Assembly: GCA_048571215.1 (NCBI GenBank) | Contig: CP182352.1 | Span: 832,001 to 896,000 of the forward strand | DNA: 64,000 nt | Direction: 5' to 3' | Source of the DNA: Halarcobacter sp. | GTDB lineage: Bacteria > Campylobacterota > Campylobacteria > Campylobacterales > Arcobacteraceae | Notes under the pieces: generated by a model | Database searches by the model: none | What the model was told of the DNA's origin: nothing | Seen by the model: only the letters and a program-made list of their open reading frames with translations | Shown here: positions 1-64,000 of the stretch, in pieces | How the letters are laid out: each line of letters opens with the position of its first letter | Numbering within the stretch: position 1 is the stretch's first letter | Made by a program: the position numbers and the translations under genes

Positions 1-519
1 ACTTGTATCTTCAAATTTTCTAATTAAAACCTTATAATCATTTAAAGCAAACTCTTCAGGAGTTATTTTATTTTTCCCAATATTAGCCCCAATAGGGATA
101 GTAAAAGGGTAAACTTTTTTTAAATTTTCTAATACTTTTGTTGAACCTTCATTGTTAAAACCCATAGCATTTTGAACAGACTTTTGTTCAGGATACCTAA
201 ACATTCGTGGCTTTGGGTTTCCATCTTGAGCTTTTGGTGTCATAGTTCCAATCTCAGTAAAACCAAATCCAAGTGAAGGCATAGCTCTTACCATTGTAGC
301 ATTTTTATCAAAACCTGCTGCCAATCCAACAGGGTTAATAAAGTTCATACCTAAAATCTCTTGGGATAGTTTAGGATTCATTACAAAGTTTTTATTAACC
401 ATATAGTTATTTAAAATTCTACAGTTAGGTAATATCTTTAAACCTAGTTCAGCAATATTATGTGCTGTCTCAGGTTGAAAAAGAAAAAGTATTTTTTTAA
501 TAGTTTCGTAACTTAACAA
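1..519 (-). CDS. pyrD: Quinone-dependent dihydroorotate dehydrogenase (5' part; runs off window start)
   Basis: Manual translation from TTG at 519: MLSYETIKKILFLFQPETAHN...NPVGLAAGFDKN...GFGFTEIGTMTPKAQDGNPKPRMFR...NAMGFNN; class 2 DHOD motifs. Not in ORF track. Confidence 0.93.
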   Translation of the reverse strand, partial: MLSYETIKKILFLFQPETAHNIAELGLKILPNCRILNNYMVNKNFVMNPKLSQEILGMNFINPVGLAAGFDKNATMVRAMPSLGFGFTEIGTMTPKAQDGNPKPRMFRYPEQKSVQNAMGFNNEGSTKVLENLKKVYPFTIPIGANIGKNKITPEEFALNDYKVLIRKFEDTS

Positions 520-577
520 ATAAATCCTTTTTAAAAATTTTAATATTTTATCCAAAAAGTATTAAAAAAAAGTTGAT

Positions 578-2287
578 TTATATATTTGCTAAGTTATATA
601 GTCGTTTATACTCATCACAATTTTGTAATAAACTCTCTTCAGAACCTGTACAAACAATTTTACCTTTATTGAAAACGGCAATGTTATCTGCATTTTTTAC
701 AGTACTTAATCTATGGGCAATTACAAAGGTGATTCTGTCTTTTCCAACTTCATCTATAACTTCTGAAATAATCGATTCACTTTCATTATCAAGTGCTGAT
801 GTTGCTTCATCTAAGATAAGAATTTGTGGGTCTTTATATAAAGCTCTAGCTATTGCAATTCTTTGTCTTTGTCCTCCACTTAAGTTTGTACCAAACTCAT
901 CAAGTCTTGTATAAATACCATTACTCAAGGCATTGATAAAGGCATAAGCATGGGCTTGTTTTAAGGCATCAATTACTTTTTTTTCATCTATCTTATATCC
1001 ATATGCTACATTTGCAGCAACTGTATCATTAAAGATATATACCCTTTGGGTTACTATAGAGACATTTTTCTTTAGATCATCAATATCAATATCTTTTACG
1101 GAGGTATTATTAAATAATATCTTACCTTCATTGGTATCATAAAATCTAATAAGAAGATTAGTAACAGAAGATTTACCTCCTCCACTATCACCAACTAAGG
1201 CAAATTTTTCACCTTTTTTTACAGATAAATTAATATCCTCTAATGCTATAAAATCATCATATTTTAATTGAACATTTTTAAATTCAATTTTTTCAATCTG
1301 TTTTGGGAAAGGCTCATTTCCTGTAATAATTGTTGATTTTTCTTCAAAAATATTTCTAATTCTTACATCTGCTGCAATAGCATCTTGAAGTTGATTGTAT
1401 AATGATGATAATCTTTTTATTGGTGTATATAAAGAGAATAGGGCTGTTGTAAATGAAAGAAATGAACCGGTTGTTAAAGTTCCATTTATAACCTCTAATC
1501 CTCCAACTATTATTACTACAGCAAAACCAATTGAACCTATAATCTCCATTATTGGAGATATTAGAGCATTTGTTTTTACAGTTTTTAAAGTTACATTAAA
1601 AAAGTTTTGATTGTGTCTACTAAAACTTTCAAGCTCTATATTATTTGTTGAGTTAGCTTTTATTAGTTCTACATTGTTAAAAGTTTCACTTAAATGTGAG
1701 GTGATATCTGAAATAGATTCTTGAGATTTAAAAGATAATTTTTTCATCTTTTTTGCAAGTTTTGATAGGGGCCAAATGGCTATTGGAAGTACAACTAAAC
1801 CATAAAAAGATAATTCTGCACTTTGATAGATTGCAACACCTACAAGTCCCACAATTGTAAGAGCCTCTCTAATCATATCTGCAACATAATTTGAAACTGC
1901 CATTTGAATTCTATTTATATCATTTGTTATTCTAGATATAAGTTCTCCCCCATGCTTTTTTTGGAAAAAAGCCATATCTAAATCAAGAATGTGAGTTAGT
2001 AGTTTGTCTCTAATAATTCTTACGATATCTTGTCCAATATAGGAGATATAATATTTTTGAATATATCCACCCATACCCTTTGCAGTATAAATTCCTACAA
2101 CTATAAAGGGCATAATATAAAGCATATTTATATTTTTATTTATAAAAATATCATCTAATAAAGGTTGAATAATATATACAGAACCAGCTGTACCACCTGC
2201 AACTAGTATCATACCAATAACTGCATAGAAGAACTTTAGTTTATAGTTTTTAATATAAGGTAAATAGTGTTTGTAAAACTCTTTCAT
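578..2287 (-). CDS. msbA: MsbA-like ABC exporter (TMD+NBD), probable lipid A flippase
   Basis: N-terminal TM domain, Walker A GDSGGGKS, LSGGQRQR signature, ILDEATSALD. Confidence 0.8.
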   Translation of the reverse strand: MKEFYKHYLPYIKNYKLKFFYAVIGMILVAGGTAGSVYIIQPLLDDIFINKNINMLYIMPFIVVGIYTAKGMGGYIQKYYISYIGQDIVRIIRDKLLTHILDLDMAFFQKKHGGELISRITNDINRIQMAVSNYVADMIREALTIVGLVGVAIYQSAELSFYGLVVLPIAIWPLSKLAKKMKKLSFKSQESISDITSHLSETFNNVELIKANSTNNIELESFSRHNQNFFNVTLKTVKTNALISPIMEIIGSIGFAVVIIVGGLEVINGTLTTGSFLSFTTALFSLYTPIKRLSSLYNQLQDAIAADVRIRNIFEEKSTIITGNEPFPKQIEKIEFKNVQLKYDDFIALEDINLSVKKGEKFALVGDSGGGKSSVTNLLIRFYDTNEGKILFNNTSVKDIDIDDLKKNVSIVTQRVYIFNDTVAANVAYGYKIDEKKVIDALKQAHAYAFINALSNGIYTRLDEFGTNLSGGQRQRIAIARALYKDPQILILDEATSALDNESESIISEVIDEVGKDRITFVIAHRLSTVKNADNIAVFNKGKIVCTGSEESLLQNCDEYKRLYNLANI

Positions 2288-2345
2288 TTTTCTCCCATAG
2301 TTTTTATTTAGTTTAAAAGGGAGATTATATCTAAAACTTATTTAA

Positions 2346-3659
2346 TCATATTAGTTTATCAATTTTAAATAAATTTTTAAACTTTTTATATCCAAAAGCT
2401 TTGATTGTAAGAAAAAATAGAATAAAACCACTTAAGGTACTTGCAAATGCAAGACCTGCTGCTTGATAAGGAACAATCAAGATAAGTGAAAAAACTATAT
2501 TTGCTCCTAAGGCTTTCATTGAGATTTTAGCTGCTAGGAACTGTTGTTCTTTTGCATATAACCAAAGGGAGAAGATTTTAGCTAAACCAAAAGGTATTAG
2601 TCCTATTAAATACATCGATAGAATTAAAGCAGTATTTTGTGTATCATTATTTAAAAAAGCTCCCCTTTCAAATAGAAGCTTGATAATTAATTCATTAAAA
2701 ACAATACCTATAAATGATGCAATAAAAAGTAAAGCAAATAAAATAATAGAAGATTTTTTCATCAATCTTAATGCTTTTTCTTCATCTTTATTTTTTATTG
2801 ATTTTGCTATCATTGGGAATAGGGCAACTGAGGTTGCAATTGCAAAAAGTGCAAGGGGTAATTGAAAAACTCTATTTGCATAATAAAGATATGATATAGA
2901 ACCTGTAACTAAAAATGAAGCTAACCAAGTATCTAAAAAAGCAGAAATATGTGCAGTGGAACTTCCCATAGTTGCTCCAAAGAAACTTTTATAAAATCTA
3001 TTTTCTTCCTTTTTTTCATGTTTTTTAAATGTAAATATCTTACATAGATTATAATTTTTTATTGCAAGTAAGTGAACAATAACTTGTAATAATCCACCTA
3101 TTATAACCCCATATGAAAGATAATAAGTTATCTCATACTTATCTAGATTTTTTGAGATTAATAAAGCGGCAATAAGACTTATATTTAGTAAAGCTGTTGA
3201 ATAAGCAGTTGTTGCAAAATGGTTTTTGTATTGAAGCAGGGCAGCCATAAAGGTTACTATAAATATTAAAGGTAGATAATAAAAATTTATAGCTACCAAT
3301 GGAGCAGCTAAATCAACAGTTGCTTTATCAAATCCTAGGGCTATAGCTTTTGTAATATATGATGAAAAAAGTGAAACTATTATAGATAAAAAAAGTAAAA
3401 ATGCAATTAGCTGCAAGAAAATAACAGAAGAGAATCTAACTTTATATTTTGATTTTGCATATGAAGGGATAAAGGCTTGTGTAAAAGCACCCTCTGCAAA
3501 AATTCTTCTAAAAAGATTTGGTAGTTTAAAGGCTACAAAAAAGATATCAGAATATATGTTTGCACCTAAGATTGAAGCAGTTAATAGGTCTCTTATAAAT
3601 CCTAAAATTCTAGAGAATAATATACCACTACTATTTGTAAAAATTGATTTAATTAACAT
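2346..3659 (-). CDS. murJ: Lipid II flippase MurJ (MviN)
   Basis: SRILGFIRD, PNLFRRIFAEGAF, YYANRVFQLP, LFERGAF motifs. Confidence 0.95.
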   Translation of the reverse strand: MLIKSIFTNSSGILFSRILGFIRDLLTASILGANIYSDIFFVAFKLPNLFRRIFAEGAFTQAFIPSYAKSKYKVRFSSVIFLQLIAFLLFLSIIVSLFSSYITKAIALGFDKATVDLAAPLVAINFYYLPLIFIVTFMAALLQYKNHFATTAYSTALLNISLIAALLISKNLDKYEITYYLSYGVIIGGLLQVIVHLLAIKNYNLCKIFTFKKHEKKEENRFYKSFFGATMGSSTAHISAFLDTWLASFLVTGSISYLYYANRVFQLPLALFAIATSVALFPMIAKSIKNKDEEKALRLMKKSSIILFALLFIASFIGIVFNELIIKLLFERGAFLNNDTQNTALILSMYLIGLIPFGLAKIFSLWLYAKEQQFLAAKISMKALGANIVFSLILIVPYQAAGLAFASTLSGFILFFLTIKAFGYKKFKNLFKIDKLI

Positions 3660-5199
3660 CTATGTCGCTTTTGTTATGAATTATTAGTTGAATATTTGAC
3701 TTATAATATCCAAGTTGTGCTTTTTTTATGAAAATTTTTGAGCCATTTTTTGGAATATCTTTTTTTTCTTTAAAATATATTTTTATTTTTTTATTATCAA
3801 AATATAAATTTCCATTTTTATAAAACCCTTTTAGATTTGTGATAATCTCATTTTGATATTTTAAATCAAAGAGATCTATTTTTTTCCCATCTAAGTATAG
3901 TTTTTCATAATCTTTTATTTTTCCATTATATTTAGCTATTTTAAAATCAACTATCTCTTTTAATCCAAAAAAATCTTTTATTTTATACACTATCAAATTG
4001 TATGAAGAGCCTAAAGACAAATTTTCTGCATTGTTATAAAAGTAGATTGCTCTATCATTTTTTTGTTTTAAAATAGCACTATTTTTATTTTTGTATATCA
4101 CTATAACATTTTCAATAAGACTAGCATTTTGCAGGTTTTCTATGTTGTAAAGTTGTGATATTTTATTTATGATTTGTTTAGGCTCTTTTTTTATATAACT
4201 GATATTTCTATCAGTGGAAAAACTTGCAGTAATAGGAAGATGATCTGAATAACCTTCGCCTTTATGGGTTTTATTTTTTATCTGCCATCTGAATATTTTT
4301 TTATTTTCATATAGATATTTTGCTTTAAAAACTTTAAAACTATTTTTAATATATGAAATATTTTTATTATCAACAAGAGCAGGAGGTAAGATAATACTAT
4401 CTGGGGTATTGTTTTGTCCCTTATAAAAAGTTGAGAATCTATTAGGATAAGATAACTCTAACCACAAGTTATAGTGAACTCTTTTTTTAAAATTAGAAAT
4501 ATTTTCCAAGGTGATAAATCTTTTATTTATAGTTGTGTTAAGAACTTGATTTATACCTGTTATAGAGTAGGTGTCATTTAACTTTTCATTAAATTTAATA
4601 CTCTCAAACTCGTTATAGTTTGAGTTAAAATCCCCAACTAAGATATAATCTAAATCTTTTGGAAGTTTATTTACTCTATCAAATAGATATTTAGCATATT
4701 TTATTCTATAACTTTCACTAGATCGTTTTGAAGGCCAATGGTTATTAAATATTTTAAATTCACCATTATCTAAAGAAAAAGTTACCTCTTGTATAGGTCT
4801 AAACAACTTATTTGTAAATTTTACATCTATTTTTTTTGAAGATTTGATTTTAATCTTACTTAAGATAGCTAAACCAACACTTCCATTTTTATATTTGTAA
4901 AAACTATAATATTTATATTGGGGTAACTTTTTTTTTAAAAGTTTTATTAGATGTTCATTTTCTATCTCTTGTAGGGCAAAAATATCAGAATCTAAATCTT
5001 TTAAAACTTTTACTAGATTGTTGAATTTTTTATTAAATGTTCTTTGGTTCCAAAGGGCTTTTGTATTTGGTATATATTCACTATATTCAGTTCCATCATA
5101 GTTCAAATCAAATAGATTTTCCACATTGTATGAACTTACTGTAAAAGTTTTTGCATATAAAGATAGGGTTAAAAAAAGAAAAAAAAGTGATTTTACCAA
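3649..5199 (-). CDS. Secreted endonuclease/exonuclease/phosphatase (EEP) family protein
   Basis: Signal peptide; YNVENLFD, LQEIEN, NHWPS, GDFN, SDHLP motifs; extra C-terminal domain. Confidence 0.85.
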   Translation of the reverse strand: MVKSLFFLFLTLSLYAKTFTVSSYNVENLFDLNYDGTEYSEYIPNTKALWNQRTFNKKFNNLVKVLKDLDSDIFALQEIENEHLIKLLKKKLPQYKYYSFYKYKNGSVGLAILSKIKIKSSKKIDVKFTNKLFRPIQEVTFSLDNGEFKIFNNHWPSKRSSESYRIKYAKYLFDRVNKLPKDLDYILVGDFNSNYNEFESIKFNEKLNDTYSITGINQVLNTTINKRFITLENISNFKKRVHYNLWLELSYPNRFSTFYKGQNNTPDSIILPPALVDNKNISYIKNSFKVFKAKYLYENKKIFRWQIKNKTHKGEGYSDHLPITASFSTDRNISYIKKEPKQIINKISQLYNIENLQNASLIENVIVIYKNKNSAILKQKNDRAIYFYNNAENLSLGSSYNLIVYKIKDFFGLKEIVDFKIAKYNGKIKDYEKLYLDGKKIDLFDLKYQNEIITNLKGFYKNGNLYFDNKKIKIYFKEKKDIPKNGSKIFIKKAQLGYYKSNIQLIIHNKSDIDVN

Positions 5200-5236
5200 A
5201 CTCTCTCCAAACTATTAAATAATTTGGTATTTTATC

Positions 5237-5261
5237 TAAGAGTAGATAAAATCTACTCTTA
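5237..5261. terminator. Perfect 11-bp hairpin downstream of rubrerythrin gene
   Basis: TAAGAGTAGAT-AAA-ATCTACTCTTA; no clear U-tract. Confidence 0.5.
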
Positions 5262-5269
5262 AAACTTTG

Positions 5270-5923
5270 TTATTTTTTACTATTAAGTCTTGATTGATAC
5301 TCTTGAGGATGTTTACAAACTGGACACATTTTTAAGGCTTTTTTACCTCTATGAACATGACCACACACTTCACAAATCCATTCTTCTTCATCATTATCAC
5401 TTTCAAACTCTTTACCTGATTCTAATCTCTCAAGTAACATTTTGTACATATTTTCATGTTCTATCTCAATATTTCCAATCAATTCTAACATTTTAGAAAT
5501 CTGTTTTTTACCTTCATCTTTTGCAATAGCTGCAAAATCTGGATACATAGTAGTATTTTCATAACTTTCACCAGCTATTGCAGCCTTTAAGTTTTCAACT
5601 GTATCACCTAATTCTTTACCAGTAAGCATCTCATTATATGCTCTAAACTCTAAGTTAGCATGTTTTTTCTCATTGTTTGCAGCTCTTTGGAAATGTTCAG
5701 CAATATCTCTATAACCCTCTTTTTGAGCTACTTTCGCAAAATATTCGTATTTGTTTCTTGCCATTGATTCACCTGCAAAGGCTTTCATTAGGTTAACAGC
5801 AGTTAAGTTTTCTGTACACATCTCCATTGCTTTACCACAGCAGTGTAATTCTCCACCACCAACTTTTTGAACTTCAACTATGTTTCCACACTCTTTACAT
5901 ACATATGATTCATATTGTCTCAT
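5270..5923 (-). CDS. Desulforubrerythrin (desulforedoxin-like domain + rubrerythrin di-iron + rubredoxin-like domain)
   Basis: N-terminal CKECGN...LHCCG; AFAGESMA, EKKHA, EHE; C-terminal CEVC...CPVC. Confidence 0.9.
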   Translation of the reverse strand: MRQYESYVCKECGNIVEVQKVGGGELHCCGKAMEMCTENLTAVNLMKAFAGESMARNKYEYFAKVAQKEGYRDIAEHFQRAANNEKKHANLEFRAYNEMLTGKELGDTVENLKAAIAGESYENTTMYPDFAAIAKDEGKKQISKMLELIGNIEIEHENMYKMLLERLESGKEFESDNDEEEWICEVCGHVHRGKKALKMCPVCKHPQEYQSRLNSKK

Positions 5924-5969
5924 TTTTTCTCCTTGAATTTTATTTTTTATTTTAAATCAAAATTTTATC

Positions 5970-6041
5970 AAAAGATAAAAATTATCCTTTAGGTAATGAA
6001 ATTATAGTTTTTTCAAACTTAAAGGAAAATAATTTTCCTTT
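5970..6041. promoter_or_regulatory. Two 21-bp palindromic operator-like boxes between rubrerythrin and the PerR/Fur gene
   Basis: AAAAGATAA-AAA-TTATCCTTT (5970-5990) and perfect AAAGGAAAA-TAA-TTTTCCTTT (6021-6041). Confidence 0.6.
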
Positions 6042-6134
6042 ACTAATGAAAATTAATAAATTAAAATTATAGTTTTTTATAATAACATTACAATGTTTAA
6101 TTCTGCAATAGTATAGCAGGAAAGGAAAGAAAAT

Positions 6135-6539
6135 ATGATAGATAGCTCAAATTTATTAAAAGATTATAATCTAAAAGTAACTCCACAAAGAGTTGCAATA
6201 GTTGAAGAGTTATATGCACATGGACATATGAATATAGATGAACTTTATAAAAATTTGTTAAAAAAATTTCCTTCTATTTCATTAGCAACTATTTATAAAA
6301 ATGTAAATGCAATGATAGAAAAAGTTTTTTTAAATGAAGTAAAAATACCAGAAACAAAATCTGTGTATGAATTAGTAAAAGAGGAACACTCACATTTAGT
6401 TTGTAAATCGTGTGGTAAAATTGAAGATGTAATAATAGATACTTCACCTCTACAAAGCTCTCTTTATTCTAAGTCAAACTTTAAAGTAGAAAATATAGAA
6501 GTTGTATTTTCTGGAGTTTGTGAAAACTGTGCAAAATAG
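6135..6539 (+). CDS. Fur-family regulator, probably PerR-like
   Basis: LKVTPQR, SISLATIYK, HSHLVCKSCG, CENC; divergent from rubrerythrin. Confidence 0.88.
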   Translation: MIDSSNLLKDYNLKVTPQRVAIVEELYAHGHMNIDELYKNLLKKFPSISLATIYKNVNAMIEKVFLNEVKIPETKSVYELVKEEHSHLVCKSCGKIEDVIIDTSPLQSSLYSKSNFKVENIEVVFSGVCENCAK

Positions 6540-6552
6540 TTCAAGATAGCCT

Positions 6553-7470
6553 TTATAGGCTATTTTGAATAACAAGTCCTAAAACTACAAGTAATACAAT
6601 TCCTGCACTTTTATTATAAAGTTTATTAGCTGTTATAAATACAAGCATAAATGAAACTATAAATGCGGCAGCTATATCAAAAAAGTTTGCACTTAAATCA
6701 ACATTTAGTGGATTTACTATAGAACTTACTCCTAAAACCATAGTAAAGTTTGCTACATTTGAACCTATGATATTACCAATTGCTAAATCTGCATTATTAT
6801 TCATAGCTGATTTTATAGAAATAGTAAGTTCAGGTAAACTTGTTCCAAAAGCAACTAAAAATAAACCTATAATCCACTCACTAACTCCAAAGTCTCTTGC
6901 GATGTTTCCAGCACTGTCAATTGCAAAATCAGCTCCACCAACAACAAATACAAATCCAATAGCAAGTAAACCAGCAGTTTTTGGCCAATTGAATTTCTCT
7001 TTTGACAAATCTAAATCTATCTCTTCAACTTGGTTTGAACCAACAAGAAATATCAAATAAGCACCCATAAGACATAAAAATAAAATACCATCAACAAAAT
7101 TTAATTTACCATCTATTGACATAAGTATAAATACTAAAATAGGAAATAAAGACCATGCTGAATCCATAGCAAAAAGGTCTCTTTTGGGAGAAATTTTTTT
7201 AGCTAACAAAAATACAGAACCAAGCACAAGGGAGATATTAAAAATAGTACTACCTATTACATTTGCAACAGCAATATCTCCACTTCCTTTTATAGAAGCA
7301 GACATTGAAACAGCCATTTCAGGTAGTGAAGTTCCAACAGCAACTAGAGTAGCTCCAATAACAAAGTGAGAGATATTGTAATGTAAGGCGATTTTTTCGC
7401 TTTGTTGGATTATAAAATCTGCACCATAAATTAATGCTCCCATTGAGACTATAAATATTATAAAATCCAT
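6553..7470 (-). CDS. Calcium/sodium antiporter (YrbG family)
   Basis: Two GTSLPE alpha-repeats, GNIIGSN, multiple TM helices. Confidence 0.9.
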   Translation of the reverse strand: MDFIIFIVSMGALIYGADFIIQQSEKIALHYNISHFVIGATLVAVGTSLPEMAVSMSASIKGSGDIAVANVIGSTIFNISLVLGSVFLLAKKISPKRDLFAMDSAWSLFPILVFILMSIDGKLNFVDGILFLCLMGAYLIFLVGSNQVEEIDLDLSKEKFNWPKTAGLLAIGFVFVVGGADFAIDSAGNIARDFGVSEWIIGLFLVAFGTSLPELTISIKSAMNNNADLAIGNIIGSNVANFTMVLGVSSIVNPLNVDLSANFFDIAAAFIVSFMLVFITANKLYNKSAGIVLLVVLGLVIQNSL

Positions 7471-7471
7471 T

Positions 7472-7891
7472 TTAAGAATTCCTTACGATTAAACTTTTTG
7501 GTAAATTAAATTTTTCAATCAACTCTTCTTCTTTTTGTCTATGTTCTCCATTGTCAAGCTCATGGTCAAATCCAAGTAGATGTAAAAGTCCATGGATAAA
7601 TAAAAGTTTTAACTCATCTTCAAAATTATGATTATACTCTTTTGCTTTTTGTTCAACAAAATCAATAGAAATAACAATAGAACCTAAAGGCATATTTGGC
7701 ATATCAAACTCAAGTGGAAAGCTTAGAACATCAGTAGCCTTATCTATATTTCTGTGTTCTTTATTTAAACTTTGCATCTCATCATTTCTTAAAAAAATTA
7801 ACTCTATATCTTTTTTTGTTAATTCATTTAGTATTGTATCTAGTGATGAGATATCAATATCAATATCTGTTTGATTATCAAAGTCAATCAT
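7472..7891 (-). CDS. ybeY: rRNA maturation endoribonuclease YbeY
   Basis: TDVLSFP and HGLLHLLGFDH motifs. Confidence 0.95.
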   Translation of the reverse strand: MIDFDNQTDIDIDISSLDTILNELTKKDIELIFLRNDEMQSLNKEHRNIDKATDVLSFPLEFDMPNMPLGSIVISIDFVEQKAKEYNHNFEDELKLLFIHGLLHLLGFDHELDNGEHRQKEEELIEKFNLPKSLIVRNS

Positions 7892-8015
7892 ATGCAATCC
7901 ATTATTTTTCGCGGATTATAGCTAAATTTGATAAATTAGTAAATAAAGATTATATTTAATATTTAAGTTAATTCTATATAATATACCAAATATAAAATTA
8001 CTTGGAGTTAGAACT

Positions 8016-8417
8016 ATGTTAGAAATTGGAACAAAAGATAGTATTGAGTTTAAAGTCAAAGAGGAAGATTTAGCAAAAAATTTACATATATCCCCTGAAG
8101 ATAATTTTCCAGAAGTTTTTGCAACAGCTAGAATGGTTGCACTTATGGAGTGTTCAGCTGCAAAAATTTTAACACCACTTTTAAAAGAGGGACAATTGTC
8201 AGTTGGTGTTGAAGTAAATATTAAACATCTTGCACCAACACTTTGTGGTGATATTGCAAAATCAACTGCAAGCTTTGAAGGTATGGAAGGGAAACTTTAT
8301 AAATTTAGTATAGAAGTGGAAGATTCAGGTGGAAAAATTGGAATAGGAACTCATACAAGAGCTATTGTAACTCAAGATAGACTTATGGATGGAGCTAAAA
8401 AAAGAGTTGGAAAATAA
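8016..8417 (+). CDS. Hotdog-fold thioesterase (fluoroacetyl-CoA thioesterase-like)
   Basis: VFAT..MVALME, SVG..VNIKHLAPT, GTHTRAIV. Confidence 0.8.
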   Translation: MLEIGTKDSIEFKVKEEDLAKNLHISPEDNFPEVFATARMVALMECSAAKILTPLLKEGQLSVGVEVNIKHLAPTLCGDIAKSTASFEGMEGKLYKFSIEVEDSGGKIGIGTHTRAIVTQDRLMDGAKKRVGK

Positions 8418-8426
8418 AAGAAAAAT

Positions 8427-8453
8427 ATTGAGCTATTTTTAAAATAGCTCAAT
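8427..8453. terminator. Hairpin between convergent genes, overlapping radA stop
   Basis: ATTGAGCTATTTT-T-AAAATAGCTCAAT. Confidence 0.55.
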
Positions 8454-9788
8454 CATTTTAGAAACTTCATCCACTGCAAAAGTTTTTAAATCAAGTTTTA
8501 GATTTATTTTTTGTGCAATAACTGCTTTTTTAATTCCTTGAGCTTGTGCTTCTTTTAATCTCATATCAATAGAATAAACATCTTTAATCTCACCCGTAAG
8601 TGAAACTTCCCCTATAAAAGTTGACTCTTTTGAAATGGGTCTATCTCTAAAAGAGGAGATTATAGCAGCAACAACAGCTAAATCAGCAGAACTCTCTTTG
8701 ATTTTAATACCCCCACTTATATTTATAAAAACATCATAATGGTTTAGTGGTAAATCTATTTTCTTTTCCAAAAGGGCTAAAAGCATATTTAGTCTATTCC
8801 CATCAAATCCAGTGGCACTTCTTTTTGGATTTGGGTAGGTTGATTCGGTCACAAGTGCTTGAACTTCAATTATAAGGGCACGACTCCCTTCCATAACAAC
8901 TGTCAAAGCTGAACCACTTTGGGCTTTACTTTTATCAAAGAATTTTGATGCAATATCTTTTGCACTAATTAGACCCTCTCCTGTCATCTCAAATATCCCT
9001 ATCTCTGAGGTAGAACCAAATCTATTTTTAAAACCTCTAAGCATACGTAACTCTTTACTTGATTCCCCTTCAAAATATAAAACAGTATCAACCATATGTT
9101 CCAATACTCTAGGTCCTGCTATACTTCCATCTTTTGTAATATGACCAATTATAAACATAGCTATATCTGACTCTTTTGCTTTACGCATTAGTTCAAAAGT
9201 GATTTCACGCACCTGTGATACAGAACCTGGTGCTGAAGTTAGATTGCTAGAGTATATTGTTTGAATAGAGTCAATAATTACAACTTCATAATTATCCCTT
9301 AAAAGTTCATCTTGTATCTCTTCAAGTTTTATCTCACTTAGTAAAAATAGTTCATCATGGTTTGCATCAAGTCTATTTGCTCTAAGTTTTATCTGTCCAG
9401 CACTCTCTTCACCAGATACATATAAAACTTTTTTACCAGATTTTGCAATACTTCCTGCAACCTTTAAAAGCAAAGTAGATTTTCCAACTCCAGGACTTCC
9501 CCCTATAAGTGTAAGACTTCCAGGAACAATCCCTCCGCCAAGTACTAAATCAAACTCTTCATTGTATGAAGAAAATCTTGTTATATCATCTTGTTGTATT
9601 TGTGTTATGGGGGTTGCTTTTGAAGTTGTGTTAATAACTTTTGATGTTTGTTTAAGTACCTCTTGTTGATCAGCATTTAGTTCAATGAAACTATCCCAAG
9701 AACCACAGTTTGGACACTTCCCAAGCCATTTAGTACTTTGTTCTCCACAATGTTGACACTCAAATAGTGATGTTTTTTTCTTTGCCAT
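8439..9788 (-). CDS. radA: DNA repair protein RadA/Sms
   Basis: C4 zinc finger, GSPGVGKST, KNRFG motif, Lon-like C-terminus. Confidence 0.97.
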   Translation of the reverse strand: MAKKKTSLFECQHCGEQSTKWLGKCPNCGSWDSFIELNADQQEVLKQTSKVINTTSKATPITQIQQDDITRFSSYNEEFDLVLGGGIVPGSLTLIGGSPGVGKSTLLLKVAGSIAKSGKKVLYVSGEESAGQIKLRANRLDANHDELFLLSEIKLEEIQDELLRDNYEVVIIDSIQTIYSSNLTSAPGSVSQVREITFELMRKAKESDIAMFIIGHITKDGSIAGPRVLEHMVDTVLYFEGESSKELRMLRGFKNRFGSTSEIGIFEMTGEGLISAKDIASKFFDKSKAQSGSALTVVMEGSRALIIEVQALVTESTYPNPKRSATGFDGNRLNMLLALLEKKIDLPLNHYDVFINISGGIKIKESSADLAVVAAIISSFRDRPISKESTFIGEVSLTGEIKDVYSIDMRLKEAQAQGIKKAVIAQKINLKLDLKTFAVDEVSKMIELF

Positions 9789-10153
9789 AATATATTCCCG
9801 CTTTTAATATGATGAAATTATAATGAAATTTTTATTAGCTTATTAAAAATATGGCAGATTGCAATAGTTTTATATATTATAGTTTAGACCCTTTTAAATA
9901 AAAAGCTAAAATAAGAATAAAATAACTTAAATATCTTATTCTTGATAGACAATCTAATTACACCTTTTTAAGACCAAAAAAGTTATTATAAATATTATAA
10001 AACAACATCTCTTGAAGGCTTTAATCTTAAGTTTAAAGAAGAGGCCTGGGGTGAAATAAGCACTATTTTAGTAAAAAGGGTGATAAACATATTATGATTT
10101 TAATTAGAAATGATTAAGATGGCTATTTATTAAATTTTAAAGGAAGAATTATT

Positions 10154-11062
10154 ATGCAACACAAACTATTAAAAGTTAAAAAAATCTGTTTTTTTTGTTT
10201 ATTGTTTATTTTTTTGGATATTTGTCTTGCTGATAATATAAAAATTGAAATCCCTTCTAAGTTAGGCATTGGTCAAGCCTTTTTACTAAAGGTTTCATCT
10301 AAAGACAAAATCGATAAAATAATAATAAAATGGGATAAAAAATCGATAAAACCTTTTATAAAAGAATACAATGGATATTTTGAAGCTATGGAGATTCTTG
10401 GAATAGGTTTAAATAATAAACTAGGGAAATATCCCTTAAGTATTAAAGTGACACAAGATGGCAAAACTCAAAAAATCAATAGATTCATTGATATAATAGA
10501 TGTAAATTATGCTAGTGAAAAAATTTCAGTGAAACCAAGTTTAGTGAAACCTCCTAAAAAGTTAAACGAACGTTTAAAAAAAGAGCGTAAAGCTATACTT
10601 AATGCTATTAATACAAGAACTATAAAACAGTATTGGAAACTTCCATTTTATCGTCCAGTTGGTGGAATAATGTTAAGTCGTTTTGGTCTAAAGCGTACAT
10701 TTAATAAAGAGATAAAAAGACGACATAGAGGTCTTGATTTTCGAGCAAGAGAAGGTACACCAATACATAGTATTACAAATGGAAAGATAGTCTTAAGTGG
10801 AGAGTTTTATTTTTGTGGAAACGCTATAGTTATTGATCATGGAACTGGTTTGATATCTTTATATTGTCATATGTCCCAGTTATTTCTAAAAAAAGGTGAC
10901 TATGTAGTTTCTGGGCAAAAGATTGGTTTGGCAGGTTCCACAGGACGAGTAACAGCTGCACATTTACATCTATCAATGTATGCAAACGGAAGAGTAATAG
11001 ACCCTGAGCCATTTTTTAATAATACTTTGGATTCTTATAAACAATGGCAAAGTGAAAATTAA
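10154..11062 (+). CDS. Secreted M23-family metallopeptidase
   Basis: Signal peptide; HRGLD (HxxxD), IDHG, GSTGRVTAAHLH (HxH). Confidence 0.9.
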   Translation: MQHKLLKVKKICFFCLLFIFLDICLADNIKIEIPSKLGIGQAFLLKVSSKDKIDKIIIKWDKKSIKPFIKEYNGYFEAMEILGIGLNNKLGKYPLSIKVTQDGKTQKINRFIDIIDVNYASEKISVKPSLVKPPKKLNERLKKERKAILNAINTRTIKQYWKLPFYRPVGGIMLSRFGLKRTFNKEIKRRHRGLDFRAREGTPIHSITNGKIVLSGEFYFCGNAIVIDHGTGLISLYCHMSQLFLKKGDYVVSGQKIGLAGSTGRVTAAHLHLSMYANGRVIDPEPFFNNTLDSYKQWQSEN

Positions 11063-11234
11063 AATTTAGAGCTCTTAGTTATTCTTTTGTCTTTACAATT
11101 ATTAAAGTAAAAATTTATATAAATAAAATGACAATTTGTATAAAAATAGGTAAAATTTATTTTACTTTAATACTTATCGTAATATTATCATTTTTGTAAA
11201 ATAAATAAAAATATAAAAATAAGGTCTTAAAAAA

Positions 11235-13147
11235 GTGTTTAACAGTATTAGAAAAAAATTATTATCATTAGTTATATGCTCAGTACTTTTAATAGTAATT
11301 ATTACTACAGCTATTAGTATAAAATTAACCTATAGCAATAGTAATAAAACTTTAGTTGAGTTTGAAAACAGTATTGTAAATGAGAAGAAAGAGCTTCTAA
11401 AAAATGAAGTTTTAACTGTATATACAATTATCGAAGCGATTATTAAAAACTCTAAAGATATTGAGGAAGCAAAAAGGAAAGTTATTAGTGTTATTTCACA
11501 ATCAAGATTTTTAAAAGGAAGTGGTTATTTCTTTGCTTATGAAAAGATTGGAAATGATTATTATTTTGCATTCCATGGAACAAAATCACAGTTAAATGGA
11601 ACGAAAACTGATATCACAAAGACAGATATAAATGGTTTTCAGTTTAGAAAAGAGTTGATAGAAACGGCAAATAATGACAATAAATTTGTTGAATATTTTT
11701 ATAAAAAACCAAATACCAATGAGGTATTAAAGAAACTCTCTTTTTCAAAATATATTAAAGAGTTAAATTGGACTATTGTTACAGGTCTTTATGTTGATGA
11801 TATAGATAAAATGATTATAAAAGAGAAAAAGAGAATTGATGAAGATGTAAATACTTTGATTTTAACTCTTATATCAATAATAATAGTTTTATTCATTATT
11901 ACTGTAATAATAGTTGCTTATATCTCTAAAATTGCATTGATTAATCCTTTAGAAGTTTTTGAAAAAGGTTTATTGTCATTTTTATCATTTTTAAATAAAG
12001 AAAAAAAAGATGTTAATTTGATAAATGTCACTAGTAAAGATGAAATAGGTTTAATGACAAATAGAATAAATGAAAATATTCTTAAAATCAAAAAAACAAT
12101 ACAAGAAGATGATAAAGTTATTGAAGATGTAACAAAGATAGTAAATGAGGTAAGTCTGGAATCTTAACAAAAAAAGTTGAGGCAAAAACTTCTAATAGTG
12201 TAATTAGTGAGTTAACAAAAGAGTTGAATCTTATGATAGAAAATCTATATGGCACTATTAGTCACACAATTGATGTTTTAAAATCATATGAAAAAAGAGA
12301 TTTTACCAAACAAACTAATTTATCTTGTAAAGGTGAATTGTGTACATTGACAAGTGGAGTTAATAAATTAGGACAAGAGATATCTATTATGTTAAAAACA
12401 AATTTAGATAATTCAGAAGTTTTAGATAATAGTGCCAACGATTTAACTACAAATATGAATAGACTTACAGTTAGTGCAAATGAACAAGCAGCATCTTTGG
12501 AAGAAACAGCAGCCGCTTTAGAAGAGATAACAGAAACAATGAGAGCAAATTCCAATAATATAAATGAGCTCTCTTCAAATTCTATTTCACTTAGAGATGA
12601 AGTAAATATAGGTAAAGAATTATCTAGAAAAACGAGTAGTTCTATGGAAGAGATAAATATCAATGTAAATGCGATTACAGAATCTATTGCTATTATTGAT
12701 CAAATAGCATTTCAAACAAATATTCTATCACTAAATGCAGCTGTAGAAGCAGCAACAGCAGGTGAGGCAGGAAAAGGTTTTGCTGTTGTAGCAGGTGAGG
12801 TTAGAAATCTAGCAACAAGATCAGCAGAAGCTGCTAAAGAGATAAAAGAGTTAGTTCAAAATGCCACATCAAGTGCTACCGAAGGTAAAGATATAGTCAA
12901 TAGTATGTATGAGGGATATGAAAAACTAAATAATAATATTATAAATACTACATCGATTGTCCAAACTGTTACAGTTAATGCTAAAGAACAAATGACAGGA
13001 GTTGAACAAATAAATTCAGCTGTGGGTCAGTTGGATAAAACAACACAAGAAAATGCAGCAATTGCTTCTGAAATAAATGAAGTAGTTAAAAATGTGCATA
13101 ATATGGCTGATGAGATTGTAAAAGAAGTACAAAAATCAAAATTTTAA
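11235..13147 (+). pseudogene. Cache-domain methyl-accepting chemotaxis protein split by a -1 frameshift
   Basis: ORF 11235-12167 has TM-Cache-TM-HAMP; ORF 12224-13147 has [17 protein letters not shown]; frames overlap openly only at 12149-12167. Confidence 0.85.
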
Positions 13148-13184
13148 AGATAAGTAGATAAAAAAATAGGGGGAATTAGAAGGC

Positions 13185-13205
13185 AAAGCAGCCATAGGCT
13201 GCTTT
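13185..13205. terminator. Hairpin between convergent MCP and csp genes
   Basis: AAAGCAGCC-ATA-GGCTGCTTT. Confidence 0.65.
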
Positions 13206-13216
13206 AAGAGATGGTG

Positions 13217-13435
13217 TTACAGTGCAGTAACGTTTTCTGCTTGAAGACCTTTTTCTCCTTGAGCTACCTCAAAAGAAACTTTTTGACCTTCGTCTAATGA
13301 TACTCTACCATATCCACTGTTATTAATTTGTCTGTAGTGTACGAATACATCTTTTCCACCATTTTCTTGTTCGATAAATCCGAAACCTTTTTCGCTATTG
13401 AACCATTTTACAGTTCCGTTTACTAATGTTGCCAT
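13217..13435 (-). CDS. Cold-shock protein (CspA family)
   Basis: [21 protein letters not shown]. Confidence 0.95.
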
Positions 13436-13587
13436 TGTTTTTCCTTAAGTGTTTAATTGGTGCCTAAATTAGGCGGTCTAAAAATATAATATGAAGTTTT
13501 CTTTTAAGATCTAAATTTACTGTTAACAAGAAGTCATCAAAATAAAGCAGACTAAAGATGTAACTCGAATCATCTTTTTGTGACAGT

Positions 13588-13616
13588 ATTGTATCTTAAA
13601 AAAATATAAAATGCAA
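13588..13616 (-). promoter_or_regulatory. Putative sigma70 promoter for csp, giving a ~145-nt 5' UTR
   Basis: Minus strand TTGCAT-N17-TACAAT. Confidence 0.55.
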
Positions 13617-13737
13617 GTAAAGTGTGAAAATAAAGTAAAAAGTAATGAAATTCTCACTTTTTAGCCTAAAAGTTATATAAAAACTAATTAGTAGTAGTAT
13701 TATAAATATAATTTTGTATAATAAAAAAAGGGTAGAT

Positions 13738-14175
13738 ATGGATGAGTTTTTAGAAGCTGCTATAGAAGAGGCTAAAAAAGGTTTTAAACAAGGTGGGATT
13801 CCTATTGGTTCTGTACTTGTTATTGATGGTAAGATAGTTGGAAGGGGACATAATAAAAGAGTACAAAATGGAAGTGCTATATTACATGCAGAGATGGATT
13901 GTTTAGAAAATGCTGGAAGAATAAAAGCTAGTGATTATAAAAGAGCAATCTTATATTCTACCTTATCCCCATGTGATATGTGTAGTGGTGCTGTTTTATT
14001 ATATGGGATACCAAAAATAGTTGTTGGAGAGAATAAAACATTTAAAGGACCAGAAGAGTACGTGAAATCTCGTGGAGTGGAAGTAGAAGTGGTAGATAAT
14101 CAAGAGTGTATTAAACTTATGGAAGATTTTATTGAAAATAACTCAAAACTTTGGAATGAAGATATTGGAGTATAA
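13738..14175 (+). CDS. Zinc-dependent nucleoside/cytosine deaminase (CDA fold)
   Basis: HAE and PCDMC motifs; ATG at 13738 preferred. Confidence 0.88.
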   Translation: MDEFLEAAIEEAKKGFKQGGIPIGSVLVIDGKIVGRGHNKRVQNGSAILHAEMDCLENAGRIKASDYKRAILYSTLSPCDMCSGAVLLYGIPKIVVGENKTFKGPEEYVKSRGVEVEVVDNQECIKLMEDFIENNSKLWNEDIGV

Positions 14176-14181
14176 TATTTT

Positions 14182-14655
14182 ATGAATAAGATAAAACTAT
14201 TTTGTGATGGAAGTGTTAATCCCCAAAAGAAAACAGGCTTTGCAGCTTATTTTATATATGATAAAAATCTTACTTGCCAAAACATAAATTTAAAAAAATT
14301 TGAAAACACCTCTTCAACTAAATTAGAACTTGAGGCTTTGCTTTGGGCACTAGAAGATGAAACTTTGAAAAATAAGCAGATAACTGTTTATACAGATTGT
14401 CAAAATATTTTAGGATTGTTTAATAGAAAAGAGAAATTAGAAAAAAATTCTTATCTTACAAGTACAGGAAAAACTGTTAAAAACCATGAGCTTTATAAAG
14501 AGTTTTTTACCCAATGTGATAAACTTGATATTTGTTTTGAAAAGGTAGAAGGTCATAAAAAATCTTCATTAAAAAATGAGATTGATAATCTTTTCAATCT
14601 AGTTGATAAAGCTTCAAGAAAAGCATTAAGGGAGTATCTTATTCCCAAATATTGA
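14182..14655 (+). CDS. Ribonuclease HI family protein
   Basis: FCDGS, ELEA, YTDCQ, KVEGH, D..SR acidic catalytic set. Confidence 0.85.
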   Translation: MNKIKLFCDGSVNPQKKTGFAAYFIYDKNLTCQNINLKKFENTSSTKLELEALLWALEDETLKNKQITVYTDCQNILGLFNRKEKLEKNSYLTSTGKTVKNHELYKEFFTQCDKLDICFEKVEGHKKSSLKNEIDNLFNLVDKASRKALREYLIPKY

Positions 14656-15667
14656 TATCAATCCCTTTTTCTCTTATGGCAGTTGAGCGTTTAGTAAGAT
14701 ATCTTTGAAACTCTTTTTCTTTTTTAAAAGCATCACTTGCCACATAATCAACTATAGATTGAAAATGGTAGTTTTTTAGTATCGCTTCAACCCTTATGAT
14801 TTCATTTGCTTTTTCATCAAAAAATATTACAGTTGGAATATGGGTAATATTTAACTGTTTTGCCCAATCTTTTATTTTGATAATCATTTTTTGAGGGTTT
14901 ACTATAGATTTTGATGAATTCATATTTACTTGATATAAGTCTAATTTTTTTAAAAGTTTTCTTGTGGTTTTATCTTTTAGAAGTTTGTTATGAAGTGTTT
15001 CACATTGGGGACAATTAGGGGTTTCGAAAAATACTGCCATCTTTTTAGCATCACTAGCTCTCATGAAGTTTTTTGAATCTTTGAATAAATCAGCTTCTTT
15101 TATCAAAATATCATTTTTATTAGTTTTATTATTTTTAGATAAAAACTCTTTATAGCTTAGCTCTTTTTCTTTTTTTGATATGATATAGTCTAAAGCAAGG
15201 TTAAATTGGGGAATATCAATATATCCATTTAGTCTTAGGATCTGTTTTTTATTTTCATCATAAAATATTAATGTTGGAGTGAATTGTATTTTATGTTTTA
15301 TTGCAAACTCTTTTTCTGTAAGCTCTTCTCCATCGATATCAACCATCTCTTTGCTACCAAACATATTTATATCTATTACACCAAAATATTTTAAAAGTTT
15401 TTCTTTTGTTTTCTTATCATTTAAGTTTTTTGTAACAAAAGCATTACAATATGGGCATCCATCTTGTTCAATAAAAAGCATAAGTCTTTTATTTTCTAAG
15501 GCTAAGGTTTCAATATCATCTGAGAGTTCAAGAAAACTGTTTAAAAACCAAGTGGGCATAGTAGTTTGTTTCCCACCAATAAATTTACCCATCTCTTTTT
15601 CTTGGGCATAAAGTGTTGATGTAATTAGAAAAAAGGTAAAAAAAGTGATAATTATTTTTCTTAACAT
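14639..15667 (-). CDS. Periplasmic tandem thioredoxin-fold protein (SoxW-like)
   Basis: Signal peptide; WFLNSFLEL, CPYC and CPQC, FTPT, RLNGY. Confidence 0.8.
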   Translation of the reverse strand: MLRKIIITFFTFFLITSTLYAQEKEMGKFIGGKQTTMPTWFLNSFLELSDDIETLALENKRLMLFIEQDGCPYCNAFVTKNLNDKKTKEKLLKYFGVIDINMFGSKEMVDIDGEELTEKEFAIKHKIQFTPTLIFYDENKKQILRLNGYIDIPQFNLALDYIISKKEKELSYKEFLSKNNKTNKNDILIKEADLFKDSKNFMRASDAKKMAVFFETPNCPQCETLHNKLLKDKTTRKLLKKLDLYQVNMNSSKSIVNPQKMIIKIKDWAKQLNITHIPTVIFFDEKANEIIRVEAILKNYHFQSIVDYVASDAFKKEKEFQRYLTKRSTAIREKGIDINIWE

Positions 15668-15803
15668 AATAAACTCCTTATTTGAAGTTGATTTAATGCT
15701 AACATAGCTAGCTTAAAAATCACTTTTAAATTTATTTTTAACTTATCTAATTAAACTAAGAACCAACAAGATATAATTTTGAAGATTTATAAAGGGATTT
15801 AAA

Positions 15804-16358
15804 ATGATTTTATATATACATGGATTTGGAAGTAGTGGAAATGGTGGTAAGGCAACACTTTTTAGGGAATATTTTGAAGATGAAGTAATAGCTCCATCTT
15901 TATCTTATGTTCCCAATTTGGCAATTGATACTTTAGAACAAATAATTGAAATGCTTCAAGCCAAAAATGAAAAGGTAGCTTTAGTAGGATCCTCTTTAGG
16001 TGGATATTATGCAATTTATTTAGCAAATAAATATGATTTGAAAGCTGTATTAATAAACCCTTCAATTTACCCATATAAAACCTTGGACAAAATTGGAATG
16101 GCAATGAATTATTATGATATGTCCTCTTTTGAAGTAACAGCAGAACATATCCAAGCATTAAAAGGTTTTGAAGTAAAAACAATAAAAAAACAAGAAAATT
16201 TTATGACACTTTTACAAACAGAAGATGAGGTGTTGGATTATACACAAGCAGAAGAAAAATTAAGTGATAGTGAACTAATAATAGAAGAGGGTGGAAATCA
16301 CTCTTTTGAAAATATTGAGAGTTACTTTAGAAAGATAGGTGGTTTTTTACATATGTAA
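15804..16358 (+). CDS. YqiA/YcfP alpha/beta hydrolase (esterase)
   Basis: YIHGF, GSSLGG, DEVLD, GGNHSF. Confidence 0.9.
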   Translation: MILYIHGFGSSGNGGKATLFREYFEDEVIAPSLSYVPNLAIDTLEQIIEMLQAKNEKVALVGSSLGGYYAIYLANKYDLKAVLINPSIYPYKTLDKIGMAMNYYDMSSFEVTAEHIQALKGFEVKTIKKQENFMTLLQTEDEVLDYTQAEEKLSDSELIIEEGGNHSFENIESYFRKIGGFLHM

Positions 16359-16382
16359 ATAGTAAGCTTAAAGCTTACTATT

Positions 16383-17306
16383 TTACTCACCTTTAATTTT
16401 ATTTAAATCAAGTCCAAATGCTTTGAAATTTGATTCTACAGAGTGTTTTTCTTCATGTACTTTTGAATTATAATGTCCCATTTCTTCTTTTGGAAGTAAA
16501 TGGTCTTTTAAATTGAAACTAGCTCTTGGTTGTGCGTCAACATAAAGTGCTACGTCAGCAGCTTCTTGATCACTTAATGTTCCACCTTGACCAAATGGCA
16601 TATTTTCTTGAATCCAAGCTGGAGCTTTGTTAAGTTTACTCATACCAGCACCTGTATTATAAGATAACCATTTATCATTTTTATCTTGTCCCCATAATGG
16701 AGGAAAAGCTGCAATACCTTCACCATTCATACCATGACATGATGCACATTTTGTTTCAAATATTTTTTTACCAGCTAGATAGTTTTTATGAGTAGCTTTT
16801 CTTTGAATAGCTGCAAATTTCTTTTGATGTGATGCCCATCTTTTACTTGTAAGTACACTACATGGTCTATGTTCTTCCATTTGTATTGGAAATCCAGTAG
16901 AAAGCCATGTGATATAAGCAGCCATAGCAATAGATGCTTCTGTATCAATAATTGGTCTTTTCCCATCCATACTTCTCATATAACAGTTATTGATTCTGTC
17001 TTGTAATGTTTGTAATGTTTTTTCTCTTTTTGAAAATGCAGGAAAAGATGCAGCTGTTCCTCTAAATGTACCTACTGTAGTCATAGTTCCAGGTTTCCCA
17101 TCTTTTCCTGGAAGGTGACAACTTTTACATTGTAGGTTGTTTCCTACTAAGTCTTTTGTTAAGGGGTGTGTATTAGTTTCATTCATAATAGCTTCACCTA
17201 ATTTTACCATTCTTCCTAATTCACCATCTGGGTATGTTTGTGGTACATTAGGTGTTTGTGCAAACATTAGTGTTGATACTAAACCTACTAATAAAATTGA
17301 TTTCAT
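16383..17306 (-). CDS. tsdA: Diheme c-type cytochrome, thiosulfate dehydrogenase/tetrathionate reductase TsdA family
   Basis: Signal peptide; CKSCH and CASCH; RINNCYMRSMDG active-site Cys motif; PPLWG; NMP. Confidence 0.8.
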   Translation of the reverse strand: MKSILLVGLVSTLMFAQTPNVPQTYPDGELGRMVKLGEAIMNETNTHPLTKDLVGNNLQCKSCHLPGKDGKPGTMTTVGTFRGTAASFPAFSKREKTLQTLQDRINNCYMRSMDGKRPIIDTEASIAMAAYITWLSTGFPIQMEEHRPCSVLTSKRWASHQKKFAAIQRKATHKNYLAGKKIFETKCASCHGMNGEGIAAFPPLWGQDKNDKWLSYNTGAGMSKLNKAPAWIQENMPFGQGGTLSDQEAADVALYVDAQPRASFNLKDHLLPKEEMGHYNSKVHEEKHSVESNFKAFGLDLNKIKGE

Positions 17307-17381
17307 GATATCTCCTTTTTTATCTATGAATAGATTATACAAAAATAAAGTTACTTTTGTGTATATTTTAAAGTATTAAAA

Positions 17382-18509
17382 TTAAGTAGAGGTTAAGAAT
17401 GTATATTTAAACTTAGTACCACTGTGTTTTTCTGATTGTACTTCTATTTTTATCTGATTTTCATCACAAATATTTTTTACAATATTTAGACCAAGACCTA
17501 TCCCTTTGATAGAGTTTTCTTTATAGTATCTATTAAATATAGCCTTTTTATCCTTTATGGTTTTACCTATATTATGAACACTAAAAATCAAATTCTCTTC
17601 TTTTTTATATAACTTAATAGTTATAGTAGTGTTTTTATTAGAATATTTTATAGCATTAGAGATTGTATTATCTATAATTCTTTGAAGATGTATTCTATTT
17701 AGATTTATTTGTATATTTGGTTCAATTTGTGTATCAAAATTAAGATTTTTTGCCACTGTTAAACTTTCAAATTGATCAATTCTTTGCCATAAAAGATATG
17801 AAAACTCTATTTGCTCTTTGTTATAACTTACACTTTTTTGTTTAATCAAGTACTCAATATCTTCATAAACTAGAAGTAGGTTTTTTGTTGCATTTATAGA
17901 GCGTTCTATCTCCTTTGTTTTTGCTTGTTTCTCTTGTAAAATTTCTAAGTTCAATTGGATAATCCCTAAGGGAGTTTTTAGTTCATGCATAGCGTCATTG
18001 AAAAATGCATCAAGATATTCATTCACTTTTTTATAGGGCTCAATACTAGCTTTTATGATTAAAAATATGGAGATAAAGATAAATAAAGAGATGCAAATGA
18101 CAAGTATTAATATCTTTAGATAGATTCTTTTATAGGAAATCTCTTTTATAAGAGTGAGATTTTTTGCATTGAGTCTATTCTCTGCTAAATTTATATCTAA
18201 TCTAATGCTTTTTTTAAAATTTTTTTCATCATTTATTTTATAGAGTGTTTTTGAGTTTGAATCTTTTACTATCACTTTATACTTAAAAGATTTAGGAAAA
18301 ATAAAAGTGTCATTTGTAGAGCTTGAAAAATCATATATAGCCCTTTGGATTTTATTTGCATATTGACTTATAACTCTATTTTGATAGCTATTATAGTTTT
18401 TTATTTCAATCTGCATATAAAAGTAGCTAGGAATGGCTATAAATATAAAAAAAATTATAGTATATATGATTGATATATTAAGAATATAATCTTTATTTTT
18501 CTTCAACAA
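17382..18509 (-). CDS. Sensor histidine kinase
   Basis: Two TMs, HELKTP, NAIKY, GIGLGL. Confidence 0.93.
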   Translation of the reverse strand: MLKKNKDYILNISIIYTIIFFIFIAIPSYFYMQIEIKNYNSYQNRVISQYANKIQRAIYDFSSSTNDTFIFPKSFKYKVIVKDSNSKTLYKINDEKNFKKSIRLDINLAENRLNAKNLTLIKEISYKRIYLKILILVICISLFIFISIFLIIKASIEPYKKVNEYLDAFFNDAMHELKTPLGIIQLNLEILQEKQAKTKEIERSINATKNLLLVYEDIEYLIKQKSVSYNKEQIEFSYLLWQRIDQFESLTVAKNLNFDTQIEPNIQINLNRIHLQRIIDNTISNAIKYSNKNTTITIKLYKKEENLIFSVHNIGKTIKDKKAIFNRYYKENSIKGIGLGLNIVKNICDENQIKIEVQSEKHSGTKFKYTFLTST

Positions 18510-19158
18510 TTTTATATCCTAAGCCTCTTTGATTTATAATAAAATCTTTAGAAGTTTTATCTCTGATTTTTTTTATGCAAACTCTTATATCAGCTTCACA
18601 AATAAATCTATCTTCCCAAATCTCTTCCCTTAATCTATCTATTGAGATAAATTGGTTTAGATTTGAGATAAGACAAAAAACCACTTCAGTTTGTTTTTTT
18701 GTTAGCTTAATAACTTCATCATCATTTTTATATAACTCTTTTTTGATAATATCGTAGCTGATATTAAAATTTAAGTTTATTTTTTGCTGGTTTTGAGAAT
18801 AAAAAAGTTTTGTAAGTTGTTCTATTCTATATTTTAATTCTTTAGGTGAAAAAGGTTTTTTTATATAATCATTACAACCAAGTTCATAACCTAAACTCAG
18901 GTTATTTATATCCGTTAAAGATGTTATATATATTACCGGAGTAGTATCTCCTTCTTCTCTTATATTTTTTACTAGTTCATAACCATTTAGCCTAGGAACT
19001 CTAATATCTAAAATCAAAATATGATATTTGTTTTCATAAATCGCTTCTAATGCTTCTTGCCCATCTTCAAAGCAATCAACACTATAATCAAAGGATTCTA
19101 AATAATCTTTTATGGATTGGTTATACTCTAAATCATCTTCTAATAGTAGTAGTTTCAT
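18493..19158 (-). CDS. OmpR-family response regulator
   Basis: LLEDD, ILD, KPF, winged-helix RGLGY. Confidence 0.93.
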   Translation of the reverse strand: MKLLLLEDDLEYNQSIKDYLESFDYSVDCFEDGQEALEAIYENKYHILILDIRVPRLNGYELVKNIREEGDTTPVIYITSLTDINNLSLGYELGCNDYIKKPFSPKELKYRIEQLTKLFYSQNQQKINLNFNISYDIIKKELYKNDDEVIKLTKKQTEVVFCLISNLNQFISIDRLREEIWEDRFICEADIRVCIKKIRDKTSKDFIINQRGLGYKIVEEK

Positions 19159-20048
19159 TGTATAATCACCTTTGAGTCTTTTTGTTTATGATGAATATAT
19201 TCAAAAGAATTATTTAACTCTATGCTGTGTTTATTTCTAATACCTATTAAAATATATCCTAATTTTTTTTGTTTTAAATCATAATATGAAAAATAGCTAA
19301 AAACCATATCTTTACTTGAAATATAACCATAATCATTTAGATTTGATAGATTTAAATTATTTAAAAGAGTACTATTTGAGTTATTTACTAATACAAATTT
19401 ATCAATAGTGGAATTGTTTTTTAATTTACTAGCAATATCTAAATATTTTTTATCTAATAAAATAAAAAGTTCATAAGCTCTTTGTTTTATTTGATTTGTT
19501 AGATGTTCAAAACCAACAATTGTTTCAATACTTCCTATCATTTTATTTTGATAGATAATGGGAGAGATAGCTTTTATATTTAATCGTTTACCAAGCTCTA
19601 TAGATACAATAGGTTTTTTTGTTTTATAAACCTTTACTAAGCCCTGTCTAAAAGAGTTTAAAGGTATATCTTTTTTACTAATATCCCAACTTCTTAGATA
19701 TGTTGTTAAATCTTTATTATGTATTTGTACATCAACTTTACTATTTTGAATATCTTTTAAATGTTTTAATTTTTTATTTACAATCTTAAAACTTTCAATT
19801 CTATTTTTTTGTATAAAGCTATTTATTATCTCTTTATCTTCTGAAAGAAGTATTGATAAAGATAGGGCATAACGCTTTTGTTCTTCTAAAAGATTTTTGG
19901 TAATAATCAAACCATCTTCAAGTTGAGTTAAAACCTCTTCACTTTTATCTAGTTTTGTTAGGGTATAAAATATAAAACTCAAAAGTATCAGAGCTAAGAT
20001 GGAAATAATTAAAATATATCTAGTTATTTTAGAGTAAGGAGATTTCAA
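19155..20048 (-). CDS. Membrane-anchored stand-alone Cache-domain protein
   Basis: Single N-terminal TM; YLRSWD, SFRQG, IKAISPI resemble dCache_3; no output domain. Confidence 0.7.
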   Translation of the reverse strand: MKSPYSKITRYILIISILALILLSFIFYTLTKLDKSEEVLTQLEDGLIITKNLLEEQKRYALSLSILLSEDKEIINSFIQKNRIESFKIVNKKLKHLKDIQNSKVDVQIHNKDLTTYLRSWDISKKDIPLNSFRQGLVKVYKTKKPIVSIELGKRLNIKAISPIIYQNKMIGSIETIVGFEHLTNQIKQRAYELFILLDKKYLDIASKLKNNSTIDKFVLVNNSNSTLLNNLNLSNLNDYGYISSKDMVFSYFSYYDLKQKKLGYILIGIRNKHSIELNNSFEYIHHKQKDSKVIIQ

Positions 20049-20168
20049 AATGTATACCTATAATGTCTATTTTTATAAAATATAACTAAAATTAGATAAA
20101 AGGTGAATACTTTTTATAAAGGCAAGCTAATGATTAAGGAAAAATTAAAAAATCATTAGCTAAATATC

Positions 20169-21164
20169 TTATTTCTCTTCTGTATAAATCTCATCAAGTA
20201 AGCTATCAACAAAGTTATCAGGACTAAATTCAACTAAATCATTTGCACTCTCACCAATACCCACATAAAAAATTGGAAGTTCTAGTTGATTTGAGATAGA
20301 AAATAATGCTCCACCTTTTGCAGTACCATCAAGTTTTGTAACAATGATACCATCAATTCCAACCATCTCATTAAATGCTTTTGCTTGTGCAATTGCTGAG
20401 TTTCCTTGAGTACCATCTAGTATCATAAGTTTTTGATGAGGTGCATTCTCTTTAGCTTTTCCACATACTTTAACTATTTTTTTAAGTTCATTACTTAGGT
20501 TTGTTTGGGTTTGTAAACGTCCTGCTGTATCAATAATAACATTATCAATATCTCTTGCAATTGCAGATGAAATAGTATCATATGCAACTGCACTTGCATC
20601 ATGACCTTGTTTTGTTTTTATAATTGGCACATCTATTTTTTCTGCCCAAGTTGCTAGTTGTTCAATAGCTGCAGCTCTAAAAGTATCACCAGCTCCTAAA
20701 ATAACCGTTTTACCTTCTTTTTTACTTCTATTTGCAAGTTTAGCAATAGTAGTAGTTTTACCTGCACCATTTACACCAATGATTAATCTTACAAATGGTT
20801 TTGGAAGATTCTCTAAATCAACTTCTGGTGCATGTTCAAAAAGCATTACAAGTCTATGTCTTAATTGTTTTCTTGTAATCTCAGTTGGAAGTCCATCCAT
20901 AGCTTTTTCTATAATCTCATATTCCATATCTGCTTCAATTAGAAGCTCTTCTATATCATCAAAAGCAATTTTTTCTTTTTTTTGTGGAACTACTGATTTA
21001 ATATTATCAAAGGTTTTAGATAGTGCTTTTGAGAAAAATCCTTTTGAATTTTCCTCTTCTACACTCTGTATTTTCTCTTTATCAATTTTATTCTCTTCTG
21101 ATTCTTGATTGTTTTGTTTTTCAATCTCTTCAGTATCTTTTTTTTTCTTTAAAAAACTAAACAT
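20169..21164 (-). CDS. ftsY: Signal recognition particle receptor FtsY
   Basis: GVNGAGKTT, DTFRAAA, DTAGR, TKLDGTAKGG. Confidence 0.97.
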   Translation of the reverse strand: MFSFLKKKKDTEEIEKQNNQESEENKIDKEKIQSVEEENSKGFFSKALSKTFDNIKSVVPQKKEKIAFDDIEELLIEADMEYEIIEKAMDGLPTEITRKQLRHRLVMLFEHAPEVDLENLPKPFVRLIIGVNGAGKTTTIAKLANRSKKEGKTVILGAGDTFRAAAIEQLATWAEKIDVPIIKTKQGHDASAVAYDTISSAIARDIDNVIIDTAGRLQTQTNLSNELKKIVKVCGKAKENAPHQKLMILDGTQGNSAIAQAKAFNEMVGIDGIIVTKLDGTAKGGALFSISNQLELPIFYVGIGESANDLVEFSPDNFVDSLLDEIYTEEK

Positions 21165-21724
21165 TATATTTTCCCAAGTGCATTTTTAATATCTACTTCC
21201 ATCATCTCTTCTGGAACTATACCAACATATTTTTGGATGATTTTCCCAGTTTTATCTATCATAAACATTGTAGGAATACTTTTGATTCCACCTAAAGCAT
21301 TAGCTAATTTAAAATTTTCTAAACTATTTGTAACAGTATAGTTTATACCATAGTCTTGAATAAATTGATTCATTATAGCATTTGTTTGAAGAGTATTGTC
21401 TTCTTGACCCATATTTATACTAATTATCTCAAAAGTATCTTTATAATCTTTTTGTAAACTTATTAAATGTGGAATCTCTGCCTCACAAGGTGCACACCAA
21501 GTTGCCCAAAAGTTTAGTAATACTAACTTATCACTAGCTTTGTCTTTCTCTTTCAAAACTTTTATGAGATCATCTTTCGTCTCAATAGTTATTTTTGTAC
21601 TATCTATAGCAGATAATACAAACTTTGTTTGAACTTTTTCTTTTACAATCTCTTTTTTAGAATCACATCCTGAAAATAGTATGGTTATAGAAATTATAAA
21701 AAATGCTATTTTTTTAAACTGCAT
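21164..21724 (-). CDS. TlpA-family thiol-disulfide lipoprotein
   Basis: Lipobox FSGC; NFWATWCAPC; IPT. Confidence 0.9.
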   Translation of the reverse strand: MQFKKIAFFIISITILFSGCDSKKEIVKEKVQTKFVLSAIDSTKITIETKDDLIKVLKEKDKASDKLVLLNFWATWCAPCEAEIPHLISLQKDYKDTFEIISINMGQEDNTLQTNAIMNQFIQDYGINYTVTNSLENFKLANALGGIKSIPTMFMIDKTGKIIQKYVGIVPEEMMEVDIKNALGKI

Positions 21725-21784
21725 TTTAATTCCTTACTGGTAAAATTATTTGAGGTAAGAAGTTTACCGAAGTAAGGCTTAAAT

Positions 21785-22321
21785 ATGATAAATGATCACA
21801 AAAGTGATTTTAGAAAATCGTGTCTTAAAAGATTAGAGTTTTCAAGCCGCTTTTTAAAGTACAACAAAGACAAGAAAACAGTTAAAAAATTAAAAAGATT
21901 TATAGACAAGCACAAAGCAAAAAATATATTATTATATATTCCTCTTGGTGTGGAAGTTGATGTACAACCACTAATCAAATTACTAAGAAGGGAACAGAAA
22001 AATGTGTATGTTCCCTATATGCAGAAGGACAGTTTTAAATTAGTAAAATATAGATTACCATTAGAGAAAAAAAAGTTTGGTATAAAAGAACCAAAAAATT
22101 CATTTTGTAGAAATAACAAGATTGAACTTGCAATAGTACCAATTGTAGGAGTTGATGGCGTATGCAAGAGAATTGGTTTTGGTAGAGGAATGTATGATAG
22201 GTTTTTTGATAGATTAAACTATAGACCTACAATTGTTTTCACTCAATTAACACTTTGTAAAGCAAAAGAGACTTTAACTGATAAATACGATATTCAAGCC
22301 GATTATATAATAACAACTTAA
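21785..22321 (+). CDS. 5-formyltetrahydrofolate cyclo-ligase
   Basis: FGIKEP, IVP, RIGFGRGMYDRF. Confidence 0.9.
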   Translation: MINDHKSDFRKSCLKRLEFSSRFLKYNKDKKTVKKLKRFIDKHKAKNILLYIPLGVEVDVQPLIKLLRREQKNVYVPYMQKDSFKLVKYRLPLEKKKFGIKEPKNSFCRNNKIELAIVPIVGVDGVCKRIGFGRGMYDRFFDRLNYRPTIVFTQLTLCKAKETLTDKYDIQADYIITT

Positions 22322-22325
22322 GGTT

Positions 22326-23876
22326 ATGAATATGGAATTAGTACTGGTTGGAATAATTACTGCGATAGCTAGTTCAATACTTAGTGTATTCGTAGTAAAA
22401 AAGATTAATAAAGCAAAATTTGATATATATATTGAACAAGCTAAAGCAAAAGCAAAAGTAATAGAACACGAAGCAGAGGTTATATTAAAGGATGCTCAGA
22501 TAAGAGCTAAGAAAGACTATGACAGAGAGTTTAAAGTTGCTAGACGTGAATATGAGGAGATGCTTTCAAAAATAGAGAAAAAAGAGAAAGAATTAAATCA
22601 TCACTTAGAGTCAGAACTTAAAACAATTAGGGAACAAAAAGCTGAGATTGTTGAAAAAAATGAGAAAATAACAACAATTAAAGAGGGATTAAAAAAACAA
22701 CAAAAAACATATGAAGAAAAAATTACAAAAGCTATAAAAGTATTAGAAAATGCTTCTGGACTTACAGAGGATGAAGCAAAGGAGTTAATGCTTGAAAAAG
22801 TAAAAGAGGATAGTAGAGCTAAAATAGCTTCAATCTTTAGAAAAAAATATAAGTTAGCTGAATCAAAATGTAAAGATGAGATTAACAATATGTTGTCCCA
22901 TGCTGTTACAAGATATGCAGGAGAGTTTGCAGCTGAAAGACTTATAAATAATATTCCTATAAATGATGAAGAGACAAAAGGGAAAATTATTGGTAAAGAG
23001 GGTAGAAATATTAAAGCCCTAGAGATGTTGCTTGGAGTTGATATTATTATTGATGATACCCCAAATACAATAACAATTTCATCTTTTAATCTTTATAGAC
23101 GTGCTATTGCTACAAAAACAATTAAAGCACTTTTAGAAGATGGAAGAATTCAACCTGCAAGAATAGAAGAGATTTACAATAAAGTAAAAAATGAATTTGA
23201 TAAGAATATCCAAAAAGAGGGTGAGGATGTAGTTTTAGAACTTGGTATCAAGTCTATGCATCCAGAGCTTATAAAACTTGTTGGAAGACTTAGATATAGA
23301 GCTTCTTATGGGCAAAATGCTTTAGCACATACCTTGGAAGTTTCCCACTTAGCTGGTTTACTTGCAGCACAAATGGGTGGAGATGCAATTTTAGCAAGAC
23401 GGGCAGGACTTTTACATGATATAGGAAAAGCTTTAACCCATGAGATGCCAGGAAGTCATGTGGACTTAGGTGCAGAAATCTGTAAAAGATATGATGAGCC
23501 AGATACAGTAATCAATGGTATTTATGCTCATCATGGTCATGAAGAACCTATAAATGTAGAGAGTGCAGCAGTCTGTGCAGCAGATGCTCTAAGTGCAGCA
23601 AGACCAGGGGCAAGAAGAGAAGTTCTTGAAAGCTTCCTAAAAAGAGTTGAAGAGGTTGAAAACATCTCTACAAGTAAAACAGGTGTTATTAATGCTTATG
23701 CTATAAATGCTGGACGTGAAGTTAGAGTAATAGTAAAAGCAGAATTAGTAAATGATGATGAATCTATATTACTAGCAACAGAGATAGCAAAAGAGATTGA
23801 ACAAAAAGTTCAATATCCAGGGGAGATTAAGGTTAATGTTATAAGGGAGCTTCGAGCCCAGTCTTACGCAAGATAA
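22326..23876 (+). CDS. rny: Ribonuclease Y
   Basis: N-terminal TM, coiled coil, KH domain (IIGKEGRNI), HD domain (LLHDIGK), DALSAARPGAR. Confidence 0.97.
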   Translation: MNMELVLVGIITAIASSILSVFVVKKINKAKFDIYIEQAKAKAKVIEHEAEVILKDAQIRAKKDYDREFKVARREYEEMLSKIEKKEKELNHHLESELKTIREQKAEIVEKNEKITTIKEGLKKQQKTYEEKITKAIKVLENASGLTEDEAKELMLEKVKEDSRAKIASIFRKKYKLAESKCKDEINNMLSHAVTRYAGEFAAERLINNIPINDEETKGKIIGKEGRNIKALEMLLGVDIIIDDTPNTITISSFNLYRRAIATKTIKALLEDGRIQPARIEEIYNKVKNEFDKNIQKEGEDVVLELGIKSMHPELIKLVGRLRYRASYGQNALAHTLEVSHLAGLLAAQMGGDAILARRAGLLHDIGKALTHEMPGSHVDLGAEICKRYDEPDTVINGIYAHHGHEEPINVESAAVCAADALSAARPGARREVLESFLKRVEEVENISTSKTGVINAYAINAGREVRVIVKAELVNDDESILLATEIAKEIEQKVQYPGEIKVNVIRELRAQSYAR

Positions 23877-24007
23877 GGTTCATCTTTCTCCCTTACTCTG
23901 CGTTGAAGAGAAAAATATAATGCTCACGTACTTAAGTGTACGCTCCGCTTAAATTTTTCTCTTCGCCTTGATTAAAACAAAAATATAAACCTTCCCTTGC
24001 GTAAGAC
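23861..24007. repeat. 147-bp palindromic ERIC-like element overlapping the rny stop
   Basis: Outer IR GTCTTACGCAAGATAAGGTT / AACCTTCCCTTGCGTAAGAC (18/20); inner IR GAAGAGAAAAAT / ATTTTTCTCTTC; core CACGTAC-TTAAGT-GTACGCT. Confidence 0.75.
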
Positions 24008-24112
24008 AATATTATTGATTTCTAACATAATCTAAAACTTACCATGCATAACTTTTATTATAAATAAACTTTCTTTTAAATATTTTTTTAATCTAAAATT
24101 CAATAACACTCT

Positions 24113-24613
24113 TTAATTTAACTGACTATTCTTTCTATTTTTTCTAACAGAATATATCCAAAAGAAGTTTACTAATATTGCACATATTACACTTGAGAAT
24201 ATTCCTACAACTAATGCTCCACTCCAAAGGCTAAGGGCTATATTTCCAAAATTGTCATACATTGAATTAAATTCAAACTCTATTGGATTTTTAGGTTCTA
24301 TTATTAGTTTTCCTATTTGGTATTCAAAATAAAAAAGTGGTGGCATAGTAAGAGGGTTACTTATAAATATAAGTGTAAAACTAAGTGGTAGGTTTGCATT
24401 AAATGCTATTGCTAAAAGTGATGATAATACCATTTGAAGTGGCATAGGCAGACAAGCTACAAATATTCCTATTAGTACGCCTAGGACAACTTTTTTACGA
24501 GAAATACTCCAAATTTCTCTTTTTTGTAAAAAATTTCCAAATATTTTTAAAAATTTTTGTTCTTTTATTCTTTCGTGACTTGGCAAAATTCTTTTTAATT
24601 TTTTTCGTGGCAA
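24113..24613 (-). CDS. DUF2062-family membrane protein
   Basis: P.P.QM, ANLP, ISNPLTMPP, hydrophobic segments. Confidence 0.8.
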   Translation of the reverse strand: MPRKKLKRILPSHERIKEQKFLKIFGNFLQKREIWSISRKKVVLGVLIGIFVACLPMPLQMVLSSLLAIAFNANLPLSFTLIFISNPLTMPPLFYFEYQIGKLIIEPKNPIEFEFNSMYDNFGNIALSLWSGALVVGIFSSVICAILVNFFWIYSVRKNRKNSQLN

Positions 24614-24739
24614 ATTTACTCTTTAAAATTTTTTGAGATTTTATCAAATTAAAGTCCTAGTTTGATTACATTAATAAATTAGTTATAGATATTAATTATT
24701 TAAAATAATTATTTTTTTTGAATTATTATATTTGATATT

Positions 24740-24810
24740 CATTGTATCTTGAAGTAGATATCGAATATACGTTGTTTATAGGAATATATAGTGACTTAAG
24801 TATATAACGT
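24740..24810. promoter_or_regulatory. ModE-box-like sites upstream of the molybdate-binding gene
   Basis: CG-T-TGTTTA-N6-TATATA-G-TG at ~24770-24793, plus related sites ending TAGATATCG and TATATAACG. Confidence 0.5.
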
Positions 24811-24895
24811 TTTCTTTTATATTTAAGTTATTTTTTAATAAAAATTAAGTTTATGTAGTTATAATCTATTTATATTTTATTATAAAGGACATAGT

Positions 24896-25309
24896 ATGAA
24901 AACAAGTGCAAGAAATGAGTTAACAGGTAAGATTACAGAGCTTAAATCAGGTGCAGTTATGGCAGAAGTTAAAGTAGAAGTTGCTTCAAATGTTTTAGTA
25001 TCGGCTACAATTACAAATGAATCAAAAGAGTTATTAGGTTTAGAAGTTGGTTCAGAAGTATCTGCTTTGATTAAAGCACCAGCAATTATTATCTCAAAAG
25101 TTAAATTAAAAGCAAGTGCAAGAAATATAATAGAAGGTTCTATTACTGAGATTAAAAAAGGGCAAGTTAGTTCTGAAGTAAAACTTTCTGTTGGAGATAA
25201 TCAAATTTGTGCAGTAGTTACAAATGATGCAGTTGAAGATTTACAATTAAATATATCAGATACTGTATTTGCTATTTTTAAAGCTTCAAGTGTAATATTA
25301 GTTGCATAA
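24896..25309 (+). CDS. Di-TOBE molybdate-binding protein (Mop/ModG-like)
   Basis: Two SARN...IKA/FKA Mop repeats. Confidence 0.9.
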   Translation: MKTSARNELTGKITELKSGAVMAEVKVEVASNVLVSATITNESKELLGLEVGSEVSALIKAPAIIISKVKLKASARNIIEGSITEIKKGQVSSEVKLSVGDNQICAVVTNDAVEDLQLNISDTVFAIFKASSVILVA

Positions 25310-25317
25310 AAAATTAG

Positions 25318-25340
25318 GTGAGAATAATCTATATTCTCAC
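25318..25340. terminator. Hairpin between convergent genes
   Basis: GTGAGAATA-ATCTA-TATTCTCAC. Confidence 0.55.
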
Positions 25341-25826
25341 TTATTTACTCATAATGATTGATACTATTCTAAAAGGTGATGTCTTGTTGTTTTTCGCAAG
25401 TTTATAAATAGAGATTTCATCATTTATTTTTATTCCATTATTTTCTAAATTCATTATGGCATAATCATATTCAACATTTAAGATTTTAAAAGAATCTTTT
25501 AATGGAGCATTTAAAACACTTTTTATAATAGTACCCTTTGGGTTTTCTCCACTTGGAGCATTTAAAACAAATACTGAGCTTGTAATTATGGTAATTGATG
25601 CTGCTATTAAAAATATTTTTTTATTAAAATAGTTTTTCATACTTTTCCAATTAAAAAAAACATGAAGCAAAATTGCTCCAACAAAAAATAATCCTAATAT
25701 CTCATGCATCTCTTTTACTTTTGAATCAAAAAAGTGAAAATACATCATAATTCCACTTCCTCCTATGACTAAAAATAGCACTGTAGTAAAGGATGTAGCA
25801 AAATCTCTTTTTATAATATTTTTCAT
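25341..25826 (-). CDS. DUF4405-like membrane protein
   Basis: SG..M.F, HE..G, H...NW pattern in TM helices. Confidence 0.7.
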   Translation of the reverse strand: MKNIIKRDFATSFTTVLFLVIGGSGIMMYFHFFDSKVKEMHEILGLFFVGAILLHVFFNWKSMKNYFNKKIFLIAASITIITSSVFVLNAPSGENPKGTIIKSVLNAPLKDSFKILNVEYDYAIMNLENNGIKINDEISIYKLAKNNKTSPFRIVSIIMSK

Positions 25827-25976
25827 CTATCTCTCCCTTTTAATTTATATGAAATTATATTATATAAATATTACAGTAATTGAATATTAGATTAATGATA
25901 TATTAACAACTATTATTTAAATAGAATCCTTAACAATTTTTAACTATAATACAAAAAAATTACAGTTAAGAGAGAT

Positions 25977-26573
25977 ATGAAAACAAATAAACCAACTACA
26001 AGAATAATTGCAGGGAAATATAAAGGGAAGACTTTAGAGTTGCCTTCACTTGAGGTAACTAGAAGTTCAAAAGCTAGATTAAAAGAGTCTTTTTTTAATG
26101 TTTTACAATTTGATATTATAGATAAAATATTTATAGAAAGTTTTGCAGGAAGTGGAAGTATTGGTCTTGAAGCTATAAGTAGAGGCGCAAAAAGAGCATA
26201 TTTTGTTGAACTTGATAAAAACTCTTATAGGATTTTAACAAAAAATTGTAAGTTGATTGAACCTAATAGTTGTCAAACTACTCTAGGAGATACTTTTGTT
26301 CAAACCCCAAGTATTTTAAATTCACTTAAAAATTCAAATGATGAAGTTATTTTATATATTGATCCACCTTTTGATTACAGAGAAGGGATGGAAGAGATTT
26401 ATGAAAAAAGTTTTAAGATGATTGAAAATATTGAAAATGAAAATATATTTATGGTGATAATAGAGCATGTTACTGCTTTAGTAATACCTCAAAACTTAGG
26501 GAAATTTTCACTTCATAAGACAAAAAAATTTGGTAAAAGCTCTTTATCTTATTTTACATATACACAAGAGTAG
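25977..26573 (+). CDS. rsmD: 16S rRNA m2G966 methyltransferase RsmD
   Basis: RIIAGKYKG, FAGSGSIGLEAISRGA, DPPF. Confidence 0.93.
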   Translation: MKTNKPTTRIIAGKYKGKTLELPSLEVTRSSKARLKESFFNVLQFDIIDKIFIESFAGSGSIGLEAISRGAKRAYFVELDKNSYRILTKNCKLIEPNSCQTTLGDTFVQTPSILNSLKNSNDEVILYIDPPFDYREGMEEIYEKSFKMIENIENENIFMVIIEHVTALVIPQNLGKFSLHKTKKFGKSSLSYFTYTQE

Positions 26574-26576
26574 TTT

Positions 26577-27377
26577 ATGATAAAAGTGGCCGCTAGTATA
26601 CTAATTGCTTTGATATTTTTAGTATTATTCATGCCATTTTTTTATACAGTTTCCCCCTATGAATTAAATCCACAAAAAATTCTTTTAGCTCCTAGTTTTG
26701 AACACCTATTTGGTACAGATAGATTAGGAAGAGATATGTTAGCTAGAGTTTTAAATGGAGGTCAAACTTCACTTATAATAGGTTTTCTAAGTGCAGCAAT
26801 AGCCTCAATAATTGGACTTTTTATAGGTATAAATGCAGGTTATTTTAAAGGTAAAATTGATAAAGGGATTACTATACTAATTGACTTATTTTTAACTTTC
26901 CCAACATTTTTTTTACTTTTGGCTTTGGTTTCATATATCCAAGCTTCTACTTTAGTTTTGATTATTGTTATATCAATAACAGGTTGGATGGGGATGGCAA
27001 GACTTATTAGAAGTGAAAGTTTTGCTATAGGAAATAAACCTTTTATTAAAATTTTAAGCTTAGCAAAGGTATCTAAAACTAAAATCATCTTTAAATATTT
27101 TGCGCCACTTTTAGCTCCTATATTTCTTATATCATTTACTTTTTCAGTTGGAGGAGCTATCTTAGCTGAGTCTGGATTATCATTTTTAGGTCTTGGGGTA
27201 AATCCTCCCCAAATGTCATGGGGAAGTTTGCTAAGTGATGGAAAAGCTGTTATGGATATAGCTTGGTGGGTTAGTTTTTTCCCTGGTCTTATGATTTTTA
27301 TAGTAACTTTTTGTTTGATGCAAATATCTGATTTCTTACAAGCTAAAGCAAATACAAAAGAGATACAATCAACTTAG
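26577..27377 (+). CDS. Peptide/nickel ABC transporter permease (DppC/OppC-like), orphan
   Basis: HLFGTDRLGRD, ESGLSFLGLG, SWG, WW..FPG. Confidence 0.9.
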   Translation: MIKVAASILIALIFLVLFMPFFYTVSPYELNPQKILLAPSFEHLFGTDRLGRDMLARVLNGGQTSLIIGFLSAAIASIIGLFIGINAGYFKGKIDKGITILIDLFLTFPTFFLLLALVSYIQASTLVLIIVISITGWMGMARLIRSESFAIGNKPFIKILSLAKVSKTKIIFKYFAPLLAPIFLISFTFSVGGAILAESGLSFLGLGVNPPQMSWGSLLSDGKAVMDIAWWVSFFPGLMIFIVTFCLMQISDFLQAKANTKEIQST

Positions 27378-28195
27378 ATTTTATTTAACAATTTATCCAA
27401 TAAGTTTGTACTTAAAACTCTTTTTAGAAACCCTAAAATATAAGTTGCTTTAGTGACATAATATCTTGGTTTTGGTTTTCTTGTATTTATGATTTTTAAT
27501 ACTACCTTTGCAACACTACTAGCTGGTAGATTAAAAGGTGTAGTATCTTTATCATTTTCCAATCTTGCTTTTAATTCATTTTCATAAGTTGTTTTAAAAG
27601 CACTTGAGTTTATATCAATATTTTTTCTAAATTTTTCTAGGGCATTTTCTCTAAACTTACTTGTTACTGGTCCCGTGTTTATTACAGATATATAAATATT
27701 TGTATCTATAAGTTCTTGTCTTAGTGTATCATTTAGGCCTTCAATTGCATATTTTGAGGCATTATAAGCACCCCTAAATTTTAGACTTATTATCCCTAAA
27801 ACTGAAGAGTGTTGAATGATTTTTCCAAAGCCTTGTTTTCTAAAAATTTGTAGGGTTTGTCTTGTAACTTCATGCAGTCCAAAAACATTTGTTTCAAACT
27901 GCTCTTTTAAAGTTTCAAGGGATAAGTCTTCAACAGCACCAGGTTGTCCAAAACCTGCATTGTTAAATACTACATCCAATGTTTTATCATTTTTTATAAT
28001 TGTTTCTAAAGCTATTTTTATATGTTCTTTATTTGTAATATCAAGTAAAAAGGTTTCAAAACCTAAATCTTCAAGCATTTTTACATCTTGTTGTTTTCTA
28101 GCACTGGCATAAACTTTTATCCCATTTTTTTTTAAGGTTTTTGCTGTTTGAAGACCAATACCACTTGAACAACCCGTTATAAGTATATTTTGCAT
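27374..28195 (-). CDS. Short-chain dehydrogenase/reductase
   Basis: TGCSSGIG, NNAG, YNASK. Confidence 0.93.
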   Translation of the reverse strand: MQNILITGCSSGIGLQTAKTLKKNGIKVYASARKQQDVKMLEDLGFETFLLDITNKEHIKIALETIIKNDKTLDVVFNNAGFGQPGAVEDLSLETLKEQFETNVFGLHEVTRQTLQIFRKQGFGKIIQHSSVLGIISLKFRGAYNASKYAIEGLNDTLRQELIDTNIYISVINTGPVTSKFRENALEKFRKNIDINSSAFKTTYENELKARLENDKDTTPFNLPASSVAKVVLKIINTRKPKPRYYVTKATYILGFLKRVLSTNLLDKLLNKI

Positions 28196-28773
28196 TAATA
28201 TTTCCCTACAAGGATTTCATCTAAAGCTCTTTTAGGAACACAATGATTATCTTCTTGATCTCTATAATAGTTAGTATCATCTTTTAGGTCTACTATTTGT
28301 ATATTTTCTGCTTCTATACCAACAGCTATTCCTAAGATTGGTTCTAGGTTTTGTGGTAGATTAAAAAGGTTTTTACAAAGATCCTTATCTATTGAAGCTA
28401 ATGGGCATGAAGCATAGCCTTTTATTTTAAGACCTATCATTATGGAGTTTAAAGTTATACCACAATCAAGCATGGCAAAGCCATCTATTGTAGTATCATT
28501 TAAAACTACAATAAATGCGCTAGGTTGTTCATCTTCACTTTGATCCCAACTGCTTAAATGACTTGCCCATTTACAAGTGTTTGAAAGTTTTTTTACTAAA
28601 TCTTTTTTAGTTACTATTATATATTTTAAGGGTTGTTTATTCATAGCACTAGAGCTTAGTCTTGTTATATCAATAATCTCTTCCAATTCTTTAGACTCTA
28701 TAGTTATATCTTTTTTAAAGCGTCTTGTAGTTCTCGTTTTTTTTACTAATTGTTTATATTCATCAAATTTCAT
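28195..28773 (-). CDS. Nitroreductase family protein
   Basis: RTTRRF, SSAMNKQP, PKR C-terminus; ATG at 28773 preferred. Confidence 0.85.
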   Translation of the reverse strand: MKFDEYKQLVKKTRTTRRFKKDITIESKELEEIIDITRLSSSAMNKQPLKYIIVTKKDLVKKLSNTCKWASHLSSWDQSEDEQPSAFIVVLNDTTIDGFAMLDCGITLNSIMIGLKIKGYASCPLASIDKDLCKNLFNLPQNLEPILGIAVGIEAENIQIVDLKDDTNYYRDQEDNHCVPKRALDEILVGKY

Positions 28774-28847
28774 ATTAAGTCCTAATTTTAAATCATGGTA
28801 TAATACCAAAATTTTTATAATAACTATAAAATAAAGATGGAATATAA

Positions 28848-29558
28848 ATGGATGAGAAGATTATAATATTAACAGGAGCTGGGATTTCAAAGCCAAGTGG
28901 AATATCAACTTTTAGAGATAGTGATGGACTTTGGGAAAAACATAATATAGAAGATATCTGTAGTGCAGGGTGCTTAGATATTAATTATGAAGAAACCATA
29001 AGGTTTTATGACCAAAGAAGAATCGATATTAGCGATAAGTTAGCTAATAAAGCTCATAAAACTATAGCAAAATTAAAAAACAAATATCCAAATAAAATAG
29101 AAGTTATAACACAAAATGTTGATGATTTATTTGAAAAAGCAAATTGCAAAGATGTTTTACACCTACATGGTTACTTACCACATATAAAATGTATGAGTTG
29201 TGGAACAATTGAAAATATAGGCTATCAAAGACAAGAAAATACTTATATCAAGTGTAAAAAATGTGCTGGAAAACTAAGACCCGATATAGTTTTTTTTGGT
29301 GAAATGGCACCCAATTATGAAAAGATGTACGAAAGTTTAGAAAACTGTTCTTTGCTTGTGGTTATTGGAACTAGTGGATATGTTATAGATGTTAGTTTCC
29401 TAAGCCAATATACAGATTTTACGATTTTGAATAATTTTGAACCAAGTGAAGCTATAATAGAAGAGTGTTTTAATAAAATCTATTATGAGTGTGCAACAAC
29501 AGCGATTGATAAAATAGAAGAAGATATTGAAAATTTTATAAAGAAAAATTATATATGA
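28848..29558 (+). CDS. cobB: NAD-dependent deacylase (Sir2/CobB family)
   Basis: TGAGIS, TQNVD, HLHG, Zn CxxC pairs, RPDIVFFGE, GTSG. Confidence 0.85.
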   Translation: MDEKIIILTGAGISKPSGISTFRDSDGLWEKHNIEDICSAGCLDINYEETIRFYDQRRIDISDKLANKAHKTIAKLKNKYPNKIEVITQNVDDLFEKANCKDVLHLHGYLPHIKCMSCGTIENIGYQRQENTYIKCKKCAGKLRPDIVFFGEMAPNYEKMYESLENCSLLVVIGTSGYVIDVSFLSQYTDFTILNNFEPSEAIIEECFNKIYYECATTAIDKIEEDIENFIKKNYI

Positions 29559-30334
29559 ATAAAAATGATTTAAAAATAAAAGAGCTTTTAGATAAAGAGG
29601 TTATATGTAGAGATTCTATTTGTGAACTCTCTTACGAAAAACCAGATCCACTTTTAGTAGCAAGTAGATATAAAGATGAATACGCAATACTTTTATGTGC
29701 CTTGTTCGCATATGGAAAAGCTAGTTTGATTGTAAAGTTTTTAGATAGTTTTGATTTTTCACTTTTAGATGAGAGGGAAGAAAAAATAGAAAAAGAGTTA
29801 GATAGATTTTATTATAGATTTCAAAATAATCAAGATATAAAAAATATTTTCATAGCATTTAGAAGATTGAAACAAGAAGATAGTTTAAACTCATTTTTTT
29901 ATGAAACTTATAAAAAAGATAATTGTGTTTTAGATGGTATTGATAATGTAATAAAAAAGATAAACTCAAAAATCCAGTACACCTCTCAAGGTTTCACTTT
30001 TTTAGTTTCAAGCCCCCTAAAAAGAGATAAAAATGGTTTTATCAAAGAGATAGGAAATGCTCCATATAAAAGATGGAATATGTTTTTAAGATGGATGGTA
30101 AGAGATGACTCTCTTGATATGGGATTATGGAAAAATATAGATAAAAAAAATTTAATTCTACCACTTGATACCCACACTTTTAAAGTCTCTCAAAAGTTAG
30201 GCTTACTTGATAGGAAAACATATGATTTAAAATCTGCAATATTAGTAACAAATAAGTTAAAAGAGTTTGATATAAATGATCCTATAAAGTACGATTTTGC
30301 TTTATATAGGATTGGACAAGAAAAACTTTACTAA
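29555..30334 (+). CDS. TIGR02757-family protein; its 3' end is the island attachment site
   Basis: FAYG, YYRF, KRWNMFLRWMVR, PLDTH, DPIKYDFALY. Confidence 0.88.
   Translation: MNKNDLKIKELLDKEVICRDSICELSYEKPDPLLVASRYKDEYAILLCALFAYGKASLIVKFLDSFDFSLLDEREEKIEKELDRFYYRFQNNQDIKNIFIAFRRLKQEDSLNSFFYETYKKDNCVLDGIDNVIKKINSKIQYTSQGFTFLVSSPLKRDKNGFIKEIGNAPYKRWNMFLRWMVRDDSLDMGLWKNIDKKNLILPLDTHTFKVSQKLGLLDRKTYDLKSAILVTNKLKEFDINDPIKYDFALYRIGQEKLY
30302..30321 (+). repeat. attL core (20-bp direct repeat)
   Basis: TTATATAGGATTGGACAAGA, identical to 39065-39084. Confidence 0.9.
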
Positions 30335-30373
30335 TACTATATTATGGTAATTTAAAATATAGCCAAAATAAAT

Positions 30374-30394
30374 TAACACACTTTTAACACGCTT
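30374..30394 (+). repeat. TAACAC(A/G)CTT tandem repeats inside attL, putative integrase arm sites
   Basis: TAACACACTTTTAACACGCTT; same motif occurs three times at 38911-38953. Confidence 0.55.
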
Positions 30395-30397
30395 AAA

Positions 30398-31252
30398 GTG
30401 AATAATTACATAAAAGAATTACTTCTATCTGGAGTTATTAATAAGCTTGATGATATTAAAACAATACTTGAAGAAGAGGGCTTAACTGTTGAAAAATTTG
30501 GAAAAGATTTAAAAAAAGATTTTAGCTATGTAACTGTTTCAAATGAAACTGGAAAAATGAGAGTTAGAGGTGAGTTTTATAATGAAGATTTTTTTAAATG
30601 TACTCAAGAAGATAGAAAAATACAAATAAAAACTAATAAAAAAAGCTTTGAAAGTGTAGATAAAAATACAAGGTTAAAAGAGGTAGAAAATAAGCTTAGA
30701 AAAGAGAATGAAAGAAGGTTTAAAGTTGTTAAAAAGCTTTTTAATACATCAAGAAAAAAAGCTTCATATGAATTTGAAAAGATAATTGAAGAAAATGAAA
30801 AAGATAAGGAGCAAGAAGATGACACTGCAAGAACAGTTAATGAAAGAGATAGAACTAGCAGAACAGAAACAATTGAGTTTTTTAGATCACTTAGAGAAAC
30901 AGCAGATAGCTTACGAAAAGAGTCTATCTCAAATTGTACAAAATTATCAGAGTCACATGAACAAGCTTCAAGAAGAATTAGAAGTATTACAAAAGAATCA
31001 GAAAGCAATTTACGGCAAATTGGAAAGCATGAACAACAAATTAGCAGATTTACCAATCTTAGAAGAGAATTTGGAAGAAAGCTTAATACTTATATCTCAA
31101 CTACAAGAGAGTATCTCTTAAATATATATAATAATTTAAAAGAGAAGTTTATTTGTGAGAGTAAACCTCAATTAGAGTCTATACCTGATACTTCACATTT
31201 AGAAGAAAGTTCAAATCAAAATAACACTAAAAGAAAATTTAGAGAAAAATAA
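30398..31252 (+). pseudogene. N-terminally truncated mobilisation relaxase-like protein with coiled-coil tail
   Basis: GVINKLDDIKTILEEEGLTVEKFG...YVTVS...MRVRGEFYNEDF resembles the post-catalytic part of MbeA/MobA relaxases; no HUH motif present. Confidence 0.5.
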
Positions 31253-31264
31253 AAGGAATAAAAA

Positions 31265-31480
31265 ATGAGTTTAGAAGGTAAAGAGAATAATCAAGAAGAC
31301 TTTATTAGTGATTTAGAGCACAAAAATAGGTTGATACGAATAATAGTATTTGTTGTGATCAGAAAGAAAGATTGAGGTTAAAAAAAGAAGAAAATAAAGA
31401 ATAAATCATATTTTGAAGAAATAGATGATAATCCAAATTTGGAGCCTATTCCTGACATATCTCATTTAAAAAAGAAGTAG
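31265..31480 (+). pseudogene. Degenerate small ORF remnant
   Basis: AAGGA RBS then ATG MSLEGKENNQEDF... stopping early; another frame reads ...NPNLEPIPDISHLKKK*. Confidence 0.35.
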
Positions 31481-31727
31481 GTATATAAAATTGTCCTCAT
31501 AATATATTAATGAGTACTAAACATTGATAGTTTTATTAATATATTAGATAGACAATATAATATATTGATAGGATAATTTAATGTTTTAAGTAGATTAATT
31601 GAAGAATATAATATATTAGAGGGATAACCTTATTCTGATTAACTTGTATAGATCTACATTAATTCTTTTTAATAGCTTTTAGTATTATTATAATATAATA
31701 AATAATACTATTTTGTAAGGTGCCATA

Positions 31728-33320
31728 GTGAAAAAAATTTTTACTTTTTTATCAAAAGATTTTCTTATAACTTTTTCAATTCTATTCTTTTTTTTATTGG
31801 CTATAAGTATATTATGGAAAGAAAATACAATTATTAGTATTTTTATTTTAATTATCATTTTGAGTTTATTAGTTTTGTCTGCAGTAGGACCTAATTCTTT
31901 ATTAAACTTTATTTTTGAACAGTCAAAAGATGGAACTAAATTTAGTTTTAACAGGCATATTCTTACAAAAGAGGAAAATAAATTTGCAAATGATGTAGAG
32001 TATTTAAATATTAATGATTTTGAAAATCAAGAAATTTATGAACAATCAATTAAGAGAAGCTTTGAAAAAAAATCAGATTTCGATTTTTTAATTATCTCTA
32101 CAAAACTTTGGAGAGAAAAAAAATATGATGAAGCCTTAGAACAAGCTTATTTTGGTTTATATATTTCAAATAACAAAAAGATAAAGTCTTTATTAACTAT
32201 GAGGGTAGGGACTATTTATCAAGATTTAAAATATACAGAAATTTCAAAAGAGAAATATACTAAAGCTATATCGATAAATCCTGAAAATACAAAAGCTTAT
32301 AATAATTTAGCTATATATTATGCAGATAAAAAAAGATTTCATAAAGTGAAAGAATTACTTTCAATATCTTTAGATTTGAATAAGAATAATTTTAATACAT
32401 ATAATAGTTTGGGAGCATTATATACAAATAAAGATTTTGAAAACTATGATTATAAAAAAGCAGAAAAATATTATCTTAAATCGATAGAGTTAGACCCAAA
32501 GGAAAATAAACCATATAGAAATATTGCTCTGTTATATGCAGATAAAGATTTTGAAAAACATGATTACCAAAAAACAGAAGAATATTTGTTAGAAGCATTA
32601 AATATGAATGAAAAAGATATAATGACTTTAAAGTTACTAGCTAAACTTTATATGACTAAAGATTTTAAAAATTGTGATTATAAAAAAGCAGAAAAATATT
32701 TGTTAGAAGCATTTGAAATTGAGAGAAAAGATATTTTTACTTTATTAATATTGGTAGAACTATATTCAAATAAAAATTTTAAAAATTGTGATTATAAAAA
32801 AGTAGAAAAATATTTGTTAGAAGCATTTGAAATTGATAGAAAAAATATTGATGTACTTAAATCTCTTGGCTATTTATACCTAAATAATGGTTTTAAAAAC
32901 TATGATTATAAAAAGGCGAAAGAATATTTGTTAGAAGTATTAAATATGAATGAAAAAAAAGATCCTATTTTCTTAAATAATTTAGGATTTAATTATCTAA
33001 AATTGGGAAGTTTTAAAAAAGCTAAAAAATATTTAAAGAAATCATATAAAATTGACAAAAATTCTGCAGCTACTCTTGATAGTTTAGGTGAGCTATATAT
33101 GGAACTTAATAAATTTGATTTGTCAGAAAAGTATTTTAAAAGGGCAATAGAAATAAATAATAAAAATGAAATATATTATGAAAATTTGATTAAACTTTAT
33201 ACTAAGTTTAATAAAAAAGAAGAAAAGATAAAAATTATTAAAGAATTGAAAAAATTAAAAGATAATAAAGAGAGTATTTCTAGATGGAGACCGTTCAAAA
33301 ATCTGTGTCAAGTCACCTAA
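31728..33320 (+). CDS. Membrane-anchored TPR/Sel1-like repeat protein (C-terminus extended by IS256)
   Basis: Two N-terminal TMs; AYNNLA, YNSLG, LDSLG TPR motifs; five 38-aa repeats. Confidence 0.85.
   Translation: MKKIFTFLSKDFLITFSILFFFLLAISILWKENTIISIFILIIILSLLVLSAVGPNSLLNFIFEQSKDGTKFSFNRHILTKEENKFANDVEYLNINDFENQEIYEQSIKRSFEKKSDFDFLIISTKLWREKKYDEALEQAYFGLYISNNKKIKSLLTMRVGTIYQDLKYTEISKEKYTKAISINPENTKAYNNLAIYYADKKRFHKVKELLSISLDLNKNNFNTYNSLGALYTNKDFENYDYKKAEKYYLKSIELDPKENKPYRNIALLYADKDFEKHDYQKTEEYLLEALNMNEKDIMTLKLLAKLYMTKDFKNCDYKKAEKYLLEAFEIERKDIFTLLILVELYSNKNFKNCDYKKVEKYLLEAFEIDRKNIDVLKSLGYLYLNNGFKNYDYKKAKEYLLEVLNMNEKKDPIFLNNLGFNYLKLGSFKKAKKYLKKSYKIDKNSAATLDSLGELYMELNKFDLSEKYFKRAIEINNKNEIYYENLIKLYTKFNKKEEKIKIIKELKKLKDNKESISRWRPFKNLCQVT
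32430..32999 (+). repeat. Five tandem 114-bp (38-aa) intragenic repeats
   Basis: KDFENYDYKKAEKYY / KDFEKHDYQKTEEYL / KDFKNCDYKKAEKYL / KNFKNCDYKKVEKYL / NGFKNYDYKKAKEYL at 114-bp period. Confidence 0.85.
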
Positions 33321-34616
33321 AGTAACAAATCCATACTTGTTACAACTCTAAATAATTATCCAATCTCCCTTCGAAAAATATAGCAAGTTGGGAGATTGTT
33401 AAACTCCAATTATGCACTGGCTGAGTCCATTTTACTTTTGCATTTAATATTCCCATATACAACAATTTTAAAAGTGAATTCTCATTAGGGAAAGCTCCTT
33501 TTGTTTTGGTTAATTTTCTAAATTGCCTATGTACAGATTCAATAATATTTGTAGTGTACATAATCTTTCTTATCTCTTTTGGATATTTAAAATAATAAGA
33601 TAAATTCTCCCATTTATTTTGCCAAGATTGAAGTACTATGGGATATCTTTTCCCCCATTTTTCATCTAGTTTTAAAAGCTCATCTTCTGCAAGTTCTTTT
33701 GTTGTTGCTTGATAAACAAGTTTTAAATCTCTCATAAACTCTTTTTGGTCTTTAGAAGCTACATACTTCAATGAATTACGAATTTGATGTACAACACAAA
33801 GTTGTACTTCGGTATTTGGATATATTGTTTTAATAGCTTCAGGAAAGCCTTTAAGACCATCTACTGATGCAATTAGTATATCTTCTAATCCTCTATTATT
33901 TAAATCAGTAAGAACACTAAGCCAGAAGTTTGCTCCTTCACTTTGGGATAAATATAATCCTAATATATCTTTTTTACCATCAATTCCCATCCCTAAAACT
34001 GTGTAAACTGCTTTACTCACATACTTCCCACCATCTTTTATTTTATAATGTATCGCATCAAGCCATACAAATGGATAAATAGCTTCTAAAGGTCTACTTT
34101 GCCAAGCTTTTACCTTATCTATAATTTTATCTGTAATAGTGCTTATTGTTGCACTTGATAATTGTATTTGATATATCTCTTCAATATGTTTTATAATATC
34201 TCTATAGCTTAATCCTAAGCCATACATAGATAATATCTTTTCTTCTATTTCATTAGACATTGTTGTTTGGTTTTTCTTTACAAGTTGTGGTTCAAAAGAA
34301 CCTGTTCTATCTCTTGGAGTATTCAATTCAAAGGAACCACTTGTTGATTTTATTGTTTTAGAGCTTTTACCATTCTTTCTATTTTTATTTCCTGCAAATA
34401 CATCTTGAGTTATATGAGAATCTAATTCTGCTTCTAAAGCAGCTTCAACTAATTGTTTTACTAATGGAGCAAGTACTCCATCTTTACCATTGATATTTTT
34501 ACCTGCAAGTAAATCTTGTACAGCTTCATTAAAATCAAATTGTTTTTTCTTTTCCATCTATATCAATCCTTATAATATTTATTATATCAGACTGACACAG
34601 ATTTTCTAACACTCCC
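33287..34616 (-). mobile_element. IS256-family insertion sequence (1330 bp)
   Basis: Imperfect terminal IRs (GAGACCGTTCAAAAATCTGTGTCA vs reverse complement GGGAGTGTTAGAAAATCTGTGTCA); 8-bp target duplication TCTAGATG at 33279-33286 and 34617-34624. Confidence 0.93.
33340..34557 (-). CDS. IS256-family DDE transposase
   Basis: PRDR..SFEP, WLDAI, DGLKG, QLCVVHQIRN, YTTNIIES. Confidence 0.96.
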   Translation of the reverse strand: MEKKKQFDFNEAVQDLLAGKNINGKDGVLAPLVKQLVEAALEAELDSHITQDVFAGNKNRKNGKSSKTIKSTSGSFELNTPRDRTGSFEPQLVKKNQTTMSNEIEEKILSMYGLGLSYRDIIKHIEEIYQIQLSSATISTITDKIIDKVKAWQSRPLEAIYPFVWLDAIHYKIKDGGKYVSKAVYTVLGMGIDGKKDILGLYLSQSEGANFWLSVLTDLNNRGLEDILIASVDGLKGFPEAIKTIYPNTEVQLCVVHQIRNSLKYVASKDQKEFMRDLKLVYQATTKELAEDELLKLDEKWGKRYPIVLQSWQNKWENLSYYFKYPKEIRKIMYTTNIIESVHRQFRKLTKTKGAFPNENSLLKLLYMGILNAKVKWTQPVHNWSLTISQLAIFFEGRLDNYLEL

Positions 34617-34727
34617 TCTAGATGATTAATTTTAAATATAGAAAACCATATAACTTTATATAGTTTTCTAAATTTTTTATATTATTTTATGTATTTGAAT
34701 ACCTATTTATAATTTTATAAAATAAGC

Positions 34728-35051
34728 TTATTTCCTGTTTTGTAATATTTCACAAATTTCATCATAATCTTCTCTTATTGCTCGTTCTAAGTCCGATTGT
34801 TCCTCATATAGTAGGTCTTTTTTTGGTAAACTATTAAATAGTTCTTCATGTTCCTTTTTCAACCTTAGTAGATCTTCATTAGATAGGTCATTATATGTTC
34901 TATTATCATCTAATAAAGTATTTATTCTATCTAAGTTTACTTTTTCTTGTGGCTCTTTCTTAGCTACTAGCATACTTTCTAAGTTTGAATTATATTGATA
35001 ATCTGTTCCAGTTCTTAAGTCATTTTCATACATTTTTAATCCTTTAATCAA
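34728..35051 (-). CDS. Small acidic helical hypothetical protein coupled to the NERD-helicase
   Basis: 107-aa ORF overlapping the upstream stop (ATGA); alternative start at 35033. Confidence 0.6.
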   Translation of the reverse strand: MIKGLKMYENDLRTGTDYQYNSNLESMLVAKKEPQEKVNLDRINTLLDDNRTYNDLSNEDLLRLKKEHEELFNSLPKKDLLYEEQSDLERAIREDYDEICEILQNRK

Positions 35052-37447
35052 ATTATTTTAAAAATCTTACTTTTATTTATTTTATAAATTTTTTTATTAC
35101 TCTTCTGTTTTATTTTCTCTAAAAAACCATGTTGTATAAATCTATTAATATTTATACCTAACTCCTTTTTCCATATAGATTCATCTTTTATAAGCTTTTC
35201 AATATATTTACATGAACGAATTTCTTCTATAGTAATAAAATCATTATGATGTTTCTCTAAAGATAAAAGAAGTTTAAAAATACCACTAATGCTAGAAATA
35301 TCAAAGTGGTGTTTGTTTATAAGTGTAATAGTTTCATCTGAAAGTATTTCATGGTACTTATGATAATAAAATCTACCTAATATTTTAATAGGTTCATCCA
35401 TCAATGAAATATTTATCCTTTCTTCTTTTTTATCTAAATTCTCAAGTATGTAAAATACTTTTTTAATTTCAATAATATTGATATCTTTGAAATTGTTTTT
35501 TAAACAATTAACGCAAAACTTTTCTCCATTATAATTTATTTGTCTATATGTGGTAGTTTTGCAATCTTCACAATATTCAAACTCTAAATTATTTAAATTC
35601 ATTTCCTGAAAATTACTAGAATGAAGCTTTGCTGTATTTAAATCATGTTTATTAACAGTAATTGAACAAATATCATTTTTTAGAAAGTATTCAATAAGTA
35701 AACTGTTAATAAAGCTATATTGAGTTTCTATGAACAATATATATTTTTCTGAATAAAAAATTTTCATTTCAAAAAGATTTATATTTTTATGGTTTGAAGC
35801 TAATAAGTCATTAAAAACTTCAATTTCATGATGTATTTTCTCTTTTAAACTATTATCAGTAATATCAGATTTTAACAAAAGTTGTTCTAAATGTGATTTT
35901 CCTAAAGATAATACATTTTGAGGTATAACTACTATTGTTTGTGTTGTAGCTCTAGAATATGCTACATAAAATTCATTTAAATCACTTTTATTTGCTGATG
36001 TTATGACATAAACTACAATTGATTTTTCCATTCCTCTGTAACTTTGTACTGTAAAAGTTTTAATATCTTTATAGGTATATTTTTTTAAACTTTCTGTTGC
36101 TAATGATGAAACAAGTAGTACTATATCTTTCGTGTCTATAGATTGTTCTAAAAGTTCATCTATTGTACCTTGAATAGTTTGTTTTAAATTATCATTAGAT
36201 ATACGCTCAACTAAATCTAGTTCATCTAAGCTTCTAGGTGTTGTTTGTTCAATTGATGGTATAAACATTTCCAATAATCTTTTATAAACCTTATAAGGAG
36301 ATCTATAGTTTCTTGTTAAAATTTTTTTTCCATTAAAATGAAAAATCTTATCCATATTTGAATTTAATATTTTCCCTTCATGCCCAAAGGATTGTAGTTC
36401 ATCTGAAAATACATATATTTTTTTATTTTCAAAATATTCTTTTAAATAATTAAGCCATATTCTAGCTAAAGACTGTGCTTCATCAATAATTAAACAATCA
36501 TAATTATTATCTACGTGATTGATTATACCTTCAAGAACTTTTGTTTCATTTTTTGTTACATATTTAATATCACTTAATGGATTAGTTATTTTTAAGAAAT
36601 GATGAAATGTCAATACATCAACATTAGATTCTAGATGTTTTAACTCACTTTTTATTAATTCTGTAATTTCTTTATTAAAGGATAAAAATAATACTTTATA
36701 ATTTCTTTTTTCTACTAAAAGTCTTGATAATATGATTGCTAAAATAGTTTTCCCTGTACCAGCTCTACCAGAAATAAAGTATCTATTATATTGCATTGCT
36801 TCTTCTATAAAATTTGTTTGTTCTTTTGATAACATTAACCAAGTACGATTATCGTAATTAATTTTATTTTTAATAGAATCAATAGATTGGGGTAGTAAAA
36901 TATCTAATATTTGTTCAATTCTTGAATCTGTTAAGAAAGAATTTTTTTTATATAAACTTTCATTCCAAAATTTATAAATTTCGATAATTTTATTTTCTAA
37001 ATTAATTTCATTATTAGCATTAAAAGTTATTTTATCATAGTCATTATTATATTTTTGGGGACTAGAATCAGGAAAACCAACTGCATAACCTATCATCAAG
37101 TTTGATAACTCTTTTGTTAAGTCTAAAACAGCATAGGCATTATCATGTGCTTGTTTATAAGGACTTTTTTTAAGTTCTTCTCCATTAGTAAAGAAAGCAT
37201 GACGATTGTAACTAATCCTACCTCCTTTGACTTCAATACACAAAATGCCATAAACTTTATGGATTATAACAAAATCAATTTCTCCATCAGGGGTAAATCT
37301 ATGTCTTCTTAGTGTTGCAATAGAAGAAAGCCAATTTAAACTATGAATGATATGAAAATCATCTGAAAATGTTTTAAATATATTATATAGTTTTTTTTCC
37401 GCATTTGATTTACAAAATCCAATGTTTCCTGGATATAGTCTTGCCAT
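35048..37447 (-). CDS. NERD nuclease + superfamily 1 helicase/ATPase with C-terminal Cys4 motif
   Basis: GEIDFVII..IEVKGG..PYKQA; GRAGTGKT; IIDEAQ; NYRS; SYRGME; YVAYSRA; CEDC...CVNC. Confidence 0.85.
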   Translation of the reverse strand: MARLYPGNIGFCKSNAEKKLYNIFKTFSDDFHIIHSLNWLSSIATLRRHRFTPDGEIDFVIIHKVYGILCIEVKGGRISYNRHAFFTNGEELKKSPYKQAHDNAYAVLDLTKELSNLMIGYAVGFPDSSPQKYNNDYDKITFNANNEINLENKIIEIYKFWNESLYKKNSFLTDSRIEQILDILLPQSIDSIKNKINYDNRTWLMLSKEQTNFIEEAMQYNRYFISGRAGTGKTILAIILSRLLVEKRNYKVLFLSFNKEITELIKSELKHLESNVDVLTFHHFLKITNPLSDIKYVTKNETKVLEGIINHVDNNYDCLIIDEAQSLARIWLNYLKEYFENKKIYVFSDELQSFGHEGKILNSNMDKIFHFNGKKILTRNYRSPYKVYKRLLEMFIPSIEQTTPRSLDELDLVERISNDNLKQTIQGTIDELLEQSIDTKDIVLLVSSLATESLKKYTYKDIKTFTVQSYRGMEKSIVVYVITSANKSDLNEFYVAYSRATTQTIVVIPQNVLSLGKSHLEQLLLKSDITDNSLKEKIHHEIEVFNDLLASNHKNINLFEMKIFYSEKYILFIETQYSFINSLLIEYFLKNDICSITVNKHDLNTAKLHSSNFQEMNLNNLEFEYCEDCKTTTYRQINYNGEKFCVNCLKNNFKDINIIEIKKVFYILENLDKKEERINISLMDEPIKILGRFYYHKYHEILSDETITLINKHHFDISSISGIFKLLLSLEKHHNDFITIEEIRSCKYIEKLIKDESIWKKELGININRFIQHGFLEKIKQKSNKKIYKINKSKIFKII

Positions 37448-37727
37448 TTGATTTAATTTCCTTTTATTTAATTAATGAATTTATATTATGATGAGATTAT
37501 TACTTACTATTAAAGTTCAATATTTTTTATAGTTTTATTTAATTTTGTAGCCAGATATAAAACAATTTAATGTTATTGTAATTTGTTTATTTTATATTCT
37601 AAAGTATTCTTTTACTTTTATAGTTTAATAAAAACTCTTTATAACAGGTAACATTATATAATCTTTTTTATTAATTTATAAAGGGTTTTTATGGTGTTTG
37701 TATTTATATAATTGAGTTCCAAATCGT

Positions 37728-38911
37728 TCAATTAATAATATTATCTAAAGCTTTCAAAGCTCTTGAAGCTTGTTCTTTAGATTTAGTTACATATCTTTGT
37801 TCTGTTACTATAATTGAACTATGTCCTAACATTCTACTTACATCAGCTACAGCTACTTCATTTTGAAGTAGCGTAGTTGCTAACATATGTCTAATATCAT
37901 GTAATCTAAGTTTTGTAGATTCAATGTTTTTAATAGTTTTTGAAAATGCCATCTTGGTGTTTCTTTTGTATAATTAAATATTTTTAGATCTAACTTATCA
38001 TTTAGTTCAATATGATTAATTTTAGATTGTGTTTCAAGTGCATTTAGTAATGTATCATCTAAATCAAAAACTAATTCTTTTTTCCCTTTTGCTTTACTAG
38101 CTGGTATTCTAAAAATCTTTTGTGATAAATTTAAATCTGAATACTTTAGATTTAAAACTTCACTTACTCTACGTCCAGTTAATAAAAATAAAAAAATATT
38201 TCTAACTTCAGGAAATTGATAATATTCTTTATCAGAAACTTTTATTAAACTATAACTTCTCATTGCTTTGATAATTGTTCTTGTATCCTCAATAGGAAGG
38301 GTGTAATCTATTTTGTTGTGTACACTTGGTATTTCTAATGTAGACCAATCAAGATTTAAAGGTTTTAAAAAGGTTTTTAAATTTAATGCTAACAGTTTAA
38401 CTGTTGCTGGTTTTCTTCTCCCGATTAACTTATTTAGTTGTTTTTGTACATCATGTATTGTAATACTATTATATAGCTTATTATGAAGTTCTTTTGAGTG
38501 TGTTAATAGATTAGTTGAATAGTTATCAATAGATGACTGTCTTAATGATATAGACTTTTATTTTATGAATATTTTTGCCTGTTCTAAGAATGTATTAGAC
38601 TCTAGTGAGTTTTCAATATATTTTTCTCTTAATGTACCTTTTATTGCAAGTTTCTTTTTTAGTTCTTCTCTTGTTGAAGATACTTGATCTATAGATTTTT
38701 TAAATCCAATATCATTAGTATTAAAATAAAATACTTTAGAACTATCTATACCATTCTTTTTAATTCTAAGGTGAAGTTTATAAACACCATTAATATACTT
38801 ATTTGCTTCTTTAACTGTAGTAATTTCTTTTATATTAATATCTGAATCAATTTCAAGTGAAATACCTGTACAATTTGAATTAGGAAGTTTAACTCTAACA
38901 TATTTTTTCAT
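37728..38911 (-). pseudogene. Tyrosine integrase with one nonsense codon and one frameshift
   Basis: In-frame TAA at 38558-38560; TGRRVSE, KAK; frameshift near 37915; LHDIRH, LGHS, RY motifs. Confidence 0.88.
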
Positions 38912-38953
38912 AACACACACCTTTTAAACACACACTTTTTAACACACTTTTTT
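38911..38953 (+). repeat. Three tandem AACACAC..TTTT repeats at the integrase start, near attR
   Basis: TAACACACACCTTTT-AAACACACACTTTTT-AACACACTTTTTT. Confidence 0.6.
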
Positions 38954-39064
38954 AGATTAGTTAATATGGAAGTATATATATTGGAAGTTTAATAAAAGCT
39001 TATTTTATGGTGAGTTTGCTGGGAGAATATTATTCTATATAAATAAATATAAAAGTATATAATA

Positions 39065-39084
39065 TTATATAGGATTGGACAAGA
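39065..39084 (+). repeat. attR core (20-bp direct repeat) followed by the displaced original gene end
   Basis: TTATATAGGATTGGACAAGA; reads LYRIGQEKIL* to 39097. Confidence 0.9.
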
Positions 39085-39091
39085 GAAAATA

Positions 39092-40177
39092 CTATAAAGT
39101 TTTTAAGGTTTTATTTATTAAGTTATTTGATTCTATGATTTTTGATAGATTTACCTCTTTATTTTGTATTAAATTGTAGATTGTATCAACTATGGTTTTT
39201 AGTTGTATTTTATCTAATTGGTTACCAAAGAGTAGAATATTTACACCTGAGTTTATTGCTAGTTTTAATGTTTCTTTTAGGGTGTAGTGTGAAGATATTG
39301 CTTTCATTTGTAAGTCATCACTTATGATTATCCCCTTATAGTTTAGATTCTTTCTTAGTAATTTTGTATTTATTTTATAAGATAGGGTTGCTGGATATTT
39401 ATTATCTAAATTTTTATTAAACACATGGGCTGTCATTATAAATTTTGCTTCGTTTGATTGGATTAGTTTTTTATAGGGGATTAACTCTTTTTCTTCCCAA
39501 GTATTTGTTATATCTACAAAACCTTTGTGGGAATCACTAGTTGAAGATCCATGACCTGGAAAATGTTTCAGTACAGAAAAAACTTTGTTTTTTCCCATTT
39601 GTTTTATAAAAGTTGAGGCATATTTTATAACTTCTTTTGGCTCATTTGAGTAGGACCTTTCTAATCCTACTATCACATGGTTTTTAGTATTAATAGCTAC
39701 ATCAACAACAGGAGCAAAGTTTAGGTTTATCCCTACATTATTAAGCTCTTTTGATAGTTTGTTATAGGTTCTTTTCGCATTTTCTATACTTTTTGTAGAT
39801 ATTTTATTGGCACTTGGATAATCAGAAAAACCATTTTTAGAATTTAGTCTTTGAACTTTTCCACCCTCTTGATCAATAGAGATAAGCATTTTGTAGTTTG
39901 AGTAGTTTTGAATATCACTAATCAAGGTTTTTAATTGTAAAGGATTTTTTATATTTTTAGTTTTTTTAGTTTTGTAATCTTTGTTAAAAAGTATCACTCC
40001 ACCAAGATTGTATTTATCAATATTTTCTTTTAGTTTTGAATTTAAAGTTTGGGAATCAAACCCTAATATAATAGTTTGCCCAATTAGTTTTTCTATCTGC
40101 TGTTTAGATAACTCTTTTGAATATAAAAAGCAGATAAAAAAACTTAAAACAAATAGAGTTTTAAATAACTGTGCCAT
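39092..40177 (-). CDS. Glycoside hydrolase family 3 beta-N-acetylhexosaminidase (NagZ-like, secreted)
   Basis: Signal peptide; DQEGG.V.R, KHFPGHG...DSH, SDDLQM. Confidence 0.9.
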   Translation of the reverse strand: MAQLFKTLFVLSFFICFLYSKELSKQQIEKLIGQTIILGFDSQTLNSKLKENIDKYNLGGVILFNKDYKTKKTKNIKNPLQLKTLISDIQNYSNYKMLISIDQEGGKVQRLNSKNGFSDYPSANKISTKSIENAKRTYNKLSKELNNVGINLNFAPVVDVAINTKNHVIVGLERSYSNEPKEVIKYASTFIKQMGKNKVFSVLKHFPGHGSSTSDSHKGFVDITNTWEEKELIPYKKLIQSNEAKFIMTAHVFNKNLDNKYPATLSYKINTKLLRKNLNYKGIIISDDLQMKAISSHYTLKETLKLAINSGVNILLFGNQLDKIQLKTIVDTIYNLIQNKEVNLSKIIESNNLINKTLKTL

Positions 40178-41426
40178 CTTCTAAAATAATCTTATTTCTT
40201 CCATCTTCTTTTGCTTGATATAAAAGCATATCAGCTTTTTGTATTGTATTATCATAGCAGTCATGGTTATTTCTTATTGCAACTCCTGCAGAAAAAGTTA
40301 CTTGTATCTTATTTGATTTATATACAAATTTATTATCATTTACAATTGCTTTTACTCTTTTAAGATATTTTAATAGTTCTCTTTTTAGATTAAAATGGAT
40401 TATTGCAACAAACTCTTCACCACCATATCTTCCAATGATATCTAACTCTCTAGTGCTTTTTGTTAATATTTTTGCAAAGGTTGATAAAACTATATCTCCA
40501 GCTTTATGTCCATAAGTATCATTTATATTTTTAAAGTGGTCTAAATCAAAAAAGACAATTGCATATTGTGTATCTGTTCTTTTATATTCATTATCTATTC
40601 TTTTTACAGCATCTTCATAAGCTCTTCTAGTCAAAACTCCCGTAAGGTGGTCTTTTAAGCTATTTTCTTTTGTTTTATCTAATTCTTCTTCAAGTTTTTT
40701 TATTTTTTGTTCTAGGGTTTCAACTTCAGATTTTCCATCATGTAGCTGTTTACCAACATTTGACATCTCATTTTCTATTGATAATGCTGCATCTATAAGT
40801 CTACTTTGTAAGTTTGTTAGTTCATCTAAGCCATTTTTACTTATGCTGATAGATTCTATTTGGGATTTTATATCTGAGACATTTTGTGAACCCTCACCAC
40901 TACTATGTATAGCGTCGCTAATACATTGTCCCATAAGTGTTAAAAGTTTTGCTACATCAGATGTTCTTTGTTTTACAACATTTCTATCTGCTTCAAATCT
41001 TTTATTTATAAACTCTTGCATCTCTTTTTGAATATCATCTTCAAAAAGTAAAGCAGGAGAATTACCAATTTTTACTGAAAACTTCTCTAAGTCCTTGTCT
41101 ATTTCTATACTAATTGATGGGGTGATAGATTCTTGGAAAAGTTGTGCTAAGTTATTTACATTGTCAGTTGCTATTCTATTTAATAAAATAGGTAGCATCT
41201 CATCCATTGTTGTAATATTTTTTGTTTTGATTTCAAGTTGTTCTTTCTCATTTAACTCTTGAACTAGCTGTTTAAATTGTTCACATTCATCAACACTAAG
41301 ATTGTAGATTTTTGATACCTTACAAAACTCTTTTTGATATGCAACAGGGGTAGCAGCTATATCTTGTTTATGTAGATTGCTTATAGTCTCTTTTTCTACT
41401 TTACTAACAACTTCTTTATCCATCAT
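40161..41426 (-). CDS. Cytoplasmic diguanylate cyclase
   Basis: DLDHFKNINDTYGH, RELD I-site, GGEEF. Confidence 0.92.
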   Translation of the reverse strand: MMDKEVVSKVEKETISNLHKQDIAATPVAYQKEFCKVSKIYNLSVDECEQFKQLVQELNEKEQLEIKTKNITTMDEMLPILLNRIATDNVNNLAQLFQESITPSISIEIDKDLEKFSVKIGNSPALLFEDDIQKEMQEFINKRFEADRNVVKQRTSDVAKLLTLMGQCISDAIHSSGEGSQNVSDIKSQIESISISKNGLDELTNLQSRLIDAALSIENEMSNVGKQLHDGKSEVETLEQKIKKLEEELDKTKENSLKDHLTGVLTRRAYEDAVKRIDNEYKRTDTQYAIVFFDLDHFKNINDTYGHKAGDIVLSTFAKILTKSTRELDIIGRYGGEEFVAIIHFNLKRELLKYLKRVKAIVNDNKFVYKSNKIQVTFSAGVAIRNNHDCYDNTIQKADMLLYQAKEDGRNKIILEDGTVI

Positions 41427-41434
41427 ATTTCCTA

Positions 41435-41878
41435 CTATCCTAAAAGTTTTTTTGTCATTTCATTGATTCTTTTTCCATCAGCAAGTCCTGCAAACTTTTT
41501 TGTAGCTTGCCCCATAACTTTACCTATATCTTTCATTGATGTCGCATTTACTTGTGCTATAATCTCTTTCATGCCAAGCTCAAGCTCTTCATTGCTTAAT
41601 TGTTTTGGTAAATACTCTTTAAATACATCAATTTGCTCTTGCTCTTTTTGAACTAAATCATCTCTTGAAGCTGCACTATATTGTTCAACTGCTTCTTCTC
41701 TTTGTTTAATCCCTTTTTGGATAAGTTTTACAATATCTATATCCTCTAGTTCTTTTCTTTCATCTACTTCAATTTGCTTAATCATAGTATTAATAGCTCT
41801 AATAGAGTCTCTTTTTACTACATTTTTTTCTCTCATTGCGGTTTTCAAATCACTTTTTAATTGCTCTTTTAGACTCAT
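41435..41878 (-). CDS. GatB/YqeY domain protein
   Basis: DLKTAMR, KQREE, YLPKQLS, KDIGKVMG. Confidence 0.92.
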   Translation of the reverse strand: MSLKEQLKSDLKTAMREKNVVKRDSIRAINTMIKQIEVDERKELEDIDIVKLIQKGIKQREEAVEQYSAASRDDLVQKEQEQIDVFKEYLPKQLSNEELELGMKEIIAQVNATSMKDIGKVMGQATKKFAGLADGKRINEMTKKLLG

Positions 41879-41920
41879 AAATATCCTTCTCTTTTATCAA
41901 ACTGTAAAAATTATAACTAA

Positions 41921-43867
41921 TTAAGAGTTAAAGCTTTCTATTAACTCTTCTAGTTCTAAAAATCTCTCAACTTTTGTTTCATATACTTCTTTTATTTTAT
42001 CAAGTTCTTGTGAAACAGCTACTATCCCTTTTTGTTCATAACAAGCTGGATTTGACAAACACTCATTTATTTGTTCTATTTGTTCTTCTAGCTTTTCTAT
42101 CTCATCAGGTAACATATCATATTCTCTTTGGTCTTTATATGAAAGTTTTGTTTGTTTTTTTTCACTTATTTGAGTTTTTACCTCTTGTTGTTTTGATGAT
42201 TCGTATTCCATCTGCTCAAGCTCTTTTAACTCTTTTTCTATCTCTAAATATTCTGTATAGGGTTGAAAACTCTCTTCAACTTTACCATTACCTTTAAATA
42301 CAAATAGTTTTTTTGCGATTTTATCTACAAAATATCTATCGTGTGATACAAATACAAGTGCACCTTGAAAATTTTGTAAATACTCTTCTAAAATATTAAT
42401 AGTAGGAATATCCAAGTCATTTGTAGGCTCATCAAGTATCAAACAATCAACTTTTTTGGTAAATAATAAGGCTAGGGCAACCCTGTTTTTTTCTCCTCCA
42501 CTTAGCAGACCTATTTTTTTATCTAGGTATTCCCTTGGAAAAAGGAAGTTTTTGAGGTAACCAAATACATGCATATTTCTTCCATCATCAAGTTCAACTC
42601 TATCTCCCCCATTTGGACAAAAAGTTTCCATTAGATTTTTGGAGTCATCTAACATCTCTCTTTGTTGGTCAAAATAACCTATATTGAAATCACCTTTTTT
42701 AAATCTTCCTTTATCTATATGAAGTTTTTCCATAAAGATTTTAAGCATTGTAGATTTACCACTACCATTTGGTCCCACTATTGCTATAGTGTCTTTTTGT
42801 AAAATTCTTGTGGTAAAGTCTTTTATAAGCTCTTTATTTCCCAAACTCATATAAACATTGTCTAGTTCGTAAAGCATCTTTTTTTTATTTTTTTGTTTCT
42901 CTTCATTGTTGAAAGCTTTTTGTTCCCTTTGTAGTTCTAAACTCATCTTTCTAATTACAGCTGGATTTGATTTTGCTTGTTTCTTTAAATCAAAGTATTC
43001 TGACTTTCTTCTTTCATTTCTTTTTCTTCTTGCAGTTACACCTCTTTGCATCCAATGAGCTTCTCTTTTTACAAGTCTTATAAGATTTTCATGGTCCTTT
43101 TGCATATTTTCTAAAAGCTGTTGTTTTTGTTCTAGATATGAAGAGTATCCACCATTAAACTTTCGCAACTCACCACCATCTATTTCTACAACACTAGTGG
43201 CAATATTATCTATAAAATATCTATCATGTGAAATAAAAAGTAGGGTGAAATTGTTTTTTTGAAGTAAAGATTCCAAAAACTCAACCATATATACATCAAG
43301 GTGGTTTGTAGGTTCATCTAAAAGTAAAATATCAGGTTTTTTTAGAAGTAGTCCAGCTAAACTAACCCTTCTTTGTTCTCCACCACTTAAGAGGTTTACA
43401 TCTTTGTTTTCATACTCTTTAAGTCTAAACTCTTTTAATACTCTTTCAATCATATTATCCAAGTCCCAAGCATCGTGAAAGTCGATGAAAGTAGCTAGTT
43501 GACTTTGTCTTTTCAATAACTCTTGATTTTCATAATCTTTTGCTAAATCATTTGTTATTTTATCGTATTCAAGTTTTGCCTCTTTTAATTCTGCAAGTTG
43601 ATTTTCTATTGCTTCTTTAACTGTAAGGTTAGTTTTGAATTTTGGTTGTTGGTCTAACATCTCTATTTTTATAGATTTGTCAATAGCCATTATTCCACTA
43701 TCAGGTTCAACTAAACCCATTATTAATTTAAATAAAGTAGATTTACCTTGACCATTTTGTCCAATAACTGCTATTTTTTGACCTTGAAGAAGTGTAAAGT
43801 TTACATCTTTTAATAAAATTTTTGTATCGTATTGTTTAGAGATGTTTTGTAAGTCTATTAATGCCAT
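41921..43867 (-). CDS. ABC-F family ATPase (Uup-like)
   Basis: Two NBDs (LSGGE, DEPTNHLD/DEPTNDLD), no TM, C-terminal KLSYK coiled coil. Confidence 0.9.
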   Translation of the reverse strand: MALIDLQNISKQYDTKILLKDVNFTLLQGQKIAVIGQNGQGKSTLFKLIMGLVEPDSGIMAIDKSIKIEMLDQQPKFKTNLTVKEAIENQLAELKEAKLEYDKITNDLAKDYENQELLKRQSQLATFIDFHDAWDLDNMIERVLKEFRLKEYENKDVNLLSGGEQRRVSLAGLLLKKPDILLLDEPTNHLDVYMVEFLESLLQKNNFTLLFISHDRYFIDNIATSVVEIDGGELRKFNGGYSSYLEQKQQLLENMQKDHENLIRLVKREAHWMQRGVTARRKRNERRKSEYFDLKKQAKSNPAVIRKMSLELQREQKAFNNEEKQKNKKKMLYELDNVYMSLGNKELIKDFTTRILQKDTIAIVGPNGSGKSTMLKIFMEKLHIDKGRFKKGDFNIGYFDQQREMLDDSKNLMETFCPNGGDRVELDDGRNMHVFGYLKNFLFPREYLDKKIGLLSGGEKNRVALALLFTKKVDCLILDEPTNDLDIPTINILEEYLQNFQGALVFVSHDRYFVDKIAKKLFVFKGNGKVEESFQPYTEYLEIEKELKELEQMEYESSKQQEVKTQISEKKQTKLSYKDQREYDMLPDEIEKLEEQIEQINECLSNPACYEQKGIVAVSQELDKIKEVYETKVERFLELEELIESFNS

Positions 43868-44047
43868 AAAAACCTTATTTTGTTTAATTATCTAATACTT
43901 ATTATAACATATAAACTCTTAGAGGATAATCTTAATAACTTTATTACTTATTTATAATTAATTTGTAACTAATTGCAATTAAATAACAAATTTATAGAAA
44001 AATTAATAAAAACTTAACTCCATCTTAGTTAATATTATTAATTAGGA

Positions 44048-46603
44048 GTGAAAATGAGAGTTTTATTATTTATATTATTATTTGCAACATTTGTTTTTGC
44101 AGAAATTGCAAAAATTTCAACTATAGTTGGTGATGCAATGATACAAAGGGGAACTAAAGAGTTTAAGGTGAATTTGGGGACACTTTTAGAAAAAAATGAC
44201 ATAATTACAACAAAAAGCAATTCCAAGCTTCAAATTATATTTAATGATAATACAATTGTTACAGTTGGAAAAAGTTCTAAGTTTAATATAAATGATTATA
44301 TCTTTGATGAAAAAACACCACAAAATTCTAAAACAGATTTTCAACTTTTAAAGGGTACTTTTAGAGTAATCACGGGAAAAATTGGAAAAATTAATAGGGA
44401 TAAATTTAAATTAAAAGTTAAAAGTGCAACTATTGGTATTCGTGGTACAAACTTTATTGTACGATTGGAACGACAAGGTTTTTATGTAACAGTTACGGAT
44501 GGTGGGGTTTATATTACTCATCCAGATGCACCAGGTGAAAAAGTTTTAGTAGATAAAAATGAAACAGCTAAAGTTGTTGATGGAAAAATAGAAGTTTATA
44601 AAATAACTATAAAAGAAAAAAAAGATGAAGAGTCATCATTAGAGATAGAAGATGAAGATTCAAATTATGAAGATAGTTCTATTAAAGATTTATCTGATGA
44701 AAATGTTAACAAGAATATATCAACAACTAACACTACAAATAGTAGTGAAAAATCAACAATTGATACAGCTACAGATGTAACTGAAGAAACTGATAAAGAG
44801 ATTAATGCAAGTTCAAATATAAGTTTAAATGGAAAAATACTTGGTGCTTATATTGATGATTCATTGAGTGAACAACGAGCTTTTATTAGAAAAGAACAAG
44901 GTAATGCACTTAAAGCTACTAGAGTTAATGATAAACTTACAATTGATGATAAGATATCAAAAAAATATGAACAAAGTAATAGTAATCATATAGTAAACTT
45001 TACTGGAAATAGTTCAAATGCTGAACCATATGATACAGATAATTATACAGGAAGCTTAAGTGTAGGAACTTTCCCATTATCATATGAATATGAAAGTTAC
45101 TTAGGAAATAGTCAGTCAGTTAATAGTGAATATAATCTTCAAGCAGATAACTTAGGTGAATTTTTTATAGCGTATAAAGATAATGGAGGTTTTAAAGAGT
45201 TGTTTGTAGTTGGAAAAGATTCAACAACATCATCTTTTGATACTTCAAAAATATATTCTTATGATTCTTTTTCAGAGATAAAAGTTATAAAAGATAGTAA
45301 CTATAATATTAACTCTGTGGATATTATTTCAGATAAAACTGGAACACAATATTATAATCCATTGTATGATTCTTTTACTAATTTAAATTATAATTTTTAT
45401 GAAAAAGGTGCACAAGAGTTTACTTTTGGAGATAGCAATTCTGCCAATACTTATAGGAATAAATACATATATAGTACTTCAAGTGTATCAGGTAGTCAAA
45501 TTTTTTTAACTAATAAAGCTAGAATAGAAACAGCATCTTCAACAGCTGATATTTCTATTAAAGGTTCTAAATCACAAGGTTTGATGTATAGTATATCTAC
45601 AAATAATAGAGATACAAATTATTCTACAAATTCAACATCAACATCAACGATAGAGACTCTAGGGGGTTCTTATTTAGATAACAATGATTCTGTAACTGCA
45701 AACAATAGTACTACAAACTTACAATATAGTGGTTATTTAGTTGGGGAGATACATGGCAAAGATAATAAAAGAGAAACAAGTAATAACTTACAATTAAATA
45801 TAGAAAAAAATAGCACAGATAAAACTGTTAATATTTCAGCTAGTGGAACAATACTTGGTAATAGTGGTGTAGATTTAGCATTAGAGGGGAATTTAGGTAA
45901 TAAATCTGCATATTATATAAATGATGATTTATTTGGTGTAATGGGAAGTGAATCTATTTATAAGATTAGTTCTACTGATTATAACTCAGTAGATAATAGT
46001 GCTTATTTACTTGCAGTTCCAGATGGAGGATTTGATCTCAATGACAATCCACTTATGCTTGATGATGAGAGTTCCTGGGGATATTGGACTGCTAAGTTTG
46101 ATGATTCAAATGGAGGAGATATAACTTTTGTTGATACAAGTTCAACTTGGGTTGCTGGTGTTGAAACAGCTAGTTCTATAGTTGATAGTACTATGTTAAA
46201 TATTCCAGGAACATATGACTATAAAGGTCATGTTTTAGGAAATGTATTAACAGCTTCTGGAAATATAGGAAATATTATATATGGTAAATATAATGGGCTA
46301 GCATATACAAATAAAGTCAATTTAAGATTTGATATTGGTTCAGCAGTTAAAAATCTTACTGGTAATATAGAATTTTCATCAACAAACTCTAACTCAATTG
46401 TAAGTCAATGGAATTTAAGCTTAACTGGTACAAATATAGAAAATAGTAAATTTGGTGGAACTATATCAGGAAATGGTGGAACAGGGAGCTTTGAAGGTAA
46501 ATATTATGGTACATCAAGTGTAAAAAGTGTTGGTGGAACCTTTAACGCAACAAACTCATTAGGAGATAATGCTCTAGGAGTATTTAAGGCAGTAAAACAA
46601 TGA
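44048..46603 (+). CDS. Secreted FecR-domain protein with acidic linker and beta-rich C-terminus ending in a TbpB-like barrel motif
   Basis: Signal peptide without Cys; F.D.T..TVG, G.FRVITG, ATIGIRGT; C-terminal FEGKYYG...VGGTF...GVFKA. Confidence 0.75.
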   Translation: MKMRVLLFILLFATFVFAEIAKISTIVGDAMIQRGTKEFKVNLGTLLEKNDIITTKSNSKLQIIFNDNTIVTVGKSSKFNINDYIFDEKTPQNSKTDFQLLKGTFRVITGKIGKINRDKFKLKVKSATIGIRGTNFIVRLERQGFYVTVTDGGVYITHPDAPGEKVLVDKNETAKVVDGKIEVYKITIKEKKDEESSLEIEDEDSNYEDSSIKDLSDENVNKNISTTNTTNSSEKSTIDTATDVTEETDKEINASSNISLNGKILGAYIDDSLSEQRAFIRKEQGNALKATRVNDKLTIDDKISKKYEQSNSNHIVNFTGNSSNAEPYDTDNYTGSLSVGTFPLSYEYESYLGNSQSVNSEYNLQADNLGEFFIAYKDNGGFKELFVVGKDSTTSSFDTSKIYSYDSFSEIKVIKDSNYNINSVDIISDKTGTQYYNPLYDSFTNLNYNFYEKGAQEFTFGDSNSANTYRNKYIYSTSSVSGSQIFLTNKARIETASSTADISIKGSKSQGLMYSISTNNRDTNYSTNSTSTSTIETLGGSYLDNNDSVTANNSTTNLQYSGYLVGEIHGKDNKRETSNNLQLNIEKNSTDKTVNISASGTILGNSGVDLALEGNLGNKSAYYINDDLFGVMGSESIYKISSTDYNSVDNSAYLLAVPDGGFDLNDNPLMLDDESSWGYWTAKFDDSNGGDITFVDTSSTWVAGVETASSIVDSTMLNIPGTYDYKGHVLGNVLTASGNIGNIIYGKYNGLAYTNKVNLRFDIGSAVKNLTGNIEFSSTNSNSIVSQWNLSLTGTNIENSKFGGTISGNGGTGSFEGKYYGTSSVKSVGGTFNATNSLGDNALGVFKAVKQ

Positions 46604-47892
46604 AAAAAATAACAACAAGTTTATTATTAGCAACAACTTTATGCTTTTCAAGTGTAAGTTATGATGAGTCATTGAACTATTTTAAAAATAAAGAATATAA
46701 AAAATCTTTTGAAGGTTTTAACGAGCTTTTTAATAAAAATAGTGATGATACTCTTATCAATTTTTATTTAGGTAGAAGTGCTTTTGAATTAGGACTTTAT
46801 GAAATTGCCTTAAGTGCATATGATAGAGTTTTGATAAAAGAACCTGAAAATATTAGGGTTAGATTAGAAATAGCTCATACTAATATGAAATTAGGAAATT
46901 ATGATGAATCTATAAAAGAGTTCGAATTGGCTTTAAAATCTAATATGCCAAATCAAGTAAGAAATAGAGTTCTTCAAAATATTGAATTTATGAAACAAAA
47001 ACAACAAAAACATTTTTTTAATGTTACTACAATGTTTGGTATAATGTATGATTCAAATATAGATATAACTCCAGATGCCAACTCTTTTGATATTTATGTT
47101 CCAGCATTAAATACAACAGTTACTTTAAATAATACGAATAAAAAAGGTTCAACAATTTATCAAATGCTTGGAGCATTTAGCTATAAATATAAGTTTAATG
47201 ATAATTGGATTTTAGATAATAATTTAACTGCTTTACAAATGAAATATATAAACCATAAAGATAAAGATTTAGGTGTTATTTCTACTAGTGTTATCCCTTC
47301 TTATTATGCAAATAAATATAAAGTTGGTCTAGGATTTTTGTTTGATAAAGTACTTTTAGGTCATAAAACTTATCAAAATAATTATTACTTTAATCCTACA
47401 TACACTAGAGTTTTAGATGAAAGCATTTTGTATGAAACAGGTATAAAATATGGAAGAATAAATTATAAACAAGATGATACTAGAAGTTCAAATCTTTTAA
47501 GTATAACTAATAATATTAAATACCAAACACAAGATTATGGTTTATTTAGCTTTGATTTAAATTTAGGAAAAGAATATAAGGTAAAAAGTGGTAGAACAGA
47601 TGTTGAGTACAAGTTTGTAGAAACAGGTATTTCAAACTCTTATGATTTGATAAATGCATATACTTTAACAAGCTCTTTTAAGTATAAAAAAAGTATGTAT
47701 GAAGATACAGATATAAACTTTTTAAGCAAAAGAGATGATGATAAAATTGATTTATCATTAGGGGTTCAAAAAGCATTAAATAAAAATATGTTTATTAATT
47801 TTGGTGGAACATTTACTGATAATAACTCAAATCATGCTACATCTGACTATGATAAATATACTATAAAAACAAATCTATTTTATAGCTTTTAA
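46600..47892 (+). CDS. TPR + beta-barrel outer membrane protein (Slam/DUF560-like)
   Basis: Signal peptide; INFYLGRSA, AYDRVL, RVRLEIA TPRs; YDSN at barrel start; terminal YSF. Confidence 0.75.
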   Translation: MKKITTSLLLATTLCFSSVSYDESLNYFKNKEYKKSFEGFNELFNKNSDDTLINFYLGRSAFELGLYEIALSAYDRVLIKEPENIRVRLEIAHTNMKLGNYDESIKEFELALKSNMPNQVRNRVLQNIEFMKQKQQKHFFNVTTMFGIMYDSNIDITPDANSFDIYVPALNTTVTLNNTNKKGSTIYQMLGAFSYKYKFNDNWILDNNLTALQMKYINHKDKDLGVISTSVIPSYYANKYKVGLGFLFDKVLLGHKTYQNNYYFNPTYTRVLDESILYETGIKYGRINYKQDDTRSSNLLSITNNIKYQTQDYGLFSFDLNLGKEYKVKSGRTDVEYKFVETGISNSYDLINAYTLTSSFKYKKSMYEDTDINFLSKRDDDKIDLSLGVQKALNKNMFINFGGTFTDNNSNHATSDYDKYTIKTNLFYSF

Positions 47893-47898
47893 TAAAAT

Positions 47899-50070
47899 TT
47901 AGCTTTTAGTATTGTGTTCATAAACCCCATCAAAATCTTTTGGTGGGGTAGAGATATACTCTTTACATCTATTGATATAAATCTTGTATATATTTTTATT
48001 TGTTTTATCTTTTAGGTTTTCAAGTTCTTCAAAAATCTTTAAAGACTCTTTAAAATTTGATATTTTATAAAGTTCTATTGCCTTATGGTGAAGTTCAAGC
48101 TCCTCTTTTAGTTTTTGTGATGGTTTACCAAAATCTACAACTTGCCAGATCTCAACTGGTTCTTTTTTACCCTTTACTCTTACTAAATCTAAAAACCTAA
48201 AAATATATTCACCACTTAATTTATCTTTTGTAAAATGTGAAATATTTAGTCTTGAATCATAATATTTACAAAGGGATTCTAGTCTTGCACCTAAATTAAT
48301 AGCATCACCTATTACTGTATAGTCACTTCTACCAATACTACCCATCTCCCCAACAATAGCAACACCAGTATTTAACCCAATGCCAATATCTATAAAAGGT
48401 TTATTCTCTTTTTGATAAGTTTCATTTAATGAATCTAATTCTTTAATTTGTATTAACGATGCACTAACAGCTTTATCTGCATGATCTTTTACCTTTATAG
48501 GAGCATTCCAGTAGGCCATAATAGCATCTCCAATGTATTTATCAATTGTTCCTTCATATTTAGTTATTATATTACTCATTGGTTCCATATATTGATTTAA
48601 ATAGCTTATTAGTTTTTTTGCATCTCCCATTTGTTCAGAGATATTTGTAAAGCCTCTCACATCACTAAAAAATACTGTTACTTCTTTTTCCATAGCTTGA
48701 AATTCATTACTATCAATATTTTTTAATAGATTATCCATAACATCTTTTGATACCTTTGAAGCAAATTTTTTCTTAATAGCCTCTTCTTTTTTTATTTCAT
48801 AAAAGTAATCCATAAGTGTTACTACTGTTGAAGATAACAATATAGAAAGAAGTGGGAAGAAGATATTAAGTATTATGCCATAGGTAAATAATATCTTATA
48901 TAACAATATTATTACTGCAGATAATAAGCTTAATGTAATTATTGGGTTAAGCCAAAAAGGTGAATAGGTGATTAATAATATAGTTAGTATTGAAAGTGCA
49001 AAAATCAATATTAAGTTAATTGCATCATTTGAAGAGTTTTTTGATATAAAATCTCCTTGAATTATATTATCAATAACATTTGCATGTATTTCAACACCAG
49101 GATAAGCCGATTGAAATGGTGTTGACCTTAAGTCCATAAGACCAGCGGCTGATGTACCTATAAGTGCAATTTTCCCATCTAATTCTTTTGGAGATATTTT
49201 ATCATTTAATATATCTTTTGCAGAGATATATTTAAAGTTTCGCTCTTTTCCTCTAAAGTTTACTAAAATTCTACCATGCCTATCTGTTGGTATGGTTATT
49301 TGATTTAAACTAATATTTTCTACACCATTTTCATTATAATTTATAATTACTTTTTGACTTTGTGTAATCACTCTTATAACCTCTAAAGATAAAGAGGGAT
49401 AAATACTATCATCATAAGATATGACTAAAGGAACACTTCTAATTACACCTGATTTATCAGGTACAGTATTAAAAAAACCACTACTATAAGAGTTGTCTTG
49501 AATCTCTGGTACATTAAGTATTGTACCCCTTGCATTTAGAAGATAATCTTTGCCTAAGTTTTTATTTTTTTCTATAAAAATTGCAGGTATTTGAGGTGCT
49601 TTTTTATTTATATATTCATTATTATTAAATTCAAAAACATAACCTAATATTGTTGGAGTATTTGCAACTGTTTTTCCCAAAAGTTTGTCATAATTTGGTG
49701 GATTTTCATATTTGATATTGTATTTTTTAAACACTCTGTGGGGAGAACTTTTATCAGGTTCTGCAAAAACCATATCAAATGCAATTAAACCAATCCCATT
49801 TAAAGTTAATTTTTCTAAAAGTTCGGCTACTTTTGTTCTTGACCAAGGCCATTGACCAATCTCTTTTAATGAAGATTCATCAATATCAATTATAATTACA
49901 GAATTAGAGTTTGGCAATTCCCCTCTAATATTAAAAAAATAATCTCTTAGTCTATTATCAAAAGAATCAGGTAATTGTGAATAGTTTATATATATAAAAG
50001 ATAAGGTAAAAGATAGAATTATACCTATACCTAGTGATATAAAAATTTTTTTTATTGTTCTTTTATTCAT
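47899..50070 (-). CDS. CHASE2-domain class III adenylate cyclase
   Basis: IDIDE.S...GQWPW.R, D.VF.EP, GVEIHAN; TM helices; FSDVRGFT, DKYIGD, YTVIGDAINLGARLE. Confidence 0.92.
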   Translation of the reverse strand: MNKRTIKKIFISLGIGIILSFTLSFIYINYSQLPDSFDNRLRDYFFNIRGELPNSNSVIIIDIDESSLKEIGQWPWSRTKVAELLEKLTLNGIGLIAFDMVFAEPDKSSPHRVFKKYNIKYENPPNYDKLLGKTVANTPTILGYVFEFNNNEYINKKAPQIPAIFIEKNKNLGKDYLLNARGTILNVPEIQDNSYSSGFFNTVPDKSGVIRSVPLVISYDDSIYPSLSLEVIRVITQSQKVIINYNENGVENISLNQITIPTDRHGRILVNFRGKERNFKYISAKDILNDKISPKELDGKIALIGTSAAGLMDLRSTPFQSAYPGVEIHANVIDNIIQGDFISKNSSNDAINLILIFALSILTILLITYSPFWLNPIITLSLLSAVIILLYKILFTYGIILNIFFPLLSILLSSTVVTLMDYFYEIKKEEAIKKKFASKVSKDVMDNLLKNIDSNEFQAMEKEVTVFFSDVRGFTNISEQMGDAKKLISYLNQYMEPMSNIITKYEGTIDKYIGDAIMAYWNAPIKVKDHADKAVSASLIQIKELDSLNETYQKENKPFIDIGIGLNTGVAIVGEMGSIGRSDYTVIGDAINLGARLESLCKYYDSRLNISHFTKDKLSGEYIFRFLDLVRVKGKKEPVEIWQVVDFGKPSQKLKEELELHHKAIELYKISNFKESLKIFEELENLKDKTNKNIYKIYINRCKEYISTPPKDFDGVYEHNTKS

Positions 50071-52421
50071 CAGAAAAATAGTTTTGTTTTATCAAGTTGC
50101 TTTTCGCGAAGTTCTTCATTAACATATTTTTTTAACTCTTTACTATCATGGAAAAATTTAAGTAATTGACCGTCAATTTCTCCATCATTTACCATAAAAG
50201 ATAATATTTTAAAGACTTCTGATAATTTTTTGCCATCTTTATATGGTCTATCATTGGCTGTAAGTGCTTCAAAAATATCGGCCAAGTTCATTATTCTATC
50301 TTCTAGTGTTAAATCTTTGGCTTTTAGAGCTCTTGGATAACCTTTTCCATTTAGTTTTTCATGGTGATTTACTGCTATATCTAAAACTTTATTATATTTT
50401 TTGGGAAAGGGTAGAGTTTTTAACATATCAAGAGTTAGTTGAGCATGATTGTTCATTATTTCTTTTTCTTCTTCAGTTAGTGTACCTTTTTTTACAGACA
50501 GATTATAAATCTCATTTTCATTTAATATAGGCATGTTTTTGTTATTTTTGATATAAGTTTGTTTAGAGATCTCTTCAACTCTTTTTATATCTTTATCATC
50601 CATAAATTCAGCACCAATATTGGCTGATTCTAGAAACTTTAAATCATCATTTAATTTAGAAATAGAAAATTCAAATTGCTCTTTTGAAATAAGGTTTTTC
50701 AAATACTCAATCTCTTTATCTCTTTTTATTATCTCAAATCTCTCTTTTACAAGTTCAATTCTATCTATCATACTTTCTAATTTTGTAGATTTATCTATTA
50801 CAGATTCGGGCATTGAAATTTTCCCTATATCATGCATCCATGCAGCTAGTTCTATTTGTCTAAAGTCATTTTTACTATAATTAATATCTTTATAAAGAGT
50901 TTTATCTTTGTGAATAGCCATGGCAAGATAGTTAGCAATTTTCGCAACTTTAGCAATATGTTTTCTGGTATGTTTTGATTTTGCATCTATAGCATGGGCA
51001 ATTGTTGCAACAAAAGAGTTTAAAAATTCTTCTAAATTATTTAATAAATAACTATTTGTTAGAGTCATAGCAGCTTGACTAGCTAGTGATTTAAGTGTTC
51101 TTTCATCTTCTTCGCTAAAAGAGATTATATATTTTGACACCTTTGTTTTATTTATTAGTTGTAATACTCCTATTACATCTTTTTCATGATTTACTAAAGG
51201 TACGACTAACATAGATTTTGACCTATAACCTGTCGATTTGTCAAATTTTTTTGTACCATTAAAATTATAGTTCTTTTCATCATAAACATCAGGAATATTT
51301 ATAATTCTATTTTCTAATGCTGATGTAACTGCAACCATGTTTTTATTTTCACTACCATCTTTTAAGTATAGTGGTAGTGAATCCCACGTAAGATTATCTT
51401 TTGTACCACCCATTTCAATATCTAAAACAGTATTTTGGACAACTTTAAAATCTAAATATTTTTTATCTTTTGAAACAATATACAAAGTACCAGCTTCACA
51501 GTGAGTAAGCTCTCTTGTAAGGGTTAAAATCATTTCAAAAAGTCTATTTTTATCAAGTTCACTAGATAATTCTATATTTATATCCATGATTCTTTCAAAC
51601 TTGTTGTGACTTATGGTATCCTCTTCAATCTCTCCCGTATCCATATGGATAACATCACCTTGTTCAAGGATTTTCCCACCATTTGAAAGTATATTTAGTT
51701 TTTGTATATCTTTTTTCATCTCTTCATAATAAGAAGTTTTTAGATGATAAATAAAAATTTGTAAGTCATCTCTTTTTAGATAAGTATCAATCTCATTTTT
51801 TAAAATTTCAGGAGTAAAATGTTTGCTAGTTTGTGCAAGTTTATTTTGATATGAGGGGAAGGAACACTCTACGAGTAATGACTTAATCTCATTATTATTG
51901 TTTATCAAGTCCCATAAGTCAGGATTTTTATATGTATCTCCACTTATTATATAACCATTTTTAAAATCTTTTATAATCAAAAAACCTAAAGAACCTTCTA
52001 TATGATTTGCTGAGATTGCTGTTATACAAAAAGGATCTATTTGTACTGTTTCATTTTCTTCTATAACTTTAAAAATTAAGGCTTTTTTATCTGAATCTAT
52101 AAGATTTATTTTTGAAAAATCAGGCCAAATTTTATCATTGAAAGTGTGTTTTTTTAAAGATTCAATTGTTGGTTTTGAACCATATATAATTAAAGGTACT
52201 TTTCTTTGTTCATAAAAACTTTCAATAATAAATGGCAAATCATTAATATGGTCAGAGTGAGAGTGAGTTAAAAAAATATGATTTATATCAAAAGTTTTGT
52301 CACCTAAAGTGTTTATTACATTTCCAGCATCGATTAAGATATCTTTATAAATTTGAAATGAGGTAGTACCTGTAAGTTTAGTTTTGTTTCCACTAGCCCC
52401 TAAAACTTTTAAATAATTCAT
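50070..52421 (-). CDS. Class II (MBL-fold) cyclic-nucleotide phosphodiesterase-GAF-HD-GYP fusion
   Basis: LIDAG, THSHSDH, ECSFP; GAF (D..TGYRSKSML..P, GVLQLINK); HDIGK, HHEKLNGKGYP, ADIFEALTA.DRPY. Confidence 0.88.
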   Translation of the reverse strand: MNYLKVLGASGNKTKLTGTTSFQIYKDILIDAGNVINTLGDKTFDINHIFLTHSHSDHINDLPFIIESFYEQRKVPLIIYGSKPTIESLKKHTFNDKIWPDFSKINLIDSDKKALIFKVIEENETVQIDPFCITAISANHIEGSLGFLIIKDFKNGYIISGDTYKNPDLWDLINNNNEIKSLLVECSFPSYQNKLAQTSKHFTPEILKNEIDTYLKRDDLQIFIYHLKTSYYEEMKKDIQKLNILSNGGKILEQGDVIHMDTGEIEEDTISHNKFERIMDINIELSSELDKNRLFEMILTLTRELTHCEAGTLYIVSKDKKYLDFKVVQNTVLDIEMGGTKDNLTWDSLPLYLKDGSENKNMVAVTSALENRIINIPDVYDEKNYNFNGTKKFDKSTGYRSKSMLVVPLVNHEKDVIGVLQLINKTKVSKYIISFSEEDERTLKSLASQAAMTLTNSYLLNNLEEFLNSFVATIAHAIDAKSKHTRKHIAKVAKIANYLAMAIHKDKTLYKDINYSKNDFRQIELAAWMHDIGKISMPESVIDKSTKLESMIDRIELVKERFEIIKRDKEIEYLKNLISKEQFEFSISKLNDDLKFLESANIGAEFMDDKDIKRVEEISKQTYIKNNKNMPILNENEIYNLSVKKGTLTEEEKEIMNNHAQLTLDMLKTLPFPKKYNKVLDIAVNHHEKLNGKGYPRALKAKDLTLEDRIMNLADIFEALTANDRPYKDGKKLSEVFKILSFMVNDGEIDGQLLKFFHDSKELKKYVNEELREKQLDKTKLFF

Positions 52422-52531
52422 TTAATTTCCTATAAAAGTTACAATTTAATTACAATAATTATATAATTTAATTACAACTTTAGCATAATTTTTATTAAAG
52501 TAGTTATTTGTAAAATAGGATTTATTAATTT

Positions 52532-53429
52532 TTATTTGTTTGTTTCATCTTCATCATTCATATTTAGATCATCATACGGATCCATATGAATATTTATAAC
52601 CCACTCTCTTTTAGAGTTTATTTTTTTTATATTATCTTCAATTCTATCACTAACTCTATGGGCTTCCATTAGTGTAATAATACAATCAAATACTAAATGA
52701 ACTTCAACAAAAGTTTGATGTCCAGCTTCTCTTGTCTTAAGCATATGGTAGGTATTTACTCTATTTTCATCTTTTATGATTTTTACAATTTTTTCAACTA
52801 CATTTTCATCTGCTGCTCTATCAAGAAGAACTAAAATACCCTCTTGAATGAGTTCATAAGCTGAATAGATAATAAATAATGATATACCACCCACCTACTA
52901 TTACATCAATAATCTCATAACCAGTAAAATTAATTAATACAAGAGATATTAAAACTGCAAGATTTGTGTAAACATCAGTTTTATAGTGAAGTGCATCAGC
53001 TTTAATTACCATATTATTAGTATTTCTAGCTACTTTATTTAAGTACAATACCAATGAAATAGTAATTACTAATGAGATAATCATAATTATAAGAGAAGTT
53101 CCTAAATAAGTGGAAACCTCTCCATTTATTGCTTTTTTAATTGCTTGATATAATAAAAAAAGTCCAGAAACTGAGATAATAGTTCCCTCAATAACAGAGG
53201 CTAAAGCTTCAATTTTACCTCTACCATAGTTAAAAGTTTTATCAGCAGGTTTTTCAGCATTGTTAATAGCAAAGTAGTTAAACACAGATACAAACATATC
53301 CAAAACTGAATCAATTGCCGAAGCTAAGACGGCAACTGATCCACTTGCAATTCCTACTACAAGTTTTAATACAGTAAGAAGTGCAGCTACACTACTTGAA
53401 ACTACGGTTGCTTTTTTTTGGGCAGTCAT
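52532..53429 (-). pseudogene. Cation diffusion facilitator (FieF-like) split by a +1 frameshift
   Basis: AIDSVLD, YGRGKIE, DALHYKTD in ORF1; EVHL, EAH, IHMDP in ORF2; extra base in CCC at 52890-52892. Confidence 0.85.
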
Positions 53430-53431
53430 AA

Positions 53432-54604
53432 TTAGTAGTTATTCTCTACAAATCTTTTTATTCTTCTGATTCCTTCTTCTATAGTTGTTAAATCAGTAGC
53501 AAAAGAAAATCTAAAATAACCTTCAGTTCCAAAAGCAAGACCAGGAACTACAGCGACTCCTTCTTTTTCCAAAAGATCAGCTGAGAACTTCATAGAATCC
53601 TCATCAACACCTTTTATGTTTACAAAAAGATAAAATGCCCCTTCAGGTTTTACACAAGTTATACCAGGGATTGCATTGAACTGTTCAATTGCTACATCTC
53701 TTCTTTTTTGAAATTCTATTCTCATTTTTTCTATATCATCATCTGCACTTCCATCTAGGGCAGTTACAGCAGCAGCTAGAGTAATTGAGTTGACATTTGA
53801 AGTTACTTGACCTTGAAGTTTAGTCATAGCTTTAACTAAATCTTTATGTGGTGTTGCTATATATCCATATCTCCACCCTGTCATTGCAACAGCTTTACTA
53901 ATTCCATTGATAGTAATAGTTCTTTTAAACATATCTTCACTAACTTGCGCAGCTGCTGTGAATTTTTTTCCATCATAGATTATTTTTTCGTACATTTCAT
54001 CAGAAAATACCAAAATATCAGTACCCTCTAAAACTTTTCCAATGGCAACTAATTCTTCTTCTGAATAAACAGCACCTGTTGGATTTGATGGTGTATTTAA
54101 TAATAAAATTTTTGTTTTTGGTGTAATCGCAGCTTTTAGTTGCTCCGCCGTAATTTTAAAACTAGTTGTATCATCAGTATCAATAAATACAGGAACACCA
54201 CCTGAATATTTCACTTGCTCAGGATATGTAACCCAGTAAGGTGCAGGAATAATAACTTCATCCCCATCTTCAAGTAAACATTGAGCTAGATTAAATAGTG
54301 AATGTTTTGCCCCATTTGATACAATGATTTCATCAAGGTTATAATCTAAGTTATGATCTCTTTTTAATTTATTAATAATTGCTTTCTTGGTTTCTATTGT
54401 ACCCTCTACTGCTGTATATTTCGTTTGACCGTCAATAATAGCTTTTATAGCAGCTTGTTTGATAACATCAGGTGTATCAAAATCAGGTTCACCAGCACTA
54501 AAACTTAGAACATCTTTTCCTTGTGCTTTAAGTTCTCTTGCTAATGCAGTAATAGCCATAGTCACAGATGGAGATAGATTTTCCATTCTACTTGCAATTT
54601 TCAT
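53432..54604 (-). CDS. PLP-dependent aspartate aminotransferase (class I/II)
   Basis: GEPDFDTP, NTPSNPTG, SDEMY, SKAVAMTGWRYG. Confidence 0.92.
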   Translation of the reverse strand: MKIASRMENLSPSVTMAITALARELKAQGKDVLSFSAGEPDFDTPDVIKQAAIKAIIDGQTKYTAVEGTIETKKAIINKLKRDHNLDYNLDEIIVSNGAKHSLFNLAQCLLEDGDEVIIPAPYWVTYPEQVKYSGGVPVFIDTDDTTSFKITAEQLKAAITPKTKILLLNTPSNPTGAVYSEEELVAIGKVLEGTDILVFSDEMYEKIIYDGKKFTAAAQVSEDMFKRTITINGISKAVAMTGWRYGYIATPHKDLVKAMTKLQGQVTSNVNSITLAAAVTALDGSADDDIEKMRIEFQKRRDVAIEQFNAIPGITCVKPEGAFYLFVNIKGVDEDSMKFSADLLEKEGVAVVPGLAFGTEGYFRFSFATDLTTIEEGIRRIKRFVENNY

Positions 54605-54666
54605 TTTTGTCTAATCCTTTAGTAAATTTGGGTAGTATTATATCAAAAAAAACTTATAGAGTAGGC

Positions 54667-55257
54667 ATGAATTTTATAGAAGAAATATTTAATAAAAAAA
54701 TTGAAATAAAAGTGATAAAAAAAAGAACCACAAGACATACTTATTTAGGAGTTAAAAGTGAAAATTTGATAGAGATATCTACAAATATTTTTTTTACTAT
54801 TAATGACGCAAAAAAACTTATAGATAAAAAAAGAGATTGGTTAGAAAAAGCTTTAAAAAATTTTGAGAATAAAACTCTAGCTTCAAATGAGTATTATTAT
54901 TTGGGACAAAAATATGAAATGCAGCAGTTGCAAATAGATATTGATTTTTTTTATAAACAGAAAGCTAAAGAGATAATTCCTAAACTTGTAGATAAGTATT
55001 CCAAACTAATGGGTTTATATCCTACAAACTTAAAATATAGAAAAAATAAAAGAACATGGGGAAGCTGTAACTATAAAAATGGATTAAATTTTAATATTCT
55101 TTTGATGAAGTTTCCCCTTGAACTTGTTGAGTATGTTGTTATACATGAGTTGGCTCATATAAAATATAAAAATCATTCTAAAAGATTTTGGGCTCTAGTT
55201 GAAAAATATTGTAGTGATTATAAACAAAGGGAAAAACTTTTTAAGAGCTTTTTATAA
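54667..55257 (+). CDS. YgjP/M48-like zinc metalloprotein (DUF45)
   Basis: WGSC, YVVIHELAH, NHS..FW; ATG at 54667 preferred. Confidence 0.88.
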   Translation: MNFIEEIFNKKIEIKVIKKRTTRHTYLGVKSENLIEISTNIFFTINDAKKLIDKKRDWLEKALKNFENKTLASNEYYYLGQKYEMQQLQIDIDFFYKQKAKEIIPKLVDKYSKLMGLYPTNLKYRKNKRTWGSCNYKNGLNFNILLMKFPLELVEYVVIHELAHIKYKNHSKRFWALVEKYCSDYKQREKLFKSFL

Positions 55258-55657
55258 TAGCTCTTATCTCTTCAAATCTTTTATGCAGTTTTTCATCACT
55301 TATAGGATTCTCAAATATCCCATAAGAACGCTCTTTATAAAAGCTTTCTTCAGTTTTAGACTCTTGTTTTTTTTCAATTTGATTTGTTACGAAAAATTTT
55401 AAATCTTCTATATTAGCAATGTTGGCTTTTTTTAATAGCGTATTTATTAAACTCTTGTTATACTCAAACTCCATTTTATAAACAGGGTGGGTTAATACAA
55501 AATATAGAGTTTGTCTCTTTACATAGGCAAATTTTATCCCTTTTTTTAACTTCAAAGGTAGAATTTCAATAAACCTTTGAATAGTTTCATGGGTATTAAT
55601 CTTCCTAAATTCAGGATAATTTTTAATATGAGAAAGTATTTCATTAATTTTTTTCAT
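55241..55657 (-). CDS. DUF721/DciA-like protein
   Basis: L.F...HP..KMEF pattern, size and basic tail resemble Campylobacterota DUF721 proteins. Confidence 0.6.
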   Translation of the reverse strand: MKKINEILSHIKNYPEFRKINTHETIQRFIEILPLKLKKGIKFAYVKRQTLYFVLTHPVYKMEFEYNKSLINTLLKKANIANIEDLKFFVTNQIEKKQESKTEESFYKERSYGIFENPISDEKLHKRFEEIRAIIKSS

Positions 55658-55753
55658 GCTTTTATTATAGCAGGAATTTTATTATCTTTTAGTGGGTGTG
55701 GCTATAAAGCAGCGCCAACTTATGTAGATTCTAGTAAAGAAGTATCAAAATAA
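55628..55753 (+). CDS. 41-aa lipoprotein, LptM/YifL-like (below the ORF-track length cutoff)
   Basis: MRKYFINFFHAFIIAGILLSFSGCGYKAAPTYVDSSKEVSK*; lipobox FSGC, CGxKxxP; TAATG overlap with nadB. Confidence 0.75.
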   Translation: MRKYFINFFHAFIIAGILLSFSGCGYKAAPTYVDSSKEVSK

Positions 55754-57207
55754 TGGTTTATGATTATGTAATTATTGGTTCAGGTGTTGCTGGACTAAAT
55801 GCTGCAAGGTTAATTCCAAAATCAAAAAAAGTTTTAATCTTATGTAAAAAAGAACCTTGGGAGTGTAATACCTTTTATGCCCAAGGTGGAGTTGCAACTG
55901 CTATTGATAGTAGTGATATTCCTGACCACATAAAAGATACTCTAACAGCAGGTGCCCAATACAATGACAAAGCAGCAGTACAACTTCTAAGTGAGAACTC
56001 ATTTTCTTGTATACATGATTTGATTGATAGTGGACTTCAATTTGATTTAAATGCAAAAGGTGAATTAGCATTTACAAAAGAAGCAGCCCATAGTAGAAGT
56101 AGAATTTTACATGCAGATGGAGATGCTACAGGAAGAATGTTACATCTTTTCTTATTGACTCAATGTAAACATCAAATAGTTACAAATGCAGTTGTAAATG
56201 ACTTATTGATAGAAAATAATATTTGTTATGGGGTTCAATACTATATAAGTGAAACAGAACAAAAAGTGGCATATGCTCATAATACTATTATTGCAAGTGG
56301 AGGAGTTGGTTCTATTTATAAATACCATACAAATTCAGTTACTGTTGCAGGAGAGATACAAGGTATTTGCTTTGAAAAAGGGTTTAAATTAAAAGATATG
56401 GAGATGATGCAATTTCATCCAACTGTATTTAAAGGAACCTCTTTTGCTAGAAAAGCTTTATTAAGTGAAGCTTTAAGAGGCGAGGGTGCTTATGTGGTTG
56501 ATGAAAATGGATATAGATTTTTATTTGATTATCACAAAGATGGAGAGTTAGCCCCAAGAGATGTAGTGAGTAGGTCTATTTTTGATTATAATAAAAAGAC
56601 AGGATTAGGAATTTTCTTATCTTTTGAAAGCTTTGAAAAAAGTGCTTTTAGAAAAAGATTTCCAAATATTTACTCAAACTTTAATGACTTAGGTTATGAT
56701 TTACCTTTTGAAAAAGTTCCTATTTCTCCTGCCTTCCATTATGCGATGGGGGGAATAGCAAGTTCATTAGATGCAAAAGTTTTAGGTATGAAAAATCTTT
56801 ATGTAATAGGTGAAGCTGCTTGTACTGGAGTGCATGGTGCAAATAGATTAGCCTCAAACTCTCTTTTAGAAGGGATTGTATTTTCTAAAATAGCAGTAGA
56901 TGATAGTATGAAAAATAATTTTAAAATAGATAAACAAAACTATACAAAAACAATAAATATCTATACAAGAAATAAAGAAATTGATAAATCTATCAAAGAT
57001 AGAGTAAGAAAACTTATGTGGGAAAATGCGGCAATTGTAAGGGAAAAAGATTCATTGCAAAGTGCTTTAGATGAGATTAAAGAGTTTTTAAAAGAAGATA
57101 TAGGTAGACTATTGTTTTTAAGATTGTTAACAGCACAATCTATATTAAAAGCTGCAATTGAAAGAAAAGACTCACTTGGAGCACACTTTATTAAGGAGAA
57201 ACAATGA
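55753..57207 (+). CDS. nadB: L-aspartate oxidase
   Basis: IIGSGVAG, AQGGVA, EAAHS..RILHA, QFHPT, HGANRLASNSLLE. Confidence 0.93.
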   Translation: MVYDYVIIGSGVAGLNAARLIPKSKKVLILCKKEPWECNTFYAQGGVATAIDSSDIPDHIKDTLTAGAQYNDKAAVQLLSENSFSCIHDLIDSGLQFDLNAKGELAFTKEAAHSRSRILHADGDATGRMLHLFLLTQCKHQIVTNAVVNDLLIENNICYGVQYYISETEQKVAYAHNTIIASGGVGSIYKYHTNSVTVAGEIQGICFEKGFKLKDMEMMQFHPTVFKGTSFARKALLSEALRGEGAYVVDENGYRFLFDYHKDGELAPRDVVSRSIFDYNKKTGLGIFLSFESFEKSAFRKRFPNIYSNFNDLGYDLPFEKVPISPAFHYAMGGIASSLDAKVLGMKNLYVIGEAACTGVHGANRLASNSLLEGIVFSKIAVDDSMKNNFKIDKQNYTKTINIYTRNKEIDKSIKDRVRKLMWENAAIVREKDSLQSALDEIKEFLKEDIGRLLFLRLLTAQSILKAAIERKDSLGAHFIKEKQ

Positions 57208-58586
57208 TAAAAGTCTTGATGACATTACTGTTATCATCAGTTGCGTTATTCGCAAGCGCAGGAGCAAGTACGGAAGCGATTCCAGATTTAACTATGACAT
57301 GGGTGGGATTTGCATGTCTATTTATTTTTGTAGTGGGATATTATTTCGTTGCTGCTGAAGAAAAGTATGAGATAGATAAGGCAAAACCAGCATTATTTAT
57401 TGGTACATTTATGTTTATATTAGTTGCATTATATTATGCATTAAACCATTTAAATATGGATTTGGTTCACACTCAAGCACAACATCTAATTTTAGAGATA
57501 GCTGAGATTTTCTTCTTCTTATTTGTTGCTATGACATATATTGAGTCTCTTATACATATGGGAGTGTTTGATAGATTAAAGTATAATCTTGTATCAAAAG
57601 GTTACACATATAGAAAACTTTATTGGGTAACAGGATTTATTGCATTTTTCCTATCACCAATTGCAGATAACTTAACAACTGCACTTATTCTTTCAACTGT
57701 ATTAATTACAATTGAAAAAACAAGAAAAGATTTCTTAGTTCCTGGTGCTATTAATATAGTAGTTGCTGCAAATGCAGGTGGGGCTTGGTCTCCATTTGGT
57801 GATATTACAACACTTATGGCATGGACAGCAGGAAAGGGTGTGTTTTCAGATTTCTTATATTTATTCCCATCAGCTATTTTAGGGTATTTAGTTACGGCAT
57901 TTTTACTTTCAAAAGTTGTTCCAAATACAATCCCTGATTTTGATGTAACAAAAGAGAAAAAACCAGAAATGGCTCAAGGTGCAAAGGCTGTAATGGCACT
58001 TGGTGTGTTTACAATCTTCTGTGCAGTTATGTCTCATCAAGTTTTACATCTACCAGCTATGTGGGGTATGATGTTTGGTTTATCTTTATTAAAAGTTTAT
58101 TCTTATGGTTTAAAGAAAAAATATGGAACTGATCATTTTAATATTTTTCATTCAATGGCAAAAATCGAAAATAATACACTAATGTTTTTCTTTGGTATTT
58201 TAGCAGCTGTAGGAGCATTGTATTTTATTGGATGGTTAGCATTTGCTTCTCATGTATACGATCCATCAGTTTTAGGTCCAACAGTAGCAAATATTGGGGT
58301 TGGATTTTTATCAGCAATCGTGGATAATGTTCCTGTTATGTCAGCTGTTCTTAAAGCAAACCCAGAAATGGGACTTGACCAATGGATGTTAGTTACTTTA
58401 ACAGCAGGAGTTGGTGGGTCACTAATCTCTTTTGGTAGTGCAGCTGGTGTTGGTGTTATGGGTAAACTTCATGGAATCTATACTTTTGGTTCACATATGA
58501 AATATTCATGGACTATTCTTTTAGGATATATTGTTTCTTGTTCTGTATGGTATTTTCAATATCATATTTTAGGGATTAGTCACTAA
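57204..58586 (+). CDS. nhaD: Na+/H+ antiporter NhaD
   Basis: DNLTTAL, ANAGGAWSPFGDITT, SAIVDNVP, GSAAGV. Confidence 0.92.
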   Translation: MIKVLMTLLLSSVALFASAGASTEAIPDLTMTWVGFACLFIFVVGYYFVAAEEKYEIDKAKPALFIGTFMFILVALYYALNHLNMDLVHTQAQHLILEIAEIFFFLFVAMTYIESLIHMGVFDRLKYNLVSKGYTYRKLYWVTGFIAFFLSPIADNLTTALILSTVLITIEKTRKDFLVPGAINIVVAANAGGAWSPFGDITTLMAWTAGKGVFSDFLYLFPSAILGYLVTAFLLSKVVPNTIPDFDVTKEKKPEMAQGAKAVMALGVFTIFCAVMSHQVLHLPAMWGMMFGLSLLKVYSYGLKKKYGTDHFNIFHSMAKIENNTLMFFFGILAAVGALYFIGWLAFASHVYDPSVLGPTVANIGVGFLSAIVDNVPVMSAVLKANPEMGLDQWMLVTLTAGVGGSLISFGSAAGVGVMGKLHGIYTFGSHMKYSWTILLGYIVSCSVWYFQYHILGISH

Positions 58587-58593
58587 TTTAATT

Positions 58594-58625
58594 TAAATAA
58601 AGAAGAGCCTTTTCTTCTTTATTTA
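58594..58625 (+). terminator. Hairpin after nhaD
   Basis: TAAATAAAGAAGA-N6-TCTTCTTTATTTA. Confidence 0.55.
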
Positions 58626-58747
58626 TTACTATATAAACTCTTTTGTTAAAACTTTTAATAATATTTAACAATCTTCATATTATTTATTATTTTATTAATA
58701 AATTTATCTTATACTAATTATCAAATTCTATTATTTAAGGATTATGC

Positions 58748-61048
58748 ATGAAAAATCTGACAATTAAATCTAAACTTTTAATTATAGTCGTTACCACTAT
58801 ATTAGTAGTTTCAGCAATAATTGCAACAAAAGCAATATCGTCATTGTATCATTTAACTGATGAGTCGATAGAGTATTATACAAAGCAGGCTTATAAAAAT
58901 AAGGAAATAACTTTAAAAAATTATGTTTCTATGGCAACAAAAAGTGTGCAAAGTATTTATGATGATTACAAAAATGGTAAAATAACTGAACAAGAAGCTA
59001 AAAAAATCGCTATATCTACAGTTAAAAAATTAAGATTTGGAGAAGATGGTTACTTTTGGATAAATGACACTTCATCAAATATGTTAATGCATCCAATTTC
59101 AGAGAAACTAAATGGAACAAATGTCTCTGAACTAAAAGATACAAATGGAAAGAGGTTTTTTCAAGACTTAGTTGATAAGGTTAATAAAAATGGTAATGGA
59201 CTTATTGAATATTATTGGAACAAACCAGGATTTGATAAGCCACAACCTAAATATAGTTATGGAGAACTTTTTGAACCATGGAATTGGATTATTTGTACTG
59301 GAAGTTATTTAGATGATGTTGAAAAAAATATCAAAGTAATGGAAAATAGTGGACATTCTGATGTAAATGATGCCATTATATTTATGATGATAATAGTTGT
59401 AGGGGTTATTATTATAATCTCTTTAATTGTAATGTTTATTGCAAATAAAACTATAGTTCAACCTTTATCAAAATTAACAAGTACTGTTAAAGCCTTAACA
59501 AAATTTTCTAGTGCAGATCAAAAAATCAATATAACTTCAAAAGATGAGATTGGGGATTTGGCAAAATATTTTAATGAATATTTAGATTCAATTAGAAGGG
59601 TAGTTGCGCAAGATCAAAAAATAGTTGAAGAGAGTGAAAAAGCTATTGAGATGGTTAGGGCAGGTTTCTTCTCATATAAAGTTGAAAGTAGTTCAGATAA
59701 TAGATCAACAAATGATTTGAAAAATACTATAAATGCTTTAATTGAAGATTTAAGTGATAAGTTTGGTACTATAAGTAATGCCTTAACAGAGTATGGAAAA
59801 AGTAACTTTAATCATGATTTTGAAGTTAAAAATGTAAGTGGTACAATAGGTTCAATTGCTATTGGTACAAGATCAATTGGAGATAATGTATCTGAATTAT
59901 TAGCTACTATTTTAGTAAGTGGTGAGAGTTTAGCAAATACAATTGCTACTCTTACAACTTCAGCTAATTCACTTTCTAAGTCAGCAAATGAACAAGCTGC
60001 ATCATTAGAAGAAACAGCAGCTGCTGTTGAAGAGATAAATAGTAATATTCAAAACTCATCACAAAATATAAATAAGATGAAAACGATTGAAGATGGGGTA
60101 CTTGTCTCTGCTACAAAAGGTCAAGAACTTGCACATAAAACAGTAAGCTCAATGGATGAGATAAATGGACAAGTAAATGCTATTAATGAAGCTATTACAG
60201 TAATTGATCAAATTGCTTTCCAAACAAATATTCTTTCACTAAATGCAGCAGTAGAAGCAGCAACAGCAGGAGAAGCTGGTAAAGGGTTCGCAGTAGTTGC
60301 CCAAGAGGTTAGAAATCTAGCTTCAAGAAGTGCAGAGGCTGCAAAAGAGATTAAAGAATTAGTTGAAAATGCAACACTAAAAGCTAATGATGGTAAAAAA
60401 ATAGCTGATGATATGATAGTTGGTTATGATGAGTTGCAAAAAGCTATTAATGAAACAAAAGAGATAATAGATGATGTTGCAGGTGCAAGTAAGGAACAAG
60501 GTATTGGTATAGCACAGATTAATGATGCTATAAATGTCTTAGATAAAAATACCCAAGAAAATGCTAGTGATGCTACAAATATTGCAGAATTGTCAGCAGA
60601 AGTAAAAAGATTATCTGATGATCTAATCACTATTGCAAATAATGCAAAATTTAAATCAAAAGCTAGAGAACAAATATCAAATGTAAACTTAACAAATCAG
60701 TTAAATAATCTAAAACTACAACATGTAGTGTTTAAAGAGACTTCATTTAAGCTATTAAATGGTGATACTAAAGATAAAGTTGTTAAATCAGAAACTGAAT
60801 GTAATCTTGGTCATTGGATGATGGAAAGTGAAAAAGAGGGAAGATTTTTTACAAAAAGTTCTAATTGGGCTAAACTAAAAGATGCACATATAAAAGTACA
60901 TAAAGGTGTGCAAGAGTTTATTGATAAAGATAGTGAGCATGCAACAAATAAAGAACTAATTGATATAGGAAATAATATTGAAAGTTCAACAAAAATTGTT
61001 TTTGAGTGTTTAGACCAAATAAAAATTGATGCAAAACAGGAGGAATAA
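58748..61048 (+). CDS. Methyl-accepting chemotaxis protein: Cache-HAMP-MCP signal-CZB
   Basis: [30 protein letters not shown]-terminal H...CNLGHW...H...H. Confidence 0.92.
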
Positions 61049-61050
61049 CA

Positions 61051-61416
61051 ATGTATAAAATTGCGATAGTTGATGATGAAGTATCTATTCTAGAGGTATT
61101 AAATAAGTTTTTAAATAGAAGAAGTGAGTTAGAAATTGATCTTTTTGAAAACCCAAGTACTGCTTTTAGTCAGTTAAGTAGTGGTAAATATGATTTGATT
61201 ATTTCAGATATTATGATGCCACAAATGGATGGTGTTGAACTTTTAAGAAAAATAAAACAATCAAACCCGAAACAAAAAGTTATTATGATGACTGCATACT
61301 CTACTGAAGATAGACTTATTGAGTGTGATGAGCTTGGTGCAAATGATTATATTACAAAACCATTTATCTCTTTAAGAGATGTTGAAAATAAAGTTTTAGA
61401 CAATCTTGGAGTATAA
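61051..61416 (+). CDS. Single-domain response regulator
   Basis: VDDE, SDIMMP, MTA, KPF. Confidence 0.92.
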   Translation: MYKIAIVDDEVSILEVLNKFLNRRSELEIDLFENPSTAFSQLSSGKYDLIISDIMMPQMDGVELLRKIKQSNPKQKVIMMTAYSTEDRLIECDELGANDYITKPFISLRDVENKVLDNLGV

Positions 61417-61440
61417 AAGCTAGAGTTATTCTAGCTTTTA
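61414..61440 (+). terminator. Intrinsic terminator-like hairpin
   Basis: TAAAAGCTAGA-GTTAT-TCTAGCTTTTA. Confidence 0.65.
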
Positions 61441-61536
61441 TATCTCTATTTTAGCTCACTTAACAAATCTAAAGACTTCTTAACACCTTTTTAGATAAAA
61501 TCACAAATTATTAGAACAATATAAGGAATCTACTTA

Positions 61537-63072
61537 ATGAAACATGTACCAATAGTTGTATTAGATTTTGGTAGTCAATATACACAAATTATTGCAAGAA
61601 AACTTAGAGAAGCAGGCGTTTATTCAGAAATCGTGCCTTTTAGCGAAAGAATTGAAGATATCTTAGCTAGAACACCTAAAGGGATTATTCTAAGTGGTGG
61701 ACCAGCTTCTGTATATGCTATAGATGCATATCATCCTGATGAAGAGATATTTAACTTAGGTCTTCCTATTTTAGGTATTTGTTACGGTATGCAACTTATT
61801 TCACAATTTTTTGGTGGAAGTGTAATACCAGCAGACCATCACGAGTATGGAAAAGCAAAACTTACTTTTTCTAAAGAGTGTGATATCTTTAGAGACACAA
61901 ATGATGGACAAACAGTTTGGATGAGTCATGGAGATAGAGTTGAAAATATCCCTGCTGGTTTTGAAGTAATTGGAACAAGTGAAAACTCACCATTTGCAGC
62001 AATTGCAAATGAAGCAGAAAAAATCTTTGCTTTTCAATTTCATCCAGAAGTTTACCATTCAGAATGTGGTTCAAAAATACTTAAAAACTTTGCAAAATAT
62101 GTTTGTGATTGTGAAAGTACATGGAATATGGGATCTTTTGCAAAAGAACAAATTAAAAAAGTTCAAGAGCAAGTTGGAGATAAAAAAGTTCTTTGTGGAG
62201 TATCTGGAGGAGTTGATTCTTCTGTAGTAGCAACTCTTTTAGCTGAAGCTATTGGTGATCAATTAATACCTGTATTTGTAGATAATGGACTATTAAGAGC
62301 AAATGAAAGAGAACAAGTAGAAGCTATGTTTAAAAGTAGGGGTGTAAACCTTATCACTGTAGATGCTAGTGAAACTTTTCTTTCGAGATTGGCTGGTGTA
62401 ACAGACCCTGAAAAGAAAAGAAAAGTTATCGGTGAAACATTTATTCAAGTGTTTGACGAAGAAGCAAAAAAACATGATGGAATAGAGTTTTTAGCACAAG
62501 GTACACTTTATACTGATGTTATTGAATCAGTATCAGTAAAAGGACCATCAAAAACAATCAAATCACATCACAATGTAGGTGGACTACCTGATTGGATGAC
62601 TTTTGAGTTAATTGAACCATTAAGAGAAATCTTCAAAGATGAAGTAAGATTACTAGGACTAGAACTTGGACTTCCAAAAGATATGATCGGACGTCATCCA
62701 TTCCCTGGACCTGGACTTGCTATTAGAGTTATGGGAGATGTAAATAAACCTGACTTAGAGTTACTGAGACGTGCAGATACTATTATGTTAGATGTTTTAC
62801 ATGCAACAGGACAATATGATAAAACATGGCAAGCCTTCACAGTACTACTAAATGTAAAATCAGTAGGTGTAATGGGTGATAACAGAACTTATGATAACAC
62901 TGTATGTGTAAGAATAGTAGAAGCAACAGATGGTATGACGGCAACTTTTGCACATATACCACATGATATTTTAGAAACAATAAGTAGAAGAATTATCAAC
63001 GAAGTTGATGGGATTAATAGGGTGGTTTATGATATCTCATCTAAGCCACCAGCAACAATAGAATGGGAATAA
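61537..63072 (+). CDS. guaA: GMP synthase (glutamine-hydrolysing)
   Basis: [39 protein letters not shown]. Confidence 0.98.
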
Positions 63073-63175
63073 AAGCGATAGCTTTTATTCATCTTGCACT
63101 AGATTTAGGTTCGAAGTACTTTTAGTACATCTTCACCTAAATCTAGCACAATCTAAACAAAATCTATCACTTTTA
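63070..63175. repeat. 106-bp palindromic element starting at the guaA stop codon
   Basis: Outer IR TAAAAGCGATAGCTTTTATT / AACAAAATCTATCACTTTTA (17/20); inner CTAGATTTAGGT / ACCTAAATCTAG; core GTAC-TTTTA-GTAC. Confidence 0.7.
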
Positions 63176-63238
63176 AAATTTTACTGCTTTATTCGAGGTT
63201 AGAACAATTTTCTAATGAAAGCTTTTCCTCGTTTTATT

Positions 63239-64000
63239 TTAAAAATCCAATGGACTTTTTATCTCATTTTTATTTAACTCTTTTACCACATGTGTATATA
63301 TCATTGTTGGTTCTATTGATTTATGTCCTAAAAGTTCTTGAATACTTCGTATATCTGTGCCAATTTGCAAAAGATGAGTGGCATAAGAGTGTCTAAAAAT
63401 ATGAGAGGTTACTCTTTTATCTATATTGGATTTTTCAACTGCATTTTTTATATTTCTACTTAAAGTTACATCTAAAATATGATGTCGTCTTTGTTCACTA
63501 CTCCTTGGGTCTTTAGAAATTTTATTCATAGGAAAAACATACTGCCATGTAGTTTCAAATTTTGCCTTTGGAAATTTTCGCTCTAGTGCATAGGGGATAT
63601 ATACACTACCATACCCATCGTTTAAATCTCTTTGATGTAGCTCTTTTACTTTCTGCACTTGAATTTTAAGTTCTTCCTTTATTTTTAATGGAAGTGGCAA
63701 GGTTCTATCTTTTAAGGATTTACTATCCCAAATATAGATTTTATCGTATCCGAAATCAATGTCTTTTATGTGTATATTCTGAACCTCACTCATCCTCAAA
63801 CCACATCCATACATAAGTTTTACCATAAGTTGATATATACCTTTCATATTTAGAATGATATTTTTAACTTCCTCTATAGTAAGCACTATAGGAATATGTT
63901 TTCTCTCTTGAGCTCTTAATGCCTGTATGTTTTCATTTTTTAACGATATATTTAAAACCTGTTCATATAAAAATAATATTGCATTGAAAGCTTGATTCTG
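63239..64000 (-). CDS. intI: Integron integrase (5' end beyond window)
   Basis: Frame stays open to 64000 ([12 protein letters not shown]); YGCGLR, KDR, IntI-specific insert [20 protein letters not shown]...[30 protein letters not shown]. Confidence 0.9.

Follow-up and report, generated by a model that had tools for sequence, protein, structure and literature searches.

Four adjacent genes of Halarcobacter sp. (Arcobacteraceae) raise the question of whether an exported protein held in an outer membrane pore could control a CHASE2 adenylate cyclase across the cell envelope. The window analyzed here is a 64,000-nt stretch of assembly GCA_048571215.1 (contig CP182352.1, positions 832,001 to 896,000 of the forward strand). 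A preliminary description of this DNA had proposed that a FecR-TbpB-like cargo is displayed through a Slam-like barrel and switches cAMP synthesis by contact with CHASE2, in a self-contained circuit.

Two convergent gene pairs

The open reading frames (Table 1) were borne out, with an ATGA overlap between P0001 and P0002 and a TGA/ATG overlap between P0003 and P0004. The pairs converge on stops 6 bp apart (47893-47898) and sit, as described, between housekeeping genes for an ABC-F-type ATPase and a cation-efflux protein. GC content is 0.24 to 0.29 across the cluster, similar to that of the flanks. Residues of P0001 are numbered from GTG 44048; the likelier start is ATG 44054, 5 nt after AGGAG. 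Pfam searches identified FecR in P0001 (E = 1.6e-15), CHASE2 (E = 2.3e-63) and Guanylate_cyc in P0003, and PDEase_II, GAF, and HD_5 in P0004, all of which had been expected. For P0002 the TPR part of the expectation held, but SlipAM scored 18.7 bits against a cut-off of 22. A scan for promoters and terminators stayed at chance level (65 versus 66.8 expected). One RNA run contained 7% of the words and yielded patchy, short contigs, which do not count as evidence of expression.

Table 1. Genes and predicted features of the cluster (positions in the window)
Feature	Position	Strand	Description
P0001, exported cargo	44048..46603	+	851 aa from GTG 44048; signal peptide that lacks a lipobox, followed by a FecR-like head, a disordered linker, and TbpB-like lobes
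FecR-like beta-solenoid head	44102..44650	+	Residues 19-201
Gly133-Thr134, predicted autocleavage site	44444..44449	+	Aligns with E. coli FecR G181-T182
Acidic/Ser-Thr linker, candidate pore-threading segment	44651..44806	+	Residues 202-253; predicted disordered, pLDDT <50
TbpB-like C-terminal lobe with a handle and an 8-strand-type barrel; predicted domain for T11SS targeting	45722..46600	+	5kkx, Z 14.4
P0002, Slam/DUF560-like outer membrane protein	46600..47892	+	430 aa; TPR residues 21-135, predicted 14-strand barrel residues 138-430
P0003, CHASE2 class III adenylate cyclase	47899..50070	-	723 aa; TM, CHASE2 25-364, 3 TM, catalytic 462-642
P0004, class II (MBL) cNMP phosphodiesterase + GAF + HD-GYP	50070..52421	-	783 aa

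The genes are conserved together as two cassettes

Profile searches of 151 genomes of the family detected CHASE2 in 103 and the FecR-like profile in 101. Both were present in 100 genomes and both were missing from 47, while 3 contained only CHASE2 and 1 only the FecR-like profile, so that presence and absence agree in 147/151 genomes of a set whose members are kin and not independent. The linkage of CHASE2 and FecR-like genes is far beyond chance, and the co-conservation anticipated in the preliminary description was confirmed. One genome (G150) was scored as containing both on weak, stop-ridden matches; the three CHASE2-only genomes are fragmented assemblies. Class II phosphodiesterase (PDE) genes were found in 104/151 genomes, including, by hand count, 95 of the 103 with CHASE2.

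Gene neighborhoods were compared in two overlapping sets of loci. The CHASE2 set took 60 of 138 matches, picked for long contigs. Among its 46 loci from the clade of the window, cargo and barrel lay inside the 20 kb in 33, the PDE part in 35, and all four genes in 26. The FecR set took the best 80 of 318 matches and comprised 76 named loci. The barrel was present in 73 of these, CHASE2 in 34, and the full set of four genes in 22, within flanks of 8 kb that were in many cases ended by contig ends. The two gene pairs share a strand in 32/58 loci, and gene order varies too. In several complete genomes, cargo and barrel are distant from the cyclase, and we therefore regard the unit as two cassettes. 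Cargo, barrel, and CHASE2 are each single copy in the Halarcobacter genome, which also encodes a second cyclase (HAMP-type), a second MBL-GAF-HD protein, and seven cNMP-binding proteins. To call the circuit self-contained was thus an overstatement. We think it very probable that the four genes act in the same pathway.

Relatives occur in the Arcobacteraceae and in other Campylobacterota, with the profile present in 31/285 genomes sampled outside the family. Free-living Campylobacterota often carry the module, so surface sensing may be its usual role.

P0001 combines a FecR-like head with TbpB-like lobes

The model of P0001 (pLDDT 83.5) shows a head, a disordered segment (residues 202 to 253), and beta-rich lobes, and the signal peptide is the only hydrophobic segment. 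By structure comparison, residues 48 to 201 of the head match the periplasmic domain of PupR (6ovm; Z 17.8, rmsd 2.3, 139 aligned) and residues 17 to 114 match the cell-surface anchoring domain of MpIBP (5ix9; Z 9.9, rmsd 2.3, 74/76 aligned). A head profile also matched 5ix9 (E = 0.0033); a PDB search with the single head sequence gave no match. A LapA-type retention module by family criteria was rejected, as NF033682 (retention_LapA) scored 19.9 bits (E = 6.5e-4) against a cut-off of 50, and the likeness to 5ix9 is one of fold only. A low-hydrophobicity stretch of at least 30 aa is present in 87/95 cargos.

Fold and profile comparisons agree on the TbpB-like C terminus that had been proposed. 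Residues 559 to 851 align with the TbpB C-lobe (5kkx; Z 14.4, rmsd 3.9, 207 aligned), residues 261 to 851 align over two-lobed TbpB with a Z of about 13 and a high rmsd, and the C-terminal profile matches TbpB at an E value of 1.9e-13. PF01298 was detected in 14/42 aligned homologues and is absent from P0001 itself. P0001 thus has the TbpB_B_D-type C-terminal barrel, the signal peptide, and the adjoining outer membrane protein gene of a type XI secretion system (T11SS) cargo. Atlas matches to the middle region of the cargo (0.82) include TbpB/HpuA and serve as a lead only. Among 104 complete FecR proteins encoded no more than 3.5 kb from a barrel, 82 matched the C-terminal TbpB-like profile. 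Inspection by eye of the 22 without a match found the motif in 10, left 1 unclear, and showed 4 to be broken and 7 to be short proteins (271 to 316 aa) that lack the motif. A lipobox was absent from all 136 FecR-like relatives, which rules out a lipoprotein cargo. The reading of P0001 as a FecR-TbpB-like cargo stood for both ends of the protein. Not recognized in it were the resemblance to a retention domain, the predicted Gly-Thr cleavage site, and the naturally occurring split there.

P0002 is a predicted Slam-like barrel that probably exports the cargo lobes

The AF2 model of P0002 (pLDDT 92.7) contains a TPR domain and 14 counted strands, which we take to be the strand number of Slam barrels; the proposal of a Slam-like barrel is supported by this prediction. 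The nearest folds are CymA (Z 22.9) and OmpG (Z 20.9), and no chain titled Slam was among the fold matches listed. In a group of 28 relatives, TPR_Slam was matched by 27 and SlipAM (PF04575) by 8 (best E = 2e-7). Across 42 loci, similarity of the cargo barrel tracks that of the Slam barrel (partial rho 0.44) and not that of CHASE2 (0.03), in weak correlations of pairs that are not independent. Slam moves only unfolded cargo and reads a C-terminal motif (PMC9090332), and the pairing of cargo and pore is set by the C-terminal barrel (bioRxiv 2023.03.15.532718). P0002 probably exports the lobes of P0001.

In one clade, the FecR-like head is naturally split at a conserved Gly-Thr site

E. coli FecR cleaves itself between G181 and T182; its two parts remain together and come apart only on a signal (PMC12036975). 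In the family HMM, this site falls on GIRG|T, i.e., G133-T134 of P0001, in a weak match of 66 residues (E = 4.6e-5 against one sequence). Of 136 distinct relatives, 121 have GT, 3 have GS, and 2 have an RGT that the regular expression missed, and the remaining 10 end exactly there; G-T/S is thus kept in 126/136. An HMM of the segment after the threonine, searched against 2,549 ORFs, found 11 that lie directly downstream of truncated genes (E = 1.7e-12 to 6e-3). It also recovered, two times, the latter half of a single frameshifted cargo, and the next match had an E value of 1.1. A separate signal peptide is predicted for each of the 11 downstream ORFs, and each shows an ATGA overlap. The split loci flank CHASE2 cyclases and gave no barrel match. 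Ten split N-halves form one clade with support of 100/100 (tree of 75 rows, loci L005-L085, 113 columns), which indicates one event. Atlas matches to the tail of the split partners (0.79, SPOR in 21% of members) are a lead only; Pfam detected no SPOR in the 10 split partners.

The split suggests that the FecR-like domain can work as two chains divided at the Gly-Thr bond. We consider self-cleavage of the cargo head likely. The site is, however, a general trait of the FecR family and has been called nonconserved among sigma regulators (PMC7186176), so its conservation may be structural.

Self-cleavage also allows a different role, in which residues 134 to 851 pass out completely, by release or shedding, while the 13-kDa N-half stays behind in the periplasm and acts on CHASE2, so that cAMP would report the rate of export and not an outside ligand. 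Unlipidated T11SS cargos are released (PMC12282271), the relatives here have no lipobox, the linker follows the cut, and in the split clade a separate gene for the exported N-half neighbors CHASE2 cyclases. We nevertheless judge this role unlikely. The halves of FecR stay together until the signal arrives, and the retention-domain likeness with its conserved long linker suits tethering better. The outer lobes also vary, at total lengths of 354 to about 2,991 aa, as ligand binders would.

The N-half covaries weakly with CHASE2

The input sensed by CHASE2 domains has been described as unknown (PMC5192318). In the 42 loci, the N-half is the most conserved part of the cargo (mean identity of 0.52 versus 0.27 to 0.29). 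Its similarity tracks that of CHASE2 (partial rho 0.38) and also that of the TPR domain of the barrel (0.52), in nonindependent pairs for which no significance is claimed. FecR-like genes also adjoin CHASE2 proteins whose output is GGDEF, HD-GYP, or a kinase (loci L060 and L063/L064), as in Burkholderia, where a LysM-FecR protein accompanies a CHASE2 kinase (PMC5192318). This suggests that the link follows CHASE2 and not cAMP. At one CHASE2-HD-GYP locus (L061), SH3 and M48 take the place of FecR. We are inclined to think that the head acts on CHASE2.

Two other readings were weighed. In one, the cyclase responds to a different input, cAMP regulates the expression of a T11SS adhesin pair, and the proteins make no contact. 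This would fit the convergent arrangement here and the opposite strands in 26/58 loci, the frequent distance of cargo and barrel from the cyclase, the seven cNMP-binding proteins in the genome, and the S. meliloti FecR gene smc02177, which is a target of Clr and not a sensor (PMC5498481). We regard it as decidedly improbable in view of the other outputs paired with FecR-like genes beside CHASE2 (PMC5192318) and of NsrA, which acts upstream of CyaK (PMC7529298).

In the other, the receptor is the barrel, with the FecR head docked on its periplasmic TPR domain and relaying to CHASE2, and passage of the lobes is incidental or absent. The covariation of the N-half with the TPR domain is consistent with such docking, as are the seven short FecR partners that adjoin a barrel without a TbpB-like end and the gene upstream of S. 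meliloti cyaK, in which FecR, TPR, and barrel are fused. The TPR covariation may instead reflect cotransfer of a two-gene cassette, the TbpB-like end profile occurs in 82/104 barrel-linked FecR proteins (and by eye in about 10 more), and the NsrA-type barrel does not match the present barrel profile. We think this receptor role quite unlikely.

Cyclase and phosphodiesterase point to coupling of cAMP and c-di-GMP

P0003 contains D470 and D515, presumably the metal-binding Asp pair; K511 and T585, which we take to be the purine residues; and N592 and R596, the presumed Asn/Arg residues. The DKYIGD (K511) and YTVIGD (T585) motifs cited in the preliminary description are present, supporting an ATP-type class III cyclase. 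The purine-site Lys is found in 85/85 cyclase relatives and the Thr in 67/85, the other 18 being unparsed. Lys and Thr at these positions rule out a guanylate cyclase. P. aeruginosa CyaB is the best match to P0003 (E = 1.4e-34), and a PDB search with the CHASE2 profile gave no match.

P0004 contains HSHSDH, NK...F...DE (residues 424 to 440), MHD, and HHEKLNGKGYP motifs. The class II PDE motif of the MBL domain, HxHxDH, is present in 56/59 relatives, and the protein matches yeast Pde1 (4ojv, E = 1.6e-9) and the GAF-HD protein 4mcw (E = 9.4e-34). HD and GYP motifs were found in 48/50 and 45/50 relatives, respectively. The GAF domain matches those of PDE5 and cyclases, and its NKFDE-type motif, which we assume to mark cNMP-binding GAF domains, is found in 41/50 relatives. 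MBL and GAF-HD are encoded separately in some relatives, by genes on either side of the cyclase. P0004 had been proposed to reset the signal. It probably does more, including output, because a GAF domain of predicted cNMP type is fused to HD-GYP. We infer from these motifs that P0004 hydrolyzes cAMP and carries out cAMP-regulated hydrolysis of c-di-GMP, which suggests cAMP-to-c-di-GMP coupling inside one protein.

A proposed tethered sensor

We propose, tentatively and with chances that we put just short of even, that the cargo stalls in the Slam-like pore and that its self-cleaved periplasmic head controls CHASE2. The cluster would then encode an envelope-spanning unit in which the barrel exports the TbpB-like lobes and the head remains in the periplasm as a plug. 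It would be built from four genes that are co-conserved and contain the expected domains and catalytic motifs. Since the protein would leave Sec N terminus first, the head would fold early and cut itself at G133/T134, with the halves remaining associated as in FecR. The C-terminal barrel would target the cargo to its cognate pore, where the lobes fold outside, the linker occupies the pore, and the head is blocked. A ligand or a pull on the outer lobes would then move or split the head, and the conserved N-half (residues 19 to 133) would gain or lose contact with CHASE2, changing cAMP synthesis in either direction. Finally, the MBL domain would clear cAMP, and cAMP bound to GAF would tune the turnover of c-di-GMP by HD-GYP, so a motility/attachment switch would probably be one output, and Crp-family proteins might be another.

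Our confidence in the separate steps (shared pathway, export, self-cleavage, action on CHASE2, and retention) is correlated. Retention of the head as a plug, drawn by analogy, seems to us an even call: all T11SS cargo known to us passes the pore completely, and the idea of retention is borrowed from a shared fold. Also against the tethered sensor are the SlipAM score below the cut-off, the possibly structural conservation of Gly-Thr, the origin of the split in one event in one clade, the short FecR proteins near a barrel (7/104), and the covariation of the N-half with the TPR domain. In S. meliloti, moreover, the FecR-domain protein SMc02177 and the TPR protein SMb20495 are dispensable for perception of the shoot signal (PMC5498481).

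A broader reading makes FecR-like heads the general protein ligand of CHASE2 sensors, each cleaving itself at Gly-Thr and tied to an envelope layer, with a pull or ligand parting the halves as in adhesion GPCRs. The tie would be stalling in the T11SS pore here and OmpA, LysM, SPOR-like, or NsrA fusions elsewhere. We offer this as speculation that is rather unlikely. On this reading, the system would be a sigma-free bacterial surface-contact sensor and Slam pores would be used for signaling; we know of T11SS only in the export of nutrient, immune, and adhesion proteins. With its predicted self-cutting head, the cargo would supply a protein trigger, open to testing, for the long-unexplained CHASE2 sensor domain, and the cluster provides sharp handles in residue T134, fragment 19-133, linker 202-253, and one barrel.

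Comparison with known systems

The four-gene cluster is already known in Campylobacterota as an in silico pathway (PMC9239204; mBio 2022), in which the same CHASE2 cyclase, PDE, FecR-domain protein, and TPR protein were placed with reference to NsrA. The earlier statement that no characterized example exists in this phylum thus holds for experiments but not for in silico description. That account differs in calling the FecR protein an outer membrane protein and the barrel a TPR protein, and T11SS/Slam, TbpB lobes, retention, and self-cleavage were not found in its available text. Our literature searches, with subscription journals largely outside their coverage, found neither the retention-domain likeness followed by a disordered linker nor the Gly-Thr site and natural split in this cluster. 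They also found no reading of the PDE as an output (class II PDE + GAF + HD-GYP), nothing on class II PDE, HD-GYP, GAF, and cAMP in Arcobacter, and nothing relevant on CHASE2 and Slam together.

In T11SS/Slam (DUF560) systems with TbpB, LbpB, or HphA cargo, a TPR-barrel protein likewise accompanies a Sec-exported protein with a TbpB-type barrel end. The present cargo differs in its FecR head and lack of a lipid anchor and is tied to a cyclase, not to TonB uptake. No assignment of this cluster to T11SS was found in the papers searched, nor in the supplementary files of two surveys of T11SS (PMC8406197 and PMC12282271); in the available text, FecR, CHASE, and cyclase are absent from the main text of both and CHASE2 from both supplements. 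Network cluster 9 of PMC8406197 includes one DUF560 protein from Sulfurimonas.

The analogy to NsrA-CyaK drawn in the preliminary description was supported. NsrA is an outer membrane protein needed for signaling through CyaK in S. meliloti (PMC7529298). The gene upstream of cyaK, taken to be nsrA from its position and size, encodes 1,190 aa with FecR (residues 66 to 160, with RGT), TPR, and barrel. Both systems would supply a CHASE2 cyclase with an outer membrane-linked protein that has the same head. The NsrA type is one fused chain with a larger barrel, which gave no match to the present barrel HMM, and no TbpB-like cargo, whereas the present cluster divides these parts between two genes.

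With FecR anti-sigma regulators (CSS), the head shares a periplasmic beta-solenoid with a Gly-Thr site, the site alignment being the weak one given above. Unlike them, it is predicted to be soluble and exported and lacks a TM helix, an anti-sigma domain, and an STN partner, and the cluster contains no ECF sigma or TonB receptor gene. The RsgI system, in which autoproteolysis is a precondition for signaling (PMC10328401), is a mechanistic analogy with an Asn-Pro site in another fold. The proposed tether resembles that of LapA and MpIBP (T1SS), in which a folded N-terminal plug and a flexible linker hold a surface protein in its pore; the LapA retention module, modeled on 5ix9, tethers the adhesin in this way (bioRxiv 198937). 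They belong to another secretion system, and LapA is cleaved by LapG.

Divided FecR heads at comparison loci

At the comparison loci with split FecR heads (see the table), two overlapping genes, both predicted to be exported, encode the FecR head, and the break falls precisely at the Gly of the predicted autocleavage site, Gly133-Thr134 in the window cargo. The CHASE2 cyclase gene is divergent from the split pair, of which L080 has two in tandem. The tail of the second gene may be SPOR-like, which we take as a lead only. The 142-aa FecR proteins stop ∼8 residues past Gly-Thr. An OmpA-family protein is encoded directly after them in L034 and L023, and in L060 an ankyrin-OmpA gene follows, adjoining CHASE2-HD-GYP. 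This is possibly a second split, with the remainder of the FecR domain carried by the OmpA protein; a search of the OmpA proteins for that remainder, using a profile of the segment downstream of Gly-Thr, gave no significant match (E values of 2.9 to 4.3).

Cargos, barrels, and genomic context

The giant cargos combine a FecR head and a TbpB-like end, as in the window cargo; in L077 the cargo-barrel pair occurs twice, one copy after the other. SPOR matches in barrel N-terminal extensions (E values of 2e-7 in L072 and 3e-3 in L036) suggest that some pores are anchored to peptidoglycan.

The flanking cation-efflux (CDF) gene occupies two frames in the window versus a single ORF of ∼295 to 300 aa in relatives, and is a frameshift or sequencing error. 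The nearby GGDEF gene, whose synteny is kept in relatives, is a possible counterpart to the HD-GYP domain of the cluster.

CHASE2 with other outputs or partners

In L061, M48 peptidase and SH3 genes take the place of the FecR partner. L063 and L064 have the same FecR-CHASE2 pairing as the window, here with a predicted c-di-GMP output.

Coordinates of features in the window, its genome, and comparison loci
Feature	Location	Strand	Remark
Split FecR heads	L055:10474-11483; L057; L059:10465-11327; L062; L080-L085
142-aa FecR proteins	L034:15507-16523; L023:16418-17437; L060:10354-12026; L036; L038
Giant cargos	L077:3397-14776; L078:5066-10249		2991 aa; 1727 aa
Barrels with N-terminal extension, SPOR matches	L072:1715-5182; L036:11600-13174; L007; L015
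CDF gene	window 52532-53429	-	191 + 120 aa
GGDEF diguanylate cyclase gene	window 40161-41426	-	two genes past ABC-F ATPase
Second MBL-GAF-HD-GYP paralogue	L171:5976-8369		797 aa; window's genome, outside window
HAMP class III cyclase, then TPR protein gene	L172:4487-6980		window's genome, outside window
CHASE2-HD-GYP, M48 peptidase gene, SH3 gene	L061:7979-11680
TPS-domain haemagglutinin, membrane-anchored FecR/Ig protein, CHASE2-GGDEF	L063:5041-11095; L064
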